From Chloroflexota bacterium (lineage in GTDB: Bacteria > Chloroflexota > UBA6077 > FW602-bin22 > JACPRP01), in the NCBI GenBank assembly GCA_016189905.1, contig JACPRP010000019.1, positions 7,171 to 71,170 on the forward strand: a DNA stretch of 64,000 nt. Reading direction: 5' to 3'. Under the pieces are notes generated by a model. That model saw nothing but the letters and a program-made list of their open reading frames with translations, did no database searches and had not been told where the DNA came from. Made by a program: the position numbers and the translations under genes. Positions 1 to 64,000 of this stretch are shown piece by piece (position 1 is the first letter of the stretch; every line of letters begins with the position of its first letter).

Positions 1-15
1 ACAGTAACTGGTCCG

Positions 16-657
16 TTGAAGATTCTCCTGGCAACGAACAATCCGGGGAAAGTGCGGGAGTATCGCGACCTCCTTTCGCGAAAGGTTTCGGGCAGGTCAG
101 CTCCCGCAGCCCCGCTTAACACGTCAATCACTTTGTTTACTCCGGCCGATCTCGGAATCGACATCTCCGTAGAGGAAACTGGGACGACCTTCGCGGAGAA
201 TGCCACCATCAAAGCCAGAGCCTTCGCCTCCGCCAGCGGTAGCTTCGCCCTCGCCGATGATTCAGGACTTGAAATCGACGCCCTTGGCGGTGAGCCCGGC
301 GTCCGATCGTCCCGCTATGCAGGCCCTACTGATGCCGACCGCATCAGAGCGGTGCTGGCCAAGCTCGGGGACCTGCCACTCGAGAAACGTACCGCTCGCT
401 TTCGGTGCGTCGTGGCCCTCGCCGGCCCAACCGGCCAACTCTGGACTAGCGAAGGCACTTGCGAAGGGCTCATCGCTTTCTCGCCACGAGGCCGAGGCGG
501 CTTCGGCTACGATCCCATTTTCTATCTGCCCTCACTCGGCCGCACGATGGCTCAGATTCCGCGGTACCTCAAGAACACTATTAGCCACCGTGCTCACGCC
601 CTTCAGGGCCTTCGTCCAATCATCGCCAGCCTCGCAACAACAACGCCAGACCCTTGA
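16..657 (+). CDS. rdgB: RdgB/HAM1-family non-canonical purine NTP pyrophosphatase
   Basis: 213-aa ORF with TTG start. The N-terminal KILLATNNPGKVRE and the C-terminal FGYDPIF and ISHRAHA motifs are typical of the Ham1/RdgB family. Confidence 0.9.
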   Translation: MKILLATNNPGKVREYRDLLSRKVSGRSAPAAPLNTSITLFTPADLGIDISVEETGTTFAENATIKARAFASASGSFALADDSGLEIDALGGEPGVRSSRYAGPTDADRIRAVLAKLGDLPLEKRTARFRCVVALAGPTGQLWTSEGTCEGLIAFSPRGRGGFGYDPIFYLPSLGRTMAQIPRYLKNTISHRAHALQGLRPIIASLATTTPDP

Positions 658-805
658 TCTTTAATTACGGAGCTTTTCACGAGCGTTCGTCGCTCGGTGC
701 TCTGCTGATGGCACGTTTGAAACCGTACCCAAGAACATTCGCTAATATTTGCTTCTACGTTAATGTCTCAATAGATGCTACCCTACCGTATAGCCGCACA
801 TCCGA

Positions 806-1131
<326 letters not shown>

Positions 1132-1283
1132 TTCCTCACTCGTTCCGTCGCACCCATCCACCCAAACAGCGCAACGGCCCTTCGGCGATCAATACGGCAC
1201 ATTCCCACACGATGCCGCTACACTTCATCCCCCAGTCCAGCGTTTCACCCAAAGGTTGGTGCATCCGTGCCCGGCGGGGGGCG

Positions 1284-1360
1284 CTATGAACCGGAACGCG
1301 ACGAACCGCGCCCCGATAAACTGTCGACGATCCAACGCTTTCGCTGAATGCTCTCAAGCG
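1284..1360 (+). repeat. REP-like ~75-bp dispersed repeat, copy A
   Basis: ATGAACCGGAACGCGACGAACCGCGCC...CCAACGCTTTCGC...ATGCTCT aligns at roughly 75% with 4116-4192 in the same orientation. It is not in a credible ORF. Confidence 0.7.
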
Positions 1361-1810
1361 CTGTCTCGCACACTGATCCCCCAACACTGTCAGCACCGCC
1401 TCACACCGGCTACACATCCTTCGCCCATCCATCATCCCTCGCCCGTTCTACCCCCTCATCTGGCGTCCTTGAAGCTAGCACTTCCCAGCACAAAACTCAT
1501 TCCGCGGCTAGCCGCATTCCTGGGCCTATCTCACATCAACCTCTCTGCATACGCCGCTCCGTGCGTCCCTAGTGCACAATCAGGCCACATTGGCGGGAAT
1601 GGCCCCGCCCATTCCTCCCGCTATACGGGATCCCACGCGCGTGACGCCTCACGTAAGGGGAATTTCATCCCGCCGAGCGAGAGAGCCACCGGCCTGATAG
1701 GCCACTAGGACATCCAGGCCTTCCAAGCCCGAGGCGTCTCTATATGGCCCAAAGCGACCCTCCAAGACAAGCGCGCTGTCTGTCATCCTGTCCCTGAAAC
1801 CGGTTCAGGC

Positions 1811-2362
1811 TTAACGCCAGGGCCACCAGCCACGCCTCGGTTCCTTCCGTCGCCCTGCACCACCCTCAGGACTCACATTCTCAAGCAACTCCCCCACCTT
1901 CGCCTCAAGCGCCTCCATGCGCGCCTCCAAACGCTCAATTCTCCGTCCCTCCAACTCCAGCAGATCCCTGGAGGCCTGTAGCGCCTTATCGGCATTCCCC
2001 ACCGCCGCCTTTAACGTCTCGATCATGTCCACCACTACATCAGGAGACAATACACCACTTGTCGCCTCTCTTGGTGCCTCAGCCGGCTTAGCCTCCGCCT
2101 TGCCACGCGCCTTTACTCCTGCCATCGCCAGCTTTAGCTCAGCCAGCGTCTGGTCATACGTCAGGCCCTGGCCAAGCAGCTCCTTCGCGCGACTCAACAC
2201 CAGCACGTCCCGACTCGAGTACAGCCGATGCCCCCCTACCCCTGCCCCGCTCGCCGCCCCGGAGAGTAACTCCCGGAACTTGGCCGAGTAGATCCTCAAT
2301 GTACTCGGCGCCAAATCAAGCCGTTTGCACACCTCAGCCGGCTTCAGCAGCTCTTCGCTCAT
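1811..2362 (-). CDS. MerR-type HTH DNA-binding protein with C-terminal coiled coil (RacA-like architecture)
   Basis: LKPAEVCKRLDLAPSTLRIYSAKF...HRLYSSRDVLVLSRAKELL is a MerR-family wHTH. The C-terminal RDLLELEGRRIERLEARMEALEAKVGELL is heptad-like. The likely start is ATG 2362 (MSEELL) behind GGAAGGGGG; the ORF extends to a GTG at 2392. Confidence 0.75.
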   Translation of the reverse strand: MSEELLKPAEVCKRLDLAPSTLRIYSAKFRELLSGAASGAGVGGHRLYSSRDVLVLSRAKELLGQGLTYDQTLAELKLAMAGVKARGKAEAKPAEAPREATSGVLSPDVVVDMIETLKAAVGNADKALQASRDLLELEGRRIERLEARMEALEAKVGELLENVSPEGGAGRRKEPRRGWWPWR

Positions 2363-2405
2363 CGCCAGACCCCCTTCCCCTGCCCCGTTCACCCTTTCTC
2401 ATAAT

Positions 2406-2532
2406 CGCCATGTCCCGCCATCCATAGCCAGCGTCCAGACTATCCGCCATGGCGTTTTCAGCAGCCGCCATCTGCCGCCACGCCCCGCTATCGACCGCCA
2501 TGCAGCGCCACTATATTACCACAATTCGCCAC
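2406..2532 (+). repeat. Helically phased CGCCA[TC] hexamer array directly upstream of the MerR-like gene
   Basis: CGCCAT or CGCCAC at 2406, 2416, 2445, 2466, 2476, 2496, 2506 and 2527, plus AGCCAG at 2426. All spacings are multiples of ~10 bp. Confidence 0.7.
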
Positions 2533-3549
2533 CACTTACAAGGACATGGCGTTTGTGGCGCTAGATATCTAATCAGCCGTCGGCGCCACCGCAAGGCCCT
2601 GACTCGCACTCGCACACTCACCAAACGCAGCGGGCCTCGCAAATGACAGGGTCCTGGCTCGCCGGGCTCTTCGCGTCCCCCAGTGGTCCCAGTGCCACCC
2701 ACATCTCCGTCGCACGAAGTCCCGACAGCGATAACGCATCGGGTGTAGGCGCCAGATGGCGTACGATCTCCCACAACTCCTATGAGAGAAGATCCATCAT
2801 CAAGGCCTGTGCGGCCGCAGAGTCCTTCGGAAGCCGCCGAAGGTCATTGGTGAGTGCCCGAGGGACGTGGGGCGCCGCCCGGACGGGATATTTACGTCGG
2901 CAGGAGCTGCGAGAACGATGCTCCCATCCTTCCCCAGGAAGAAGCGCTTATCCGGCGGGAAAGGGTGGCATAGAGCTCCCAGAAGGGGTGTCGCTCGTAC
3001 ACCACAGCGGTTTGCCAGTGATCGTCAATACTGTTGCATAGCTATTGCATATCACGTGTGTAGTGACGCTCCAGAGATCCAGAAAGGCCAGCTAGCTATG
3101 CTCCACTAGCCGCCAGGCCTGCATCTCTCGCGCGCGCGTTATCGATCCGGCACTGAGCATCGCTGACCCACGAAGCCCCCGCCTGGAAGAAATTCGGCGT
3201 ATCTGCGTCCTTCCACCGAGGTTAAGACCTTAGAAAACGCAGTATGGACCGCCTCAGGCGCCTCGCCAACCCCTAAACAGAGCTGGGGCTGGGCATAATA
3301 GTTATGTCGAATACGTCACACACCGCCATGTGCCCGCCATGGCGGTTAATTGGGGTCCTCTATTATGTCATGTATCCGTTATGTCTGGCCAGCTCTTGGG
3401 TATGGCAGCCTGGAGCGTGTGGATGGGGGTCTGGATGGGGGTCCGGAGACTTGCCGCAGCCTTTTCCAGTCCTTCATCCACTACTCTGAGCAATCGCAGC
3501 CGTGCTACAGCGCTTTGCGTCCGTGTTGACCAGTCAGTTCTCTGCTGAG

Positions 3550-3612
3550 GGCGACTGCCAGTCGCCCCTACTGCCAGCCCCTACAGCCAGTCCTTACACA
3601 GTCGCCCCTACA
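3550..3612. repeat. REP-like hairpin plus repeated CAGTCGCCCCTAC units
   Basis: Hairpin GGCGACT-GCC-AGTCGCC at 3550-3566. AGTCGCCCCTAC is repeated at 3560 and 3600, with degenerate copies between them. Confidence 0.6.
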
Positions 3613-4040
3613 CAGCCTAGATAACAGCTCAATCTTTTCGCAAAACGCTATAAGACCTGGCGCTCCCCCATGGTGTCAGCTTCCACCTCACCCTCCCCTC
3701 CCAGATCCTCCTCAATCTGCGCCGCGTCGCCACAAAGGCAGACACTGCCGACAGGGTCGCTCACACTGGTTGCCCAATCAGTGGGTAGGGAAAGGGACGA
3801 TACACAGGGCTACCGAGAGACCTGGAATATCACAAGATGCTGGTGATCAAAAGGTTAACCACGGTCGGTGGTGCAAGGCCCAGTCAACGTGGGGGCTTCT
3901 GGAGACACATCCAAGGGTGCTGCGCCTCGGCATGATCGGGTCCTTCAGAGAAAGACTTCGCTAATGAAGGGCTCTTTCCAGCGGGCGCGGGAATCGCCCT
4001 GGCGGCTCGTGTTTCCACGACTGTTAGAACACTGCCACCC

Positions 4041-4068
4041 CCGTGTCCCTCTACCCCGTGTCCCTCTA
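4041..4068. repeat. 14-bp tandem duplication CCGTGTCCCTCTAC x2
   Basis: Two exact adjacent copies, read directly from the sequence. Confidence 0.9.
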
Positions 4069-4115
4069 CAACGTTTTGCGCACAGATTGGCGTATTGATG
4101 CTCGCGAGTGGGATG

Positions 4116-4192
4116 CGATGAATCGGAACGCGATGAATTGCGCGCCTACGAATTGCCAACGCTCCAATGCCTTCGCAAAATGCTCTAGCGAG
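4116..4192 (+). repeat. REP-like ~75-bp dispersed repeat, copy B
   Basis: Aligns with 1284-1360 (ATGAATCGGAACGCGATGAATTGCGCGCC...CCAATGCCTTCGC...ATGCTCT). Confidence 0.7.
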
Positions 4193-4869
4193 CAGCACAG
4201 GGCTGGTTGGTGTCGCAAGCGTCTTCTTTGCCGCGAAGGCGCCCTCCCCTACCCTCTCAAGGCCTTATACAAAGATCCGGTCACACTTTGCCCGCTATAA
4301 GGGTTCTCGTACGCATCTAGGCAGCGACAGAGCGGCGGAGCAATCGGCGGTAGTAGACGAAGGAGTGTGAAAGCAAAATGGGTTGTTCACGGTGTCAATG
4401 GATGCGAAAGGGATAAACAGATGTGCGTGGCACCGAGGCCGGAGGCATTAGAACTGTTGTACATCTCCGGCCAGAGTTACCGTGAACCGAAACTCTCCCG
4501 TTCCGTTCTCAGCCTGATCCTCTCACTCAGGCTGACCTCTCAGGTTCGCATCTGCGTTCGGCGGGCAATTCGTATTGGTGCAAGGGCAATGTCTTGGCCA
4601 AAGGCGGTGAAATCCACCGACAGGCCTGTCAGTGCGCCCGTCAGGCCTGTCAGTCCGGCCGTAGGCGAAGCGCTGCTTGAGCGATGGCCAACTCTCGGCG
4701 CGTCATCTCTCGCAATCGGTACCGACGGCCATCTTGGCTATCGAGGCGTAAGGAAAGCTTCCGGTCCGTGGGCTTTCGAGGACGCCGGGACGGATGAGAC
4801 AGAAGGAGATGAAGACCGGCGTTGGCAGAGCGATCTTCCAGGGAGGTCAAAGCCGCGTCCGGATATGTA

Positions 4870-5260
4870 AGCTCATACAATAGTGCGGCTATACGGCAGT
4901 TATGATCTACTCACGTTCGTCTATACGTCAGTAGTACCGCACATACCGTGTGGCTCACCGGCGTACTAACGCACAGCCTTTATAGCTCACATCATCCATG
5001 TAATATATCACCTAGTAGTAATAGCGGTGGTACTATCTAACATGCTATCCATTGTTATATACTTCTGTGCGCCATAATATTATCCAGTTTATACGGCATT
5101 GCTACAAGACTGCTATGCTATGATGGTGCCATAGTGCTATGATGGTATGGTGGTATACTAATATGTGGTTGTGCTGCTATGGCGCTATGGCGCTATGTGT
5201 ACCAAGTTATATACTTGCCTACATCCACGCATACATACTGCCATATTGCAGCCGGCATAT
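4870..5260. other. AT-rich non-coding block with GCTATG(G) short repeats
   Basis: Visibly lower GC than the flanks. There are seven GCTATG copies in ~90 bp, including the 8-bp tandem GCTATGGC GCTATGGC GCTATGTG at 5174-5197 and GCTATGATGGT x2. No ORF here has a protein-like sequence. Confidence 0.7.
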
Positions 5261-5526
5261 TGCGAGCGTGCGGCCAACGACGAGAGAAACATCCGAAATG
5301 GATACTCCTTCTGTGGGCGGGGGACGTCGGGTTCTGGCGGGATAGTAGGTGGATGGCGGTCCGTCCGGAGAATGAGAAGAGCTGGACGACAGGAAGGGTA
5401 GAGAGGTTATTCGTGTTCTTTTTCTTTCGATGGATTTGGCAGGGCGAGGCCCGCAGAGTAGCTTGGCGGTGAGGTATGGTACGGCGCGCGACGCTTGATA
5501 GAGGGAATGCAGGTGAAGCTTTTTCG

Positions 5527-5871
5527 TCAGGGACTCTGCCGCAGGCCCTTCTTGATGCGGTGGATGAGATCTTCCTCTCGCCGGAGCGTCGTGAGATCGA
5601 TGGGGGCTTCCATCGCGATATCGATTAGCGCTCGAATGATAGCCGCCTTCCGAATGGCGCGGCCTCCTTTGCGACGTGCGTCCCGGCAACGGTCCTCAAG
5701 CCAGTCGATATGCCGCTCCTCAAGAAAAACTGCTGACTGGCGGGTCACCGCCTTCTCAGGCTCCTCCTCGCTGCGCAACTGCTCTCCTACCGTCTGGCGC
5801 ACCATCGTCTCTGGTGGCTTGTAGAAAACGGTCTTCCCCTCAGGAACCTGGATGCGCTTGGCCATTGTCAA
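5527..5871 (-). CDS. Small ribbon-helix-helix-like putative centromere-binding/partition partner of ParA
   Basis: 114-aa ORF overlapping the parA 3' end (operon-like). QSAVFLEERHIDWLEDRC...GRAIRKAAIIRALIDIA fits a strand-helix-helix (CopG/ParG-like) pattern. No ParB/Spo0J domain is present. Confidence 0.5.
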   Translation of the reverse strand: MTMAKRIQVPEGKTVFYKPPETMVRQTVGEQLRSEEEPEKAVTRQSAVFLEERHIDWLEDRCRDARRKGGRAIRKAAIIRALIDIAMEAPIDLTTLRREEDLIHRIKKGLRQSP

Positions 5872-6619
5872 TCTCCTTGGCTAGTTCTCGATAAGCTCGT
5901 GCGCCTTCGCTGTTGGATGCGTAGTGCAGGATGGACTTGCCCGTGATCGGGGTCTCCTTGAATCTGACGCTTTCTCTTATCACGATCTGGTAGACGTGGT
6001 ATTGCTGGCCCAGGGCCTCCCGCGTTTGTTCGAGAATTTCCTTAGCGTGAAGTGTCCGACTATCGAAGCGCGTGGGAAGAATGCCAGTGACCGTCAGGTC
6101 TGGATTCACTTCCTCTTGAATCTCACTGATGGTATCCAGCATCAGCCTGACGCCTAGCATCGTGTAGTAATCGCACGTCATAGGGATAAGCACGGTATGG
6201 GCCGCGGAAAGGCAATTGACGGTCAAGAGACCGAAAGAAGGAGGGCAATCAAGCAAAATGTAGTCATAGCTCGAAGCCACCGACTTCAAAGCGTTGCGCA
6301 GCTTGTCCTCGCGGCGATTGCTGTTCACAAGCTGTAACTCCGCCGCCGAAAGATGGATGTTTGCGGGAGCAAGATCGACGCACTCCTCGACATTGATGAC
6401 GATATCGGGCAGACGCAAACTGCCCAGGAGCACGTGGTAGATGGTCTTGTCCAGCAGATGCAGCGGCACGCCACAGCCCTCCGAAAGGCTGGCCTGCGGA
6501 TCGACGTCAACCAAAAGCACCCGTCTGCCCCGCTCTGCCAGAGCAGAACCCAAGGACCTGGTGGTGGTTGTCTTGCCCGATCCACCTTTCTGGTTGGCGA
6601 TTGCTATCACTCGCGCCAC
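5840..6619 (-). CDS. parA: ParA/Soj-family partition ATPase (deviant Walker A)
   Basis: VIAIANQKGGSGKTTT deviant Walker A and LLVDVDPQASL, 259 aa, GTG start. Confidence 0.9.
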   Translation of the reverse strand: MARVIAIANQKGGSGKTTTTRSLGSALAERGRRVLLVDVDPQASLSEGCGVPLHLLDKTIYHVLLGSLRLPDIVINVEECVDLAPANIHLSAAELQLVNSNRREDKLRNALKSVASSYDYILLDCPPSFGLLTVNCLSAAHTVLIPMTCDYYTMLGVRLMLDTISEIQEEVNPDLTVTGILPTRFDSRTLHAKEILEQTREALGQQYHVYQIVIRESVRFKETPITGKSILHYASNSEGARAYRELAKEIDNGQAHPGS

Positions 6620-6637
6620 GCCTGCGCCCCCGCCCCA

Positions 6638-6703
6638 TCACATATGTGACATTATAGTGTTGTAAGCCAGGCGCATTATAGATTGCGGTTTCGGGGTTGT
6701 CAA
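6638..6703 (-). promoter_or_regulatory. Perfect consensus sigma-70-type promoter for parA plus palindromic operator
   Basis: On the minus strand: TTGACA (6698-6703), a 17-nt spacer, then TATAAT (6675-6680). A second TATAAT lies at 6651-6656. The 12-bp perfect palindrome TCACATATGTGA (6638-6649) sits between the promoter and the GTG start. Confidence 0.7.
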
Positions 6704-6793
6704 GTAGCTTTCCGCCGATGCGGGTATCTGCTCAAGAGTAGGATGCGCAAAACTGGACACTGCAATGGCGACTGTGTTATCCTCTAATACGCT

Positions 6794-9646
6794 ATGGCAG
6801 AACAGATCTACGTCTCGATAGATATGGAAATGACGAGTGCCCGTCCCGAAAACCAGGAAATCCTGGAGATCGCGGCCGTGAAGTTCCGTGGCACAGAGGT
6901 GCTGGATAGCTGGTCTACGCTGGTCAACCCCCGCTGCTCGATACCTTATAGCATTCAGATGCTGACCGGCATCAAGCAAGAGGACGTCAACCGGGCCCCG
7001 GCGCTCGCCGAGGTGATCGGAGATTTCCTGAAGTTTGTGAAGAACTATCCTCTTATCGCGCATTCTGTGGCCGCCGACGTGACCTGCCTCGATCGCAAAG
7101 GCGTTCATCTCGATAATCAGCAGATCGACACTTTCGAGCTGGCGTGCATTTTGCTGCCTCATCTGGCCAGCTATAGTCTGGAATCTGTGGCCACCTACCT
7201 CAACGTCTCGTTTAGAAAAACGCATCGTGCGGCGGATGACGCGCTTACGCAGAAAGAGGTGCTTGTCGCCCTTGTGAGACGTGCCGAAGAGCTTGACCTA
7301 TCGATCGTGCAAGAGATCAATAGATTGGTTGCCCCGACGACGTGGCAGATGAAGGAGATCTTCCGCGAGATCGAGCGCCGCAAGTCGTTTTCAGCCTTTG
7401 GTGGCAGCTCCATTCGCCAGCAACTCGCGGCAAAGAGCGGCCTCGAGGTAGCGGCTCTGGACCTGGCATTTGTCGCAGAGGAACCTGAAGAACCGTTGGT
7501 TCCAGCGTCAAAGCGGCGCCCTATCGATAAACTGGCCTTGAAGTCTATGCTTGGTCCCGACGGACTTTTCTCTCAGAAATTCGATAGGTACGAGCACCGT
7601 CCACAACAAGTGCAGATGATGGAAGCCGTCGCCGACGCCTTCGACAATGGCGAGAACCTGATCGTCGAGGCCGGAACCGGGACCGGCAAATCCGTGGCAT
7701 ATCTCTTGCCCGCCGCGCATTTTGCGGTGCAAAACAGCGAAAGGGTGGTCGTTTCAACGAACACCATCAACCTTCAGGACCAGCTTTTTAATAAAGACAT
7801 CCCATCGCTCCAAAGCATTCTGCCGTTCGCTTTCAAGTCGGCACTGGTGAAAGGCAGAAGCAACTACCTGTGCCTAAGTAGATGGGCCGCTCTGCAGCGA
7901 CATCACGAGATCAAGCCTGAGGAAATCCAGACGCTGATCAAGATACTCATCTGGCTGCCCACCACGCAGACAGGCGACGTCGCCGAACTGAGCCGGCTAT
8001 CCGGCGATGAGGCGGGCGTTTGGAAAAGGATATCGGCCGCGAACGAAGGGTGTAACGGCAGCCAGTGCACACACTTCAGGAAAGGGACCTGCTTCCTTTA
8101 TCGAGCCCGTCGCAAGGCAGAAAGCTCGCATATCATCGTGGCAAACCACGCGCTCGTTCTCAGCGATCTGGCCTCCGATGGCGTCTTGCCCGATTATGAT
8201 TATCTGATCGTCGACGAGGCCCAACACCTGGAAGCCGAGGCCACCGAACAGCTCGGGTTTTCAGTAAGAGAAAGCGAGCTACTCGCCACCCTTAACGAAC
8301 TGGCCCGTCGCGGCGACGGTGACCGGGATCGACAGATCGGCCTTCTCCCGGATCTCAAGAATCACTTCCGGGGCAGTGAAGTTCCTGCCCGTGTGCAAAA
8401 GGACCTTGAAGCGTTGGCGGGCAAATTGGTGAACGAAGTCGAGGAAGCGCGAGGGGCGGCGACGTTGTTCTTCGATCGCCTCAACGATTTCCTTCTGCAG
8501 CACACGAGGGACAACAAGGGCTATGAAATCCGTCTGTTGCTCACGGGAGGAATACGACGCCAGCCCGCATGGGATGACATCGAGCTGACCCTCGAATCGC
8601 TTTCATCTCCTTTGAAGGCCATCAGCAATGGCCTCACCAGTTTACTCACGGTGTTGTCGGAGCTTGAAAGCTACAAGGTGCTCGACTACGACGCGCTGAT
8701 GGCAGATTTGACCAGACAGGCGCGGTTCCACGAAAGCGTTCTCGAACAAACGCAGGTCCTGGTCCTTAACCCACAGGCAGACGGAATCTACTGGATCTCG
8801 ATGGGGGCGCACCGCAACGATGTTGCATTGCATTCGGCGCCGCTGCACGTCGGCCAGGCATTGCAGGCTAAACTGTACTCGACCAAGGAATGTGTTGTCC
8901 TTACCTCGGCCACGCTGAGCACCGAGCGCAAGTTCGACTTCATCGCCGAGCGCCTCGGGTTCGCAGAGGCCAATCAAGTTATCGTCGATTCCCCATTCGA
9001 TTACTCGCGCTCTACGCTGGTCTATGTGCCCACCGATATGCCTGAGCCGGAGAAGCCCTACTACCAGAAGCACCTGCAGCAAAGCATCCTGGATATTTGC
9101 GGCGCCACAGGTGGACGCGCGCTCGTGCTTTTTACCTCACACAGCCAGCTGCGCTTGACCTGGCAGGCCATTCGCCACCCCTTGCAGGACCAAGGCATCC
9201 TTGTTCTCGGGCACAACGTGGACGGCATGCCCCGCAGGCAACTGCTTCAAACGTTCAAGACTAATCCGAAGACCGTGTTACTGGGAGCGGCGAGCTTCTG
9301 GGAAGGGATCGACGTCGTCGGCGACGCGCTCAGCGTGTTAATCATTACGCGCCTTCCCTTCGCGGTGCCGTCCGACCCGGTGTTTGCGGCGCGTAGCGGG
9401 CAGTTCCGTGATCCCTTCCGCGAGTTTAGTCTGCCGCAGACCATTCTGCGCTTCAAGCAAGGTTTTGGCCGACTCATCCGCAGCCAGAGTGATCGAGGCG
9501 TGGTCGTGATCCTCGACAGCCGTATTTCATCCAAATCCTATGGAAAAGCCTTCATCTCCTCCTTGCCGTCCTGCAGCTTCCGATATGGTCCCCTGCACCA
9601 GGCCGCCCATCAGACTATCGATTGGTTATCGCCTGTTTCCAGATAG
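6794..9646 (+). CDS. dinG: DinG-family ATP-dependent DNA helicase with N-terminal DEDDh 3'-5' exonuclease domain
   Basis: The N-terminus has the DMEMT (Exo I) and HRAADDA (Exo III) motifs. Helicase motifs are AGTGTGKS (Walker A) and DEAQH. A Cys cluster (YLCLS, GCNGSQC, GTCF) suggests an Fe-S domain. Confidence 0.85.
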   Translation: MAEQIYVSIDMEMTSARPENQEILEIAAVKFRGTEVLDSWSTLVNPRCSIPYSIQMLTGIKQEDVNRAPALAEVIGDFLKFVKNYPLIAHSVAADVTCLDRKGVHLDNQQIDTFELACILLPHLASYSLESVATYLNVSFRKTHRAADDALTQKEVLVALVRRAEELDLSIVQEINRLVAPTTWQMKEIFREIERRKSFSAFGGSSIRQQLAAKSGLEVAALDLAFVAEEPEEPLVPASKRRPIDKLALKSMLGPDGLFSQKFDRYEHRPQQVQMMEAVADAFDNGENLIVEAGTGTGKSVAYLLPAAHFAVQNSERVVVSTNTINLQDQLFNKDIPSLQSILPFAFKSALVKGRSNYLCLSRWAALQRHHEIKPEEIQTLIKILIWLPTTQTGDVAELSRLSGDEAGVWKRISAANEGCNGSQCTHFRKGTCFLYRARRKAESSHIIVANHALVLSDLASDGVLPDYDYLIVDEAQHLEAEATEQLGFSVRESELLATLNELARRGDGDRDRQIGLLPDLKNHFRGSEVPARVQKDLEALAGKLVNEVEEARGAATLFFDRLNDFLLQHTRDNKGYEIRLLLTGGIRRQPAWDDIELTLESLSSPLKAISNGLTSLLTVLSELESYKVLDYDALMADLTRQARFHESVLEQTQVLVLNPQADGIYWISMGAHRNDVALHSAPLHVGQALQAKLYSTKECVVLTSATLSTERKFDFIAERLGFAEANQVIVDSPFDYSRSTLVYVPTDMPEPEKPYYQKHLQQSILDICGATGGRALVLFTSHSQLRLTWQAIRHPLQDQGILVLGHNVDGMPRRQLLQTFKTNPKTVLLGAASFWEGIDVVGDALSVLIITRLPFAVPSDPVFAARSGQFRDPFREFSLPQTILRFKQGFGRLIRSQSDRGVVVILDSRISSKSYGKAFISSLPSCSFRYGPLHQAAHQTIDWLSPVSR

Positions 9647-9714
9647 CGTGAATGAGCGCGATGTGATAGAATTCTCAGCAACGTCCCTTATGACCTGGAT
9701 CGCGCCTTAGCGTT

Positions 9715-9855
9715 AGTGCAGTTTGCGCTGGTATATGATACCCCGCCCAGGGCAACACGCCGGCCTCGATACGTCTCAAGGTGTGCGATGTATCGGGGTA
9801 GAGGATTGCCCCTACGCCGCCCGGTCGATTGCTAAAACCTATCGCAAACTGTCGT
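9715..9855. mobile_element. MITE-like non-autonomous element, CAGTTTGC-terminus family, copy 1
   Basis: GCAGTTTGCG (9718-9727) and CGCAAACTGT (9844-9853) form 9/10 terminal inverted repeats. Both ends align with the element at 51986-52135 (GCTAAAACCTATCGCAAACTG vs GCCAAAATCCTCTGCAAACTG). Confidence 0.5.
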
Positions 9856-9911
9856 GGATCGTTCTTAGAAGAGAATCGCTCTTGCTGCCTGGTCTCGGAG
9901 GCTTGGGGTAG

Positions 9912-10907
9912 ATGGAGTTTGTCTGGTGGCTGGGGCTGATCCTCTTGCTGGCCCTCGCCTTCGATTTCTTCAATGGCCTGACCGATAGTGGCGCCCTGGT
10001 GGCGACGATGTTGTCCACCGGCGCGATGTCGCCGAGGTTGGCACTGGTCAGCGTCGCGTTCGCCGAGCTGATCGGTCCGTTCCTCTTTGGGGCGGCCGTC
10101 GCGACAACCATTGGCACGGGAATAGTCAATCCCAGGATGGTCACGGCTGAGGTTGTTCTCGTCGCACTCTTCAGCGCCCTCGCGTGGAACGTCCTGGCAT
10201 GGCGGTTAGGCTTGCCAACCAGCTCGACGCACGCGCTCGTCGGCAGCATCACGGGCGCTGCCATTGCTGCCGACGGCCTTCAGGTGCTGGCCATCGGTGG
10301 CCTATTGAAAATCGCCATCGCGTTGCTGGCCGGGCCGACGCTTGGGGGCTTTTTAGGTTATGTCTCGCTGAAACTCACGGTTTTCATTCTCCGAGGGGCC
10401 ACGCCGCGAGTCAACCGCCTGTTCAAACGGGGGCAAATCGTGACATCGCTGGCGCTAGCTGTAGGCCACGGCGCAATGGATGCCCAGAAGACGATGGGCG
10501 TGATCACGCTGGCATTTGTCGCGGCCGGGGTCTTTCCGACGTTCAACGTGCCCTTATGGGTGACGGCTCTTTCCGCCGCCTTTCTATCGCTGGGCGTATC
10601 GCTCGGCGGTTGGTATACGATCAGAACGTTAGGAGCCAGGATCTACCGCGTTCGTCCGGTCCACGGATTCACGTCGCAAGCATCGTCGGCAGCGATAGTC
10701 CTTGTCGCCGCGCTATTGGGGGGGCCATTGAGCGTTGCGCAGGTCGTATCCTCGGCCATCGTTGGCGCCGGGGCAGGCGAGCGAGTTTCGAAGGTGCGCT
10801 GGGGAGTAGCAGGGACGATGATCGTCGCCTGGATGCTAACCATGCCGGTGACGGCGGTTGTGGCTGCCGCAACGTACAAACTGGTGGCTCCACTCTTGCA
10901 ATTGTAG
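9912..10907 (+). CDS. PiT-family inorganic phosphate transporter
   Basis: FDFFNGLTDSGALVAT and multiple TM segments typical of PHO4/PiT. GGAGG RBS upstream. Confidence 0.85.
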   Translation: MEFVWWLGLILLLALAFDFFNGLTDSGALVATMLSTGAMSPRLALVSVAFAELIGPFLFGAAVATTIGTGIVNPRMVTAEVVLVALFSALAWNVLAWRLGLPTSSTHALVGSITGAAIAADGLQVLAIGGLLKIAIALLAGPTLGGFLGYVSLKLTVFILRGATPRVNRLFKRGQIVTSLALAVGHGAMDAQKTMGVITLAFVAAGVFPTFNVPLWVTALSAAFLSLGVSLGGWYTIRTLGARIYRVRPVHGFTSQASSAAIVLVAALLGGPLSVAQVVSSAIVGAGAGERVSKVRWGVAGTMIVAWMLTMPVTAVVAAATYKLVAPLLQL

Positions 10908-10914
10908 GTGATAG

Positions 10915-11541
10915 ATGTGGTTTGAAAGGCTGTTTAAGCCAAGGCAAAGCAACTTCATCAAGATGCTGACAGAGCAGGCGCAGAGGACGCTCGAAGGGAT
11001 GGAGGCGCTCGAGGCCTACGCCAGGTCAGGAGACGAGGAGATGGCGAGGAAGGTCGTGCGACTGGAAAGAGAAGAGGATGAGCTGCGCCGCGTTCTCATC
11101 GACGAGCTGAACCGCAGCTTCGTGACTCCCATCGACCGAGAAGATATCTTCGCGCTGTCGCGAGCTATTGATGATGTGCTCGATTACGCTTATACTACAA
11201 TTGACGAGATGAGCATCTTGGAACTTCATCCGACTGCCCATATGCAAAAGATGGCAGCGGTGCTGCGCGAGGCCACGGAGGAGATCTATTACGCGGTTTT
11301 GCACTTGAAGGATCATCCGACAATCGCCGCCGAGCACACCGTCAGGGCCAAAGCGCTGGAGAACCAGGCGGAGAGCATTTACCGTGAAGCCATCAGGGAC
11401 CTTTTCAATCGCGTGAAGACGCTCGACGACGTCGTCTACATTCTGAAGATGCGCGAGGTGTACAGGCACTTAAGTAACGCTGCTGACCGGGGTGATGAGG
11501 CAGCGAATATCATCGGCGACATCGTCGTCAAGATGACGTAA
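10915..11541 (+). CDS. DUF47/PhoU-like phosphate-transport regulator partner of PiT
   Basis: 208 aa, helical, with the motif FVTPIDREDIFALSRAIDDVLD typical of TIGR00153/DUF47 proteins that pair with PiT. Confidence 0.8.
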   Translation: MWFERLFKPRQSNFIKMLTEQAQRTLEGMEALEAYARSGDEEMARKVVRLEREEDELRRVLIDELNRSFVTPIDREDIFALSRAIDDVLDYAYTTIDEMSILELHPTAHMQKMAAVLREATEEIYYAVLHLKDHPTIAAEHTVRAKALENQAESIYREAIRDLFNRVKTLDDVVYILKMREVYRHLSNAADRGDEAANIIGDIVVKMT

Positions 11542-11765
11542 TTCACCTTGATTACTGCATGATTAAGGGCACCTAGTTGGAGTTCGATGCCACCCAAGCC
11601 ACCCCTGATATTACTCTTTCCCGATGGCGGTTTCCTATTAGTGTGACGGGGAGCAACCACGAAACACGCGAAATACACGCGGGGGGACGAGTATAAAGGA
11701 GTTTTGGGGCAGCCCGACCTGGCGGCGCATTAAGCACTGGCTTCCAGAAGGAGAGATGAGGCGAG

Positions 11766-12266
11766 ATGGAAGAAGCGGCAGTTTATAATATCAGAATGGC
11801 CGTGCCTGAGGACCTGGCACAGATCAAGGCCAACATTCAGCGCTCTATGGCCAACCCGGAAGGCAAGACCGTGCGCAAGGGGCTTAAGGATGCGATTGAG
11901 CGGCGAGAGATTATGATATTGGAGCGCGCCGACCTCAAAGAAAAGACCAGCAAGATCAGCGCGTTCATCGAATGGTACACCAAGGTGGACGGCACCATTA
12001 CGATCAGAGATATCGGCACCGTTGGCGAAGAGCCCAACGAAGGGATGGCCAAGCGTCTGATACGCGAGCTACTTCGTCTGGCATCTCCTCCCGAAGCCCA
12101 CGCGAAGCTGAGGGCGGATCTCACGGCCTGGAATAATATCTTCCAGGACCTACCCGGATTCCAATTAGAAGGGCGCGAGTACTCACGTCCCCATTGGAGG
12201 ACCATCTGGCTCTGGACGCCCGAAGCCGAGCGACGCGAGCGCACCCCCCGACGTACGAAACGCTAA
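11766..12266 (+). CDS. Hypothetical protein, possibly GNAT-like
   Basis: 166-aa ORF with an RBS-like GGAGAGATGAGG upstream. The N-terminal NIRMAVPEDLAQI resembles GNAT starts, but the acetyl-CoA motif is not clear. Confidence 0.4.
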   Translation: MEEAAVYNIRMAVPEDLAQIKANIQRSMANPEGKTVRKGLKDAIERREIMILERADLKEKTSKISAFIEWYTKVDGTITIRDIGTVGEEPNEGMAKRLIRELLRLASPPEAHAKLRADLTAWNNIFQDLPGFQLEGREYSRPHWRTIWLWTPEAERRERTPRRTKR

Positions 12267-12441
12267 CAGTCTGGCAGAGATCGATGGTCGATGGTCGGCC
12301 GGTCCGAGCACCACGGAATTACGGAGACGGCACGAGAATCCGTTTTCGGCCTGGAAGAAATCCGTTATCGCAGCAGATGCCGTCGAAGAGCCTCCCCATT
12401 TCTTCCACGTTTATTCATTCGGAATTGTTGACCGGAAAGTA

Positions 12442-12470
12442 TTGACAACCTGTTATCCAGGTGGTAACCT
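12442..12470 (+). promoter_or_regulatory. Near-consensus promoter TTGACA-17-TAACCT
   Basis: TTGACA at 12442-12447, a 17-nt spacer, TAACCT at 12465-12470, in an intergenic region. Confidence 0.5.
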
Positions 12471-12477
12471 GTCACCA

Positions 12478-12741
12478 TTACGGCAAGCTATGCTTGCGAA
12501 GTCTACAGCCTGGAACCCTCTGGCGGACCGAGGGGATCACCGCGCGAAGAAGGTTGTGCTGTGCTATCAGGCGCTAGCACGACTGAGGCGTACAAGCTAA
12601 TATTGATTTTCTAGATGGATAGCTTTGATCTGAGGCCGACAAAAGGATGTGCCGGCAAGGCGCATTAGTTGGTCGCCGAGGCCTCGGGGAGCAAGTGGCG
12701 AAACCGACCATCAAGTTTGTTTGATGGTCGGTTTTTGTTTT
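12478..12741 (+). ncRNA. Candidate ~260-nt small RNA or cis-regulatory leader (class unknown)
   Basis: Bounded by the promoter at 12442-12470 and a strong intrinsic terminator at 12701-12741. It contains several hairpins (GCAAGC-TAT-GCTTGC, CCGAGGCCTCGG). No credible ORF. It lies 140 nt upstream of the 897-aa surface protein gene. Confidence 0.35.
12701..12741 (+). terminator. Rho-independent terminator
   Basis: 14-bp perfect stem AAACCGACCATCAA / TTGATGGTCGGTTT with a 6-nt loop, followed by TTGTTTT. Confidence 0.8.
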
Positions 12742-12883
12742 CCCTGGCCCTACTGGCTGGGGCGTTCCTTGATGCCTACGACCGCCCGCGGGGGCGCAGG
12801 CACGATAACAAAAACAAACGCCCGGGTCGACACAACAGCCTGGCCCACAGGCTAAGATCCACTGGCAATAGGAGGAGAGAATA

Positions 12884-15577
12884 GTGAGGAGATCGCGACG
12901 GAAAGTATCGCTGGTAGCGATGGTTTCGATCATAGTGGTATTGTTTCAGGCTTTCCCCGTGGCCGTTTTCGCCGATGAGGAGCCCGGAACGGATTCGCAG
13001 GGGATGGGGCCATCATCGGCGCCCCTGCTCGGGTCGATCGTTCCGGTTGTCAATGAAACAGGACATATCAGCCTTTCGGTTGACGGCGTCGGCACATACA
13101 GGGATCCCGGAACCATTCAGGTGAAGAAGCCCGCGGGGGCCACAGTGAGGGCCGCCTATTTGGCGGCCGCGACGGCTGGCTTCTGGTACCCTGGCTGGTA
13201 TATTCCCAATGGACTTGTCAAGATCGATGGCGTTGGGATCAAATGGGATATTATCACGCCGAGCAGTATTCATTCGTGGAATCACTGGGCGAATGTAACA
13301 TCCCTGGTGAAGGCGAAGATCGACGCCGCCCCTGCCGGACTCGTAGACTTCACCATCAGCGAGACCAATTCTTATGCAATCGATGGGGAAATCCTGGCAG
13401 TTATTTTCGACGACCCTGACCAGACGACCAGCAACACCATAGTGCTTCTCTTCGGAGGGCAGGATATCACAGGAGATATCTTCAACATCGGGTTGGCCGA
13501 ACCTGTAGACAAGACTGACCCCAACTTGATACTGGATTTATCCCTGGGAATCTCGTTCGGCTATCAGTCGACAAATCAGCGCAGCCTGGTGGACGTCAAC
13601 GGGGTCCGAGTGACATCCTCGGCAGGCGGTCAGGACGACGGCGCGAGTTGGAATGGCGCACTGATGACAGTGGGGGGCATCGGTGATACGAACGCCAACC
13701 CGGATCCTCAGGCCTATCCAAGCAGCCCGCGTACAGACGACGAGCTGTACAACCTGCTACCTTTCGTGAACAACGGCGATACGAAGATCACCGTCTACAC
13801 CATAAACCCTACAAACGACGACAACATCTTCTTCGCGGCGCTATTCCTGGCGTCAACCACCGCGGTGGTGGGAGAGGGGATCGTCCTCGCTCCTATGGGG
13901 CACACCAACCCGCTGGGCGCAGTCCATACTGCCACGGCGACGGTGCAGGATTCCAACGGTAGACCTATGGCTGATCGGCAGGTGGACTTCAGAGTGGTCA
14001 AAGGCCCGCATGCCGGCCTGATAGGCAACTCCACGACGAACGCCGTTGGACAGGCGACGTTCACCTACAAAGGCACGTCTTCAGGAACCGATACGATCGA
14101 AGCAAGCTTCGTAAACAGTGCCGGGCGCACCATCACATCCAACCGGATCGCCGAGACGTGGGAAGCTCCGTTCGATTCCAGGCCGCCGTCGACGACTGCC
14201 ACACGCTCTGTGCAACCGAATGCCAACGGCTGGAGCAAGACCGATGTGGCAGTCAACTTCACAGCCGGTGATAACCCTAATGGCTCAGGTATCAAAGAAC
14301 TTCGCTACAGCGTCAACGGCGGGCCCGAGACCATCGTTACAGACACTACAGCGTCCCTCGCGCTATCGACAGACGGCGCGCACAATGTCGCCTATTACGC
14401 GAAGGATAACGCCGGCAACGCCGAGACCCCTAGAACGCTGATGGTAATGATCGACAAAACAGCCCCGACGATCAAAGGCGCGCAGACGCCTGGAGCGAAC
14501 GCCAGCGGCTGGAACAACTCCGAGGTCAGCGTGCGCTTCGCGTGCAGCGACAGCCTGTCCGACGTAGAAACCTGTTCGGCGCCAGCAACTTTGAGCAGGG
14601 AAGGTGCTAACCAGTCGGCCACCGGCACTGCCGTGGACAAGGCAGGCAACTCTGCCTCGGTCACGATCGCCAATATCAGCATCGATACGACGAATCCCAA
14701 AGTAGCGGTAAGCCGAACGCCGTCGCCGAACGCGAATGGCTGGAACAACACGACGGTGGAAGCAACCTTCAACGCGAGTGACGACCTTTCCGGCCTGGAG
14801 ACAGGGGCTACGGAAAAAGTGTCGTTGAGCCTGGAGGGCACGAACCTTGGGGCCAGCCGCACTTTCACCGACAAAGCAGGCAACGCGGCGACAGGCTTCA
14901 TCTCCGGCATCAACATCGACAAGACGAAGCCGAGCATAACGATTGCTTCGCCGACAGCCCGGTCTTATCGCACCTCCGAGAGCCTCACCCTCCAGTTCAA
15001 CACGGCCGACGCTCTCTCAGGCGTTAGCGCCACCACCGCAACGCTCGATGGCGCCCCCGTGACGAATGGCCAGACTCTCAACCTCGCTGGAAAAGTGGGC
15101 AGCCACACGTTTACAGGCAGTGCGACAGACAACGCGGGCAACGTCCAGAGCAATTCGGTCACCTTCGATGTGTTGATCGACGCGACCGTGAATTGCGACC
15201 CCAACAACCTCGAGAAGTCGACCAGTGGAGGTTGGATCACGTGCCGCATCCAGCTTCCAGACGGCTACGATGTAGCGGCCATTGACGACGCCTCGGTGCA
15301 ACTGAACGGAGCGTCAGCCTACGTCGAGAGGCAGGGCTCGACACAGCCAGCAGCCGGTGGCAGCAACGTCATCGGCCCCGTAAACGGCGGGATCAAGCAG
15401 CGGATGGTGAAGTTCGACCGCCAGGCGGTGATCAATTCGCTGGGCCCTGCCACGGGGAGCGTGGTGCTGACAGTAACTGGCAGACTGGCCGACGGTCGCG
15501 GCTTCATTGGTAGCGACAGCATACACGTCGTCGGGCAGGACGGGTCTGCCGGGCAGGGGAAGGCTACGAAGCAGTAG
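12884..15577 (+). CDS. Large secreted cell-surface protein: signal peptide, DUF3344-like N-domain, Big/Ig-like repeats
   Basis: GTG start behind AGGAGG and an N-terminal hydrophobic signal. The central segment resembles a bacterial Ig-like (invasin-type) domain. Three to four repeats carry the (P)NA(N/S)GW(N/S)xxxV motif, DxLSG, and DKAGN...IDKT(A/K)P. Confidence 0.8.
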   Translation: MRRSRRKVSLVAMVSIIVVLFQAFPVAVFADEEPGTDSQGMGPSSAPLLGSIVPVVNETGHISLSVDGVGTYRDPGTIQVKKPAGATVRAAYLAAATAGFWYPGWYIPNGLVKIDGVGIKWDIITPSSIHSWNHWANVTSLVKAKIDAAPAGLVDFTISETNSYAIDGEILAVIFDDPDQTTSNTIVLLFGGQDITGDIFNIGLAEPVDKTDPNLILDLSLGISFGYQSTNQRSLVDVNGVRVTSSAGGQDDGASWNGALMTVGGIGDTNANPDPQAYPSSPRTDDELYNLLPFVNNGDTKITVYTINPTNDDNIFFAALFLASTTAVVGEGIVLAPMGHTNPLGAVHTATATVQDSNGRPMADRQVDFRVVKGPHAGLIGNSTTNAVGQATFTYKGTSSGTDTIEASFVNSAGRTITSNRIAETWEAPFDSRPPSTTATRSVQPNANGWSKTDVAVNFTAGDNPNGSGIKELRYSVNGGPETIVTDTTASLALSTDGAHNVAYYAKDNAGNAETPRTLMVMIDKTAPTIKGAQTPGANASGWNNSEVSVRFACSDSLSDVETCSAPATLSREGANQSATGTAVDKAGNSASVTIANISIDTTNPKVAVSRTPSPNANGWNNTTVEATFNASDDLSGLETGATEKVSLSLEGTNLGASRTFTDKAGNAATGFISGINIDKTKPSITIASPTARSYRTSESLTLQFNTADALSGVSATTATLDGAPVTNGQTLNLAGKVGSHTFTGSATDNAGNVQSNSVTFDVLIDATVNCDPNNLEKSTSGGWITCRIQLPDGYDVAAIDDASVQLNGASAYVERQGSTQPAAGGSNVIGPVNGGIKQRMVKFDRQAVINSLGPATGSVVLTVTGRLADGRGFIGSDSIHVVGQDGSAGQGKATKQ

Positions 15578-15856
15578 GCTATTTCTGGAGTTTCCGGGTA
15601 GACCTGGGCAGGCAAAGTTTTGACAGGGGGCGGGGCTCTGACGAGCGCAGGCCGGCCCCCTGATAGTCACCCGCAATCCCATCTTCACTCTGGGAAGCCA
15701 TGACCAGGTGCACAGGGTTGAGCACCTGGCAATACGCTCATACGCAGACCCTATGCCGCCACACCACCTCCTCGGCACTCGAAAGGTTACGCGCTCCGCC
15801 GGGTGGAGCGGCTACATTGTCTCTAGATGGCAACGACGGAATCGGCAGTAGGCAGA

Positions 15857-15881
15857 GGCCGCCGTCCGGTGGACGGCGGCC
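15857..15881. terminator. Hairpin between convergent genes (possible bidirectional terminator)
   Basis: 11-bp perfect stem GGCCGCCGTCC-GGT-GGACGGCGGCC. There is no clear U-tract on either strand. Confidence 0.4.
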
Positions 15882-15932
15882 CTGAGCTGACGTTATTCTT
15901 GCCACTTCCTGTGCTTGCGGCGGCACTAACAC

Positions 15933-17807
15933 CTACGTCGCGGCGGCGAACTCTGGCTGCGTCTTCGATGATGGTGGCGGGGCCGAGAGGCCCGAGAAGA
16001 TATCCTCCAAGGCATTGCCTTCCAAGGTTTCCTCTTTGATCAGCCTTTCGGCAAGGCGATTCAACACTTCTCTTTGCATGGTTAGGATATCCTTGGCCAC
16101 GTCATAGGCTTTACCGATCAGCGACCGAATCTCCTCGTCGATCTGCTCCGCGATCTTCTCGCTGTAGTTCTTCTGCTCGCCGATCTCGCGCCCGAGGAAG
16201 ATAAGCTCTTCCTTGTGGCCGAGCGCCAGCGGGCCAAGAATCTTGCTCATGCCATATTCCGTCACCATCTTACGAGCGATGGCGGTTGCGCGCTCGATAT
16301 CGTTCTCCGAGCCCGTCGTCATCTCGCCAAACACCAACTCCTCGGCGACATGGCCGCCAAGCGCCCACGCCAGGGTATCCTCGAATTGAGACTTCGTCCA
16401 CAGGTAGCGATCCTGCGCCGGCAGCAGACGGGTATAACCGCCCATCATGCCCCTCGCGATGATCGACACTTTGTGGACCGGGTCGACATTGGGCAGCATC
16501 CTGGCCACCACGGCGTGCCCCGCCTCGTGATAGGCGGTTATCGCCTTTTCTTTTTCACTGATGATCCGGCTCTTGCGCTCGGGTCCAGCGATCACGCGGT
16601 CGATGGCTTCCTCGAATTCTTCTAAGCCGATGCTCTTCTTGTTCCGGCGTGCCGCCAGAATCGCCGCCTCGTTCACGAGGTTCGCCAGGTCGGCGCCCGA
16701 GAAGCCCGGCGATTGTTTGGCCAGCACTTCGAGCGAGATGTCTTTTTCGAGCGGCTTGCCCCGCACGTGTACTTCAAGTATCGCCTTGCGGCCGCTGATA
16801 TCTGGTCTGTCGAGCACGACCTGTCGATCGAAGCGGCCCGGCCGCAACAGGGCCGGGTCCAGAACGTCGGGCCTGTTGGTCGCGGCAATGACGATCACAT
16901 TGGTGTTCGTGTCGAACCCATCCATCTCGACCAGTATCTGGTTGAGCGTCTGCTCGCGCTCGTCGTGGCTGCCGCCGAGACCCGCGCCACGCTGGCGGCC
17001 CACGGCGTCTATCTCGTCCACAAAGACGATGCAAGGGGCGTTGCGCTTTGCCTGATCGAACAGGTCGCGCACGCGCGATGCGCCCACGCCGACAAACATC
17101 TCGACGAACTCCGATCCCGAGATACTAAAGAATGGAACGCCAGCCTCGCCGGCGACGGCGCGTGCCAGGAGCGTCTTGCCGGTTCCCGGCGGGCCCACCA
17201 GCAACACTCCCCTGGGAATTCTCGCCCCCAGGGCCACGAACTTCTCCGGATACTTCAGGAATTCGACAACCTCTTGCAGCTCCTGCTTCGCCTCCTCGAC
17301 CCCCGCGACGTCAAGAAAGGTGATCGTTGGCTTATTGCTCATAAACATCCGGGCGCGACTCTTACCGAACGAAAGCGCCTGGTTGTTTGTCCCTTGCGCC
17401 TGTCGCATCATAAATAAGAGGAATCCCGCAAGGAAAATGAACGGGAGGAACTGGACCATCATGCCGATCCAGTTGCCAAACTCCGCCGGTTTCTTGACGT
17501 CGATGGCCATGCGGTCCAGCTCTTCGGGCTGAACCCCGGCATCCTTTAGCATCTGGTAGATATTGGAGTTAGGCTCCTTTCGCGAAGTGGCCTTGCTTGG
17601 CGTGTCGTAGCGCTCGATAGTGAGGTTATCACCCTCGACGCTAATTCGCTTTATGTTACCTTTTTTGGCTTCCAGGATCACCTCGCCAATGCTCATATTT
17701 CCTGGTTCTTTTACCGAACCCTGATTGATGAACGAGAGGAAAAGAGCGATCGCGGCCACCAAGATCAGCAGATAGATGAAGCTGTTCCTTAGCCATTTAG
17801 TATCCAA
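15933..17807 (-). CDS. ftsH: ATP-dependent zinc metalloprotease FtsH
   Basis: [18 protein letters not shown] Walker A, an SRH region, and the zinc motif HEAGHAV. TTG start behind GGAGGA. Confidence 0.95.
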
Positions 17808-17916
17808 ATCGAATCCTCCGCGCCTAGTACGCCAGGGAAAGAATGTGCATCTGCGTTGCCATTATACCAAATATGGCCAAAAAATCAACCCAATCGCCAG
17901 GCAAAGCGCCCGGCCA

Positions 17917-18533
<617 letters not shown>

Positions 18534-18534
<1 letters not shown>

Positions 18535-19967
18535 TAGTCCTGGCTGCGCTGCACGAACCTTAGACAGAGCACTCTGGCGGTCCTTGGCGTGACCTTCACG
18601 CGGTCGTCGATGCGCAACCCCGCAACCCAGATAATGTGCTTCTCGGACTGTACGATGGGTACGTCGTCACGGCGATAGCGCGGCACCTTCTCGTCGACCA
18701 GGAAGTCTTGTAGCCTCTTCTCCGCGGCCATCCCGAGGGGGCGGAACCTGTCGCCATCGTGGCGTCGGCGCACTGTGAGCCTCGTCCCGGCCCGGGAGTA
18801 GTCCAGGTCCGCGTGCCAGGGGTCTCCCTTGAGGCACGGCCCCGTCACCACATTCGCGATTACCCGCCAGTTGGAACCGACGATAGCGGTCTCACCGGGG
18901 ACCATCAGCGGCTGGCCCTCCATAGAAAGCGACGGCTCGACCGCAGGTTCCTCGAAACGCACGAGAATCTCGCCATAACCCTTGACGATCCTGACACCTT
19001 GCGGCCACATAACTACGGCGCCGGTGCGACCCTCTTTCATCGTCGCCACGGCATTTGCCAGGTGCACGGCCCCCACGCCCAGCAGGTCCCCGACAAGCCA
19101 TTCCGCCGCCCTTCTCAACATATATCTCTGGATGCTGGGATGGAGGCCCTGCCACGCTTCCAGATCGATGCTGACGCGCCCTTCCTCGACCCTGGCCAGC
19201 CTGGCCCATACCTTTGCCACCTCATCCTGAATGAAGTCGAAGTCCGTCGCCGCGATTTCCGCCGCGCGCAAGGCGGCATATTTGAACCTCGGATTGTATT
19301 CCAATAGCCGCGGGATCAACCGGTGGCGAATGCGGTTGCGCAAAAAAGCCACCTCCAGATTAGTCCGGTCGGCACGATGGGCAAGCCCGTACAACCGAAG
19401 ATAGTCCTCGACCTCGCCTCTGGTGACCTCGAGCAATGGACGGATAACGCGCAGCGGCAGCAATCGCCTCTCGACATCGCTCGAGATATGGTAGTTGGTT
19501 ACGGCCAGCATACCCCTCATCCCCGCGAGCCCCGCTCCCCGCAGCAAGTGCAGCACGACGGTTTCCACCTGATCATCAGCCGTGTGTGCAACCGCCACGC
19601 AATTCGCACCGGTCTGTTTGGCCACCTCGGCAAAAAAGGTGTAGCGGGCTTGTCTCGCCGCGTCCTCGAGGCTCAGATGCCGCTCCTGTCGCAGAGCTCC
19701 GACGTCCCGCGCCCCGATAGTCGACGGCAGCCCCCGTTGCCGCGCGAGCTCGGCCACCCAATGGGCATCCGCCTCAGAATCCTCACCCCGCAGCATATGA
19801 TTGAGATGAGCGACGTGAACGCGCACGGCCCTGCCTCGAGAGTAGGCCTCAAGCCAGTGCAGCAAGGCAACCGAATCAGCCCCGCCCGAGACGCCGACGA
19901 CAACGAGGTCCCCAGGCCCAAACATATGGTTAAGCTCGACAGCCAGACGCGCTTTCTCTGCAAGCAT
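18534..19967 (-). CDS. tilS: tRNA(Ile)-lysidine synthetase
   Basis: PP-loop VGVSGGADSVALL, 477 aa with a TilS C-terminal domain. Confidence 0.9.
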
Positions 19968-19971
19968 AGTA

Positions 19972-20005
19972 ACAAAAAGGGAGGATCAAGATAGCTCGAT
20001 CCTCC
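19972..20005 (-). terminator. Intrinsic terminator downstream of tRNA-fMet
   Basis: On the minus strand: GGAGGATC-10 nt-GATCCTCC followed by CTTTTTGTT. The U-tract ends 5-6 nt before the tilS ATG. Confidence 0.6.
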
Positions 20006-20016
20006 AATGCAAACTT

Positions 20017-20091
20017 TGGTCGCGGGGGTTGGATTCGAACCAACGACCTTCGGGTTATGAGCCCGACGAGCTTCCGCTGCTCCACCCCGCG
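20017..20091 (-). tRNA. Initiator tRNA-fMet (anticodon CAT), CCA encoded
   Basis: The reverse complement folds as a cloverleaf: CGCGGGG acceptor stem with a C1:A72 mismatch, three G-C pairs closing the anticodon stem (GGG CTCATAA CCC), a GGTTCGAATCC T-arm, and a terminal ACCA. Confidence 0.9.
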
Positions 20092-20143
20092 GTAATCTGG
20101 CGTTTGCCGATCAGTCCGTCTATTGGACCTCATCTTACTGGCA

Positions 20144-20172
20144 ATTATACTCAATATCGATCAGATGGTCAA
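20144..20172 (-). promoter_or_regulatory. Promoter for tRNA-fMet (TTGACC-17-TATAAT)
   Basis: On the minus strand: TTGACC at 20167-20172 and TATAAT at 20144-20149, about 45 nt upstream of the tRNA 5' end. Confidence 0.6.
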
Positions 20173-20206
20173 GCTCCTGAGCAGCCAGGCGCTCTGGCAT
20201 AAAGCC

Positions 20207-20235
20207 TTGACATCATACGATAGGAGTGCTAGCAT
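20207..20235 (+). promoter_or_regulatory. Candidate promoter for the rpiB-holB-ricT operon (TTGACA-17-TAGCAT)
   Basis: TTGACA at 20207-20212 and TAGCAT at 20230-20235, divergent from the tRNA promoter. Confidence 0.45.
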
Positions 20236-20333
20236 ATCTTTGGCGCATGATTGCCAGGTGGGGCAATGGCCCGCCTGGCCTTTTGCTAACCGCAGCGAGT
20301 AACGTACTATTCGACCCGGGGGGAGAAGGTGGA

Positions 20334-20768
20334 TTGAAGATCGCTATCGGCTCGGACCACGCCGGTTTTCACCTGAAGCAAGATATCATCGCTCTGCTCA
20401 CCTCTCTTGGACACCAGCATAAGGACTTCGGCGCGTACGATATACAGCCCAGCGACTACCCCGATTATGTGAAGCAGGTCGCCGACGCCGTAGTCGCGCA
20501 AGATTATGATCTAGGCATATTCATCTGCGGCACCGGCATCGGGCCGACCATGGCCGCAAATAAGATCCGGGGTATCCGGGCCGCTGTTTGCCACGACACG
20601 TACTCGGCCCACCAGAGCCGTGAGCACAGCGACGCCAATGTGCTCTGTCTTGGCGCGAAAGTCATCGGCGCTGGCCTCGCCGCCGATATCGTGGAAACCT
20701 GGTTGAAAGCCGGTTTTTCTGGCGAGGAGCGGCACCAGAGACGCATCGACAAGATGATGGCGCTGTAA
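20334..20768 (+). CDS. rpiB: Ribose-5-phosphate isomerase B (RpiB/LacAB family)
   Basis: KIAIGSDHAGFHLK and ICGTGIG motifs. The likely start is TTG 20334 behind GGAGAAGG. The ORF-track start at 20226 adds a non-conserved extension. Confidence 0.85.
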   Translation: MKIAIGSDHAGFHLKQDIIALLTSLGHQHKDFGAYDIQPSDYPDYVKQVADAVVAQDYDLGIFICGTGIGPTMAANKIRGIRAAVCHDTYSAHQSREHSDANVLCLGAKVIGAGLAADIVETWLKAGFSGEERHQRRIDKMMAL

Positions 20769-21811
20769 TGAGCACGTGGGGCATCGTCGGCCACAAACGT
20801 GCGGTCAGTTTGCTGCGTCGCAGCGTTGAACGCGGCCGAATCAGCCATGCGTATCTGTTCTCAGGGGCATCGGGAATCGGCAAGACCACGCTGGCGATGA
20901 CCTTTGCCAAGGTTCTACTTTGCGCCTCGCCTGACCCACCGTGCAATGAATGCCGCCGTTGTCAGTCGATTGCCAAAGGAACCCATCCAGACGTTCGGCT
21001 GCTCAAGGTGGCGGCAGGGTCGAATGAGGCCTTGGGCAATGAAACGACCGCCAAGACAGGCAAGAGCCGGTCGATCAAGATCGAGCAAATCCGAGAGCTG
21101 CAGCGGGATACCGCGTTGCTGCCCTATGAGGGACAGTGGAAGGTTTACATCATCCGCAACGCAGAAGATATGTCGATCGAAGCCGCGAACTGTCTGCTGA
21201 AAACCCTCGAAGAGCCCCCCAGGTCGGTCGTGTTGATTTTGACCTGCGCAGATGCTAAGATTGTACCGGCAACCATCGTATCCAGGTGCCAACACGTGAG
21301 CCTGTGGCCGTTGGGCGTGGAAGAGGTGACGGCTGCCTTGCGCCAGAGATCGGGGATTGCGGAGGCAGATGCAAAGACGCTGGCTCACCTTAGCGATGGG
21401 CGAATAGGCTGGGCGCTGAACGCAGCCGCCGATAGTTCGATTGTTGGCGATCGAGATGACCGGCTTCACAAAGTTGTTGACGTCACGGGAGGAAGCCGCA
21501 CCGCTCGCTTCAAATATGCCGAAGAACTGGCCGCGTTGTTCAGTCGTGATCCCGAGGCAGTTTACGCGACGCTCGACCTCTGGTTGAGCTGGTGGCGTGA
21601 CCTGCTGTTGATCAAAAATGGATGCCACGACATGGTGACGAATCTACACATGGTTACACGCCTGCTCGAGCAGGCGATGAAATATACTGTGGAGCAGCTT
21701 CACGGCTTTATGGTCGAAATCGAGTCGGCCAGAAGCCAACTTGAGCGAAACGTCAACGCCAGGCTGGCGTTGGAGGTGATGGTGCTCAATGTTCCACAGG
21801 CATATGGTTAG
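20768..21811 (+). CDS. holB: DNA polymerase III delta' subunit
   Basis: HAYLFSGASGIGKTTLA, a zinc module CNECRRC, and SRC-like TIVSRCQ. The start overlaps the rpiB stop (TAATG). Confidence 0.85.
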   Translation: MSTWGIVGHKRAVSLLRRSVERGRISHAYLFSGASGIGKTTLAMTFAKVLLCASPDPPCNECRRCQSIAKGTHPDVRLLKVAAGSNEALGNETTAKTGKSRSIKIEQIRELQRDTALLPYEGQWKVYIIRNAEDMSIEAANCLLKTLEEPPRSVVLILTCADAKIVPATIVSRCQHVSLWPLGVEEVTAALRQRSGIAEADAKTLAHLSDGRIGWALNAAADSSIVGDRDDRLHKVVDVTGGSRTARFKYAEELAALFSRDPEAVYATLDLWLSWWRDLLLIKNGCHDMVTNLHMVTRLLEQAMKYTVEQLHGFMVEIESARSQLERNVNARLALEVMVLNVPQAYG

Positions 21812-21820
21812 GAGAAGAAT

Positions 21821-22675
21821 GTGCCCGAAATCGTCGGAGTTCGATTCAAACGGGCCGGAAAGATATATTACTTTTCTCCCGGAGGGCTCGATTTAGAAGT
21901 CGAAGAGCGGGTGGTTGTCGAGACCGCAAGGGGATCTGAAATTGGCTACGTGGTCATCGCTCCAAAACAGATCCTGGATAGTGAAATACAGGAACCCTTG
22001 CGGCCGGTGTTGAGGAAAGCTTCGCCCGAAGAATTGCATCAAATGGACGTGTTCAAGGGCAAAGAGCGAGACGCTCTACGCAAGTGCGGCGAGAAGATAG
22101 CCCATCACGGACTGCCGATGAAGCTGGTCGGCGCCGAATATAACTTCGATGGGAGTCGCCTCACGTTCTATTTCACGGCAGATGGACGCGTCGACTTTCG
22201 TGAGCTGGTGAAAGACCTGGGTGCGACGTTTCGTACCCGCATAGAACTAAGGCAGATTGGCGTTCGCGATGAGGCCAAAATGCTCGGCGGACTGGGGCGG
22301 TGCGGCCGCGCGCTTTGCTGTTCCTCTTTCCTGGGAGACTTCAGTCCGGTCTCCATTAAAATGGCCAAAGACCAGGACCTTCCTCTGAACCCGATGAAGA
22401 TCTCTGGGATCTGTGGCCGGCTGCTATGCTGCTTAAGTTACGAGAACGAAACTTACTGCGCCGGGCGCCAGCATCTGCCACATACAGGCGAGCAGGTCAG
22501 CACCCCACACGGTCCAGGTAAGGTCGTCGGCGTCAACGTCATCAAAGATTCAATCTCAGTCAGATTGGAGAGCGAATCCACGGTCGAAGTACCCGCCTGC
22601 CAGGTCAAACGGACCGGACCGGAGGAGCGTCCGAGCCAGCCGACCGGTCGAAAGGTCCACATCAACAAGAGCTAG
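21821..22675 (+). CDS. ricT: PSP1-domain protein (YaaT/RicT-like)
   Basis: VGVRFKRAGKIYYF and a Cys-rich GRCGRALCCSSFL...CGRLLCCL typical of YaaT. The holB-yaaT synteny known from Bacillus is present. Confidence 0.8.
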   Translation: MPEIVGVRFKRAGKIYYFSPGGLDLEVEERVVVETARGSEIGYVVIAPKQILDSEIQEPLRPVLRKASPEELHQMDVFKGKERDALRKCGEKIAHHGLPMKLVGAEYNFDGSRLTFYFTADGRVDFRELVKDLGATFRTRIELRQIGVRDEAKMLGGLGRCGRALCCSSFLGDFSPVSIKMAKDQDLPLNPMKISGICGRLLCCLSYENETYCAGRQHLPHTGEQVSTPHGPGKVVGVNVIKDSISVRLESESTVEVPACQVKRTGPEERPSQPTGRKVHINKS

Positions 22676-23496
22676 GTCCCTCGGCGTTCCTTCCAGAACA
22701 CAGCTAGCGTTGCGCCGCCGAGAATCAGCAGCAGAATGAACGCGCCGATTTCTATCTCTAAGAGGGGCCATTGGGGGGGGGCCTGCTGGGCACTATTCGC
22801 CGGCGGCGCCGACTTTTCATCGCCGTCGCCGCTCGACGGCACCTTCTCGGAAACCCCTCCTCCCGCCGTCGTCGCCCGCTGTGGCACCAGCGCGGTGCCC
22901 GTCTCAGCAGTGTCTGGCGCTTTCTGGACCTCGTTGTTCGCCTCATCCTGAGGCTGCTTCGCGGCCGCAGATGGCGCGGGCGCGCCTGAGGGTGCCCTCG
23001 GCGCCGCCGACATCGGCCCGGGGGCGAGCGCCGGGGCCGGCAGCGCTGGCTGAGCATCTAGCTTTTCAAGTTCTCGCGAAGTCGGGCTGGCCACGGCGCT
23101 GAAAGACTCCACTTGCTGAACCGCCACCGCATCCTTTGGCTGAGGCATCGACGACACGGACGTCATTTGCACGTACAGGCTCGCCACGAACATCGTCAAT
23201 ACCATCGCGGCCAGGGCAAACGTCGCGTTTCGCAGATAGGGGAAGAACGTTGGGAGCGTGCGCGGCTGCGCCGCGAGCGCGAACGAGCGCGGCATAGCAA
23301 TGACAGGCAGGTCTCGCAGCGCCTGGACTGTCACGCGCAATTCCTGAAGCTCCCGCCCGCAGCGAGCACATCGCGGAAGGTGTTCCTCCACCTGCCGCCG
23401 CTCATCTTCGCTGACCTGCCCATCGAGATATGGCGAAAGCAATTCTGTTATACCATAACACCTTAACTCGCGATCAAGCAACGCCAACCTCGCCAT
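22672..23496 (-). CDS. Zinc-finger (zf-HC2) anti-sigma factor, membrane protein with Pro/Ala-rich region
   Basis: HLPRCARCGRELQEL motif, a TM segment, low-complexity PA-rich sequence and a C-terminal TM. It lies directly downstream of the ECF sigma gene. Confidence 0.75.
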   Translation of the reverse strand: MARLALLDRELRCYGITELLSPYLDGQVSEDERRQVEEHLPRCARCGRELQELRVTVQALRDLPVIAMPRSFALAAQPRTLPTFFPYLRNATFALAAMVLTMFVASLYVQMTSVSSMPQPKDAVAVQQVESFSAVASPTSRELEKLDAQPALPAPALAPGPMSAAPRAPSGAPAPSAAAKQPQDEANNEVQKAPDTAETGTALVPQRATTAGGGVSEKVPSSGDGDEKSAPPANSAQQAPPQWPLLEIEIGAFILLLILGGATLAVFWKERRGT

Positions 23497-23520
23497 TCTG
23501 CACAGCGCATGATCTCAATT

Positions 23521-24171
23521 TCATCCCTCAACGTCATGACGATATCGGGAAGGCAAAAGTTCCCCCCTGCGCATCAAATGATCGCGCATACGGGCGCGCC
23601 CTCTAGCCAGGCGAGATTTCACCGTGCCGAGCGAGCAATTCGCCACCTGCGCGATCTCTTCGTAGGAAAGCCCTTGCACATCCGACAGCACTACCGCCAG
23701 TCGCTGCTCCGCCGGCAGACAAAGAAGTCCATCCCGAATATGCGCCATCAACTCCCGGCGGAGAGCGATCTCTTCTGGCCCCGCGTCTGGGTCGGCGAAC
23801 TCGGTAGGCGATTCCACATCGTCGACCAACGCGTCGAGCGACGATGTGGGATGGCGCTGTCGTTGCCGCAGGCGATCGTAGCATGCGTTTGAGGTTATTC
23901 GGAGAATCCAGGCCTTGAAAGAGCCGCCACGAAAGCCGTTGATACCTTTAAGGGCCGACATGAAGGTATCCTGGGCGACATCTGCCGCCGTTTCGCCGTC
24001 GTTCAGCATGCGGTAGGCAAGGTTGTAGACTATACCCTGGTAGCGCAGCACCAGAGAATTGAACGCCTGCAACTCGCCCTTGCGGCTGGCCGCGATGAGA
24101 GCATCCTCTTCTATTGAAATCAGATTTCCCGAGGCCGCGCACTCCGCTGGCTTCGCCATAAACCATCCCAC
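23521..24171 (-). CDS. ECF-type RNA polymerase sigma factor
   Basis: Region 2 (AADVAQDTFMSALK) and region 4 (LSYEEIAQVANCSLGTVKSRLARGR) motifs. Confidence 0.9.
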   Translation of the reverse strand: MGWFMAKPAECAASGNLISIEEDALIAASRKGELQAFNSLVLRYQGIVYNLAYRMLNDGETAADVAQDTFMSALKGINGFRGGSFKAWILRITSNACYDRLRQRQRHPTSSLDALVDDVESPTEFADPDAGPEEIALRRELMAHIRDGLLCLPAEQRLAVVLSDVQGLSYEEIAQVANCSLGTVKSRLARGRARMRDHLMRRGELLPSRYRHDVEG

Positions 24172-24546
24172 CTATTTTATCACGACAAGGATAGCAGCTT
24201 TTGACGAAGTGTCAAGTCGAGACGGCCACACGGGCAGGACGTATGCGTTCTAAGCTGGCGAACTGCGCAACCCGCGTCATACCCATCCTTCCTGGGAAGG
24301 ACGAGTATCCGGGGCCCTCCGAGCGCGTGGATTTCTGCTTTCGCGGGTATGACGTGCCGTGACACAGCTATCGTTGGCTAGAATGCACACACCCTGCCCA
24401 CACAGGCACGAAGGTGCTCCGCTAGCCAGCGAGCTAGCGTGGCTAAAGGAGGAGGCTCCGCGCCCGGTGCATCTATCCATTACGCACAACTCAGAGCCCG
24501 ACCGGCCCCGCGCAGGCTGTGGGCGATCCATTCATATTGCCAACAG

Positions 24547-25233
24547 CTACTGTTGCTGCTTTGACGGTTTGTCTTTTTTCGCTTTGAACGCTCGATCGAT
24601 GAAATCGTCGAGATTAGACTGTAACTTCGTGATCGCGTTGTCTGCCTTCTCCTGGGTCAGCTTGCCATTGGCGACTGCGTTCTGAACCGCGTTCTGTGCG
24701 TTCTCGAGGATCGCCTCTTTGAGCTGATCCCTGGTCTTGCCGTGATCTTGAGCGATTTGCGCCAGGCTCTTGCCGGCTCGCAGGTCCTTCATCACCTGCC
24801 CTGGTGGCACGCCCAGGAGCTCCGCCGCCGATTTCAGTGCCTGGCCTTGAGGCATCAGCTTGAGTTGCAATGGCTGGCTCGGTTTGCCGGGACGCAGCCC
24901 CTGAGGCATTGGTCCGCCCGGCCGCTGAAGTGGGAGGAAAGCCCCAACTTTGTCGATGCGCTCGTTAGCCCTATCTGCCTGTTGCTGGGTGATCTTGCCT
25001 TGCTTCAGAGCGTCGGCGACGACGTCTTTCTGTGCCTGGGTGATAGCGCCACGGGTCTCCTCTGGCGTCTTGCCCAGGATATTGGCCAGCTTGTCGATGA
25101 AAATGCTATAAAAGTTGTTTGATGCGGCTCTCGTGGCCGGCGGCTCGTCGGCAGAGGCCACTGAGACGGCCGCCATACTAGCCAACAGGCCGATGGCTAT
25201 CAGGCCGATCAAGATCTTCGCGTGCTTACTCAT
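24547..25233 (-). CDS. Secreted helical-repeat protein (hypothetical)
   Basis: Signal peptide MSKHAKILIGLIAIGLLASMAAVSVASA. The motif GK(I/L)TQ(Q/E)(Q/K)AD is repeated. Confidence 0.6.
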   Translation of the reverse strand: MSKHAKILIGLIAIGLLASMAAVSVASADEPPATRAASNNFYSIFIDKLANILGKTPEETRGAITQAQKDVVADALKQGKITQQQADRANERIDKVGAFLPLQRPGGPMPQGLRPGKPSQPLQLKLMPQGQALKSAAELLGVPPGQVMKDLRAGKSLAQIAQDHGKTRDQLKEAILENAQNAVQNAVANGKLTQEKADNAITKLQSNLDDFIDRAFKAKKDKPSKQQQ

Positions 25234-25273
25234 CCATATCTCCTCGATTCACTCTATTAGATCAACCGCCAGA

Positions 25274-26458
25274 TCAATCACCCAACGTCGAGCGCTGCAG
25301 GTTGCTCGGCCATTCCCCGAGCTTCACGTCAAGTGTTAATTCACTGCCACCACGGGTAATCTGAACCTTCACCGCATCGCCAACCTGCTTGGTGTCAAGG
25401 TAGGAGACGATATCCTCGACCTTTTTCATCTCCTTCGCATCGACAGCGGTGATAACGTCGCCTCCCTGCGGGGTACTTTGCCGTCCAAGACCTCTTGAGC
25501 TCGACCTGGCCGCGGCCCCCTTGATCCCCGCTTTCTCCGCAGGGCCATCGGCTACAACATCCACCACGTACACGCCTTGCTTGACAGACAGCTTCAGCTC
25601 GTCGGCCAGATTCGGAGTGATAGCCTGGCCCGAGATACCCAGGTACGCGTGCTTCACCTGTCCCCCTGCTAGCATCTGCGGCAGAAATTGCTTCACGGTA
25701 TTAATCGGCACCGCGAATCCAATGCCAACTGAAGCGCCAACAGGGCTTTCGATGGCGGTGTTGATGCCGACAACCTCGCCATTGCTGTTCAACAGGGGGC
25801 CGCCGGAGTTCCCCGGGTTCACTGCCGCATCCGTCTGAATCATATTGGCGATTACGCGGCCGCTCTGTGAAGGATAATTTCGCCCAAGAGAACTGACTAC
25901 GCCCACCGTAACAGTGCGATCCAGCCCGAATGGATTGCCGATAGCTATAGCCAACTCGCCAACGCGCAGCGCATCGGAATCACCCAAGGCTGCCGCCGTC
26001 AGTTGCTTCCCAGCCGGCAGTTCTATCTTGATCACGGCAAGATCGCTGCCCGGGTCTCGGCCGACAACCTTTGCCGGCAGGGTCGTGTCATCAGCCAGAG
26101 TCACCTCGAGGCTGCTGGCACCGGCGATCACGTGGTTGTTGGTTAGAATGTGCCCCTGATCGTCAAAGATAAAGCCAGAGCCTGTTCCCCTGGTAGGAGC
26201 GCTGCCACCAAGGAACGTGTCTTGAGCCTGGCCGACGCTGGTAATGAACACCACCGCTGGACTCACGGCTTGATACGCGGCGATGATCGGCCCATCATCC
26301 CAGATGTTCCGCGTCGGCGGCTGCACTGCCCGCTCTATCTTCGCGGTATCGACGCTGGCCCTGGCAACAGGCTGAATCTGCAAATAGCTGATCACCATCG
26401 CTCCGCCCAGCAGAACGCCCAGCACTAACGCCATAAAGGTCTTGAGAAACGATTTCAT
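25274..26458 (-). CDS. htrA: HtrA/DegP-family serine protease with PDZ domain
   Basis: Catalytic motifs TNNHV and GNSGGPL, an N-terminal TM anchor and a C-terminal PDZ-like region. Confidence 0.9.
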   Translation of the reverse strand: MKSFLKTFMALVLGVLLGGAMVISYLQIQPVARASVDTAKIERAVQPPTRNIWDDGPIIAAYQAVSPAVVFITSVGQAQDTFLGGSAPTRGTGSGFIFDDQGHILTNNHVIAGASSLEVTLADDTTLPAKVVGRDPGSDLAVIKIELPAGKQLTAAALGDSDALRVGELAIAIGNPFGLDRTVTVGVVSSLGRNYPSQSGRVIANMIQTDAAVNPGNSGGPLLNSNGEVVGINTAIESPVGASVGIGFAVPINTVKQFLPQMLAGGQVKHAYLGISGQAITPNLADELKLSVKQGVYVVDVVADGPAEKAGIKGAAARSSSRGLGRQSTPQGGDVITAVDAKEMKKVEDIVSYLDTKQVGDAVKVQITRGGSELTLDVKLGEWPSNLQRSTLGD

Positions 26459-26608
26459 TTAGCTCACCTCACTACCATTCCCATGCAACGGTCCCACATC
26501 CCGTGGACCTGACCGTGACATCTGTTGACACCTTTCCCTTGCGTCCGTTGTAATTGTAGCGACAATTCCTTAAGACAATATTAGCAAGTCCCTAAATGTT
26601 TGTTAAAT

Positions 26609-28078
26609 CTACGAGATTGTCGGAAGATGAACGACGAACTCCGTGCCGTTCAAGGATTCGCTTCTGGCCTCGACAGACCCGCCGTGAGCCTGAACGATTT
26701 CCTTGACTATGGAGAGACCTAGGCCGGTCCCCGCCGACGATCTAGCGCGCGACTTATCGACCTGATAGAACCGCTCGAACACCTTGTCGAGCTCCTCACT
26801 CGGGATTCTCGAGCCCGTATTGTGCACCGCGATGCAAGCCAGCGAATGACGGTCGTCGCCCAAATCAGCGCTTCGTCTCGCTGGCGCCACCGCTCCCGTT
26901 ATTGTGATCGCACCACCGCCGGGCGTATGCTTCAGGGCATTATCGAGCAGGTTGATGAAAACCTGCTCGAGCTTATGCGCGTCGCCCCGGATCAACGGAA
27001 GGCCAGACACCTGGACGCCAATCGAGATATTCGCTTGCCTAGCCTGAATGTCAACCTTACCCACGCACGCCGCTACGAGAGATTCCAGATCGACTGGAAG
27101 CTTCTCCATCGGAATCTGACCAGATTCAATCTTGGATAGATAGAGCAGGTCGTCCACTAGCCGGCGCATCCGCTCCGTCTCCTCGTTGATGATCCGCCCG
27201 GCGTCGGCGTATCCACTTGCATCCTGAATGGCGCCATCGACCATCGCTTGCGAAAAGCCTTGAATCGACGTCAGTGGTGTCTTGAGCTCGTGCGAGACAT
27301 TGGCCAGGAAATCCCGCAAGGTTCGGTGTGAAGACTTCACCTGCGCCGCCATCGCGTTGAAGGCCATCGCCATCCGGCCGATCTCGTCGCCACTCTTGAC
27401 CGTGATCGACTGATCGTAGTTACCTCTGGCCATCTCCTCCGACGCCTTCGTGACCGCCGAGATCGGCTGTGAGATGGAACGAGAGAGCAATACCGCGAGC
27501 GTGATCGAGGCAATCAAAGAGATTAAGGCCGCGAGCGAAAGGTTCGGCGCCAACTCCAGCCAGGACGAGGCAACGCTTTGCTGAGGAACAGCCAGCGCCA
27601 CCGTGTACGTCGGCGCACGGCTGAAGAAGCGCTCGCCGAAAGGGGTCGTCGGTCTCACACGCGTGACGACTAGGAAGAGGTTCTCGCTGCCATCATAGGA
27701 GAGAGAATAAGCTAGGCGGCCCGCGGTTGGCGGATTACTCGGCAAGATAACTCGCTGCCCCCGCAATTCGCCCTGAGAGTCCTCCGCGACAATGCCCTCG
27801 GGATCGAGCAGCAGTATGCGGACGTTCAGATCCTTCGTCTGGTCCTGCAAAAAGAGGCCGATTTGCTCTGGCGAGGCTCCGGCTCGCTCCAGCAGTTGCG
27901 CCTGATACGACATCGGGACGGCAATATCTTCCAACTGCCTCAGCTTGAGCTGTGTCTGATAGCCACGCAGCAAGAAGACGAAAGCCGCGCTCGCCAGAAG
28001 CAGACTGAGCAAAATAACCGACACAAAGGCGGCGATCAGCTTCGATCGTAGATCGGAAAACATGCCGACACCTTTCAC
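26609..28078 (-). CDS. Sensor histidine kinase (TM-sensor-HAMP-HisKA-HATPase)
   Basis: H-box SHELKTPLTSIQG, N-box NLLDNALKHT, G-box GTGLGLSIV. Confidence 0.9.
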   Translation of the reverse strand: MKGVGMFSDLRSKLIAAFVSVILLSLLLASAAFVFLLRGYQTQLKLRQLEDIAVPMSYQAQLLERAGASPEQIGLFLQDQTKDLNVRILLLDPEGIVAEDSQGELRGQRVILPSNPPTAGRLAYSLSYDGSENLFLVVTRVRPTTPFGERFFSRAPTYTVALAVPQQSVASSWLELAPNLSLAALISLIASITLAVLLSRSISQPISAVTKASEEMARGNYDQSITVKSGDEIGRMAMAFNAMAAQVKSSHRTLRDFLANVSHELKTPLTSIQGFSQAMVDGAIQDASGYADAGRIINEETERMRRLVDDLLYLSKIESGQIPMEKLPVDLESLVAACVGKVDIQARQANISIGVQVSGLPLIRGDAHKLEQVFINLLDNALKHTPGGGAITITGAVAPARRSADLGDDRHSLACIAVHNTGSRIPSEELDKVFERFYQVDKSRARSSAGTGLGLSIVKEIVQAHGGSVEARSESLNGTEFVVHLPTIS

Positions 28079-28090
28079 CAGAACCAGCCC

Positions 28091-28810
28091 CTACTCGTCC
28101 CCGCCTCGTTCGTTTCTGGTCGCTGGAGCAACCAACTTGTAGCCAACCCCCCAAACGGTCTTGATGCGAGCATCAGATTTAGCGAGCTTATCTCGTAGCC
28201 ACGTCACGTGGACGTCGATCGTGCGCGTGTCGCCAAAGTAGTCATAGCCCCAGATCAATTCGAGGAGCCTCTCACGAGTGAAGACGGTCCCGACGTTAAT
28301 CGCCAGCGTCGCCAGGAGATCGAACTCTTTGGCACGGAACTCTACTGCCACGCCGTTCACATAAACCTCACGCTTGTCCAAATCAATGGACAGATTCCCC
28401 ACTGCGGTGACTGATTGGCGCTTGCTCTCATAGCGATAGCGCCGCAGCACCGCCTTGACACGGGCCACAAGCTCCCTGGGATTGAACGGCTTGCTCATAT
28501 AGTCGTCGGCGCCCAGCTCGAGGCCGACGATTCGGTCCACGTCATCACCACGAGCCGTGAGCATAATGATCGGTATGTCGCCTTCTTTGCGCAGATGGCG
28601 ACATACCTCCCAGCCGTCCATCTCAGGCATCATCAGGTCAAGCACGATCAGACCAGGCTTTAGTGATCTGGCCTTCTCCAAAGCCTCGAGGCCGTTGGAG
28701 GCGGTTTCAACCTGATACCCTTCATTGCTGAGATACAGCCTGGCAAGTTGCACGATGTTCTTTTCGTCGTCGACCACCAGGATGGTCGTCTTGTTTGACA
28801 CTGTAGCCAT
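28091..28810 (-). CDS. OmpR-family response regulator
   Basis: Receiver domain ILVVDDE...DLMMPEMDG, and a winged helix ending in VWGVGYKL. Confidence 0.9.
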   Translation of the reverse strand: MATVSNKTTILVVDDEKNIVQLARLYLSNEGYQVETASNGLEALEKARSLKPGLIVLDLMMPEMDGWEVCRHLRKEGDIPIIMLTARGDDVDRIVGLELGADDYMSKPFNPRELVARVKAVLRRYRYESKRQSVTAVGNLSIDLDKREVYVNGVAVEFRAKEFDLLATLAINVGTVFTRERLLELIWGYDYFGDTRTIDVHVTWLRDKLAKSDARIKTVWGVGYKLVAPATRNERGGDE

Positions 28811-29081
28811 GTTATGTCCACTTATTGAATGTGCAATCAGGAGAATCGATCACGACGCTTTGGCTCTTAGCAGTTAGTTCCTCGCCGTCCTCGTGCTAGT
28901 CAACAGTAAGTATAGTGAAAAACGGATCGCGGGGCTACTTTCTTTGAGATCGATTATAGCACGCCATGACAATCAATGTATTAAGCAGATGTTAAACCAG
29001 AACGTGAAGGTAGGTTGTCAGACGTCCGTGCTCGTGCGCTAACCGGGCCAGATCATCAGCTACGATAAAGGAGTAGGAATA

Positions 29082-29090
29082 TGGTATAAT
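29082..29090 (+). promoter_or_regulatory. Extended -10 element TGGTATAAT
   Basis: TGnTATAAT about 45 nt upstream of the ATG at 29134, in an AT-rich divergent intergenic region. Confidence 0.45.
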
Positions 29091-29133
29091 GTGTTTCGTT
29101 TCACAACTGCGGCGTAGGAAGGGCTGGAGAAAC

Positions 29134-29706
29134 ATGGCTGAGCGCTATGAAATACGCCTCGCGGGGCTTGGTGGGCAGGGCCTTCTCCTGGCCGGGCTTC
29201 TACTAGCAGAGGCCGCGGCCATTCACGAAGGCAAGCACGCGGTGCAAACACAGTCTTATGCACCGTATGCCAGAGGGGGCGCCAGCGCATCGGAAGTGAT
29301 CATCAGCGACAAAGAGATCGATTATCCGCGTGCGCAACGACCCGACATCGTCGTGGTGCTCAGCCAGGAAGCTTATGACAAGTACTTTCGCGATTTGCGG
29401 AACGATGGTATGCTTATCGTCGACTCGTCGACGGTAGAGCACATCGACACGAGCAAGGCGTATTTCTATGAGACCTACATGGTACCTCTAACCGAAATGG
29501 CCAGGCAAGCTACGGGTAGGGAGATGACCGCAAGCATGGTGGCGCTGGGCGTTATCGCCGGGTTGACCGACATCGTCTCCCAGGAATCCTTGATGGCAGC
29601 GATCACCACGCGCGCTCCAAAAGGCACGGCCGATATAAACAAGCGGGCTGTGCAGGCGGGTATCGACGCTGCCAACAAGCTTAGAGAAGGGGTTGTCGAA
29701 GAATGA
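29134..29706 (+). CDS. 2-oxoacid:ferredoxin oxidoreductase gamma-subunit family protein (stand-alone)
   Basis: IRLAGLGGQGLLLAG...QSYAPYARGGASASEVIIS matches the POR/KOR gamma domain. No alpha, beta or delta genes are nearby. Its stop overlaps the next start (ATGA). Confidence 0.75.
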   Translation: MAERYEIRLAGLGGQGLLLAGLLLAEAAAIHEGKHAVQTQSYAPYARGGASASEVIISDKEIDYPRAQRPDIVVVLSQEAYDKYFRDLRNDGMLIVDSSTVEHIDTSKAYFYETYMVPLTEMARQATGREMTASMVALGVIAGLTDIVSQESLMAAITTRAPKGTADINKRAVQAGIDAANKLREGVVEE

Positions 29707-31463
29707 GCAGGATCAGACTTGTAGAAACCGCGCTGCGGGACGGACATCAGTCTCTCCTTGCCACGCGCATGCGCACACGGGACATGCTCCCCGTTCTCGA
29801 AAGGCTGGATCTCGTGGGGTACTACTCCCTCGAAGTCTGGGGTGGCGCTACCTTCGACTCGTGCATTCGCTTTCTCAATGAGGACCCCTGGGAGCGGCTC
29901 CGGGAAATAAGGAAGCACATCACGCACACGCCCCTACAGATGCTGTTGCGCGGCCAGAATCTCGTGGGGTACCGGCATTATGCCGACGACATCGTCGAGA
30001 GGTTTATCTGCAGAGCAGTTGAAAATGGCATCGACATATTCCGGGTCTTCGATGCGTTGAACGATCTTAGGAACATGGAACTGTCCATCAAGATTATAAA
30101 GCGCGAGGGGGTGCACGCGCAGGGTACCATTTGCTACACGGTCAGCCCGGTGCATTCAGTAGAGCGATTCGCGGAAATGGCCAAGCATTTCGACGAGCTC
30201 GGCTGCGATTCCATCTGCATCAAGGACATGGCAGGGCTCATATCACCACACAGTGCCCGTGACCTCATCAGGGCGATCAAGAAGGTTACGTGCCTTCCCG
30301 TCGACCTGCACTGTCACTGCACTAGCGGCGTAGCGCCGATGAGCTACTTCGCGGCCTGTGCCGCTGGAGTTTCGGTGCTGGATACGGCGATTTCGCCCTT
30401 CAGTGGCGGGAGCTCACAGCCTCCAACAGAGAGCATTGTCGCGGCCCTGCAAGACACGGCATTTGACACGGGGCTGAACCTGGAATTGCTGTTTGAGATA
30501 AAGCGATACTTCGAGAGCCTGCGTGACAAATACGGCTCTCTGCTGGATCCTATCGCCGAACGCACAGACGCTGGCGTCTTTACGCACCAGATACCAGGCG
30601 GCATGCTTTCCAACCTGGTCTCCCAGCTCAAGCAGCAAAACGCGCTCGACAAGTACGATGAAGTGATCCGTGAGCTGCCCCGGGTTCGCGCCGAAATGGG
30701 CTATCCACCCCTGGTTACGCCGACAAGCCAGATAGTCGGCACCCAGGCCGTCTTTAACGTGCTGAGTGGCGAACGCTACAAGATGGTGTCCCGAGAGGTC
30801 AAAGATTATTTCAAAGGCCTTTACGGGCGGCCCCCCGCGCCATTCGATAACAACATCAAGAAGATGGTAATTGGCGACGAGGAGCCAATCACCACGCGTC
30901 CCGCCGACTCTATTCCGCCACAATTGGCCATTCTGCGAGCCGAGGCCACCGAGCTGGGCATCATGCGCAGCGAGGAGGATTTGCTAACCTACGCGCTTTA
31001 TCCAGACATCGCGGTCCGGTTCTTGCGTGGAGAATCGAAAGAGGAAGAGATCAAGCCGGCGCGGGTGGAAAGCAAACCACCTGTGGTCGAGGCACCGGTC
31101 AGCGCCAGGCTCTTTGAAGTCGATGTGGATGGCGAGGTTTACCGCGTCAAAGTGACACCAGCCGGCGAGGCGGAGATAGCCAACAGGCTGGAAGGCGCTC
31201 CCAAGCGCCCCAACGGACGGATCAAAGGCGGAGTCGTCTCTCCGATGCAGGGCGTCATCATCAAGCTGAAGGGCCACCTTGGACAGTGGGTACACAAAGG
31301 AGATTTGCTCGCCATTCTCGAGGCGATGAAGATGCAGAACAACATCGTCGCGCAAGAGGCCGGCGTCATATCGGAGATCTTCGTGGCGGAAGGTGAAACC
31401 GTCATCGCCAATGATGTGCTGATGGTCATCGGACCCGACGAGCGGAAAGCGACGCCCAGCTAG
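29703..31463 (+). CDS. pycB: Carboxyltransferase plus biotinyl-carrier subunit (pyruvate carboxylase subunit B / oxaloacetate decarboxylase alpha family)
   Basis: ETALRDGHQSLLATRM and IKDMAGL motifs, and a C-terminal biotinylation motif EAMKMQN. Confidence 0.85.
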   Translation: MSRIRLVETALRDGHQSLLATRMRTRDMLPVLERLDLVGYYSLEVWGGATFDSCIRFLNEDPWERLREIRKHITHTPLQMLLRGQNLVGYRHYADDIVERFICRAVENGIDIFRVFDALNDLRNMELSIKIIKREGVHAQGTICYTVSPVHSVERFAEMAKHFDELGCDSICIKDMAGLISPHSARDLIRAIKKVTCLPVDLHCHCTSGVAPMSYFAACAAGVSVLDTAISPFSGGSSQPPTESIVAALQDTAFDTGLNLELLFEIKRYFESLRDKYGSLLDPIAERTDAGVFTHQIPGGMLSNLVSQLKQQNALDKYDEVIRELPRVRAEMGYPPLVTPTSQIVGTQAVFNVLSGERYKMVSREVKDYFKGLYGRPPAPFDNNIKKMVIGDEEPITTRPADSIPPQLAILRAEATELGIMRSEEDLLTYALYPDIAVRFLRGESKEEEIKPARVESKPPVVEAPVSARLFEVDVDGEVYRVKVTPAGEAEIANRLEGAPKRPNGRIKGGVVSPMQGVIIKLKGHLGQWVHKGDLLAILEAMKMQNNIVAQEAGVISEIFVAEGETVIANDVLMVIGPDERKATPS

Positions 31464-31577
31464 CGTGGCGCCTCGATCGATCGAGGCATCATAAGGCCTG
31501 CTCTCGTGATGAACGATCGGTCCAGGGCGTTGTCGATTACGCCCCCCTGGACTCTGAATTAGCGAAAGGGGAAGACA

Positions 31578-33053
31578 ATGTTTCGGAAGGTGCTGGTCGC
31601 CAACCGAGGAGAAATAGCGGTACGAGTGATGCGCGCGTGCCGGGAGCTTGGGATTCATACCGTCGCGGCCTACTCTGAGGCCGATAAGCGGGCCTTTTTC
31701 GCCCTCTACGCCGACGAAGCCTATTACCTAGGCCCCGCCCCGGCGAAGGACAGCTATCTAAACATCGACAAGGTGATCCAGGTCGCCAAGATGTCGGGGG
31801 CGGACGCCATCCATCCTGGCTACGGTTTCCTGGCAGAGAATCCCGAGTTCGCTCGCGCCTGCGAGCGCGAGCACATCGTTTTCATCGGACCACGGTCCCA
31901 GACAATCGAGGCGATGGGAAGCAAAATCCGCGCCCGGGAAATAATGGCTGATGCTGGCGTGCCCATCGTCCCAGGGACCGGCGCGATCTCAGACCCGATG
32001 GAGGCCGCCAACGCGGCGAGAGATATCGGCTATCCCGTGCTCGTGAAGGCATCAGCGGGTGGCGGCGGCATCGGCATGAGGGTGGTAGAGAACAGGCGAG
32101 AGCTGCGACAGGCTATCGAACAGGCGCAATCGACGGCAAGGTCCGCTTTTGCCGAGCCTACCGTGTACATCGAGAAATATGTGCCACACCCGCGCCACAT
32201 CGAGTTCCAGATTCTCGGCGACGATTATGGCAAGATAGTGCACCTGGGAGAACGTGAGTGCTCGATTCAGCGCCGACACCAAAAGGTCATCGAAGAGGCA
32301 CCCTCGCCAATCATGACGACGGAGCTGCGCGATAAGATGGCGGCCGCGGCCTTGAAAGCGGCACGAGCGGTCGATTACGTCAATGCTGGCACCGTGGAGT
32401 TCATTTATTCCGAAGGTAACTTCTACTTCCTGGAGATGAACACGCGTCTCCAGGTGGAACACGCCATCACCGAGATTCTCACTGGGATCGATCTGGTACA
32501 GGCGCAGATAAGGATAGCTGCCGGCGACCGACTCGGCCTGCGACAGGAAGAGATTCAGCAGAACGGCTGGGCGCTCGAATGCCGGGTTTGCGCGGAAGAC
32601 CCGCTGGCGAATTTCACGCCCACCCCTGGCACGATCAGAGGCTATCGCTCGCCAGGTGGCATTGGCGTGCGCGTCGACAGCGGTATCCATATGGGCTACC
32701 CCATCCCACCGTACTATGACTCCCTAATCTCTAAGCTCGTGGTTTACGGCCGCAATCGCAATGAGGTGCTCGAACGAACGAGGCGCGCGCTGTTTGAATA
32801 TGTCATCCTGGGCGTGGTGACGAACATTCCATTCCTTAAGGCTGTGATCGAGAACGAGGACTTTCGGCTAGGCAACATCTCAACGCATTTCATCGGCGAA
32901 CACCCCGAACTGTTCGCCGATGTCGAGCGGATAGTTAACGAGCGGTCCTTGGGCGGCATATTTGCCGCACTCAGAAGCAACCAATCCACGGCAGCCGCAT
33001 CGGCTGCCGTGTCGGCGTTTCTCGCAGTGGAAGAAAAAGCGCAGAAAGTGTAA
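31578..33053 (+). CDS. pycA: Biotin carboxylase subunit (pyruvate carboxylase subunit A / AccC family)
   Basis: [21 protein letters not shown]-grasp motifs, and [10 protein letters not shown]. Confidence 0.9.
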
Positions 33054-33060
33054 AGTGGAG

Positions 33061-34149
33061 ATGACAACACACGATATTACTTTGATACCTGGCGACGGCA
33101 TAGGTCCCGAAATCACCGATGCGACACGGCGTGTCCTCGAGGCCACCGGCGTTTGCTTCAACTGGGATATCCAAGAAGCTGGCGAAAAGATGATCGACCG
33201 CTATGGCACACCACTGCCAGACCACGTGATGGAATCCATCACCAGAAACAAGGTTGCCCTTAAAGGCCCCATCACCACACCGGTCGGATCCGGCTTTCGC
33301 AGCGTGAACGTCACGCTGCGCCAGACGCTAGATCTATACGCGAATTTGCGCCCTGCCAAGACCTATCTGGGGGTGCGTACGCGCTTCGAAAATGTGGATA
33401 TCATCATCGTCCGCGAGAACACCGAGGACCTCTATTCGGGGATCGAGTTTCAATACGGAACGCAAGAGCTGGGCGAGTTGGCGGATTGCATACAGAAGCT
33501 CAACGGACAGGTGATTCCCGAGGGCTCGGCAATCAGCATAAAGTCCATCTCGCGGAAAGCCTCACAGCGAGTGGCTCGATTTGCGTTCGAATACGCGAGG
33601 GCTAACGGCAGAAAGAAAGTGACCGCCGTACATAAAGCCAACATCATGAAGTTCTCTGATGGACTATTCCTCGCCTCGGCAGTTGAAGTTGCCAAAGAGT
33701 ACCCCGATATCACATTCGAGGATCGCATCGTGGACAATATGGCGATGCAGCTCGTTCAGAAGCCAGAGGCATATGACGTTCTGGTGCTGCCTAACCTGTA
33801 CGGAGACATAATCTCGGATCTTTGCGCCGGGCTGGTCGGCGGGCTTGGCCTGGCCCCGGGGGCCAATATTGGCAGCGAAATGGCGGTTTTCGAGCCTGTT
33901 CACGGCAGCGTTCCGAAGTATGCTGGAAAGAACAAGGCGAATCCGATGGCGATGATGTTCTCCGGTGTTATGATGTTGCGGCACCTCGGCGAACGAGAGG
34001 CGGCGGATCAACTTGACCGCGCCATCGCCGCGGTAATCGCCGACGGCAGGCTGGTAACTTATGACCTCAAGGGCAATCCAGACGACCCGACGGCGGTTGG
34101 CACTTCCGCGACGGCCGACGCCGTCATCGATAAGCTGAACTCAATTTGA
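33061..34149 (+). CDS. icd: Isocitrate dehydrogenase of the NAD-IDH/isopropylmalate dehydrogenase family
   Basis: [40 protein letters not shown] and [13 protein letters not shown] 33061 behind GTGGAG. Confidence 0.8.
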
Positions 34150-34174
34150 CACGTGTGTGGCTATTGTCTATAAT
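34146..34174 (+). promoter_or_regulatory. Perfect consensus promoter TTGACA-17-TATAAT upstream of secD
   Basis: TTGACA at 34146-34151 overlaps the icd stop codon. TATAAT is at 34169-34174. It predicts a ~190-nt leader before the secD GTG at 34368. Confidence 0.7.
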
Positions 34175-34367
34175 CAACCTTGCTGATGAAGATGGCCTCA
34201 GTTGACGAGGGCAAATCGATCAGCAGGCTGGTGAATTCGCAAGGGCATCTTACCCGAGCAAGGGGACGGTGCCCTAATTCGTGCTTGTTCACTGGCCCTC
34301 GTTAGTCTGGCTACACTGAAGCAGTTAATTGACGATCATTCCCTTACGGTTGTGGGAGGATTGGCCC

Positions 34368-35981
34368 GTGCGACATAAGCATCTACGGCTGTTGATCGGC
34401 ATTGTTATCCTGGCGCTGGTCGCCGTGTGGATAAACCTACCCGATAACCCTGGCATTCACGTGAACATCGGTGGATTGAAGATCGATCGCGACATCAAAG
34501 TTGTCCAGGGGCTCGACCTCCAAGGGGGAATGCAGGTGACACTTGAAGCTGACACACCCCCCGGGCAACCCGTCGACGCCAGCGCGATGCAAGCCGCGAA
34601 ATCGATTGTCGAGAATCGTATCAATGGGCTGGGCGTTTCTGAGCCGTTGATTCAGATGCAAGGGGACAATAGAATCATCGTCGAGTTGCCCGGTATCAAA
34701 GATCCTGACGGGGCGATCAAGACTTTCGGCAAGACTGGATTGCTCGAATTCATCGACGCCGGCATCACAAGCTTACCTAGCGGAACGCTGGTCACGACCG
34801 ATCTTGGAGGACCGGATAGCGTAGGTCAAACCACCCCGAGCCCGTCTGAGGCCGCACCTGGCAGCGCACAGCCGACGCCGACGGCTTCGCCAACGCCAAC
34901 TACATCCGATCAAACGAACCCATCTCAGCAGCCCTCGGCAACGGAGTCTACGACTGGCACGGTAGCGACGCCCGTCACTCCCTCAACCAAAGTCTACAAG
35001 ACGCTAATGACGGGCAAGAACCTGAAGAGCGCTGAAGTAGGCTTCGATGAATTCAACCGCATCGAGATCAATTTCGAGCTGACCGACGAAGGCGCTAAGA
35101 TCTTCAGCGACTGGACCAGGGCCAACGTCGGCAAGTATATGGCCATCACGATGGACAAGCAGGTCATTTCGAGCCCAGTCATAAAGGAAGTGATTCCTGG
35201 GCCAAGGGTTTCGATATCGAATCCAGAGGCCGGGGGAATCCCGATCGACGAAGCCAGGCAGGTCGTCATTCAGTTGAAGTACGGCGCCCTGCCGATTCCG
35301 TTGAAGGTCATCGCCAACCGAACCGTGGGACCAACGCTAGGGCTTGATTCTATCAACAAGAGCTTTGCCGCCGGCGCCATCGGGCTGTCGATAGTGGCGC
35401 TGTTTATGCTCGTCTACTATCGGATGCCGGGCTTGCTGGCCAATATCGCCCTGGTGATTTACGCCGGCGTGGTGTTCGCCCTGTTCAAGCTGATCCCGGT
35501 GACGCTGACGCTCGCGGGCATCGCCGGATTTATCTTATCGATTGGCATGGCGGTGGACGCGAACATATTGATCTTCGAACGGATGAAGGAAGAGCTGCGT
35601 ACCGGTAAGACACTTGGCGCAGCCATCGACGCGGGCTTCGCCCGAGCCTGGACGTCGATCCGCGACTCGAACATCTCGACGCTGATCACCTGCGCCATTC
35701 TGTTCTGGTTCGGATCGAATTTTGGGGCAAGCATTATTAAGGGATTTGCATTGACGCTGGCTATCGGTGTGGTGATCAGCATGTTCACGGCGATCACGGT
35801 GACGCGAACGTTCTTGAAAACGGCGCAGATGGTCTGGTTCTCTGATCCAAACGCGATGTCGAGCCCGAGACTGCGGTGGCTGTTCGATCTCTCGGGGGCC
35901 AGAAGGTACAACCCGATAGTAGACGGACAGCAAAATAAGTCTTTGGCGTCGCCGAGCGTAGCTGAGCAGCCATCGAAGTAG
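34368..35981 (+). CDS. secD: Protein translocase subunit SecD (with Pro/Thr/Ser-rich insertion)
   Basis: GTG 34368 behind GGGAGGA. Conserved SecD periplasmic and TM regions (GLDLQGG, LKYGALP). The low-complexity segment is at about 34810-34990. Confidence 0.9.
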   Translation: MRHKHLRLLIGIVILALVAVWINLPDNPGIHVNIGGLKIDRDIKVVQGLDLQGGMQVTLEADTPPGQPVDASAMQAAKSIVENRINGLGVSEPLIQMQGDNRIIVELPGIKDPDGAIKTFGKTGLLEFIDAGITSLPSGTLVTTDLGGPDSVGQTTPSPSEAAPGSAQPTPTASPTPTTSDQTNPSQQPSATESTTGTVATPVTPSTKVYKTLMTGKNLKSAEVGFDEFNRIEINFELTDEGAKIFSDWTRANVGKYMAITMDKQVISSPVIKEVIPGPRVSISNPEAGGIPIDEARQVVIQLKYGALPIPLKVIANRTVGPTLGLDSINKSFAAGAIGLSIVALFMLVYYRMPGLLANIALVIYAGVVFALFKLIPVTLTLAGIAGFILSIGMAVDANILIFERMKEELRTGKTLGAAIDAGFARAWTSIRDSNISTLITCAILFWFGSNFGASIIKGFALTLAIGVVISMFTAITVTRTFLKTAQMVWFSDPNAMSSPRLRWLFDLSGARRYNPIVDGQQNKSLASPSVAEQPSK

Positions 35982-35997
35982 TTAAGAGGGAAGCGCC

Positions 35998-36927
35998 TTG
36001 GCAGCCGAAGTGGTGACGGCAAGAGGCGGGCGCGAGAAGCCAATAGTAGTATATGTGCTTCTGACGCTCGCCTCAGCACTATGGGCGGGCAATATCGTCG
36101 CCAGCAAGCTGGCGGAGGCTGTTATCCCCACATTCACCCTCGCGGCGCTGCGCTTCGTCTTGATGGCGATGTGTCTGGTAGCCTTCTTACGCTGGAAGGA
36201 TGGGGGCAAATCGAGGATAAAAGGACGGGATTACCTTCCGTTCACCATCCTCGGGCTAACTGGAGTAGTGGGCTTCTTCATCTTATTTCTGCTGGCGCTG
36301 CGGTATGCGCCGGCGGCCGATGGAGCCCTGTTCATAGGCCTGAGCCCGCTGTTGTCGTCGATACTGGCAATATTCATCGCCGGCGAGGTGATGACCTGGT
36401 ACAAAGGGATCGGGTTGACCGTATCGCTTTTCGGCGTGGCCCTGGTCATCGGTATCGGAAACGCGGCGGACGGCTATGGCGGCACACGTATTCTCGGCGA
36501 CCTGGCTTTTCTGGGAGCCGTGATTTCCTGGGCGGTATACACTGCATACGGCAGGGCCGTGATGCGGCGATTCTCGGCCTTGAGCACGACAACGTACTCC
36601 ACAGCGCTGGCGCTAATCGTCCTGATTCCGCTGGCGGCGGTGGAAAGCTCGGGACAGGCGAATTGGATCGGCGCGATGTCCATTTATTCCTGGGCGCTGG
36701 TCATTTATATGTCGATATTCGCCGGATTCGTCGCCTTCGTCTGTTGGAACGAAGGGGTCAGGCAAATCGGGCCGTCACGCGCGGGCGGGTTCTATAATTT
36801 GATACCCGTGTTCGGGCTACTATTTGCCTCGGTCCTGCTAAACGAGCCAGTCGGACCAATCCACGCCGTTGGCGCAGGATTCGTGATCCTGGGTGCGTGG
36901 CTGACAAACCGACGCGCAGGACTGTAG
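35998..36927 (+). CDS. EamA/DMT-family permease
   Basis: 309 aa with ten predicted hydrophobic helices in a two-repeat EamA-like layout. Confidence 0.75.
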   Translation: MAAEVVTARGGREKPIVVYVLLTLASALWAGNIVASKLAEAVIPTFTLAALRFVLMAMCLVAFLRWKDGGKSRIKGRDYLPFTILGLTGVVGFFILFLLALRYAPAADGALFIGLSPLLSSILAIFIAGEVMTWYKGIGLTVSLFGVALVIGIGNAADGYGGTRILGDLAFLGAVISWAVYTAYGRAVMRRFSALSTTTYSTALALIVLIPLAAVESSGQANWIGAMSIYSWALVIYMSIFAGFVAFVCWNEGVRQIGPSRAGGFYNLIPVFGLLFASVLLNEPVGPIHAVGAGFVILGAWLTNRRAGL

Positions 36928-36946
36928 CAGCCGAGGGGAGGTTTTA

Positions 36947-37870
36947 ATGCTGGATATTATTGGTAAGAGATACTGGTACTTGCTTGCCTCAGCGATCGTC
37001 ATCATTCCGGGGCTGGTTTCGCTGCTCATGGCGCCGGGGCTGAAGCTAGGAGTCGACTTCACAGGCGGAACGCTGTGGGAGATGAAGTTCAATACCCCGG
37101 TGCAGACTGCCGAAATGAAGGAAGTATTCGCCCAGTACGATCTTGGCGACACGATTGTCCAGACAGCAGGGGATAATGCACTTCTGGTGCGCTCCAAGGA
37201 GATCAAGTCGGACTCGGAGCAGAAGGCGAGCATCGAGAGCGCGGTGCGTGAGAAGTTCGGCAACTTCGAAGAGCTGCGATTCGAATCGGTTGGGCCGTCA
37301 GTCGGACAGGAGGTCGCCCAGCAAGCCATATGGGCGGTAGTATTTGCTTCCGTCGGCATTCTCCTTTATATCAGTTGGGCTTTCCGCAAGGTGCCATCGC
37401 CGTTTCGCTATGGGGCTTGCGCCATCATCGCCGTGCTTCACGACGCCTTCCTGGTGCTAGGCATATTCTCTATCTTGGGCAAGCTGTTCAATATAGAGAT
37501 CGACGCCCTGTTCGTGACGGCTGTGCTGACCGTAATCGGTTTCTCGGTTCACGACACCAACGTCGTCTTCGACCGCGTCCGCGAGAATATGGGCAAGCGC
37601 ACTGGGGAGCCATTTGAAGTTGTGGTGAACCACAGTTTGCTGCAGACGCTGGGCAGGTCTTTCAACACGTCGCTGACGACTGCTTTCACGTTGACGGCGC
37701 TGATGCTGTTCGGTGGGGTTACGACCAAGAACTTCGTTGCCGCGATGTTGATCGGCATCGTCAGTGGAACATATTCGTCCATCTTCAATGCCAGTATGCT
37801 CCTAGTCATGTGGGAAAACGGCGAGATCGGCGGCTTCTTGCGGAGGCTGGTGCCGGGACGGGCGAGCTAG
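36947..37870 (+). CDS. secF: Protein translocase subunit SecF
   Basis: LGVDFTGGT, IHDAF-like VLHDAFLVLG and RSFNTSLTT motifs. Confidence 0.9.
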   Translation: MLDIIGKRYWYLLASAIVIIPGLVSLLMAPGLKLGVDFTGGTLWEMKFNTPVQTAEMKEVFAQYDLGDTIVQTAGDNALLVRSKEIKSDSEQKASIESAVREKFGNFEELRFESVGPSVGQEVAQQAIWAVVFASVGILLYISWAFRKVPSPFRYGACAIIAVLHDAFLVLGIFSILGKLFNIEIDALFVTAVLTVIGFSVHDTNVVFDRVRENMGKRTGEPFEVVVNHSLLQTLGRSFNTSLTTAFTLTALMLFGGVTTKNFVAAMLIGIVSGTYSSIFNASMLLVMWENGEIGGFLRRLVPGRAS

Positions 37871-37895
37871 AGTTACGCGAGATTCTGTAGAGTTT

Positions 37896-37977
37896 GTGAG
37901 GGCGCCCAGCCGGTCGCCCTCACTTATGTGAGTGCCATTTACTCAGACCGCCTCGGTCTTCGAGACCGAGGCGGTCT
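37896..37977 (+). terminator. Two consecutive GC-rich hairpins downstream of secF (terminator-like/REP-like)
   Basis: GTGAGGGCG-10 nt-CGCCCTCAC (37896-37923) and AGACCGCCTCGGTCT-TCG-AGACCGAGGCGGTCT (37945-37977). There is no U-tract. Confidence 0.45.
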
Positions 37978-38037
37978 TAACACAGACGGCACGAGATTCC
38001 TCGCCATTACGCGCATCGGATTTACTCGTGCCATAGA

Positions 38038-38733
38038 CTAGTAGTGAATCACTACCGTCGTCCCATAGTCGGCGAAATCCCAGAAGAAGGCGGCGTCCCC
38101 ATAGCGCATACCCACACAGCCGTGGCTTGTAGGAGTGCTGCCGAAGACGTAGTCGGGCTGCCAGTAGTTGTAGTGGAGTGCGTAGCCTCCACCGGCGAAG
38201 TACTGGGTGAACAACACGTTATCCTGGAAGTACGAGTCACCAGGTTCGTTCGAGACCATGGTCTCGTTGTAGACTCGGCTGAATATCGTGAAGGTGCCGG
38301 TTGGCGTCTCGTCGCCGGGTTTGCCCGTCGTGACGTACGCCGTGTAAACTGGCTCGCCGTCGATGTAGGCGGTCGCCGTCTGGGCGCTCAGATTGACGTC
38401 GATCCAGTGTCCCGAACCCTCTATTGCACCACCGCCACTGCTCCCTTGTGTTTCCCCAATGTAGGCGCTAGTAGCATAGCCACCGGATGCGAGCTGGTAC
38501 CAGGTGCTTGTGCCAGCAGCGAAATCGCCAGTCACCTGGTCAACCACTGTCACCTGTTCACCGAAATACAGGACGTCGATGATGTCTGCTCCAGCGCTCG
38601 GCGCGGCGCGCACATTGACGGCATCCGTGGTGACGTAGCCGGTCCAGCTTACCGCTTCCACGGTGCTGGCACTAAACAGCATAGGTCCGAAGACAAGTAA
38701 AGCCAAACAGAAAGCTGATAGTATCCTCTTCAT
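38038..38733 (-). CDS. L,D-transpeptidase (YkuD domain) with N-terminal SH3b-like domain
   Basis: Signal peptide, SH3-like VNVRAAPS, and the catalytic HGCVGM motif. The ATG at 38733 has a GAGGTG RBS; the ORF extends to 38739. Confidence 0.85.
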   Translation of the reverse strand: MKRILSAFCLALLVFGPMLFSASTVEAVSWTGYVTTDAVNVRAAPSAGADIIDVLYFGEQVTVVDQVTGDFAAGTSTWYQLASGGYATSAYIGETQGSSGGGAIEGSGHWIDVNLSAQTATAYIDGEPVYTAYVTTGKPGDETPTGTFTIFSRVYNETMVSNEPGDSYFQDNVLFTQYFAGGGYALHYNYWQPDYVFGSTPTSHGCVGMRYGDAAFFWDFADYGTTVVIHY

Positions 38734-38896
38734 GAACAATCACCTCACTTTCGCCACATTCAAAAAGGGCGTTAGCTTCGGTCCAGCCGAAGAACGCAAT
38801 CCACCGTGATGGAAGACCAGCGCGGATGCTTCGCGCGACCACCACCGTTTGGTACTTGTCGAATATCGCTCTTTACTTGCTTGCTTGTCGAGTTTA

Positions 38897-41650
38897 TTAG
38901 CCGCTGCAGTTTCTGTGCCAGGTCGAACGCTTCTTGTACTCGACCGGCCACCACAGCTTGCTGAACTCGACGATTGTGGCGGGAGCGAGGGCAGCCGCGA
39001 TTACGACGGCCCAATCAGATTGTGCCAGTGGGACGGTGCGCAGCACCACCTGCAACGGGGGAGCATAAAGGCCAGCTAACTGCAACGACAGCGCAACCGC
39101 GAACGCGATCCAGATGAACGGGTTTCGCCTGCGCTGGTTGTTACGAAAGAGGCAATGCTCGGAGCGGGAGTTGAACATATGGAGCAAGAGGCCCAACGCG
39201 AGGGCTGCAAATGCGACGGTAATGGCTCTAGATGGATTCTGGCCGAGCACCCACATATACGCCACGACCGTGGCCGAAGCAATTAGCAGACTCCTCCAGA
39301 GGATCGAGGCTAACAAACGCGCTGTGAGGATAGGCTCGTGAGGATCGCGCGGCGGCTCTTCCATTACGTGAGAGCTTCCCGGCTCAAGCGCCAACCCCAT
39401 GGCTGGAAAGACGTGGACGATGACGTTGAGGTAAAGTATCTGGAGCGGCAGCAAAGGCAGACCGATATCCAACGGGATGGCTATCAGCACGACGAATATG
39501 GCGCTGAAACTCGCGGTAAGAAGAAACCTGATCGCGCGCCTGATGTTGGAGTAGATGACCCGGCCCTGCTCTATGGCGACGACGATGGTCGCGAAATTGT
39601 CGTCGGTAATGACCATATGCGCGGCTTCTTTGGCCACGTCTGCCCCGCGCTCACTCATCGCGATGCCGATGTGCGCCGCTCGTAGAGCCGGGGCATCGTT
39701 AACGCCATCTCCAGTCATCGCCACAATTTCGCCTTCTCTTTGCAAGGCTCTTACGATGAGCAGCTTGTCCCGCGGCGCAATGCGCGCAAACACGCTCACG
39801 CGCTCGAGAAGCCCGCGCGCGGCGTCGGTGTCCAGTCCGGCAAGATTGCGCGCATCCATCGCTTCGATCTTACCGCCCAGGCCGATGCCAAGCTCCCTCG
39901 CCACGGCCACCGCCGTCAGAAGCTGATCGCCGGTGATCATCACCGTCCGTATGCCCGCCCGCCAGCAGCGTTCGATCGCCTCCTTAACCCCTGGACGCGG
40001 TGGGTCGCTGGCGCCGGCCAGCGCGACGAGGACAAGCTGTCCCGTCTCCGCCGGCTTCGCAGACGCCGACAGCCCCTCTCGATATCCCAGGGCCATAACG
40101 CGGAGCCCTCTCTCAGCCAGTAGGCAGTTCTGTCTCTCTAGCGCGGCCCTCACCTCCGTGGCCATCTCACGTGGACCTTCCATCGTCAGCACATTGGAAG
40201 CAGCAGGGAGAATTATCTCAGGCGCGCCTTTCACGAATGCGACGACATCCCCTTCCGGCGTCCTATTGAGCGTGACCATCCGCTTTGTCGTTTCATCAAA
40301 GGGAGCCTCGGCGACCCTTGGGAAGGCTTCCGCCAGAAGCTCCTTTGCGACCCCGCCCTTCGCTCCAGCGACAAGCAGCGCCGCTTCCCCCGCGTCGCCG
40401 TGTACGTGCCAGCCCAGTTCCGGGTCCAGCTCAAGCGTGGCGTTGTTGCACAGAACGCCGACTTGCAGCGCAATCGCCAACCGCCGGTCACGTGTCGGGT
40501 CAACCTCCTGGCCATCCACGAGAAACTGACCCCGTGGCTCATAGCCCACGCCCGTAACCTCGACCATTTTGTCGACGAAGGCATACGTCCTAACCGTCAT
40601 CACGCCCTCCGTGAGCGTCCCGGTCTTATCGGAACAGATCACGGTCGTGCTTCCCAGAGTCTCGACGGCCGGCAAGCGGCGGACGATCGCGTGTCTTCGG
40701 ACCAGATTCCGGAGCCCAAACGCCAGCGCGATCGTCGCTACGGCGGGAAGGCCCTCAGGAATAGCGGCGATAGCCAGCGTGACGGCCGTTTCGAGCAGCA
40801 GGAATGGTGGCTCGTCGTGCCATAACCCGAGCGCGACGACGAAGACGGCGGCGGAAAGGATGGCCCAGACCAGCCGTCTTCCCAGACCCTCGATGGCTCT
40901 TTCCAGTGGGGCCTCTTCGTGCGGCGTCTCGGATATCAGGCGGCCAATCCTCCCCACTTCGGTAGCTGGTCCCGTGGCGGTGACGAGAGCCGTGCCGTGC
41001 CCCTCGGTGACAATGCTGCCCAAGTAGAGCATGTTCTTGCGCTCAGCCAACGGCGTGTCCAGCGGCAGTTCGGCGATCTCCTTTTCCACCCATTCACTTT
41101 CCCCCGTCAGCAGGGATTCATCGACTGTAAGATTGCCCTCTTCGATCAGTCTGGCATCGGCTGGAACGCGTGATCCTGAGGAAAGGATCACGATATCGCC
41201 GGGGACAAGCTCGCTGGCGGGTATCTCCATTTCCTCACTATGCCGCAGGACCCGCGCGGCTGGCGCCGCCAGCTTCTTCAGCGATTGGAGCGCCTGCTCG
41301 GCATGCGACTCGGTCGCGAAGCCGATGAACGCGTTCAGCAGGATCGCGGCAAGAATCGCCAGGGCATCCAGGTTCTCTCCCAGCAAGAACGATATGCCCG
41401 CTGCCACGAGAAGGAGCAGCATTATCAGACTGCGGAATTGCGCGATGAGAAGCTCCCGCCAATCAGGCCCCTTGAGATCGCCAAAGACGTTCGGGCCAAA
41501 CTTCAGTTGGCGGTCCCTGACCTGACTTTCCGAGAGGCCTTTCGCGGGATCGACGTCGAGAATCTGAGCGACCTCGTGTGGATCGAGGCTGTGCCAATGT
41601 ACGTTGGCATAGGCCGTGTGAACTTGTTCAGACCTGGCCAAAACCTTCAC
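38897..41650 (-). CDS. P-type ATPase, P2 (Ca2+/cation-transporting) type
   Basis: CSDKTGTLTEG phosphorylation motif, TGES, MTGDGVNDAPAL, 917 aa with 10 TM-like segments. Confidence 0.9.
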   Translation of the reverse strand: MKVLARSEQVHTAYANVHWHSLDPHEVAQILDVDPAKGLSESQVRDRQLKFGPNVFGDLKGPDWRELLIAQFRSLIMLLLLVAAGISFLLGENLDALAILAAILLNAFIGFATESHAEQALQSLKKLAAPAARVLRHSEEMEIPASELVPGDIVILSSGSRVPADARLIEEGNLTVDESLLTGESEWVEKEIAELPLDTPLAERKNMLYLGSIVTEGHGTALVTATGPATEVGRIGRLISETPHEEAPLERAIEGLGRRLVWAILSAAVFVVALGLWHDEPPFLLLETAVTLAIAAIPEGLPAVATIALAFGLRNLVRRHAIVRRLPAVETLGSTTVICSDKTGTLTEGVMTVRTYAFVDKMVEVTGVGYEPRGQFLVDGQEVDPTRDRRLAIALQVGVLCNNATLELDPELGWHVHGDAGEAALLVAGAKGGVAKELLAEAFPRVAEAPFDETTKRMVTLNRTPEGDVVAFVKGAPEIILPAASNVLTMEGPREMATEVRAALERQNCLLAERGLRVMALGYREGLSASAKPAETGQLVLVALAGASDPPRPGVKEAIERCWRAGIRTVMITGDQLLTAVAVARELGIGLGGKIEAMDARNLAGLDTDAARGLLERVSVFARIAPRDKLLIVRALQREGEIVAMTGDGVNDAPALRAAHIGIAMSERGADVAKEAAHMVITDDNFATIVVAIEQGRVIYSNIRRAIRFLLTASFSAIFVVLIAIPLDIGLPLLPLQILYLNVIVHVFPAMGLALEPGSSHVMEEPPRDPHEPILTARLLASILWRSLLIASATVVAYMWVLGQNPSRAITVAFAALALGLLLHMFNSRSEHCLFRNNQRRRNPFIWIAFAVALSLQLAGLYAPPLQVVLRTVPLAQSDWAVVIAAALAPATIVEFSKLWWPVEYKKRSTWHRNCSG

Positions 41651-41737
41651 CCTTTCTGTCCACGACGACTCTCAGCACAAACCATTCCAGAATAGTCTGG
41701 CACGAATCCTGCGACCCCTTAAGTGGTGGAGGCTAAG

Positions 41738-42913
41738 ATGATAAAAGGTAAGAGCGTGATCGGGCGGCCCGTACTGAGCTACGACAGCGGTAAGAGACTG
41801 GGGATGGTCAGGGAGGCCCTGCTCGAGCCAGAGCAGCGGCGCGTTCTGGCTTTTCTGGTGGACGGGAGAGATTGGAATGGAGAGACCCGGGCGATACCGT
41901 TCGGTTCCGTTAAGGCAGTCGGACGGGACGCGGTGATCGTTCCCAACGAACAGGCCATCGTCCATGTTTCCGAGGTCCGCGAAATCGAAGCGGCTCTGAC
42001 CTCTCGCACCACGATTACCGGCTTGCGCATGTTCACCGAGGACGGACGCGACATTGGCATTATCGAAGACGTGTACTTTGACGCGCCCACAGGAGAGGTG
42101 AAGGGCTTCGAGGTTTCGGGAGGGCTTCTGACCAGAGTCCGACGCGGCAGGCTCTTCGTGCCACTGCCGTCATCCCTTCGAATAGGCGAGGAATTCGTTT
42201 TCGTTCCCTCCGAGACAGGCACGCGGGTCGAGGAGGTAGAAGAGGGGATTGGCCCGACGCTTGAAGATATGCGCACTACCAGCGAAGAGCTACTCAGGAG
42301 AGTGAGCGAAGAGCTGGATAGACTTCGCGAGGTGGCGCTGAAAGCTTCAGTCGAACAGCAGAGGAAGTTCGTGATCGGCAAGGTTGCCGATCGATCCGTG
42401 TTCGCGCCGGATGGCTCGTCGATCGTGCAGCAGGGAGAGGTCATCGACGAGCAGGCGGCCGCCGAGGCGGAGATGAAAGGCGTGCTGCGCGAGATGGTGC
42501 TGGCAGCCGGCACGAGCGTGGCCAAGAACACCTTCGATAGGCTGCGCGACGAGACCGTGCGGGCCTTCGGCGAAGCACGGAGAACGATCGAGCGACAGCG
42601 GGCGGCGCGAAGAGGCAAAGAAGAAGGCGAGGAAGTGAGCGAAGAAAACGTCCCTCGTGAAAACCGCGCACTCGGCAGGCCGGTTACGCGCGTGGTCTTC
42701 GACCAGGATGAAAGGGTGATCCTGAACGCGGGAGACATCGTGACCCACGAGTCGATCGAGCGAGCGCGCCAGGCCGGCATGCTCGAAGATCTCCTCTCCG
42801 CCGTGTCCAAAGAGGAGCCGAGGTTCAGCGCGGAAGAGCGCCGGGCCCACACACCGGGCGAGATGCGCGCCAAACGGGCTGAAGAGGTCGAGGAGAGGGA
42901 GATCGAGGATTAG
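41738..42913 (+). CDS. PRC-barrel domain protein with long charged coiled C-terminal region
   Basis: Two PRC-barrel-like segments (GRPVLSYDSGKRLGMV..., GLRMFTEDGRDIGIIEDVYF). ATG 41738 behind GGAGG. The C-terminus is highly charged. Confidence 0.7.
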   Translation: MIKGKSVIGRPVLSYDSGKRLGMVREALLEPEQRRVLAFLVDGRDWNGETRAIPFGSVKAVGRDAVIVPNEQAIVHVSEVREIEAALTSRTTITGLRMFTEDGRDIGIIEDVYFDAPTGEVKGFEVSGGLLTRVRRGRLFVPLPSSLRIGEEFVFVPSETGTRVEEVEEGIGPTLEDMRTTSEELLRRVSEELDRLREVALKASVEQQRKFVIGKVADRSVFAPDGSSIVQQGEVIDEQAAAEAEMKGVLREMVLAAGTSVAKNTFDRLRDETVRAFGEARRTIERQRAARRGKEEGEEVSEENVPRENRALGRPVTRVVFDQDERVILNAGDIVTHESIERARQAGMLEDLLSAVSKEEPRFSAEERRAHTPGEMRAKRAEEVEEREIED

Positions 42914-42991
42914 CCGGCGAGACCGTATCATTCATGCCCGGGTCTTGTCGCAATAGGGCGTTCAACGCGGAGGCGCGGAGGCAGAATGATG

Positions 42992-44794
<1,803 letters not shown>

Positions 44795-44910
44795 CGAATG
44801 AAAGTATACATTATTCTGGCGAGAAAGGGAAAACAGTTGCATATCACGGCCTAGCTTTCGGCTTCTTTCCCGTCTACGGCGGTTTCCGTTGTCTGGACGG
44901 TTTGTGACGG

Positions 44911-45060
44911 GGAAATTGGGTTTGTTTGGCAGAAAACGGTCGCGGGGCAGTCCGAGAGAGGTCGGACTCCTTCGGAAAAGCCGCCGCGCCGGGTCGGTGA
45001 GCGAGGAATTGGCTTTGTTCGGTAGAAGCAGGAGGTTTCGGCGTCCTTCGGCGGAAGGAC
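44911..45060. repeat. Two ~92-bp tandem REP-like units ending in the GTCCTTCGGCGGAAGGAC hairpin
   Basis: GGAAATTGGGTTTGTTTGGCAGAA (44911) vs GGAATTGGCTTTGTTCGGTAGAA (45005). The 18-nt hairpin core at 45043-45060 is identical to 52547-52564. Confidence 0.6.
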
Positions 45061-45062
45061 GA

Positions 45063-45098
45063 AGGGCGCAAAGAAATCAATAGGGGTCTTTGCGCCCT
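45063..45098 (-). terminator. Hairpin downstream of the small Cys/His-rich ORF
   Basis: 12-bp perfect stem AGGGCGCAAAGA / TCTTTGCGCCCT with a 12-nt loop, 42 nt past the stop of the 45140-45292 ORF. The U-tract is weak. Confidence 0.45.
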
Positions 45099-45139
45099 CT
45101 GGGGTGAAAGTTCTTGCCATATGCGCCAATGCGGCATTC

Positions 45140-45292
45140 TCAAGCCGTTTCCGGTTCCTTGTGTTCGGGGCAGATGTGGTCAGCGTGGTGGTCGGACATT
45201 GGCATGTCCTGGAAGGCGCAACGATGTGGCTTTTCGCTCCCAGGATACACGTTGGCCTGAAAGAAGTGACAAGTTCGACAGACTCCTGCCAT
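45140..45292 (-). CDS. Unlisted 50-aa Cys/His-rich small protein (putative metal-binding)
   Basis: My own reverse-complement translation is MAGVCRTCHFFQANVYPGSEKPHRCAFQDMPMSDHHADHICPEHKEPETA. GGAGGT lies 10 nt upstream of the ATG and a hairpin lies downstream. At 50 aa it is shorter than any ORF listed in the supplied track. Confidence 0.5.
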   Translation of the reverse strand: MAGVCRTCHFFQANVYPGSEKPHRCAFQDMPMSDHHADHICPEHKEPETA

Positions 45293-45619
45293 TTGTTGGT
45301 TACCTCCAGATGGTTTTCGTTGAGCCCTTATCGAAGCGACCTTCGCAAGCGGCTTGCGGTATCATACCATAAATGCCCGCCGGACGAATGTGACATTAGT
45401 CGCAAAAAGCCTCGCCGCTCTGATGGCCTCGCGGATGATCGGTTTGGGGGATTGCCTGAAGAAGAAGCGGGCGGTGTTTTTCGATGGCCGGGCTAACACG
45501 GTCGCGAACGTGTTGGACGACGGCTTCGGGCAGGCACGAGATAATACTCTTTCCACACGGTTCTCTCGTGTTCAACGCGAGGGAGCGCAACCACGGAGTA
45601 CACGGAAAACGCGAAGGGA

Positions 45620-46246
45620 ATGAGTATAAGCCCTTCAGCCCCGGATACCCAGCAACGGTGGTCAAGAACTCGCTTGCCTTTTTTTGAGATGGGTCTTAAT
45701 AGCAGAGAGCTAACAGGCTGTAGGCAAGCGTCTATCCGCATTTGCGAGTCCACTTCAAAGAAGTTCTCGCCACATTCCAATGCATACAACCCACTCCGGC
45801 TTAGCGGTGAGGCAATAATATTACCCTGAACACTGCGGTACTATTCCAGGCTTCGGAACCTCGTGAACGAGTTGGGTTTTGTTGGCCCGATACTCTGGAC
45901 CGAACTCGTTAAGTGCGAGAACGGGGCCGATAACAAGTTGCCCCCGATTCAAACGTTCCGGACTTGCACCGAGATGTATTTGAACAGAGAGCTGCAGTCT
46001 ATACCTCACGATTGGCCGCTAATTGCCATCGGTTATGAGGCATATAAGGCCATGGCCTACATCCACCCGAGCCGAATAGTGATCGGCATTCCGCATCCGA
46101 CCGCCTCCCGCGGCCAGTTCTCGAAGCTCTTTGATCAAAAAAAGCTACGGCATGAGTTTAGACTATTTATCGACGATTGGTGGGATGGGAAGGCTCGAAA
46201 AGCTGGTTGGGCCGACACGAGCCAGGGGCACTATGGCTACCGCTAG
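45620..46246 (+). pseudogene. Uracil-DNA-glycosylase-superfamily-like gene interrupted by an in-frame TGA (45827-45829)
   Basis: The downstream part (45863-46246) has ELVKCEN...C...LNRELQ...LIAIGYEAY...GIPHPTASRG, which resembles UDG family 4/5 core and HP[ST] motifs. The upstream ORF (45620-45829) is in the same frame and ends in SGEAIILP, where a GEAPG-type motif would be expected. Local GC is lower than the surroundings. Confidence 0.35.
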
Positions 46247-46309
46247 TTTGATGTATTCCCACTGATTGAATAACATTATCGCCAAATACCCGATCTCGGG
46301 AACGGATTC

Positions 46310-46338
46310 TTGACAGAACCCCGACGCTTGCTTATAAT
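46310..46338 (+). promoter_or_regulatory. Perfect consensus promoter TTGACA-17-TATAAT upstream of the UbiD-family gene
   Basis: TTGACA at 46310-46315 and TATAAT at 46333-46338. It predicts a ~155-nt leader. Confidence 0.7.
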
Positions 46339-46498
46339 GCGGTCTATCAAGCCCACATTTGCATCTTCGATCCTGGTTTTTAGATGGATCGGCTGGCAGA
46401 TCGTTGGGGATGCCTCGGTTTTCTTCTTTATTGACTGTACGCATCTCCTGTCTTTGATGAAAACATTCCGTGAGCCGACTTGAAGTATGTCCTAGGGG

Positions 46499-47929
46499 GT
46501 GGCAATGGCCGTCAGCGATTTGCACACGTATTTGGCAGAACTGGAGAGGGAACATCCTGGAGAGGTCGTGCACGTTCACCGGCAGATCGACCACGCTTAT
46601 GAGGTGACCGCCATAGTGTCGCAACTGGATCGCGAGAACAGGCACCCGGTGCTTGTCTTCCACAACATCAACACGCCTTCGGGGGCAAAATCCAAGATAC
46701 CGGTGGTGACCAATCTGTTCGGCAGCCGGCGGAGGACTGCGCTGGCCCTTGGCTCGACGCTCGAAAAGGTGGGCAGCGATTATTACCGCAGGGCGAGCCA
46801 GCCGCGCGAACCGGTGGTGCTCACGGACCGACGAGAGGCTCCCGTGAAGCAGGTGATCCAAAAAGGAAACGAGGTCGACCTCTACGAGATGCCGGCGCTG
46901 GTGCACCACGACACCGATCCGGGACCGTACTTCACTGCCGCCTACATCACATCCTACGACATTGACACTGGCATCGACAACTCGGCGATGCAGCGGGGCT
47001 GGATGAGGACCAGGAACGAGATAAGGGTATCGCTCAACCCGCACTGTCACAATATGCTCAATTTACGCAAGCACGAGAGACTCAATAAAGATATGAAGGT
47101 GGCCTACTGGTCAGGGCACCATCCCGCCGCGCTGCTGGGCGCACAAACCAGATTTGCCTATCCCTGGAGCCACTATGGCTCTGCCGGTGGCTTGCTGAGC
47201 GAACCGCTAAGGCTGGTGCCCTCGGAGACGCTGGGGGATGATTTCCTCGTTCCCGCCGACGCCGAGGTCGTCGTGGAAGGCATAATGAAGGCCCACCGGC
47301 GGGTGGCGGAGGGTCCATTTGGGGAGTACACCGGCTACGTCGGCCCGCAGACCGCCAACCCCCTCTTCGAGGTCACGGCGATTACCCGACGGGAAGACGC
47401 GTACTGGCACGACATCGCGGTTGGCTATACTGATATCCAATCGATGATGGCCCTGGCTGCCGAGGGCGCGCTCGCGGATTCGCTCAAGCGCAGGATTCCT
47501 TCGTTTCGCAACGTGTGCGTGCCTGCCTCTGGCGTGACCTTTCACGCCTACGTCCAACTGGCCAATCCTCAGCCTGGCGAAGCCCGGGACGCGATCATGT
47601 GCGCGGTGGAGGCCCAACCAGGGTTAAAGCACGTCTTCGTGGTCGACGAGGACGTGAACGTATTCAACGAGAAGGAGGTCCTGTGGGCGATCGCCACTCG
47701 ATCTCAATGGGACCGCGACGCGATGGTTTTCACCGGGCTAAGGGGGATACGCTTAGACCCTTCGGCAGGCGAGCACACGACTACCAAGGCCGGTCTCGAT
47801 TGCACCAAGCCGTTCGACGGGCCGTTTCCCACGAGGTGCAAGATACCCGAAGAGGTGGGCCAGCGGATTCAACTGACGGATTACATCGCCGCGGAAACGC
47901 TTGCAAGCATCCCAACCGAACGCGAGTAG
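46499..47929 (+). CDS. UbiD-family (prenylated-FMN-dependent) decarboxylase
   Basis: 476 aa with overall UbiD-like sequence (e.g. EGPFGEYTGY, the characteristic E-x-P-x-G-E motif region). The start is GTG 46499 or ATG 46505. Confidence 0.8.
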   Translation: MAMAVSDLHTYLAELEREHPGEVVHVHRQIDHAYEVTAIVSQLDRENRHPVLVFHNINTPSGAKSKIPVVTNLFGSRRRTALALGSTLEKVGSDYYRRASQPREPVVLTDRREAPVKQVIQKGNEVDLYEMPALVHHDTDPGPYFTAAYITSYDIDTGIDNSAMQRGWMRTRNEIRVSLNPHCHNMLNLRKHERLNKDMKVAYWSGHHPAALLGAQTRFAYPWSHYGSAGGLLSEPLRLVPSETLGDDFLVPADAEVVVEGIMKAHRRVAEGPFGEYTGYVGPQTANPLFEVTAITRREDAYWHDIAVGYTDIQSMMALAAEGALADSLKRRIPSFRNVCVPASGVTFHAYVQLANPQPGEARDAIMCAVEAQPGLKHVFVVDEDVNVFNEKEVLWAIATRSQWDRDAMVFTGLRGIRLDPSAGEHTTTKAGLDCTKPFDGPFPTRCKIPEEVGQRIQLTDYIAAETLASIPTERE

Positions 47930-47940
47930 GAGGCAGTGAA

Positions 47941-48105
47941 ATGGCGGAGATACATGAGGTGGCGTGTCCGGCCTGCGGGTACGGGTATTATGTCAGCAAG
48001 GTTGTCTTCAGGGTAAAGGACTTCGCCTGCATTTGCCCGAAGTGCAAGCATGAGTTTCGCCCGGAGGAGTCGATTGGCGATATGGAGCGCGGCGAGCAGG
48101 GGTGA
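47941..48105 (+). CDS. 54-aa zinc-ribbon protein
   Basis: MAEIHEVACPACGYGYYV...CICPKCKHEF gives CxxC...CxxC. A GGAGG RBS lies 6-7 nt upstream, and the gene starts 11 nt after the UbiD stop. Confidence 0.6.
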   Translation: MAEIHEVACPACGYGYYVSKVVFRVKDFACICPKCKHEFRPEESIGDMERGEQG

Positions 48106-48173
48106 GGGTTAATGTTGGCGTGCACGATGGAGAGGGGACGACCGTCGTATGCCGCCTTGATGGCTTGGAGTAA

Positions 48174-48428
48174 TCAAGAATCGCTCAAGATGCTCAGTGT
48201 CTCGCTATCTGACTGGATAAACTGCGCAATCACATCCTCGCACTGAAGGTCGGGCCATTCTTCCTTTATGAAATCGATGACACTGGACACGGGCCAGGGG
48301 CCAAGTGATGTCATATAGTCATCGTACTCGTCGGAGACCTCCCTCCAACTCATATGCGATTTCCTGGATAGTATAATACCGCTGTGCAGGATCACTATGT
48401 GAAGTAATTGTTCTTCAGGGCTCATCAT
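48174..48428 (-). CDS. Hypothetical small acidic protein
   Basis: 84-aa ORF in a lower-GC segment. No motif was recognised. Confidence 0.35.
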   Translation of the reverse strand: MMSPEEQLLHIVILHSGIILSRKSHMSWREVSDEYDDYMTSLGPWPVSSVIDFIKEEWPDLQCEDVIAQFIQSDSETLSILSDS

Positions 48429-48555
48429 TGCTCTCCCCCTCTGATGAGGGGATTATACACCATCGTCTGATCACCCGCTGCCACCGCTCGTCGCCCATGC
48501 TGAGCACGCTAAGGCCCGCTGGTCCGTGCTTAGCTTCGCAACGGGAAAGCCTGGC

Positions 48556-48606
48556 TTGACTTCTCGTCCTCCCCGCCGTATACTCCTGACTGATAGTCAT
48601 ATGACT
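48556..48606 (+). promoter_or_regulatory. Promoter TTGACT-17-TATACT with overlapping palindromic TetR-type operator
   Basis: TTGACT at 48556-48561 and TATACT at 48579-48584. The palindromes TGACTGATAGTCA (48587-48599) and AGTCATATGACT (48595-48606) lie immediately downstream. Confidence 0.65.
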
Positions 48607-48654
48607 AAATCATCTTAAATGGTCATTTCCCTGGTCTCGCAAGGAGAAGGACGC

Positions 48655-49395
48655 ATGGTAATTCAGAGCCAGGAAGTAAGTGCACGACGGCAAGAATCAT
48701 CCAGGCGGGAGGAGCGGGCACATCGCATTCTGGACGCGGCCGCGGCGTTGATTATGCGCTGGGGCTACAACAAGACCACCATCGACGATATCGCGAGACA
48801 GGCTGGCGTAGCCAAAGGCACCATTTACCTGCACTGGAAAACGCGAGAGGATCTATTCGCGGCGCTGATTCAACGTGAAGGAATGGCGCTTGGAGAGGAT
48901 TTCAAGCGGCGCATCGCGACGGACCCTGTCGGTGCCACGCTGCAAGGTATATACAAACACACGGCGCTTGCGCTCCTGAAACGCCCGCTGCTGAAGGCGC
49001 TCGTTCTGCGCGATGTGGATGTGCTGGGGAAGCTGGCCCGCAGCCAGCAAACCACTGCCGCCTATGTAGAGAAGCTTACGGGCTTCAAGACCTACATCGA
49101 GTTATTACGGGAACATGGCCAGGTGCGGACCGATATCAGCCTCAAGGCGCAAGTGTATGTGGTGAGCGCTATTCTCACGGGATTCTTCGTCGTAGCGCCG
49201 CTGCTGCCGGTCGAGTACGCGCTTTCCGATGATGAGATGGCAGATCTCATAGGGGAGACGGTGCGCTGCACGCTCGAGTCTGGCCGGGCCGCCTCACCCG
49301 ACGGTTTACAGGCCGCTTCCCACGCCTTTATGCAATACGTGAATCGTGCTATGACGGTTGCAGAGGAGCAACTGCAGCGTGAGCTTGATTCGTAG
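48655..49395 (+). CDS. TetR/AcrR-family transcriptional regulator
   Basis: HTH segment [28 protein letters not shown] 48655 behind AGGAGAAGG. Confidence 0.85.
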
Positions 49396-49408
49396 AAGGT
49401 GGTGCGCT

Positions 49409-50350
49409 ATGTCGCCAAAAACATCCGCAATCTCGGCATGCGGGCTGGTCAAATCGTACGGTCGGGTGCGCGCCCTGGACGGGCTTGACCTGTCCGTGCG
49501 CACCGGCGAGGTGCACGGCTTTCTGGGTCCGAACGGCGCCGGGAAGACCACGACGATCCGCATCCTTCTCGGCCTACTGCGAGCCGACGCCGGCGAGGCA
49601 CGGCTGCTCGACGGCGATCCGTGGCAGGACGCCGTCGCGCTTCACCGCCGCCTGGCCTACGTGCCCGGCGACGTCGCCCTGTGGCCCGAGCTCTCCGGAG
49701 GCGAGGTGATCGATCTGCTGGGCAGGATGCGCGGTGGGCTCGACCCCAGGCGCCGGGCCAGCTTGCTGGAGCGCTTCGATCTCGACCCGCGCAAGAAATG
49801 CAACGCCTACTCCAAGGGCAATCGGCAGAAGGTGGCCCTGATCGCCGCGCTGGCCTCGGATGTCGAGCTGCTCCTTCTGGACGAGCCGACCGCGGGCCTT
49901 GACCCTTTGATGGAGGCGGTGTTCCGGGACATCATCTCCGAGGAGCGCCGCCGCGGGCGCACGGTGCTGCTCTCCAGCCACATCCTGGCCGAGGTGGAAG
50001 CGACCTGCGACCGGGTCACCATCATCCGCGCCGGGCGCACCGTCGAGAGCGGCACGCTGGCCGAGCTGCGCCACCTGGCACACACCTCCATCTCGGCCGA
50101 ACTGGCAAGCCCGCCCTCCGGGCTGGACAGACTGCCTGGGGTACACAATCTTCAGGTCGAGGGCACCCAAGTGCGCTGCGACGTGGACGCCGAGGGTTTG
50201 AATGGCGTGTTGCACCATCTGACCTCGCTCGGTCTGCGCAGCCTGGTCAGCCAGCCGCCGACGCTGGAAGAGTTATTCATGCGCCACTACCAGATCGAAC
50301 AAGTGGCGGACGCCACCGATAGAGGCGGACAGGCAGAGGTGGACGGATGA
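49409..50350 (+). CDS. ABC transporter ATP-binding protein (ABC-2/DrrA-like)
   Basis: Walker [10 protein letters not shown], signature YSKGNRQK, Walker [13 protein letters not shown]. Confidence 0.9.
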
Positions 50351-51927
50351 ACGAATTGATAGGCACCGGGGCGCTGATCCGATTGATCCTGCGCCGGGAC
50401 CGCGTCTGGCTGCCGCTTTGGATCGTGACGGTGGCGCTTGTGCCAATTGGCTTCACGGCCAGCGCCCAAGAGCTCTACCCCACTGCCGAGGCGCTCAAGG
50501 CTCTTGCCGACGAGAGCATGAAGACCCCGGCCGCCATAGTGATGCTCGGTCGCATATTTAGCCCGACCCTCGGCGGAATTGTCGCCTGGCGGACAGGGCT
50601 GCAGGGCGCGATTCTGATCGCGCCGGCGAGCATACTCTTCGTCATCCGGCACACCAGGACCGAGGAAGAGAAGGGGCGGCGTGAGCTGCTGGGCGCGACT
50701 GTGGTCGGCCGGCAAGCGTCGCTCACGGCTGCTTTGATCGTAGTGTTCGGCGCCAACCTGGCGATCGCCACGCTCATCGCGGCGGGGCTCGTCGGTCTCG
50801 GCCTGCCCGTGGCGGGATCTATCGCCTTCGGACTTTCGGCGGCGGCCGGGGGGTGGGTTTTCGCGGCGGTCGCCGGTATGGCGGCGCAACTGACGCAGAG
50901 TCCTGGCGCCGCGCGGGGCATCGCGCTGCTGGTTTTCGGCCTCCTTTACGTGCTACGCGCGCCCAGCGATCTAACCGAGGGGTCCTGGCTTTCCTGGCTA
51001 TCACCGGTCGGCTGGCTGCGGCAGACTCGGGCCTTTGCCGGCGAGCAATGGTGGGTCTTCGCGCTTCTCGGCACCCTGGTGGTCGTGCTGATGGCCGCGG
51101 CATTTGCGCTGTCCGCGCGGCGGGACCTTGGTGCCGGGCTCCTGCCATCACGGCTCGGGCCGGCCGCGGCCGGAGCCCGGCTAGGCAGCCCCCTGGCGCT
51201 AGCGTGGCGTCTGCAGCGGGGCGCATTGCTCGCCTGGGCGGCCGCGTTTGCCGCGTTAGGCGTCGGCCTGGGCGCTATCAGCCCGAGCATCTCCAAGATG
51301 GTGGACGTTCCCGAGATCCAGGCCTGGGTGGCCCGCATGGGCGCCCGCGACGCCGGCGATGCCTTCCTGTTTATGAGCGTGTACATCCTCGGTCAGGTGG
51401 CCTCGGCGTACGGGATCGCAGCCACACTGCGACTCCGGTCCGAGGAAGTCGAGCTACGCGCCGAGCCAGTGCTGGCTGCCTCGGTCAGTCGGCTTCGTTG
51501 GGCGAGCGGTCACCTGGTTTTCGGGGTGATCGGCCCCATCATAGTGCTAGCGGCGCTCGGTATCCCGATCGGGCTGATTAATGGGTGGAGCACCGGCGAG
51601 GTGGGTTACCAACTGCCGCGCCTGCTAGCCCGCACGCTGGTGACCCTGCCTGCCATCTGGATTATGGTCGGGCTCGCCACGGCATCATATGGTTTTGCGC
51701 CCCGGTTCGCCAGGTTTGTGACCTGGGCCGCGCTGGCAACATTTCTGGCGCTCGAATTCGCCTGGGAGGTGCAGCAGGTGAGCCGGTCGATATTCAACAT
51801 TTCGCCGTTTGCCCACGTGCACTGGTCCGTCCAGGTCACGTCAGAGTCCCTGGTGGGACTGACCGTACTCGCCTCGGCGCTCACCATTGCCGGGCTGATC
51901 GGCTTCCGTCGCCGCGACCTGGCTTAG
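50347..51927 (+). CDS. ABC-2-type exporter permease (12-TM)
   Basis: 526 aa, highly hydrophobic. The start overlaps the ATPase stop (ATGA). Confidence 0.8.
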
Positions 51928-51985
51928 AGCAGTTTGCATTAGCGCGGCGCGACATACCGCGCTTGACAAAAGAACGACCGATGAC

Positions 51986-52135
51986 TATAGCAGTTTGCAT
52001 TTTGATATGGCTACCCGTAGCGCGGGGGCTCGTCCCCCGCCCCGCCCAGCGGGGGACGAGCCCCCGCGCTACATTGCATACGCTCGGTATATCGGTGGCT
52101 GCTCCGCTAGCCAAAATCCTCTGCAAACTGCTATA
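51986..52135. mobile_element. MITE-like non-autonomous element, CAGTTTGC-terminus family, copy 2, with central 24-bp perfect palindrome
   Basis: 14-bp perfect terminal inverted repeats TATAGCAGTTTGCA (51986-51999) and TGCAAACTGCTATA (52122-52135). The central stem runs 52017-52040 / 52049-52072. A solo terminus GAGCAGTTTGCA lies at 51927-51938. Confidence 0.55.
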
Positions 52136-52535
52136 AATTCCCCGGGCAGTGCCTGCAACTCGCACGAGACGTGGCATTTAGCACTCAAGGCCCAGCTACC
52201 AAGCGGTTGCCAACCTGGTAAGGACAAGGCATTCGCCAAATATCTTTGCCCTACGATGACCTTGCGCAAATACTTTGCCCTGCGATCTAGCCCAACCACC
52301 GGTCTCTCCAATCATCAATTTCCCTGGCCAGTTAGCAAGCCTCAATTGCACCACAGCTTCTATTGTGCTACACTTGGGTCCGGCTGAGTACTTCGTGATA
52401 AGGTTCACCATCTTTCGGCTGAAGGACCGACATTCCCAACAGTTTCTTTGCGGTCTTTGCGGTGAACTCACGCGCCATACTCATAGCAGTGTGCTTGTAC
52501 CAATTGCCTCACGATAGACCAAATATTCCACGGGG

Positions 52536-52575
52536 CAGGGCCTGTAGTCCTTCGGCGGAAGGACTACAGGCCCTG
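52536..52575. repeat. REP-like 18-bp perfect hairpin with GGCG loop
   Basis: CAGGGCCTGTAGTCCTTC-GGCG-GAAGGACTACAGGCCCTG. Its core is shared with 45043-45060. Confidence 0.8.
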
Positions 52576-52647
52576 CGTGGGGTGGGCCGATATAGGACCC
52601 GTCTATGACCAATTGGTATTAGGCCTCAAACTCCTGGGGCGACCAGA

Positions 52648-55467
52648 ATGCGGCCACCAAGGACAGTAGGTATGAAGAGAAGAATCCTGGTGTGCAAGAT
52701 TGCGCCGCTCCTGTTAGTGATCCTTGCCACGGCATTCCGCGCCTACCACTTAGATTGGCAGTCGCTGTGGGACGATGAAGGTTTTACGGCGGCCATCTTG
52801 GGGCACGATCTTTGGCGGATTGCCGCTGAAACCCCGTATGGCAACTTGCCGTTGCACTACTACCTCGTGGCTGCTTGGACGGCCGCGAGCGGGTATTCTG
52901 AATTCGCCTTACGGTTTCTGTCGCTCTGGTTCGGCGTGTTGCTGGTTCCCTTGACATACCAGCTTGGCGGCAGGCTTTTCAGCCCGTCTGCACGTCTGCC
53001 GGCGGCGTTACTCATGGCCGTGGCACCATCCCTCATCTATCAGTCTCAGGTTGCGCGTCCTTATACCCTGTTGGCGGCTCTGTACGTCGCCAACTTCCTG
53101 TTTGCGCTCCGTCTTCTGGAACGGCCCGGAGTCTGGTGGCTTTGGGCCGGCCTCACTGTCACTGCGGCGCTCGGCAGCTACACTCATTTCTTCGGGATGG
53201 TGCTGCCGGTGCTGGCGGTGCTGCTGTTCCTGCCATTTGCCCGCGGAGACCGGCGTTTCCTTTATGGCCTCGGCGGTGCCGTTCTGGGCATTCTCCTGCT
53301 TTTTACCCCCTGGCTACTTACGCAGCTTAGCGGCAACGTCGGCTACGCCCGCGGCTACTCGAGCCCGTCCCCCTTTGCCCTCGCTTCCCTGCCCTTGCGG
53401 CGTGCTGAGCAGGTGTGGGTGGGGCTCTTCGCTCAAACCAGTTACGACCTGGAAATCACGACAAACTATATCTGGACCCTGCTGCCGCTCGTGGCATTAT
53501 GTGGTGGTCTCGCACTCCTATGGTCTCACCAAAGGCTCTCGATCCGGTACGCCGTGTTAATCTACCTTTTGGTCCCTCTGGCCGCCGGCATTGTCGCCGG
53601 CGTGCTCTTCACTTTCTTCAATCCTCGCTATCTGCTCTACCTCGCTCCGCTCTGCTTCGCGCTGATAGCCGGTATCGTTTCCTTACCACGGCTCGGCAGC
53701 CGTATCGTAGCTCCAGCGGTGATCGGCGCGCTGTTGCTGCTGTGGATTCCGGTGACAAAGGACTATTATCAGAATACTACAAACGAAGACCTGCGGTCCC
53801 TGGCACGCCGCATCACCGCCGAAATCAGGCCAGGCGATGCGATCGTGGTCAACTCCGGCTGGCGGAATACCCTTCTCGATTACTACCTGCGAGATTCAGG
53901 TAACCCTCGCCGCTACGTCATACCACTCGAGGCGCCCGCCGGCGAGAAGGCGACGCGCGCGCTCCTGCGCGACGCGATGGCGGAGCACGAGCGTGTCTGG
54001 GTGGTGTTTTTCGGAGCTTCCCTGGACAATTCGACCCACGCGATCGGACCTTTGCTCCGCGAGGAATTCGCTCGTGTAGTCGATCGATCGTATGGAACCA
54101 CCAGTCTTGGCCTCTACGTTAAAGGCAAGGCCGGTACCGAGGTCGGCGAGTTGACCACGTTCAAAGACGAGCTGACACTGAGGGTTGGTCCAGTGTACTG
54201 GCCGCGGGATGGAAAACCCCTGGACAGCGCCGTGTTTTCGCTGGATTGGCAGCCGCTCAAGCCAGTCACCAGGAATTACGCGGGGTCCCTGCGTCTGGTC
54301 GACGAGAACGGAGCAGTTTGGAGCCAGTTGGATAGCGGGCTACCCAACGGCGACTTAAAGACCACGGTGAACTCGACCGGCAATTGGTGGAAGGAGTATC
54401 GTGGCCTTATCGTCCCTGCTGGTACCCCTCCGGGGAATTACACTATGACCCTCACCATCTACGATGTCGCCAGCGGCCAGGCTCTGGAACCATCCGGTTC
54501 CCGTCGTCTGGGCTGGAGCCGGGCGCTGGCGTTGGGGCAGATAAACGTTGGCGTGGCCGATCGTCAGCCAGATCCGGCGACGCTTCCCGTCACGGCCAGG
54601 GAACGAATCGTCTTTGGCGAGCGATTGGCGCTGCTGGGTAGCAAGTGGGACAGGAGCCAGACGGCTGGACAACCTATGGTTCTGCAGCTTTTCTGGCAGG
54701 CTTTGAAGCCCATGTCCAGAGATTATCGCCTACGCCTTCAGCTTCGCGGTCGCTCGGGTCACGTTGCCGGAGATGTTACAGTACCCGTCAGCAAGGCAGA
54801 CTATCCAACATCTCGCTGGCCTGCCGGGAGCATACTCAAAGGCCAATACAGGTTGCCCATATCTCCGCGCTCGGCTCCGGAGGAATACGCTTTGCACCTT
54901 TCAGTGGTTGATCCGCAGTCAGGCACGACGTTGGCGACCACCGGATGGGTGGCAGACATCGCGGGATACGTCGAGGTGAAGGCGATGGCCCGTCCTTTTT
55001 CGGCGCCTCCGATGAGCAAGCGGGTGGATGCCACTTTTGGCCCAGGTATCACACTCCTAGGCTACACGATTGAAAACCAGACCCAGGCGGCGAATAACTC
55101 TGGCCCGTCTTCTGGCCCGGGAAGATCGGTGAAGGTGATCTTGTACTGGGTCTGGCAGCCAGGGGCCGGTGATAGCCAGCCCGTTATTCAACGCTCCTAC
55201 ACCGCGTTTGTCCACCTCCTGGATCGAGAGGGCGTGCTGGTTAGTCAGCACGACGGAGTCCCCGGAAACGGACAACTCCCAACTACCGCCTGGCCCAGCG
55301 ATGAGGTAATTGCCGATCCACATTCCATATCCCTACCGAACGATGTCCAGAAAGGACCTTTCACGCTCATTGTCGGATTGTACGACAGTGACACGATTCA
55401 GCGGCTGCAAACCGTCGATGGTGCCGATCACGTAAGGCTGGCCGAACCCTCTATCGGTGGCCTGTGA
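52648..55467 (+). CDS. GT39-family (ArnT/PMT-like) membrane glycosyltransferase with large C-terminal triple beta-sandwich-like repeat region
   Basis: The N-terminal ~430 aa are polytopic, with the early LWDDEGF motif typical of GT-C/GT39 enzymes. The C-terminal ~500 aa have three repeats. An alternative start is ATG 52672. Confidence 0.75.
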   Translation: MRPPRTVGMKRRILVCKIAPLLLVILATAFRAYHLDWQSLWDDEGFTAAILGHDLWRIAAETPYGNLPLHYYLVAAWTAASGYSEFALRFLSLWFGVLLVPLTYQLGGRLFSPSARLPAALLMAVAPSLIYQSQVARPYTLLAALYVANFLFALRLLERPGVWWLWAGLTVTAALGSYTHFFGMVLPVLAVLLFLPFARGDRRFLYGLGGAVLGILLLFTPWLLTQLSGNVGYARGYSSPSPFALASLPLRRAEQVWVGLFAQTSYDLEITTNYIWTLLPLVALCGGLALLWSHQRLSIRYAVLIYLLVPLAAGIVAGVLFTFFNPRYLLYLAPLCFALIAGIVSLPRLGSRIVAPAVIGALLLLWIPVTKDYYQNTTNEDLRSLARRITAEIRPGDAIVVNSGWRNTLLDYYLRDSGNPRRYVIPLEAPAGEKATRALLRDAMAEHERVWVVFFGASLDNSTHAIGPLLREEFARVVDRSYGTTSLGLYVKGKAGTEVGELTTFKDELTLRVGPVYWPRDGKPLDSAVFSLDWQPLKPVTRNYAGSLRLVDENGAVWSQLDSGLPNGDLKTTVNSTGNWWKEYRGLIVPAGTPPGNYTMTLTIYDVASGQALEPSGSRRLGWSRALALGQINVGVADRQPDPATLPVTARERIVFGERLALLGSKWDRSQTAGQPMVLQLFWQALKPMSRDYRLRLQLRGRSGHVAGDVTVPVSKADYPTSRWPAGSILKGQYRLPISPRSAPEEYALHLSVVDPQSGTTLATTGWVADIAGYVEVKAMARPFSAPPMSKRVDATFGPGITLLGYTIENQTQAANNSGPSSGPGRSVKVILYWVWQPGAGDSQPVIQRSYTAFVHLLDREGVLVSQHDGVPGNGQLPTTAWPSDEVIADPHSISLPNDVQKGPFTLIVGLYDSDTIQRLQTVDGADHVRLAEPSIGGL

Positions 55468-55579
55468 AGTACGACGAGCGCCGGTGTCAAGGGTTGCTAC
55501 TTCGCTCAGCAAAAGTGTATACTAGCGGCGGGCTGGATCAGCGCTGTACATCACCTAACACACTCAGGAGAGCGCAGGT

Positions 55580-57625
55580 GTGCTGACACGAACGATCGGC
55601 AGAAGTTCCGCGAAGTTAAGGTGGGATCAGCGCCCGCTGCTTGTCCGCTGGACGATAATCGCTACTGCCTTTCTTGTGACTCAGCCCCTTATTTCCTTGG
55701 TCCACCAGATAGCTATCCTGCTCGCGGCTCTTGTGCTGCGCTGGTCGGCGTCCACTCCTCTTCTCGAATGGCCCGTGAAAACTATCGTTGCCGAGCCGAT
55801 CTATTCCCGCATAGCCCTGGAGATGTTGGGCAACATAAACGCCCGTGGACTCGCTATATCCGGTTTGGTCGGAGGCTTCCTGCATGACGTCTGGCCTCAA
55901 GTGTTCGTTGACCCTGGCCTGGTAGTGGATGGATTCTGGGTTAGCGCTGTTGTCGCGTCGGGAAGCTCTGTCATCAGCCGGTTTCTCGTCCTGACTGGCG
56001 CGAGTGGGCTTCTTATACTCCTTGGTGTGCTGCTCGTTAGCTGGGGACTTGAGGGCGGTTCGGTGCCGCGCGCTTTGGCCACCCCATCGATGGTCAATGG
56101 ACGTGTGTTGTTTGGCCTGCTTTTGCAGGCACGTGGCGTGGCGGCTATTCTATCGATAGGGGTCACCCCGACGGATCTGGAGAACATGGGCCTTGCCCAG
56201 ATTGGAACTAAATTGTTGGTGACTTCACCCCAATCATACGAGACCACCTTATTAGCGCTCGGCGGTTGGCTATCGTTCGGCCTCCACTTGCTCGCGGTGG
56301 TAGCGGATTACGTCCCCGCCTTACTGTTTGCCCATTTGTTGTTTGTCCTCCTGAGAATGCGTGGCTCAAAACGGTCGTTAACCGGTTTAGACGGGCTCTC
56401 GATCTGCCCGAGCAGGATAAAGCCCCTCGGCCTGCTGCCTATGGTCGGCATGGCTGCCGTCGTTGTGTTGCCTTTCGGGATGGCCTCCACGAACTTCGGC
56501 TACGGTGCCTCCGCTACAACCGTCAATGTCGTCGTCAGTGTCGGCGAATCCGCTGCCAACATCGACCCACAGGTCAAAAGCCTCTCGGAAGTGCCTGAAG
56601 ACAACCCCGTCGCACCATCGCCCATCCAGCCTCCGACGCCTACCCCTGGTCCGAGTGTGGTGTCAACCACAGGGAGTTCGAACAACTTCGTCTACCTAGT
56701 TAACGGCAAGAGGACGTGGATTCGAGGGGTTGGATACAACGTGATATATCGCGACCTGCCGAATGAACGGCGAGCCAGGCGCTACGAGCGGGACTTCTCG
56801 CGGATGGCGGACGCCGGTGTTAACACGATCCTGGGGTGGGATTCCGACCAGGGATACGCCCACGATAAGTTCGATGACTTGTTGCTGACCAGGGCCAACA
56901 AGTTCGGGCTGGGTATTTTGATGCCCTTCTTTCTCGATCCGAATGGAGAATACTCGAATGATAGCTATCGGGCACGAGTTACGCAGGACGTGATTGCCTT
57001 TGTCCGTCGTTTCAAGCGCCAACCCGCGATCAGAATGTGGGCAATCGGCAACGAGGTGATGCACGGTATGGAGGCTATGATGGTGCTGCGTGGAAAATCG
57101 CCGAAAAGCACGCCCACCGCGTTTGCGGATTTCTATCTGAAGCTGGTCGACGAAGTCCGCAAAGAGGACCCCAACCATCCGGTGATCTATCGCACCGCCG
57201 AAGACGGCTTTTTGGGCGCGTTCAAAGCGGTTCGAGCCAAGAGCGTCGAACCTCGCCCTTGGCTCGTGTTCGGTATGAATGTCTTCTCGTCCCGCCTCAA
57301 GACAATACTGACGAATTGGGAGCGTCACGGGTTCGGCAATCCCCTCTTGATCAGCGAGTTTGCCCCCACCGGTCTTTCACAGCAAGACCGTCCTCGCGGT
57401 TTCGTGAGGATGTGGCGGGCGATTCGAAGCTATTCCTGCAGCGTCATTGGTGGCATCGTCTATGTCTGGACGACGGCTGGACCTGAACCTGTGGATCGTG
57501 TCTTTGGGCTTGTGGACGGCGATGGGAAGGCGGTTGATGGCTCGCTCGATGCCATCGCTTCCGAGTTCCGCCAGGCTCGCAATCTGACTGGCACATGCGG
57601 GCCCCCGCTACAAAGCTCGCAGTGA
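55580..57625 (+). CDS. Polytopic membrane domain fused through a Pro/Thr linker to a clan GH-A-like (beta/alpha)8 glycoside hydrolase domain
   Basis: About 300 aa of TM-rich N-terminus and a PSPIQPPTPTPGPS linker. The C-domain has candidate acid/base GNEV and nucleophile ISEF. It is a paralogue of 57691-58788. Confidence 0.65.
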   Translation: MLTRTIGRSSAKLRWDQRPLLVRWTIIATAFLVTQPLISLVHQIAILLAALVLRWSASTPLLEWPVKTIVAEPIYSRIALEMLGNINARGLAISGLVGGFLHDVWPQVFVDPGLVVDGFWVSAVVASGSSVISRFLVLTGASGLLILLGVLLVSWGLEGGSVPRALATPSMVNGRVLFGLLLQARGVAAILSIGVTPTDLENMGLAQIGTKLLVTSPQSYETTLLALGGWLSFGLHLLAVVADYVPALLFAHLLFVLLRMRGSKRSLTGLDGLSICPSRIKPLGLLPMVGMAAVVVLPFGMASTNFGYGASATTVNVVVSVGESAANIDPQVKSLSEVPEDNPVAPSPIQPPTPTPGPSVVSTTGSSNNFVYLVNGKRTWIRGVGYNVIYRDLPNERRARRYERDFSRMADAGVNTILGWDSDQGYAHDKFDDLLLTRANKFGLGILMPFFLDPNGEYSNDSYRARVTQDVIAFVRRFKRQPAIRMWAIGNEVMHGMEAMMVLRGKSPKSTPTAFADFYLKLVDEVRKEDPNHPVIYRTAEDGFLGAFKAVRAKSVEPRPWLVFGMNVFSSRLKTILTNWERHGFGNPLLISEFAPTGLSQQDRPRGFVRMWRAIRSYSCSVIGGIVYVWTTAGPEPVDRVFGLVDGDGKAVDGSLDAIASEFRQARNLTGTCGPPLQSSQ

Positions 57626-57690
57626 ACAGACCGGAAACTTGACGAAGCAGGCCTTTGGGCGTAATGTGAAAAGTGTAATACGTTGTTGGA

Positions 57691-58788
57691 GTGGAAACCG
57701 TGAGGCTAACCCGAGCTAGTCGCCAGGCATTGTATGCTCTGGGTGCGTTCTCCATTCTTGTGTTTGGCATAGCGGTTTGGCAAGGTGCCTTAAGTCAGGA
57801 ACTCCGATCTTTGGCCTCGGACAGGACATCGGCCAGCCTTCATTCGAAGGCTGGCCCCAGCGTCGTTACAGTGCAGAAGGACGAGCGTGGTGTGTTTCGA
57901 TATTTGGTGAACGGGAAACCGCAAGTGTTCGTTGGGATGGGCTACAACCCGATTTACCGCTATCTCTCCGATGATGAGCGAGCGGCGAGCTATGACCGTG
58001 ATTTCCAGATCCTGTGTGAAGCGGGGGTAAACCATATTATCGGGTGGGATTTCGACAAAGGCTACGAACAGGATAAATTTGATGAAATCACGCTCGATTA
58101 CGCTTATGAGCACGGGCTCGGGGTGGTAATGCCTTTCTATCTTCCCCCCGACGGTGACTACCAGGATGAAGCTTTTCTTCAGAATCTCAGCGATGAAGCC
58201 ACCGAAAAAATCGCCAGGTACAAGGATCACCCCGCTCTGCGGATGTGGGGCCCTGGAAACGAGGTGCTGCTCGATAATCGTTCGCGCAGAATGTGGGCAT
58301 CGTTCGGACCGTTCTATCTCGGCCTGGCCGATCTATTCCACGAGTTGGACCCTGACCATCCGGTGATCTATCGTGAAGCTGAGGGCTATTTGTTGCCGGC
58401 AATGGTCAACGTGTCTCTGAACGATCTTGACGAGCGACCGTGGTTGCTTTACGGCGTGAACATATACAGCCTGGAACTGAACAATTTCCTGGAAACGTGG
58501 CCTGACTACGAGTTCGATCGACCCCTTCTGGTATCAGAGTTCGGCGCCGAATCGTATTGGACAGGCGACCGTGCGCAGGGTTATCTCGACATGTGGCGTT
58601 CGATACGTGCCCACTCGGACTACGTTCTGGGGGGAGCAGCTTACGCCTGGACCACCGAGGGGCCTGAGCCTACAGATCAGAAATGGGGCCTGATGGACGG
58701 TGAGAGCCACCCTGTTGACGCCACCTTCCCTCTGTTAGCTTCAGACTGGCGCAAAGTCAACGTTGACGATAACCGATGTCGCTATTGA
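57691..58788 (+). CDS. Signal-anchored clan GH-A-like glycoside hydrolase, paralogue of the preceding gene's C-domain
   Basis: Aligns by eye at roughly 40% identity with residues ~370-680 of the preceding protein (FRYLVNGK, GVNHIIGWD, LRMWGPGNEV, LLVSEFG, WTTEGPEP). Confidence 0.7.
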   Translation: METVRLTRASRQALYALGAFSILVFGIAVWQGALSQELRSLASDRTSASLHSKAGPSVVTVQKDERGVFRYLVNGKPQVFVGMGYNPIYRYLSDDERAASYDRDFQILCEAGVNHIIGWDFDKGYEQDKFDEITLDYAYEHGLGVVMPFYLPPDGDYQDEAFLQNLSDEATEKIARYKDHPALRMWGPGNEVLLDNRSRRMWASFGPFYLGLADLFHELDPDHPVIYREAEGYLLPAMVNVSLNDLDERPWLLYGVNIYSLELNNFLETWPDYEFDRPLLVSEFGAESYWTGDRAQGYLDMWRSIRAHSDYVLGGAAYAWTTEGPEPTDQKWGLMDGESHPVDATFPLLASDWRKVNVDDNRCRY

Positions 58789-58974
58789 CGGAGTGCCTGC
58801 TCTGAACGATAATGGTGAAAGACAAAAACCTGGTGCCCCGTCAAGGCGGGAGCTTGGGAGTGCCCCCTAGGAATTCCCTTTCCGGAGGCGGATTGATGGG
58901 GCGCTAAATCAAAATAGGTGATTTGATCGTACACTGAATCTTGACTTCTGGGGGGATTGAGAAGGGAGGCGAGG

Positions 58975-60738
58975 ATGAAGAGATTACACATCGTTGCGGT
59001 AATGGCGCTTGTTGCGGGACTGTTGCTTTTCCCTGCGGTAGGTAGCGCGGGCGTTAACGGCAACACGCCGCAGCCTGGACAGATGGTGAAGGTTTTCATC
59101 GCCTTCGATCGTCAGCCTGGGCCAAACGAACAGGCTATTGTGCGTGGCTACGGCGGGGCGATCAAGTATACTTATCATCTAGTTCCAGCTATCGCCGCAT
59201 CGGTTCCCCAGGCGGCTATCGATGGACTGTTGAGGAATCCTAGAGTGGTTCGAGTCGAACCGGTCATTGAGGTGCGTTTGGTCGACTATGCCGGTGAGTT
59301 GGCCAATACGTGGGGTGTCAATCGGATCGATGCCGGCGCGGTGCACGGCAACGGTAACAACGGGGCCGGGGTGAAGGTGGCTGTGATAGACACTGGCGTT
59401 GACTATGGCCACCCCGAGCTTGCGGCGAATTACGCAGGCGGCTACGACTTCGTCAACGGCGATGCTGATCCCAGGGATGACAATGGCCACGGCACCCACG
59501 TCGCCGGCACCATCGCCGCGCAGCGAGACGGCGTTGGCGTGGTGGGCGTAGCCCCGGGGGCCAGGGTATACGCGCTCAAAGTCTTAGACGCCGGCGGGGG
59601 CGGATCTTATGAAAACGTGATCGCTGCCCTGGAGTGGGCTGTGGATCACGGGATACAGGTTACCAATAACAGCTATGGAAGCTCCGGCGATCCTGGAACG
59701 CTGGTTAAAGACGCTTTCGACAATGCCTACGCGGCTGGCATACTCAACGTAGCCGCCGCTGGCAATAGTGGCAATCCCCCAGGCAAAGGCGACAACGTCA
59801 TCTATCCAGCCAGGTACGCGTCCGTCATCGCCGTTGCAGCGACCAGCAGCAACGATAGTCGAGCTAGTTTTTCCAGCACCGGGCCGGACGTGGAATTGGC
59901 CGCGCCAGGCGTTAACATCAGCTCTACCAAGCTTGGGGGTGACTATACGGAGATGAGCGGTACGTCTATGGCTTCGCCTCATATCGCCGGCGCGGCTGCT
60001 CTGGCAATCGCCTCCGGCGTCACTGGTGTTGCGAACGTACGATCTAGGCTCCAAAGCTCTGTCGACGATCTAGGGCCGGCCGGAAGAGATGTCTATTACG
60101 GCTTCGGCCTGGTGGACGCTGCCAGGGCGGCATCGTCTGCCAACGGTACGCCCACAGTCTCCATAACCAGTCCCGCCAGCGGTGCTACCTTCAGTTCAGG
60201 CGCCTCGATCACGTTCAACGGCACCGCCAACGATGCCGAGGATGGTGACCTGACGGCGAGTCTGCTTTGGGAATCGAACATCGATGGCGTTATCGGCAGT
60301 GGCGGTAGCTTCTCCAGAGTTCTCGGTGATGGCAACCACACCATCACGGCAAGGTCCACCGACTCAGGCGGCAAGACCGGAACCGCTTCTGTCAGCATAA
60401 CTGTGGGGACTCCATCAGGCGGAGCGACCATTGCCAGCGTTCCCTCCATCGGCTACGCCACATATGGCGGTAAGAACCAGAACAATCACATGCAGATTAC
60501 GACGGCGCTGGTCGACAATTTGGGCAACCCGGTGGCCAATGCATCCGTTTCAATCAGTGTCGCCCTTGGCGGAGCTCCCGGCTATTACTCGGGCACGAGT
60601 ACTACGGGAACAAATGGACAGGCCATTTTCAAGATCGCTAACGCTTCATCAGGTACATACATTACGACGGTCACCAGCGTGAATGCCGCCGGGTTGACGT
60701 GGGACAGTGTAACGCCGACAAATACGTTTACCAAGTAG
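58975..60738 (+). CDS. Secreted subtilisin-like S8 serine protease with I9-like propeptide and C-terminal Ig-like domains
   Basis: Signal peptide and catalytic triad motifs VIDTGV, HGTHVAG and GTSMASPH. ATG 58975 behind GGGAGG. Confidence 0.9.
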   Translation: MKRLHIVAVMALVAGLLLFPAVGSAGVNGNTPQPGQMVKVFIAFDRQPGPNEQAIVRGYGGAIKYTYHLVPAIAASVPQAAIDGLLRNPRVVRVEPVIEVRLVDYAGELANTWGVNRIDAGAVHGNGNNGAGVKVAVIDTGVDYGHPELAANYAGGYDFVNGDADPRDDNGHGTHVAGTIAAQRDGVGVVGVAPGARVYALKVLDAGGGGSYENVIAALEWAVDHGIQVTNNSYGSSGDPGTLVKDAFDNAYAAGILNVAAAGNSGNPPGKGDNVIYPARYASVIAVAATSSNDSRASFSSTGPDVELAAPGVNISSTKLGGDYTEMSGTSMASPHIAGAAALAIASGVTGVANVRSRLQSSVDDLGPAGRDVYYGFGLVDAARAASSANGTPTVSITSPASGATFSSGASITFNGTANDAEDGDLTASLLWESNIDGVIGSGGSFSRVLGDGNHTITARSTDSGGKTGTASVSITVGTPSGGATIASVPSIGYATYGGKNQNNHMQITTALVDNLGNPVANASVSISVALGGAPGYYSGTSTTGTNGQAIFKIANASSGTYITTVTSVNAAGLTWDSVTPTNTFTK

Positions 60739-60810
60739 ACGGTGAGTTATATGCGTAGAGACCGAGGTTATTCATAATCCGTATCAGCTCCTGCCACGAC
60801 AAGGCCCGGG

Positions 60811-60882
60811 TTGGGTCTCGAAGATCCAATCCAGGCCTCGGCGAGCCCATGCTCATGGCGTTAGGTCTCGAAGACCCAACCC
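60811..60882. repeat. Two REP-like GGTCTCGAAGA[TC]CCAA units exactly 50 bp apart
   Basis: TTGGGTCTCGAAGATCCAATCC (60811) and TTAGGTCTCGAAGACCCAACCC (60861). They are related to the GGTCTTCGAGACC hairpin at 37945-37977. Confidence 0.6.
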
Positions 60883-61280
60883 CTGTTGCCTTGGGGAGCA
60901 CCCGATATAGCTTGACAATGTTAGATTATCAAATCGAGCCTGGCCTCTCCATACAAACCCGTGGGTCTTAGCGTGTCTTTGCACCAACTGGTGATAGAGC
61001 CATGGCCAGCACGCCAGCCAGAAGGCAAATCCAGCCAGTTCTTTTGGGTAGAGCCATTCTCATCGTTCACCATCCGGCACTTCGACCGCACGGCATCCTC
61101 TTTTCGCCATAAGGTCAAAGGTCCCAAATTGCTGGCCACGGTTCAGTATTGCACACCTGTCACGACCTGTGCTAAACTAATGTCTGGCTGACTGCTGTTT
61201 TCCCGTCTTCTGCGTTGCAGTTTCCTATGATCACCTTGCCTGTGACAAAAACTGGAAAGCGGCATCGAAAGGGTCGGTGA

Positions 61281-62465
61281 ATGAGAACTGATGGAATTAT
61301 CGCTCTGTTTAGTCGCTGGTTCGACCAGGATTTCGACCCCGATGTTAGGCGGCTTATCACGGCCGAGGAGGCCGGCAGAGAGCGCCGCGCCAATCACCTG
61401 CGGCTGGCTACGCTCGCTCTTTTTCTGCTCCTCTTCGCCATCTTCTATCTCAAATCCGAGCGGCATTACGTTGCCGGCTATCTGATCCTCTTCGATTTCA
61501 TAGCCCTTCTGGTCTATGCGCTTTGCCTTGAATGGTGGCTCAGGAAAGGCAATTACCACCGTGCCGTCAGTTACGTAAGCTTTGGCGCTGATTTGACTTG
61601 CATCTCGATGATTGTGGTATCCTCACTATTCCTCAGCCAAGGGCCTGATCCCAGCGGATGGATAACTTCCATCGGCGTATACTTCCTCTTCGTCGCCTTG
61701 ACTGGCCTGCGCTTCAGTCCGTACCTCTGCTTATTCATGGGGTTGCTTGCGGCGATCGAGTTCTTGTTAGTCAATGAAGTAGCGCAAGTCCTGGGCGGGC
61801 AGAGCCTCCCACTGCTGCAAAAGGCCACCATCTCGGTCCTTATGATCGCTTCCGGGTTTGTGCTCGCGGTCGCCGTGGACAACGCGAGACGCCTGGTGGT
61901 TCGGATAGGTCTGGCCGAGCGCGAACGGGCTCGCCTCGAGAACATCACTGAGGCCACCAGGCGGCTGGCCATCACCGATGATCTGACTGGACTGGCGAAC
62001 CGTCGTCATTTTCAGGACGAGCTTCAGCGGCAGTTGCTACACCCTGAAAGAAAGAGCCCCACGATGACCGTGTTGATGATCGACGTGGACGACTTCAAAG
62101 ACATCAACGACCGCCTCGGCCATCAGGTGGGTGACGAAGTGATGCGCCAGATCGCGGCGGTGCTGGTTCAGTGCATTCGATCATCTGACCTGGTCGCTCG
62201 GGTTGGAGGAGACGAATTTGGGGTTTTGCTATACGAAGCCGATGCCACGCAAGCCCAGATCCTCGCCGAGCGGCTGTGTGAAGCGGTGCGGCGGCACACC
62301 TTCGAGACGGTCGGCGGCCCCATTAGAGTGCGCACCTCGGTCAGCGTCGGATTGGCAAGTCTTCCCCGTGATGGACGAGACATAGACGCCCTGCTCGCCG
62401 CCGCGGACAAGGCACTCTACGTGGCCAAGAGCTTCGGGAAAAACCAGGTGAAATGCGCGGTATAG
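61281..62465 (+). CDS. Membrane-anchored diguanylate cyclase (GGDEF domain)
   Basis: Five to six N-terminal TM helices, then DDLTGLANRR and the active site RVGGDEFGVLL. Confidence 0.9.
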   Translation: MRTDGIIALFSRWFDQDFDPDVRRLITAEEAGRERRANHLRLATLALFLLLFAIFYLKSERHYVAGYLILFDFIALLVYALCLEWWLRKGNYHRAVSYVSFGADLTCISMIVVSSLFLSQGPDPSGWITSIGVYFLFVALTGLRFSPYLCLFMGLLAAIEFLLVNEVAQVLGGQSLPLLQKATISVLMIASGFVLAVAVDNARRLVVRIGLAERERARLENITEATRRLAITDDLTGLANRRHFQDELQRQLLHPERKSPTMTVLMIDVDDFKDINDRLGHQVGDEVMRQIAAVLVQCIRSSDLVARVGGDEFGVLLYEADATQAQILAERLCEAVRRHTFETVGGPIRVRTSVSVGLASLPRDGRDIDALLAAADKALYVAKSFGKNQVKCAV

Positions 62466-62569
62466 CGAACTCTGATCGCGTTCGAAGAGAAGATCAATAT
62501 CATCACCCTGATCAGGTTTAGCGCACTATTCAGATATCAGAAAATGCGCCGCTAGAATAGGCCAGTTCG

Positions 62570-63625
62570 ATGCATGTCCGTGGGGCCACCCCTGTCGATA
62601 ACGACGGGCTTATAGATTTGCAGGCGAGATGTCCGCAAGGGACGGATCTCGTCGTCTCTAACGTCAACACTCCTGATTTCTTCGCCCGCGCCCGGGCCTA
62701 TGATGATTACAAGGTCCTTGTCGCTACCGAAGACAACCGAATTGTCGGCTCCACTGCTTACGCTATTCGAGATGCGAATATTGACGGTAGGGTAGCCTGC
62801 GTTGGATATGGGTTTCAGACTTTCATCTCCCCGGACCACCGCAGAAGGGGTGTCGCGAGCCAGCTTTTTCAATCGTGTGAGGACTATCTGGCTCGTCGCG
62901 GTGTAGAGCTGGACTACGGGCTGATTATCGGAGGCAACACGCCCTCGATACGATACTTTGGCGATCGCGGGTTCAGGCTCCATCGTACGCTAATCATGCC
63001 AATGTTAGGCGTATATAAGCCGATGGTTCGCGGCTCGCAGGGCAAGGTAAGAAAAGCTGAGCCGCGAGATCTGGCCGCGATCGCTCAGCTTACGAACGAA
63101 ACCTGGGAGGGTTACGATTTCTATGAGCCTATTTCCGCCGAGACTCTGGCCAGCGCAATCGATCGTAGACCGGCCTTCAGCATCGACGACTTGTTCGTCC
63201 TGGAAGTTGGGGGCGAAATCGCGGCTTGCCTGGGCCTGTGGGATTGGAGCAAGACGGCGCAGATAACGATAAGAGCGGTCAGCCTGAAACTGCGAATGAT
63301 CGGGCTCTTAGTAGATCTGGTGCGCCACTTCCGACCAATGCCTGTGGTTCCCAGGTTAGGCGCCGCCATCAAACAGTCGGGGCTCACCCCGATTGCGTTT
63401 AGAGACCCCACGCATTTCGCGGTGCTGCTTAGGCACGTCAACGACGAGGCTTTGTCGCGGGGCATCCAGTATATGTTCTGCGCCTGCGAGCGTGGCAACC
63501 CGATGCTGCAAGGAATGAAGGACTTCGTTCGCGTCGACACCGCGTTGCATCTATATGTTAGGCCCCTCAAGGGAATTCTCCCAACTGGTACCAGACCCGT
63601 CTTCATAGATATGATCGATTGCTGA
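62570..63625 (+). CDS. GNAT-family N-acetyltransferase (two-domain)
   Basis: The HRRRGVASQLF acetyl-CoA-binding motif, 351 aa. Confidence 0.7.
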   Translation: MHVRGATPVDNDGLIDLQARCPQGTDLVVSNVNTPDFFARARAYDDYKVLVATEDNRIVGSTAYAIRDANIDGRVACVGYGFQTFISPDHRRRGVASQLFQSCEDYLARRGVELDYGLIIGGNTPSIRYFGDRGFRLHRTLIMPMLGVYKPMVRGSQGKVRKAEPRDLAAIAQLTNETWEGYDFYEPISAETLASAIDRRPAFSIDDLFVLEVGGEIAACLGLWDWSKTAQITIRAVSLKLRMIGLLVDLVRHFRPMPVVPRLGAAIKQSGLTPIAFRDPTHFAVLLRHVNDEALSRGIQYMFCACERGNPMLQGMKDFVRVDTALHLYVRPLKGILPTGTRPVFIDMIDC

Positions 63626-63650
63626 ATATCGCCTCCGGGCCGACGAGCCC

Positions 63651-63947
63651 TCAAGACTCGACGTTGAAAAACTCGCGACTGCCGGACTCGACCAGCGGTA
63701 TCATGCGGGCGAACCATTCGCCGAACTCGGGCAGGCTGAACATCTCGCCTATCATGCGCTCGTACTCCGCCAGGCTCGACGTTTCGGTCTCCGTGACGAC
63801 GGTGAAGAAGCGGCCGCTGGCATCGGTCAGGATGCGAGAAGGAGCGTACTTCACCCCTGACGGATGCTGCTGCACCTCTTTGAGGAGCGCGACTAGCTCT
63901 CCTCCTCGACCGTATTTTGCTTGCATAACGCTTCGTACCACGATCAT
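63651..63947 (-). CDS. Small ferredoxin-fold protein (NIPSNAP/ABM-like)
   Basis: 98 aa with a GGAGGA RBS. The RFFTVVTETETSSLAEYE pattern resembles NIPSNAP-type dimeric alpha-beta barrels. Confidence 0.5.
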   Translation of the reverse strand: MIVVRSVMQAKYGRGGELVALLKEVQQHPSGVKYAPSRILTDASGRFFTVVTETETSSLAEYERMIGEMFSLPEFGEWFARMIPLVESGSREFFNVES

Positions 63948-64000
63948 TGCTCGTCCTCCGTTATTCTAGATTTGGCGCCCAAAGGCTTACGGCATTTTGC

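Follow-up and report, generated by a model that had tools for sequence, protein, structure and literature searches.

A helically phased array of short direct repeats at the predicted promoter of a MerR-type gene in Chloroflexota, a candidate binding platform for the adjacent protein

MerR-type anchors and phased repeat arrays

RacA of B. subtilis, RocS of S. pneumoniae and RicO of S. aureus, all of which come from Firmicutes, combine an N-terminal MerR-type winged helix with a flexible linker and a coiled coil, and the same order of elements is found in the MerR-type protein considered here, whose gene lies in a 64-kb stretch of DNA (hereafter, the window) from an uncultured Chloroflexi MAG. 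RocS, RicO and the Par protein of plasmid pSK1 end in a MinD-like amphipathic helix, as do, judged by sequence pattern only, most relatives of the window protein. The specific binding sites of RacA and RicO lie in clusters close to the origin; RicO anchors these origin-proximal sites to the membrane, and the distribution of such anchors outside Firmicutes has been left open (bioRxiv 10.64898/2026.03.06.710092). In the case of RocS, oligomerisation is needed for the tail to bind the membrane (PMC11500499). The recognised sites, the 14-bp palindrome ram and the non-repeated 18-bp motif ricS, are scattered over hundreds of kb, and are in this respect unlike the 10-bp phased array that occupies the window protein's own predicted promoter. 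Furthermore, RocS and RicO act in species without ParA, whereas the window family is found beside ParA and its small partner, for which the name ParX is coined here.

Two further systems of this architecture are linked to plasmid partition. Par of pSK1 is a single-protein plasmid partition system from S. aureus; in contrast to the window protein, it is plasmid-borne, carries a DUF536 domain and has no ParA partner. The pSK1 repeats reportedly lie upstream of par itself, an observation attributed to Chan et al. 2022. TubY of the type III partition system TubZRC carries an amphipathic tail that binds the membrane only when the protein is oligomerised (PMC7762940). It possesses a MerR-like helix-turn-helix and a coiled-coil oligomerisation domain; its gene adjoins the partition operon without belonging to it, and the protein serves as a third partition component as well as a transcription factor. 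The differences from the window are that TubY partners a tubulin-like GTPase and TubR instead of ParA, that its tail is lysine-rich, and that it binds near tubC and not to a phased array at its own promoter.

As regards the DNA, BldC of Streptomyces is arranged head-to-tail on direct repeats and protects tracts separated by one helical turn (PMC5859096), and the MerR-like repressor Gp36 of mycobacteriophage D29 binds GC-rich direct repeats located 21 bp apart (PMC12266134). BldC forms cooperative multimers on a variable number of repeats, and the box arrays described below likewise vary in number and place one box per turn; Gp36 represses its downstream genes. Both proteins are small and consist of the DNA-binding domain only, whereas the window protein has 183 aa and includes a linker, a long helix and a tail; in addition, BldC and Gp36 use 2–4 repeats as compared to 9–11 here, and the BldC box is AT-rich (AATT-N4-C), unlike the window box, (G/C)RT(G/A)GCG(G).

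The centromeres of the ParR-parC (R1, pSK41) and ParG/omega systems are helically phased iterons that lie over a promoter and are cooperatively coated, which serves both autoregulation and segregation. Ribbon-helix-helix dimers bind these arrays, which lie at the promoter of the par operon itself, whereas the array in the window is found at the MerR-type gene. Classical MerR proteins recognise a palindromic operator in a spacer of 19–20 bp, and their coiled coil is fused to the DNA-binding domain and followed by an effector-binding C-terminus. In the window, by contrast, the predicted spacer is 17 bp long and holds one box, a direct-repeat array extends downstream of the −10 element, and a linker modelled as disordered precedes the long helix. 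Plasmid replication iterons are 17–22 bp long and lie next to rep on a plasmid; here, the core measures 6–8 bp and the period 10 bp. By analogy, the array would resemble a cooperative array of the BldC or ParR type, and the protein is built like RacA, RocS, RicO, pSK1 Par and TubY.

The box array and its register with the predicted promoter

Eight exact CGCCAY boxes are present on the plus strand at 2406, 2416, 2445, 2466, 2476, 2496, 2506 and 2527, in full agreement with the preliminary description, and they amount to 8 copies in 127 bp (2406–2532) vs. 81 on the plus strand of the entire 64 kb. The degenerate ninth copy that had been proposed at 2426 is AGCCAG, a weak match, and is better replaced by a box missed earlier, CGCTAT at 2486, the reverse complement of which (ATAGCG) is a common variant in the orthologous arrays. 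The array (2406–2532, minus strand) therefore consists of nine boxes spaced by 10, 29, 21, 10, 10, 10, 10 and 21 bp. On the strand of the gene, the boxes are direct repeats with the consensus (G/C)-R-T-(G/A)-G-C-G-(G/A) and the core RT(G/A)GCG. The box at 2445 is also one half of a palindrome, CGCCATGGCG (2445–2454). Two boxes of opposite orientation (2546–2560, minus strand; CGCCAT at 2546–2551 and CGCCAC at 2555–2560) are located just upstream of the predicted −35 element, and a 16-nt inverted repeat (2400–2415 and 2542–2557) joins the first array unit with these opposite-orientation boxes.

The helical phasing at about 10 bp claimed in the preliminary description was borne out by the circular phase statistic, R = 0.96 at a period of 10.0–10.1 bp, a value that was reached in none of 20,000 random placements of nine sites and in a fraction of 0.0001 of the placements of eight. 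The array is the longest phased same-strand chain in the window, with 10 sites when a loose match at 2559 is included, as compared to a maximum of 3 in Markov simulations of the window (n = 200). Under a null that keeps the local, G/C-skewed base composition, 1.8 TRGCG are expected and 12 were observed, and a chain of 10 never arose in 2,000 simulations preserving that composition. No second array comparable to it is found in the 64-kb window; one CGCCAY chain (27347/27368/27388) was set aside as compatible with chance, given that chains of 3 appeared in 27 of the 200 simulations.

These figures bear on the possibility that the boxes are a chance cluster in G/C-skewed DNA or a functionless remnant of a coding or tandem repeat. 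The region is indeed compositionally skewed, and Tandem Repeats Finder gives other short tandems nearby. On the other hand, neither the observed count nor the phasing was ever reached in composition-matched simulations, and the array is found again at orthologous positions, where its spacers differ. A decayed coding repeat, the outcome against which the preliminary description had weighed its reading, is excluded, since a period of 10/11 bp is incompatible with codons, the spacers drift, and tblastx on the ParX-Ham1 region detected no conserved coding sequence outside the MerR-type gene. The probability of chance or decay is accordingly negligible.

The further copies listed earlier are all present. 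One CGCCAY is found at 938–943, and a pair at 3324 and 3335 belongs to a second element described below. The tandem GCTATGGC (2.8 copies, 5174–5197), which sits within an AT-richer zone, contains two boxes 8 bp apart and without helical phase; the two orthologous regions inspected (L001 and L012) showed no evident counterpart of it, and its relevance is uncertain.

A promoter of the MerR-type gene is predicted at 2513–2541 (minus strand), with the −35 element TTGTAA (2536–2541), a 17-bp spacer and the extended −10 element TGgTAATAT (TGGTAATAT, 2513–2521); a simple consensus promoter scan made no call at 2513–2541. Counted from the end of the predicted −10, the boxes of the window begin at offsets of 2, 12, 22, 32, 42, 63, 92 and 102, and the remaining one, at 2527, falls inside the predicted spacer (offset −19), so that the array is predicted to extend across the transcription start and over roughly two thirds of a leader of ~145 nt. 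A pattern search found TGnTAnnAT at the equivalent array-relative place in L001, L003, L006 and L009, and −10-like hexamers were chosen by eye in L012, L013 and L015. The register of the array relative to the −10-like element is common to the window, L009 (offsets 2, 13, 23 ... 63), L003 (−1, 11 ... 61, 81, 92, 102) and L001 (12 ... 93).

As most boxes lie downstream of the predicted −10 and would be transcribed, they might instead act in the mRNA leader, where AUGGCG repeats could serve an RNA-binding protein, form a regulatory structure or provide upstream start codons. However, the predicted leader folds no better than its shuffles (z = +0.16), and a scan of positions 1–8000 against Rfam returned no known RNA, only one spurious sub-threshold miRNA match. 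The conserved core is TRGCG and not AUG, with CTGGCG, GTGGCG and ATAGCG as common variants; some boxes are located within the promoter spacer or ahead of the −35, others are part of DNA palindromes, and a phase of 10–10.5 bp corresponds to the pitch of B-DNA. A role in RNA is for these reasons very improbable.

The MerR-type protein family and the conservation of the array

Read at its longest, the ORF adjoining the array extends over 1811–2392 on the minus strand and matches Pfam MerR_1. The distance of 14 nt between this ORF and the array given in the preliminary description holds for the GTG at 2392; the ATG at 2362 is taken as the real start, since the homologs begin with MSEELLKPAEV, and this leaves 44 nt between the end of the array and the gene. 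With the start set by homologs in this way, the gene occupies 1811–2362 (minus strand) and encodes 183 aa. The protein family, which comprises 20 clusters at 90% identity, is Chloroflexota-specific; a profile search of 1.84 billion representative proteins gave 366 relatives at E ≤ 1e-10, and MerR_1 is matched by all 20 family members (20/20).

In the AlphaFold2 model (mean pLDDT, 83), a winged helix (residues 1–81) is followed by a disordered linker (84–100; pLDDT below 50), a single long helix (107–163) and an unstructured tail. Such a linker, as opposed to a coiled coil fused directly to the winged helix, is a trait of the anchor-type proteins which the window protein is modelled to share, and PDB profile matches to the region of the long helix are coiled coils only. 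By TM-score on the target, the best local Foldseek match in the PDB is the DNA-binding domain of RacA (5i44; TM, 0.81–0.84; rmsd, 1.6–1.7 Å over 66–67 residues; E-values weak, ~3e-3 at best), followed by GlnR/TnrA and BldC, also with weak E-values, while classical MerR proteins superpose poorly over their length. The profile of the N-terminal domain hits RacA in the PDB at a non-significant E-value of 1.1, and the best MerR-family matches are at 0.04–0.6. The DUF536/RocS-like_C domain (PF04394), which bears three conserved glutamines in RocS and Par, is absent from the window family, with no match in 20 members at E up to 1. Considering the lack of DUF536 and the E-value of 1.1 for RacA, the likeness to the anchors is one of architecture and not of demonstrated homology, and membership in the RacA, RocS, RicO, pSK1 Par or TubY families is not established.

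Most family members end in a MinD-like xGFWxRLFGG motif, as exemplified by KKGLWSRLFGG, RGFWQRLFGG and SAGFLARLFGG; for comparison, the MinD tail is KKGFLKRLFGG, and the translated minD gene of E. coli MG1655 ends in EEEKKGFLKRLFGG. The motif was found in 47 (strict pattern) to 87 (loose pattern) of the 166 relatives examined vs. 0–13 in control windows. A hydrophobic-moment calculation on the tails was not discriminating, and the tail argument consequently stands on this sequence pattern. The window protein itself has a shortened basic/aromatic tail without LFGG (RRGWWPWR; RRGWWPR in its closest relative), which makes membrane binding less certain in this genome. As a separate observation, the box variants appeared to co-vary with recognition-helix residues (I/L/V in STLRxYS), a trend seen by eye only and confounded by phylogeny.

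Conservation of the array was followed in the window and DNA from eleven relatives, with L008 as a more distant addition. Of the 12 Chloroflexota loci examined, 10 have a phased array ahead of the orthologous gene, with spacers that are unrelated, the MerR-type proteins of the relatives being only ~40–51% identical to that of the window. TRGCG arrays with a best period of 9.9–10.3 bp are found upstream of the gene in L001, L003, L006 and L009, and seven GTGGCG boxes form a phased chain in L012. The sets in L013, L015, L140 and L141 are shorter or looser, with 3–4 boxes; the three boxes of L141, spaced by 11 and 10 bp, lie immediately ahead of the start codon. Overall, the phased chains comprise 3 to 10 boxes per locus in a single orientation, with a period of 9.9–10.3 bp in five loci, and the number of boxes ranges from 0–3 up to ~11 depending on the lineage. 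All ten array-bearing loci, the window included, are enriched in boxes over composition-matched simulations. The array is not obligatory, since L010 and L138 are without a promoter-proximal one among the 12 loci examined.

BLAST comparison of the 4.9-kb ParX-Ham1 region with the orthologous regions gave matches only to the N-terminal domain of the gene and to a block at 2459–2511, which belongs to the array and is the sole noncoding match in this gene-poor region. Since box, orientation and 10-bp phase are conserved in diverged loci and the spacers are not, the suggestion of phased iterons of the kind used by cooperative binders has gained support from sequence comparison. The suggestion of plasmid iterons has not: the genes of the window are chromosomal (FtsH, TilS, LepA, SecD), there is no rep gene, the core is only 6–8 bp long, and a search of the plasmid collection gave neither a homolog of the MerR-type protein nor similar DNA. 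Pattern scans of genomes and metagenomes with the four-sequence alignment retrieved one locus each, L008 and L009; in L008, a relative of 34% identity lies directly downstream of an unannotated ORF and no array is present. A scan of viral contigs for four TGGCG boxes at 10-bp spacing was uninformative, as its more than 120 matches were heterogeneous and none encoded a relative of the protein.

The same box is found in a second conserved element (3299–3388, minus strand), where the palindrome CCGCCATGGCGG (3333–3345) is accompanied by a further box 11 bp away, CGCCAT at 3324, and flanked by GACATAA boxes at 3302–3308, 3363–3369 and 3379–3385. Eight other loci clearly show this arrangement (L001, L006, L009, L012, L013, L015, L138 and L140). 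A sigma-70-like site, TGGCCA-18-CATAAT (3391–3362, minus strand), overlaps the element.

The ParA neighbourhood and the possible roles of the array

The window shares with L001, L009 and L012 the order ParA, ParX, 1.8–3.3 kb of noncoding DNA, the MerR-type gene, noncoding DNA and Ham1. In the window, parA is found at 5840–6619 and the 114-aa ParX at 5527–5871, both on the minus strand. ParA, ParX and the MerR-type gene occur together in the window, L001, L009, L012, L138, L140 and L141, these seven being the related contigs that reach far enough, with the rearranged L139 as the exception. Among the loci of distant ParX relatives, a MerR_1 gene directly follows parA-parX in three of four, L139 again being rearranged, so that conservation of the trio extends far past the clade in which the arrays are long. 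The ParX family is unannotated and, with 181 matches, much larger than the array-bearing clade; all the source names given are Chloroflexi or Chloroflexota MAG. ParX has a conserved basic N-terminal peptide and, after an extended segment, two helices, a strand-helix-helix-like pattern. A ribbon-helix-helix fold would be compatible with this pattern but is unconfirmed, as Pfam, PDB sequence and Foldseek fold searches were all without a match.

Because ParX is present together with the array in every sufficiently long locus, co-occurrence cannot separate the two candidate binders, and the array could serve the neighbouring ParA system as a centromere to which ParX binds, with the MerR-type gene merely lying beside it. 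Such a reading accords with the basic N-terminal peptide and the strand-helix-helix-like pattern of ParX, and arrays of short repeats are frequent targets of small partition proteins. It is opposed by the position of the array, which is separated from the par operon's 3' end by ~3 kb and stands in constant register with the promoter predicted for the MerR-type gene. The parA promoter (TTGACA-17-TATAAT; region, 6638–6704) and its conserved leader, the usual place of autoregulation, are without a TRGCG box and carry another conserved sequence (ACAAC/CATAAC repeats). A link between the latter and the GACATAA boxes of the second element was rejected, the resemblance being too loose. Moreover, the ParX family extends far beyond the array-bearing clade, L138 has ParA and ParX yet no promoter-proximal array, and the ribbon-helix-helix fold lacks confirmation. 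A ParX-bound centromere is therefore unlikely, and for the same reasons of distance and promoter sequence the ParR/ParG-type centromere put forward in the preliminary description is unlikely.

A location near a replication origin is only hinted at, by a DnaA-box-like cluster of four ATATCCACA boxes in the same orientation at 902–1100 and, indirectly, by the neighbouring parA. A factor encoded elsewhere, for example a nucleoid-associated or origin-related one, might accordingly bind the array within an origin region, and the 4.9-kb gene-poor stretch with its strong strand skew and AT-richer flanks would fit this. However, the array box is unlike the DnaA box, the register of the array is fixed to the −10 element of a single gene, and several orthologous loci that retain the array have weak DnaA-like boxes or none; no dnaA was seen among the ORFs checked. 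Such a factor is decidedly unlikely.

Judged from position, conservation and register, the array is probably a cis-acting platform for many copies of the adjacent MerR-type protein, with one box per turn (rough probability, 0.6), and this winged-helix protein is the likeliest candidate binder. From the comparisons above we infer the identity of the binder as well as cooperativity, repression and tethering. One winged-helix domain would be placed per box and helical turn, all domains lying on one face of the double helix with a common orientation, and coiled-coil oligomers with long linkers could reach across neighbouring boxes. As the boxes begin 2 bp past the predicted −10, run ~100 bp into the leader and include one in the spacer, occupancy of the array should block transcription, either at initiation or in early elongation, and the gene would be autoregulated.

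The anchor-type architecture and the adjoining ParA and small partner raise the possibility that the array and the element at 3299–3388 double as a nucleation or centromere-like site. Given that the tails of RocS and TubY bind the membrane only when oligomerised, the clustering of many weak membrane-binding tails on the array could, by analogy, tether the region to the membrane. A more tentative extension of the platform reading, which we consider possible but doubtful, is a three-part segregation module of Chloroflexota, composed of ParA, ParX and a RicO/RocS-like MerR-type protein, with the array and the element at 3299–3388 as a new kind of centromere. In such a module, at least 10 winged-helix domains on one face of the DNA would supply multivalency for weak amphipathic tails, and the array would hold the region at the membrane and also set the level of the MerR-type protein.

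Descriptions of MerR-type tethers (RacA, RocS, RicO, pSK1 Par and TubY) have to date come from Firmicutes and the plasmids of that phylum. The present locus suggests that Chloroflexota possess a family of equivalent architecture, which gene order links to ParA and to a partner lacking annotation. Its cis-element is unusually explicit, being a conserved array with one box per helical turn at the protein's own predicted promoter. The locus offers a concrete and cheap experimental handle that requires two small proteins and a DNA fragment of 220 bp, and the system could address how such proteins recognise DNA, whether membrane attachment is driven by multivalent site arrays, and by what means ParA systems whose partner is not ParB locate their centromere. 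If the module is true, its anchor would be the first of this kind from outside Firmicutes, and also the first that is linked to ParA; if the array is an autoregulatory operator only, it would still represent a clear case of BldC-like direct-repeat binding by a coiled-coil-bearing relative of MerR.

Composition and repeats of the gene-poor region

The region 660–5520 of the window comprises 4.9 kb with a single conserved gene, and no other conserved block, whether coding or noncoding, was detected within it. The region displays a strong strand asymmetry, with a GC skew of −0.19 to −0.35 across positions 1–3000, and the spacers between the MerR-type gene and Ham1, the gene bounding the region on the side far from ParX, are likewise richer in G than in C on the MerR strand at orthologous loci. 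Two AT-richer zones (~760–1130 and ~4870–5260) are in part inverted copies of each other, as exemplified by 783–799 and 4883–4899. In addition, a direct repeat of ~118 nt (1238–1354 and 4069–4186; 71–75% identity, core ATGAAYCGGAACGCGAYGAA) has both of its copies in the gene-poor region and is absent from the rest of the window, and several short tandem repeats with periods of 12, 13, 15, 18 and 21 (3420–3447, 3554–3598, 4039–4069, 4508–4542 and 4617–4666) are scattered over it.

At four of the related Chloroflexota loci (L003, L010, L011 and L015), the contig breaks off upstream of the MerR-type gene, at a distance of ~160 to 970 bp. These breaks suggest that the long stretch of noncoding DNA resists assembly, owing to its repetitiveness, its variability or uneven read coverage.

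Candidate sites within the window

Four identical copies of the DnaA-box-like nonamer ATATCCACA, all in the same orientation, start at 902, 998, 1044 and 1092, and the cluster (902–1128) ends in a (CA)16 microsatellite (1097–1128). The MerR-to-Ham1 spacers of related loci contain one to three TGTGGNTAT boxes, or none. This cluster is possibly part of a replication origin.

The composite element at 3299–3388 consists of three GACATAA boxes on the minus strand (3302, 3363 and 3379), placed around the palindrome CCGCCATGGCGG (3333–3345) and a CGCCAT box (3324). Its layout across loci, GWCATAA-N9-GWCATAA followed after ~20–28 bp by a TRGCG/CGCYA pair and after another ~9–14 bp by KACATAA, is clear in L001, L006, L009, L012, L013, L015, L138 and L140. 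The strand of the GACATAA boxes also carries a promoter-like site and, at 3252–3239, a terminator-like one. The element could serve as another operator or as a centromere-like site, or it could give rise to a small transcript.

Besides the main phased array (2406–2532), the sole phased CGCCAY chain in the window is formed by three boxes at 27347–27393, with spacings of 21 and 20 bp. This chain is compatible with chance, as a chain of three was reached in 27 of 200 simulations.

The parA leader and ParX

The parA promoter region (6638–6704, minus strand) carries a near-consensus TTGACA-17-TATAAT promoter. The leader downstream of it is conserved and contains ACAAC/TATAAT-type repeats, to which the window adds the palindrome TCACATATGTGA (6638–6649). 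Similarity of the leader is recognisable in L001, L012 and L139, and the promoter/leader is a likely operator of the par operon.

ParX, our name for the ParA partner of 114 aa (5527–5871, minus strand), belongs to a large unannotated family with 181 hits, the sources of which, where named, are without exception Chloroflexi or Chloroflexota MAGs. At its N-terminus it has the conserved peptide MAKRASVPEGKxLFF, which a variable linker connects to the conserved core TRQSAIFLEERHIDWLEDRCREARRxGGRAIRKAAIIRALLDVAME. No match to ParX was obtained in Pfam, in the PDB or among known folds, and the protein probably represents a novel kind of ParA adaptor.
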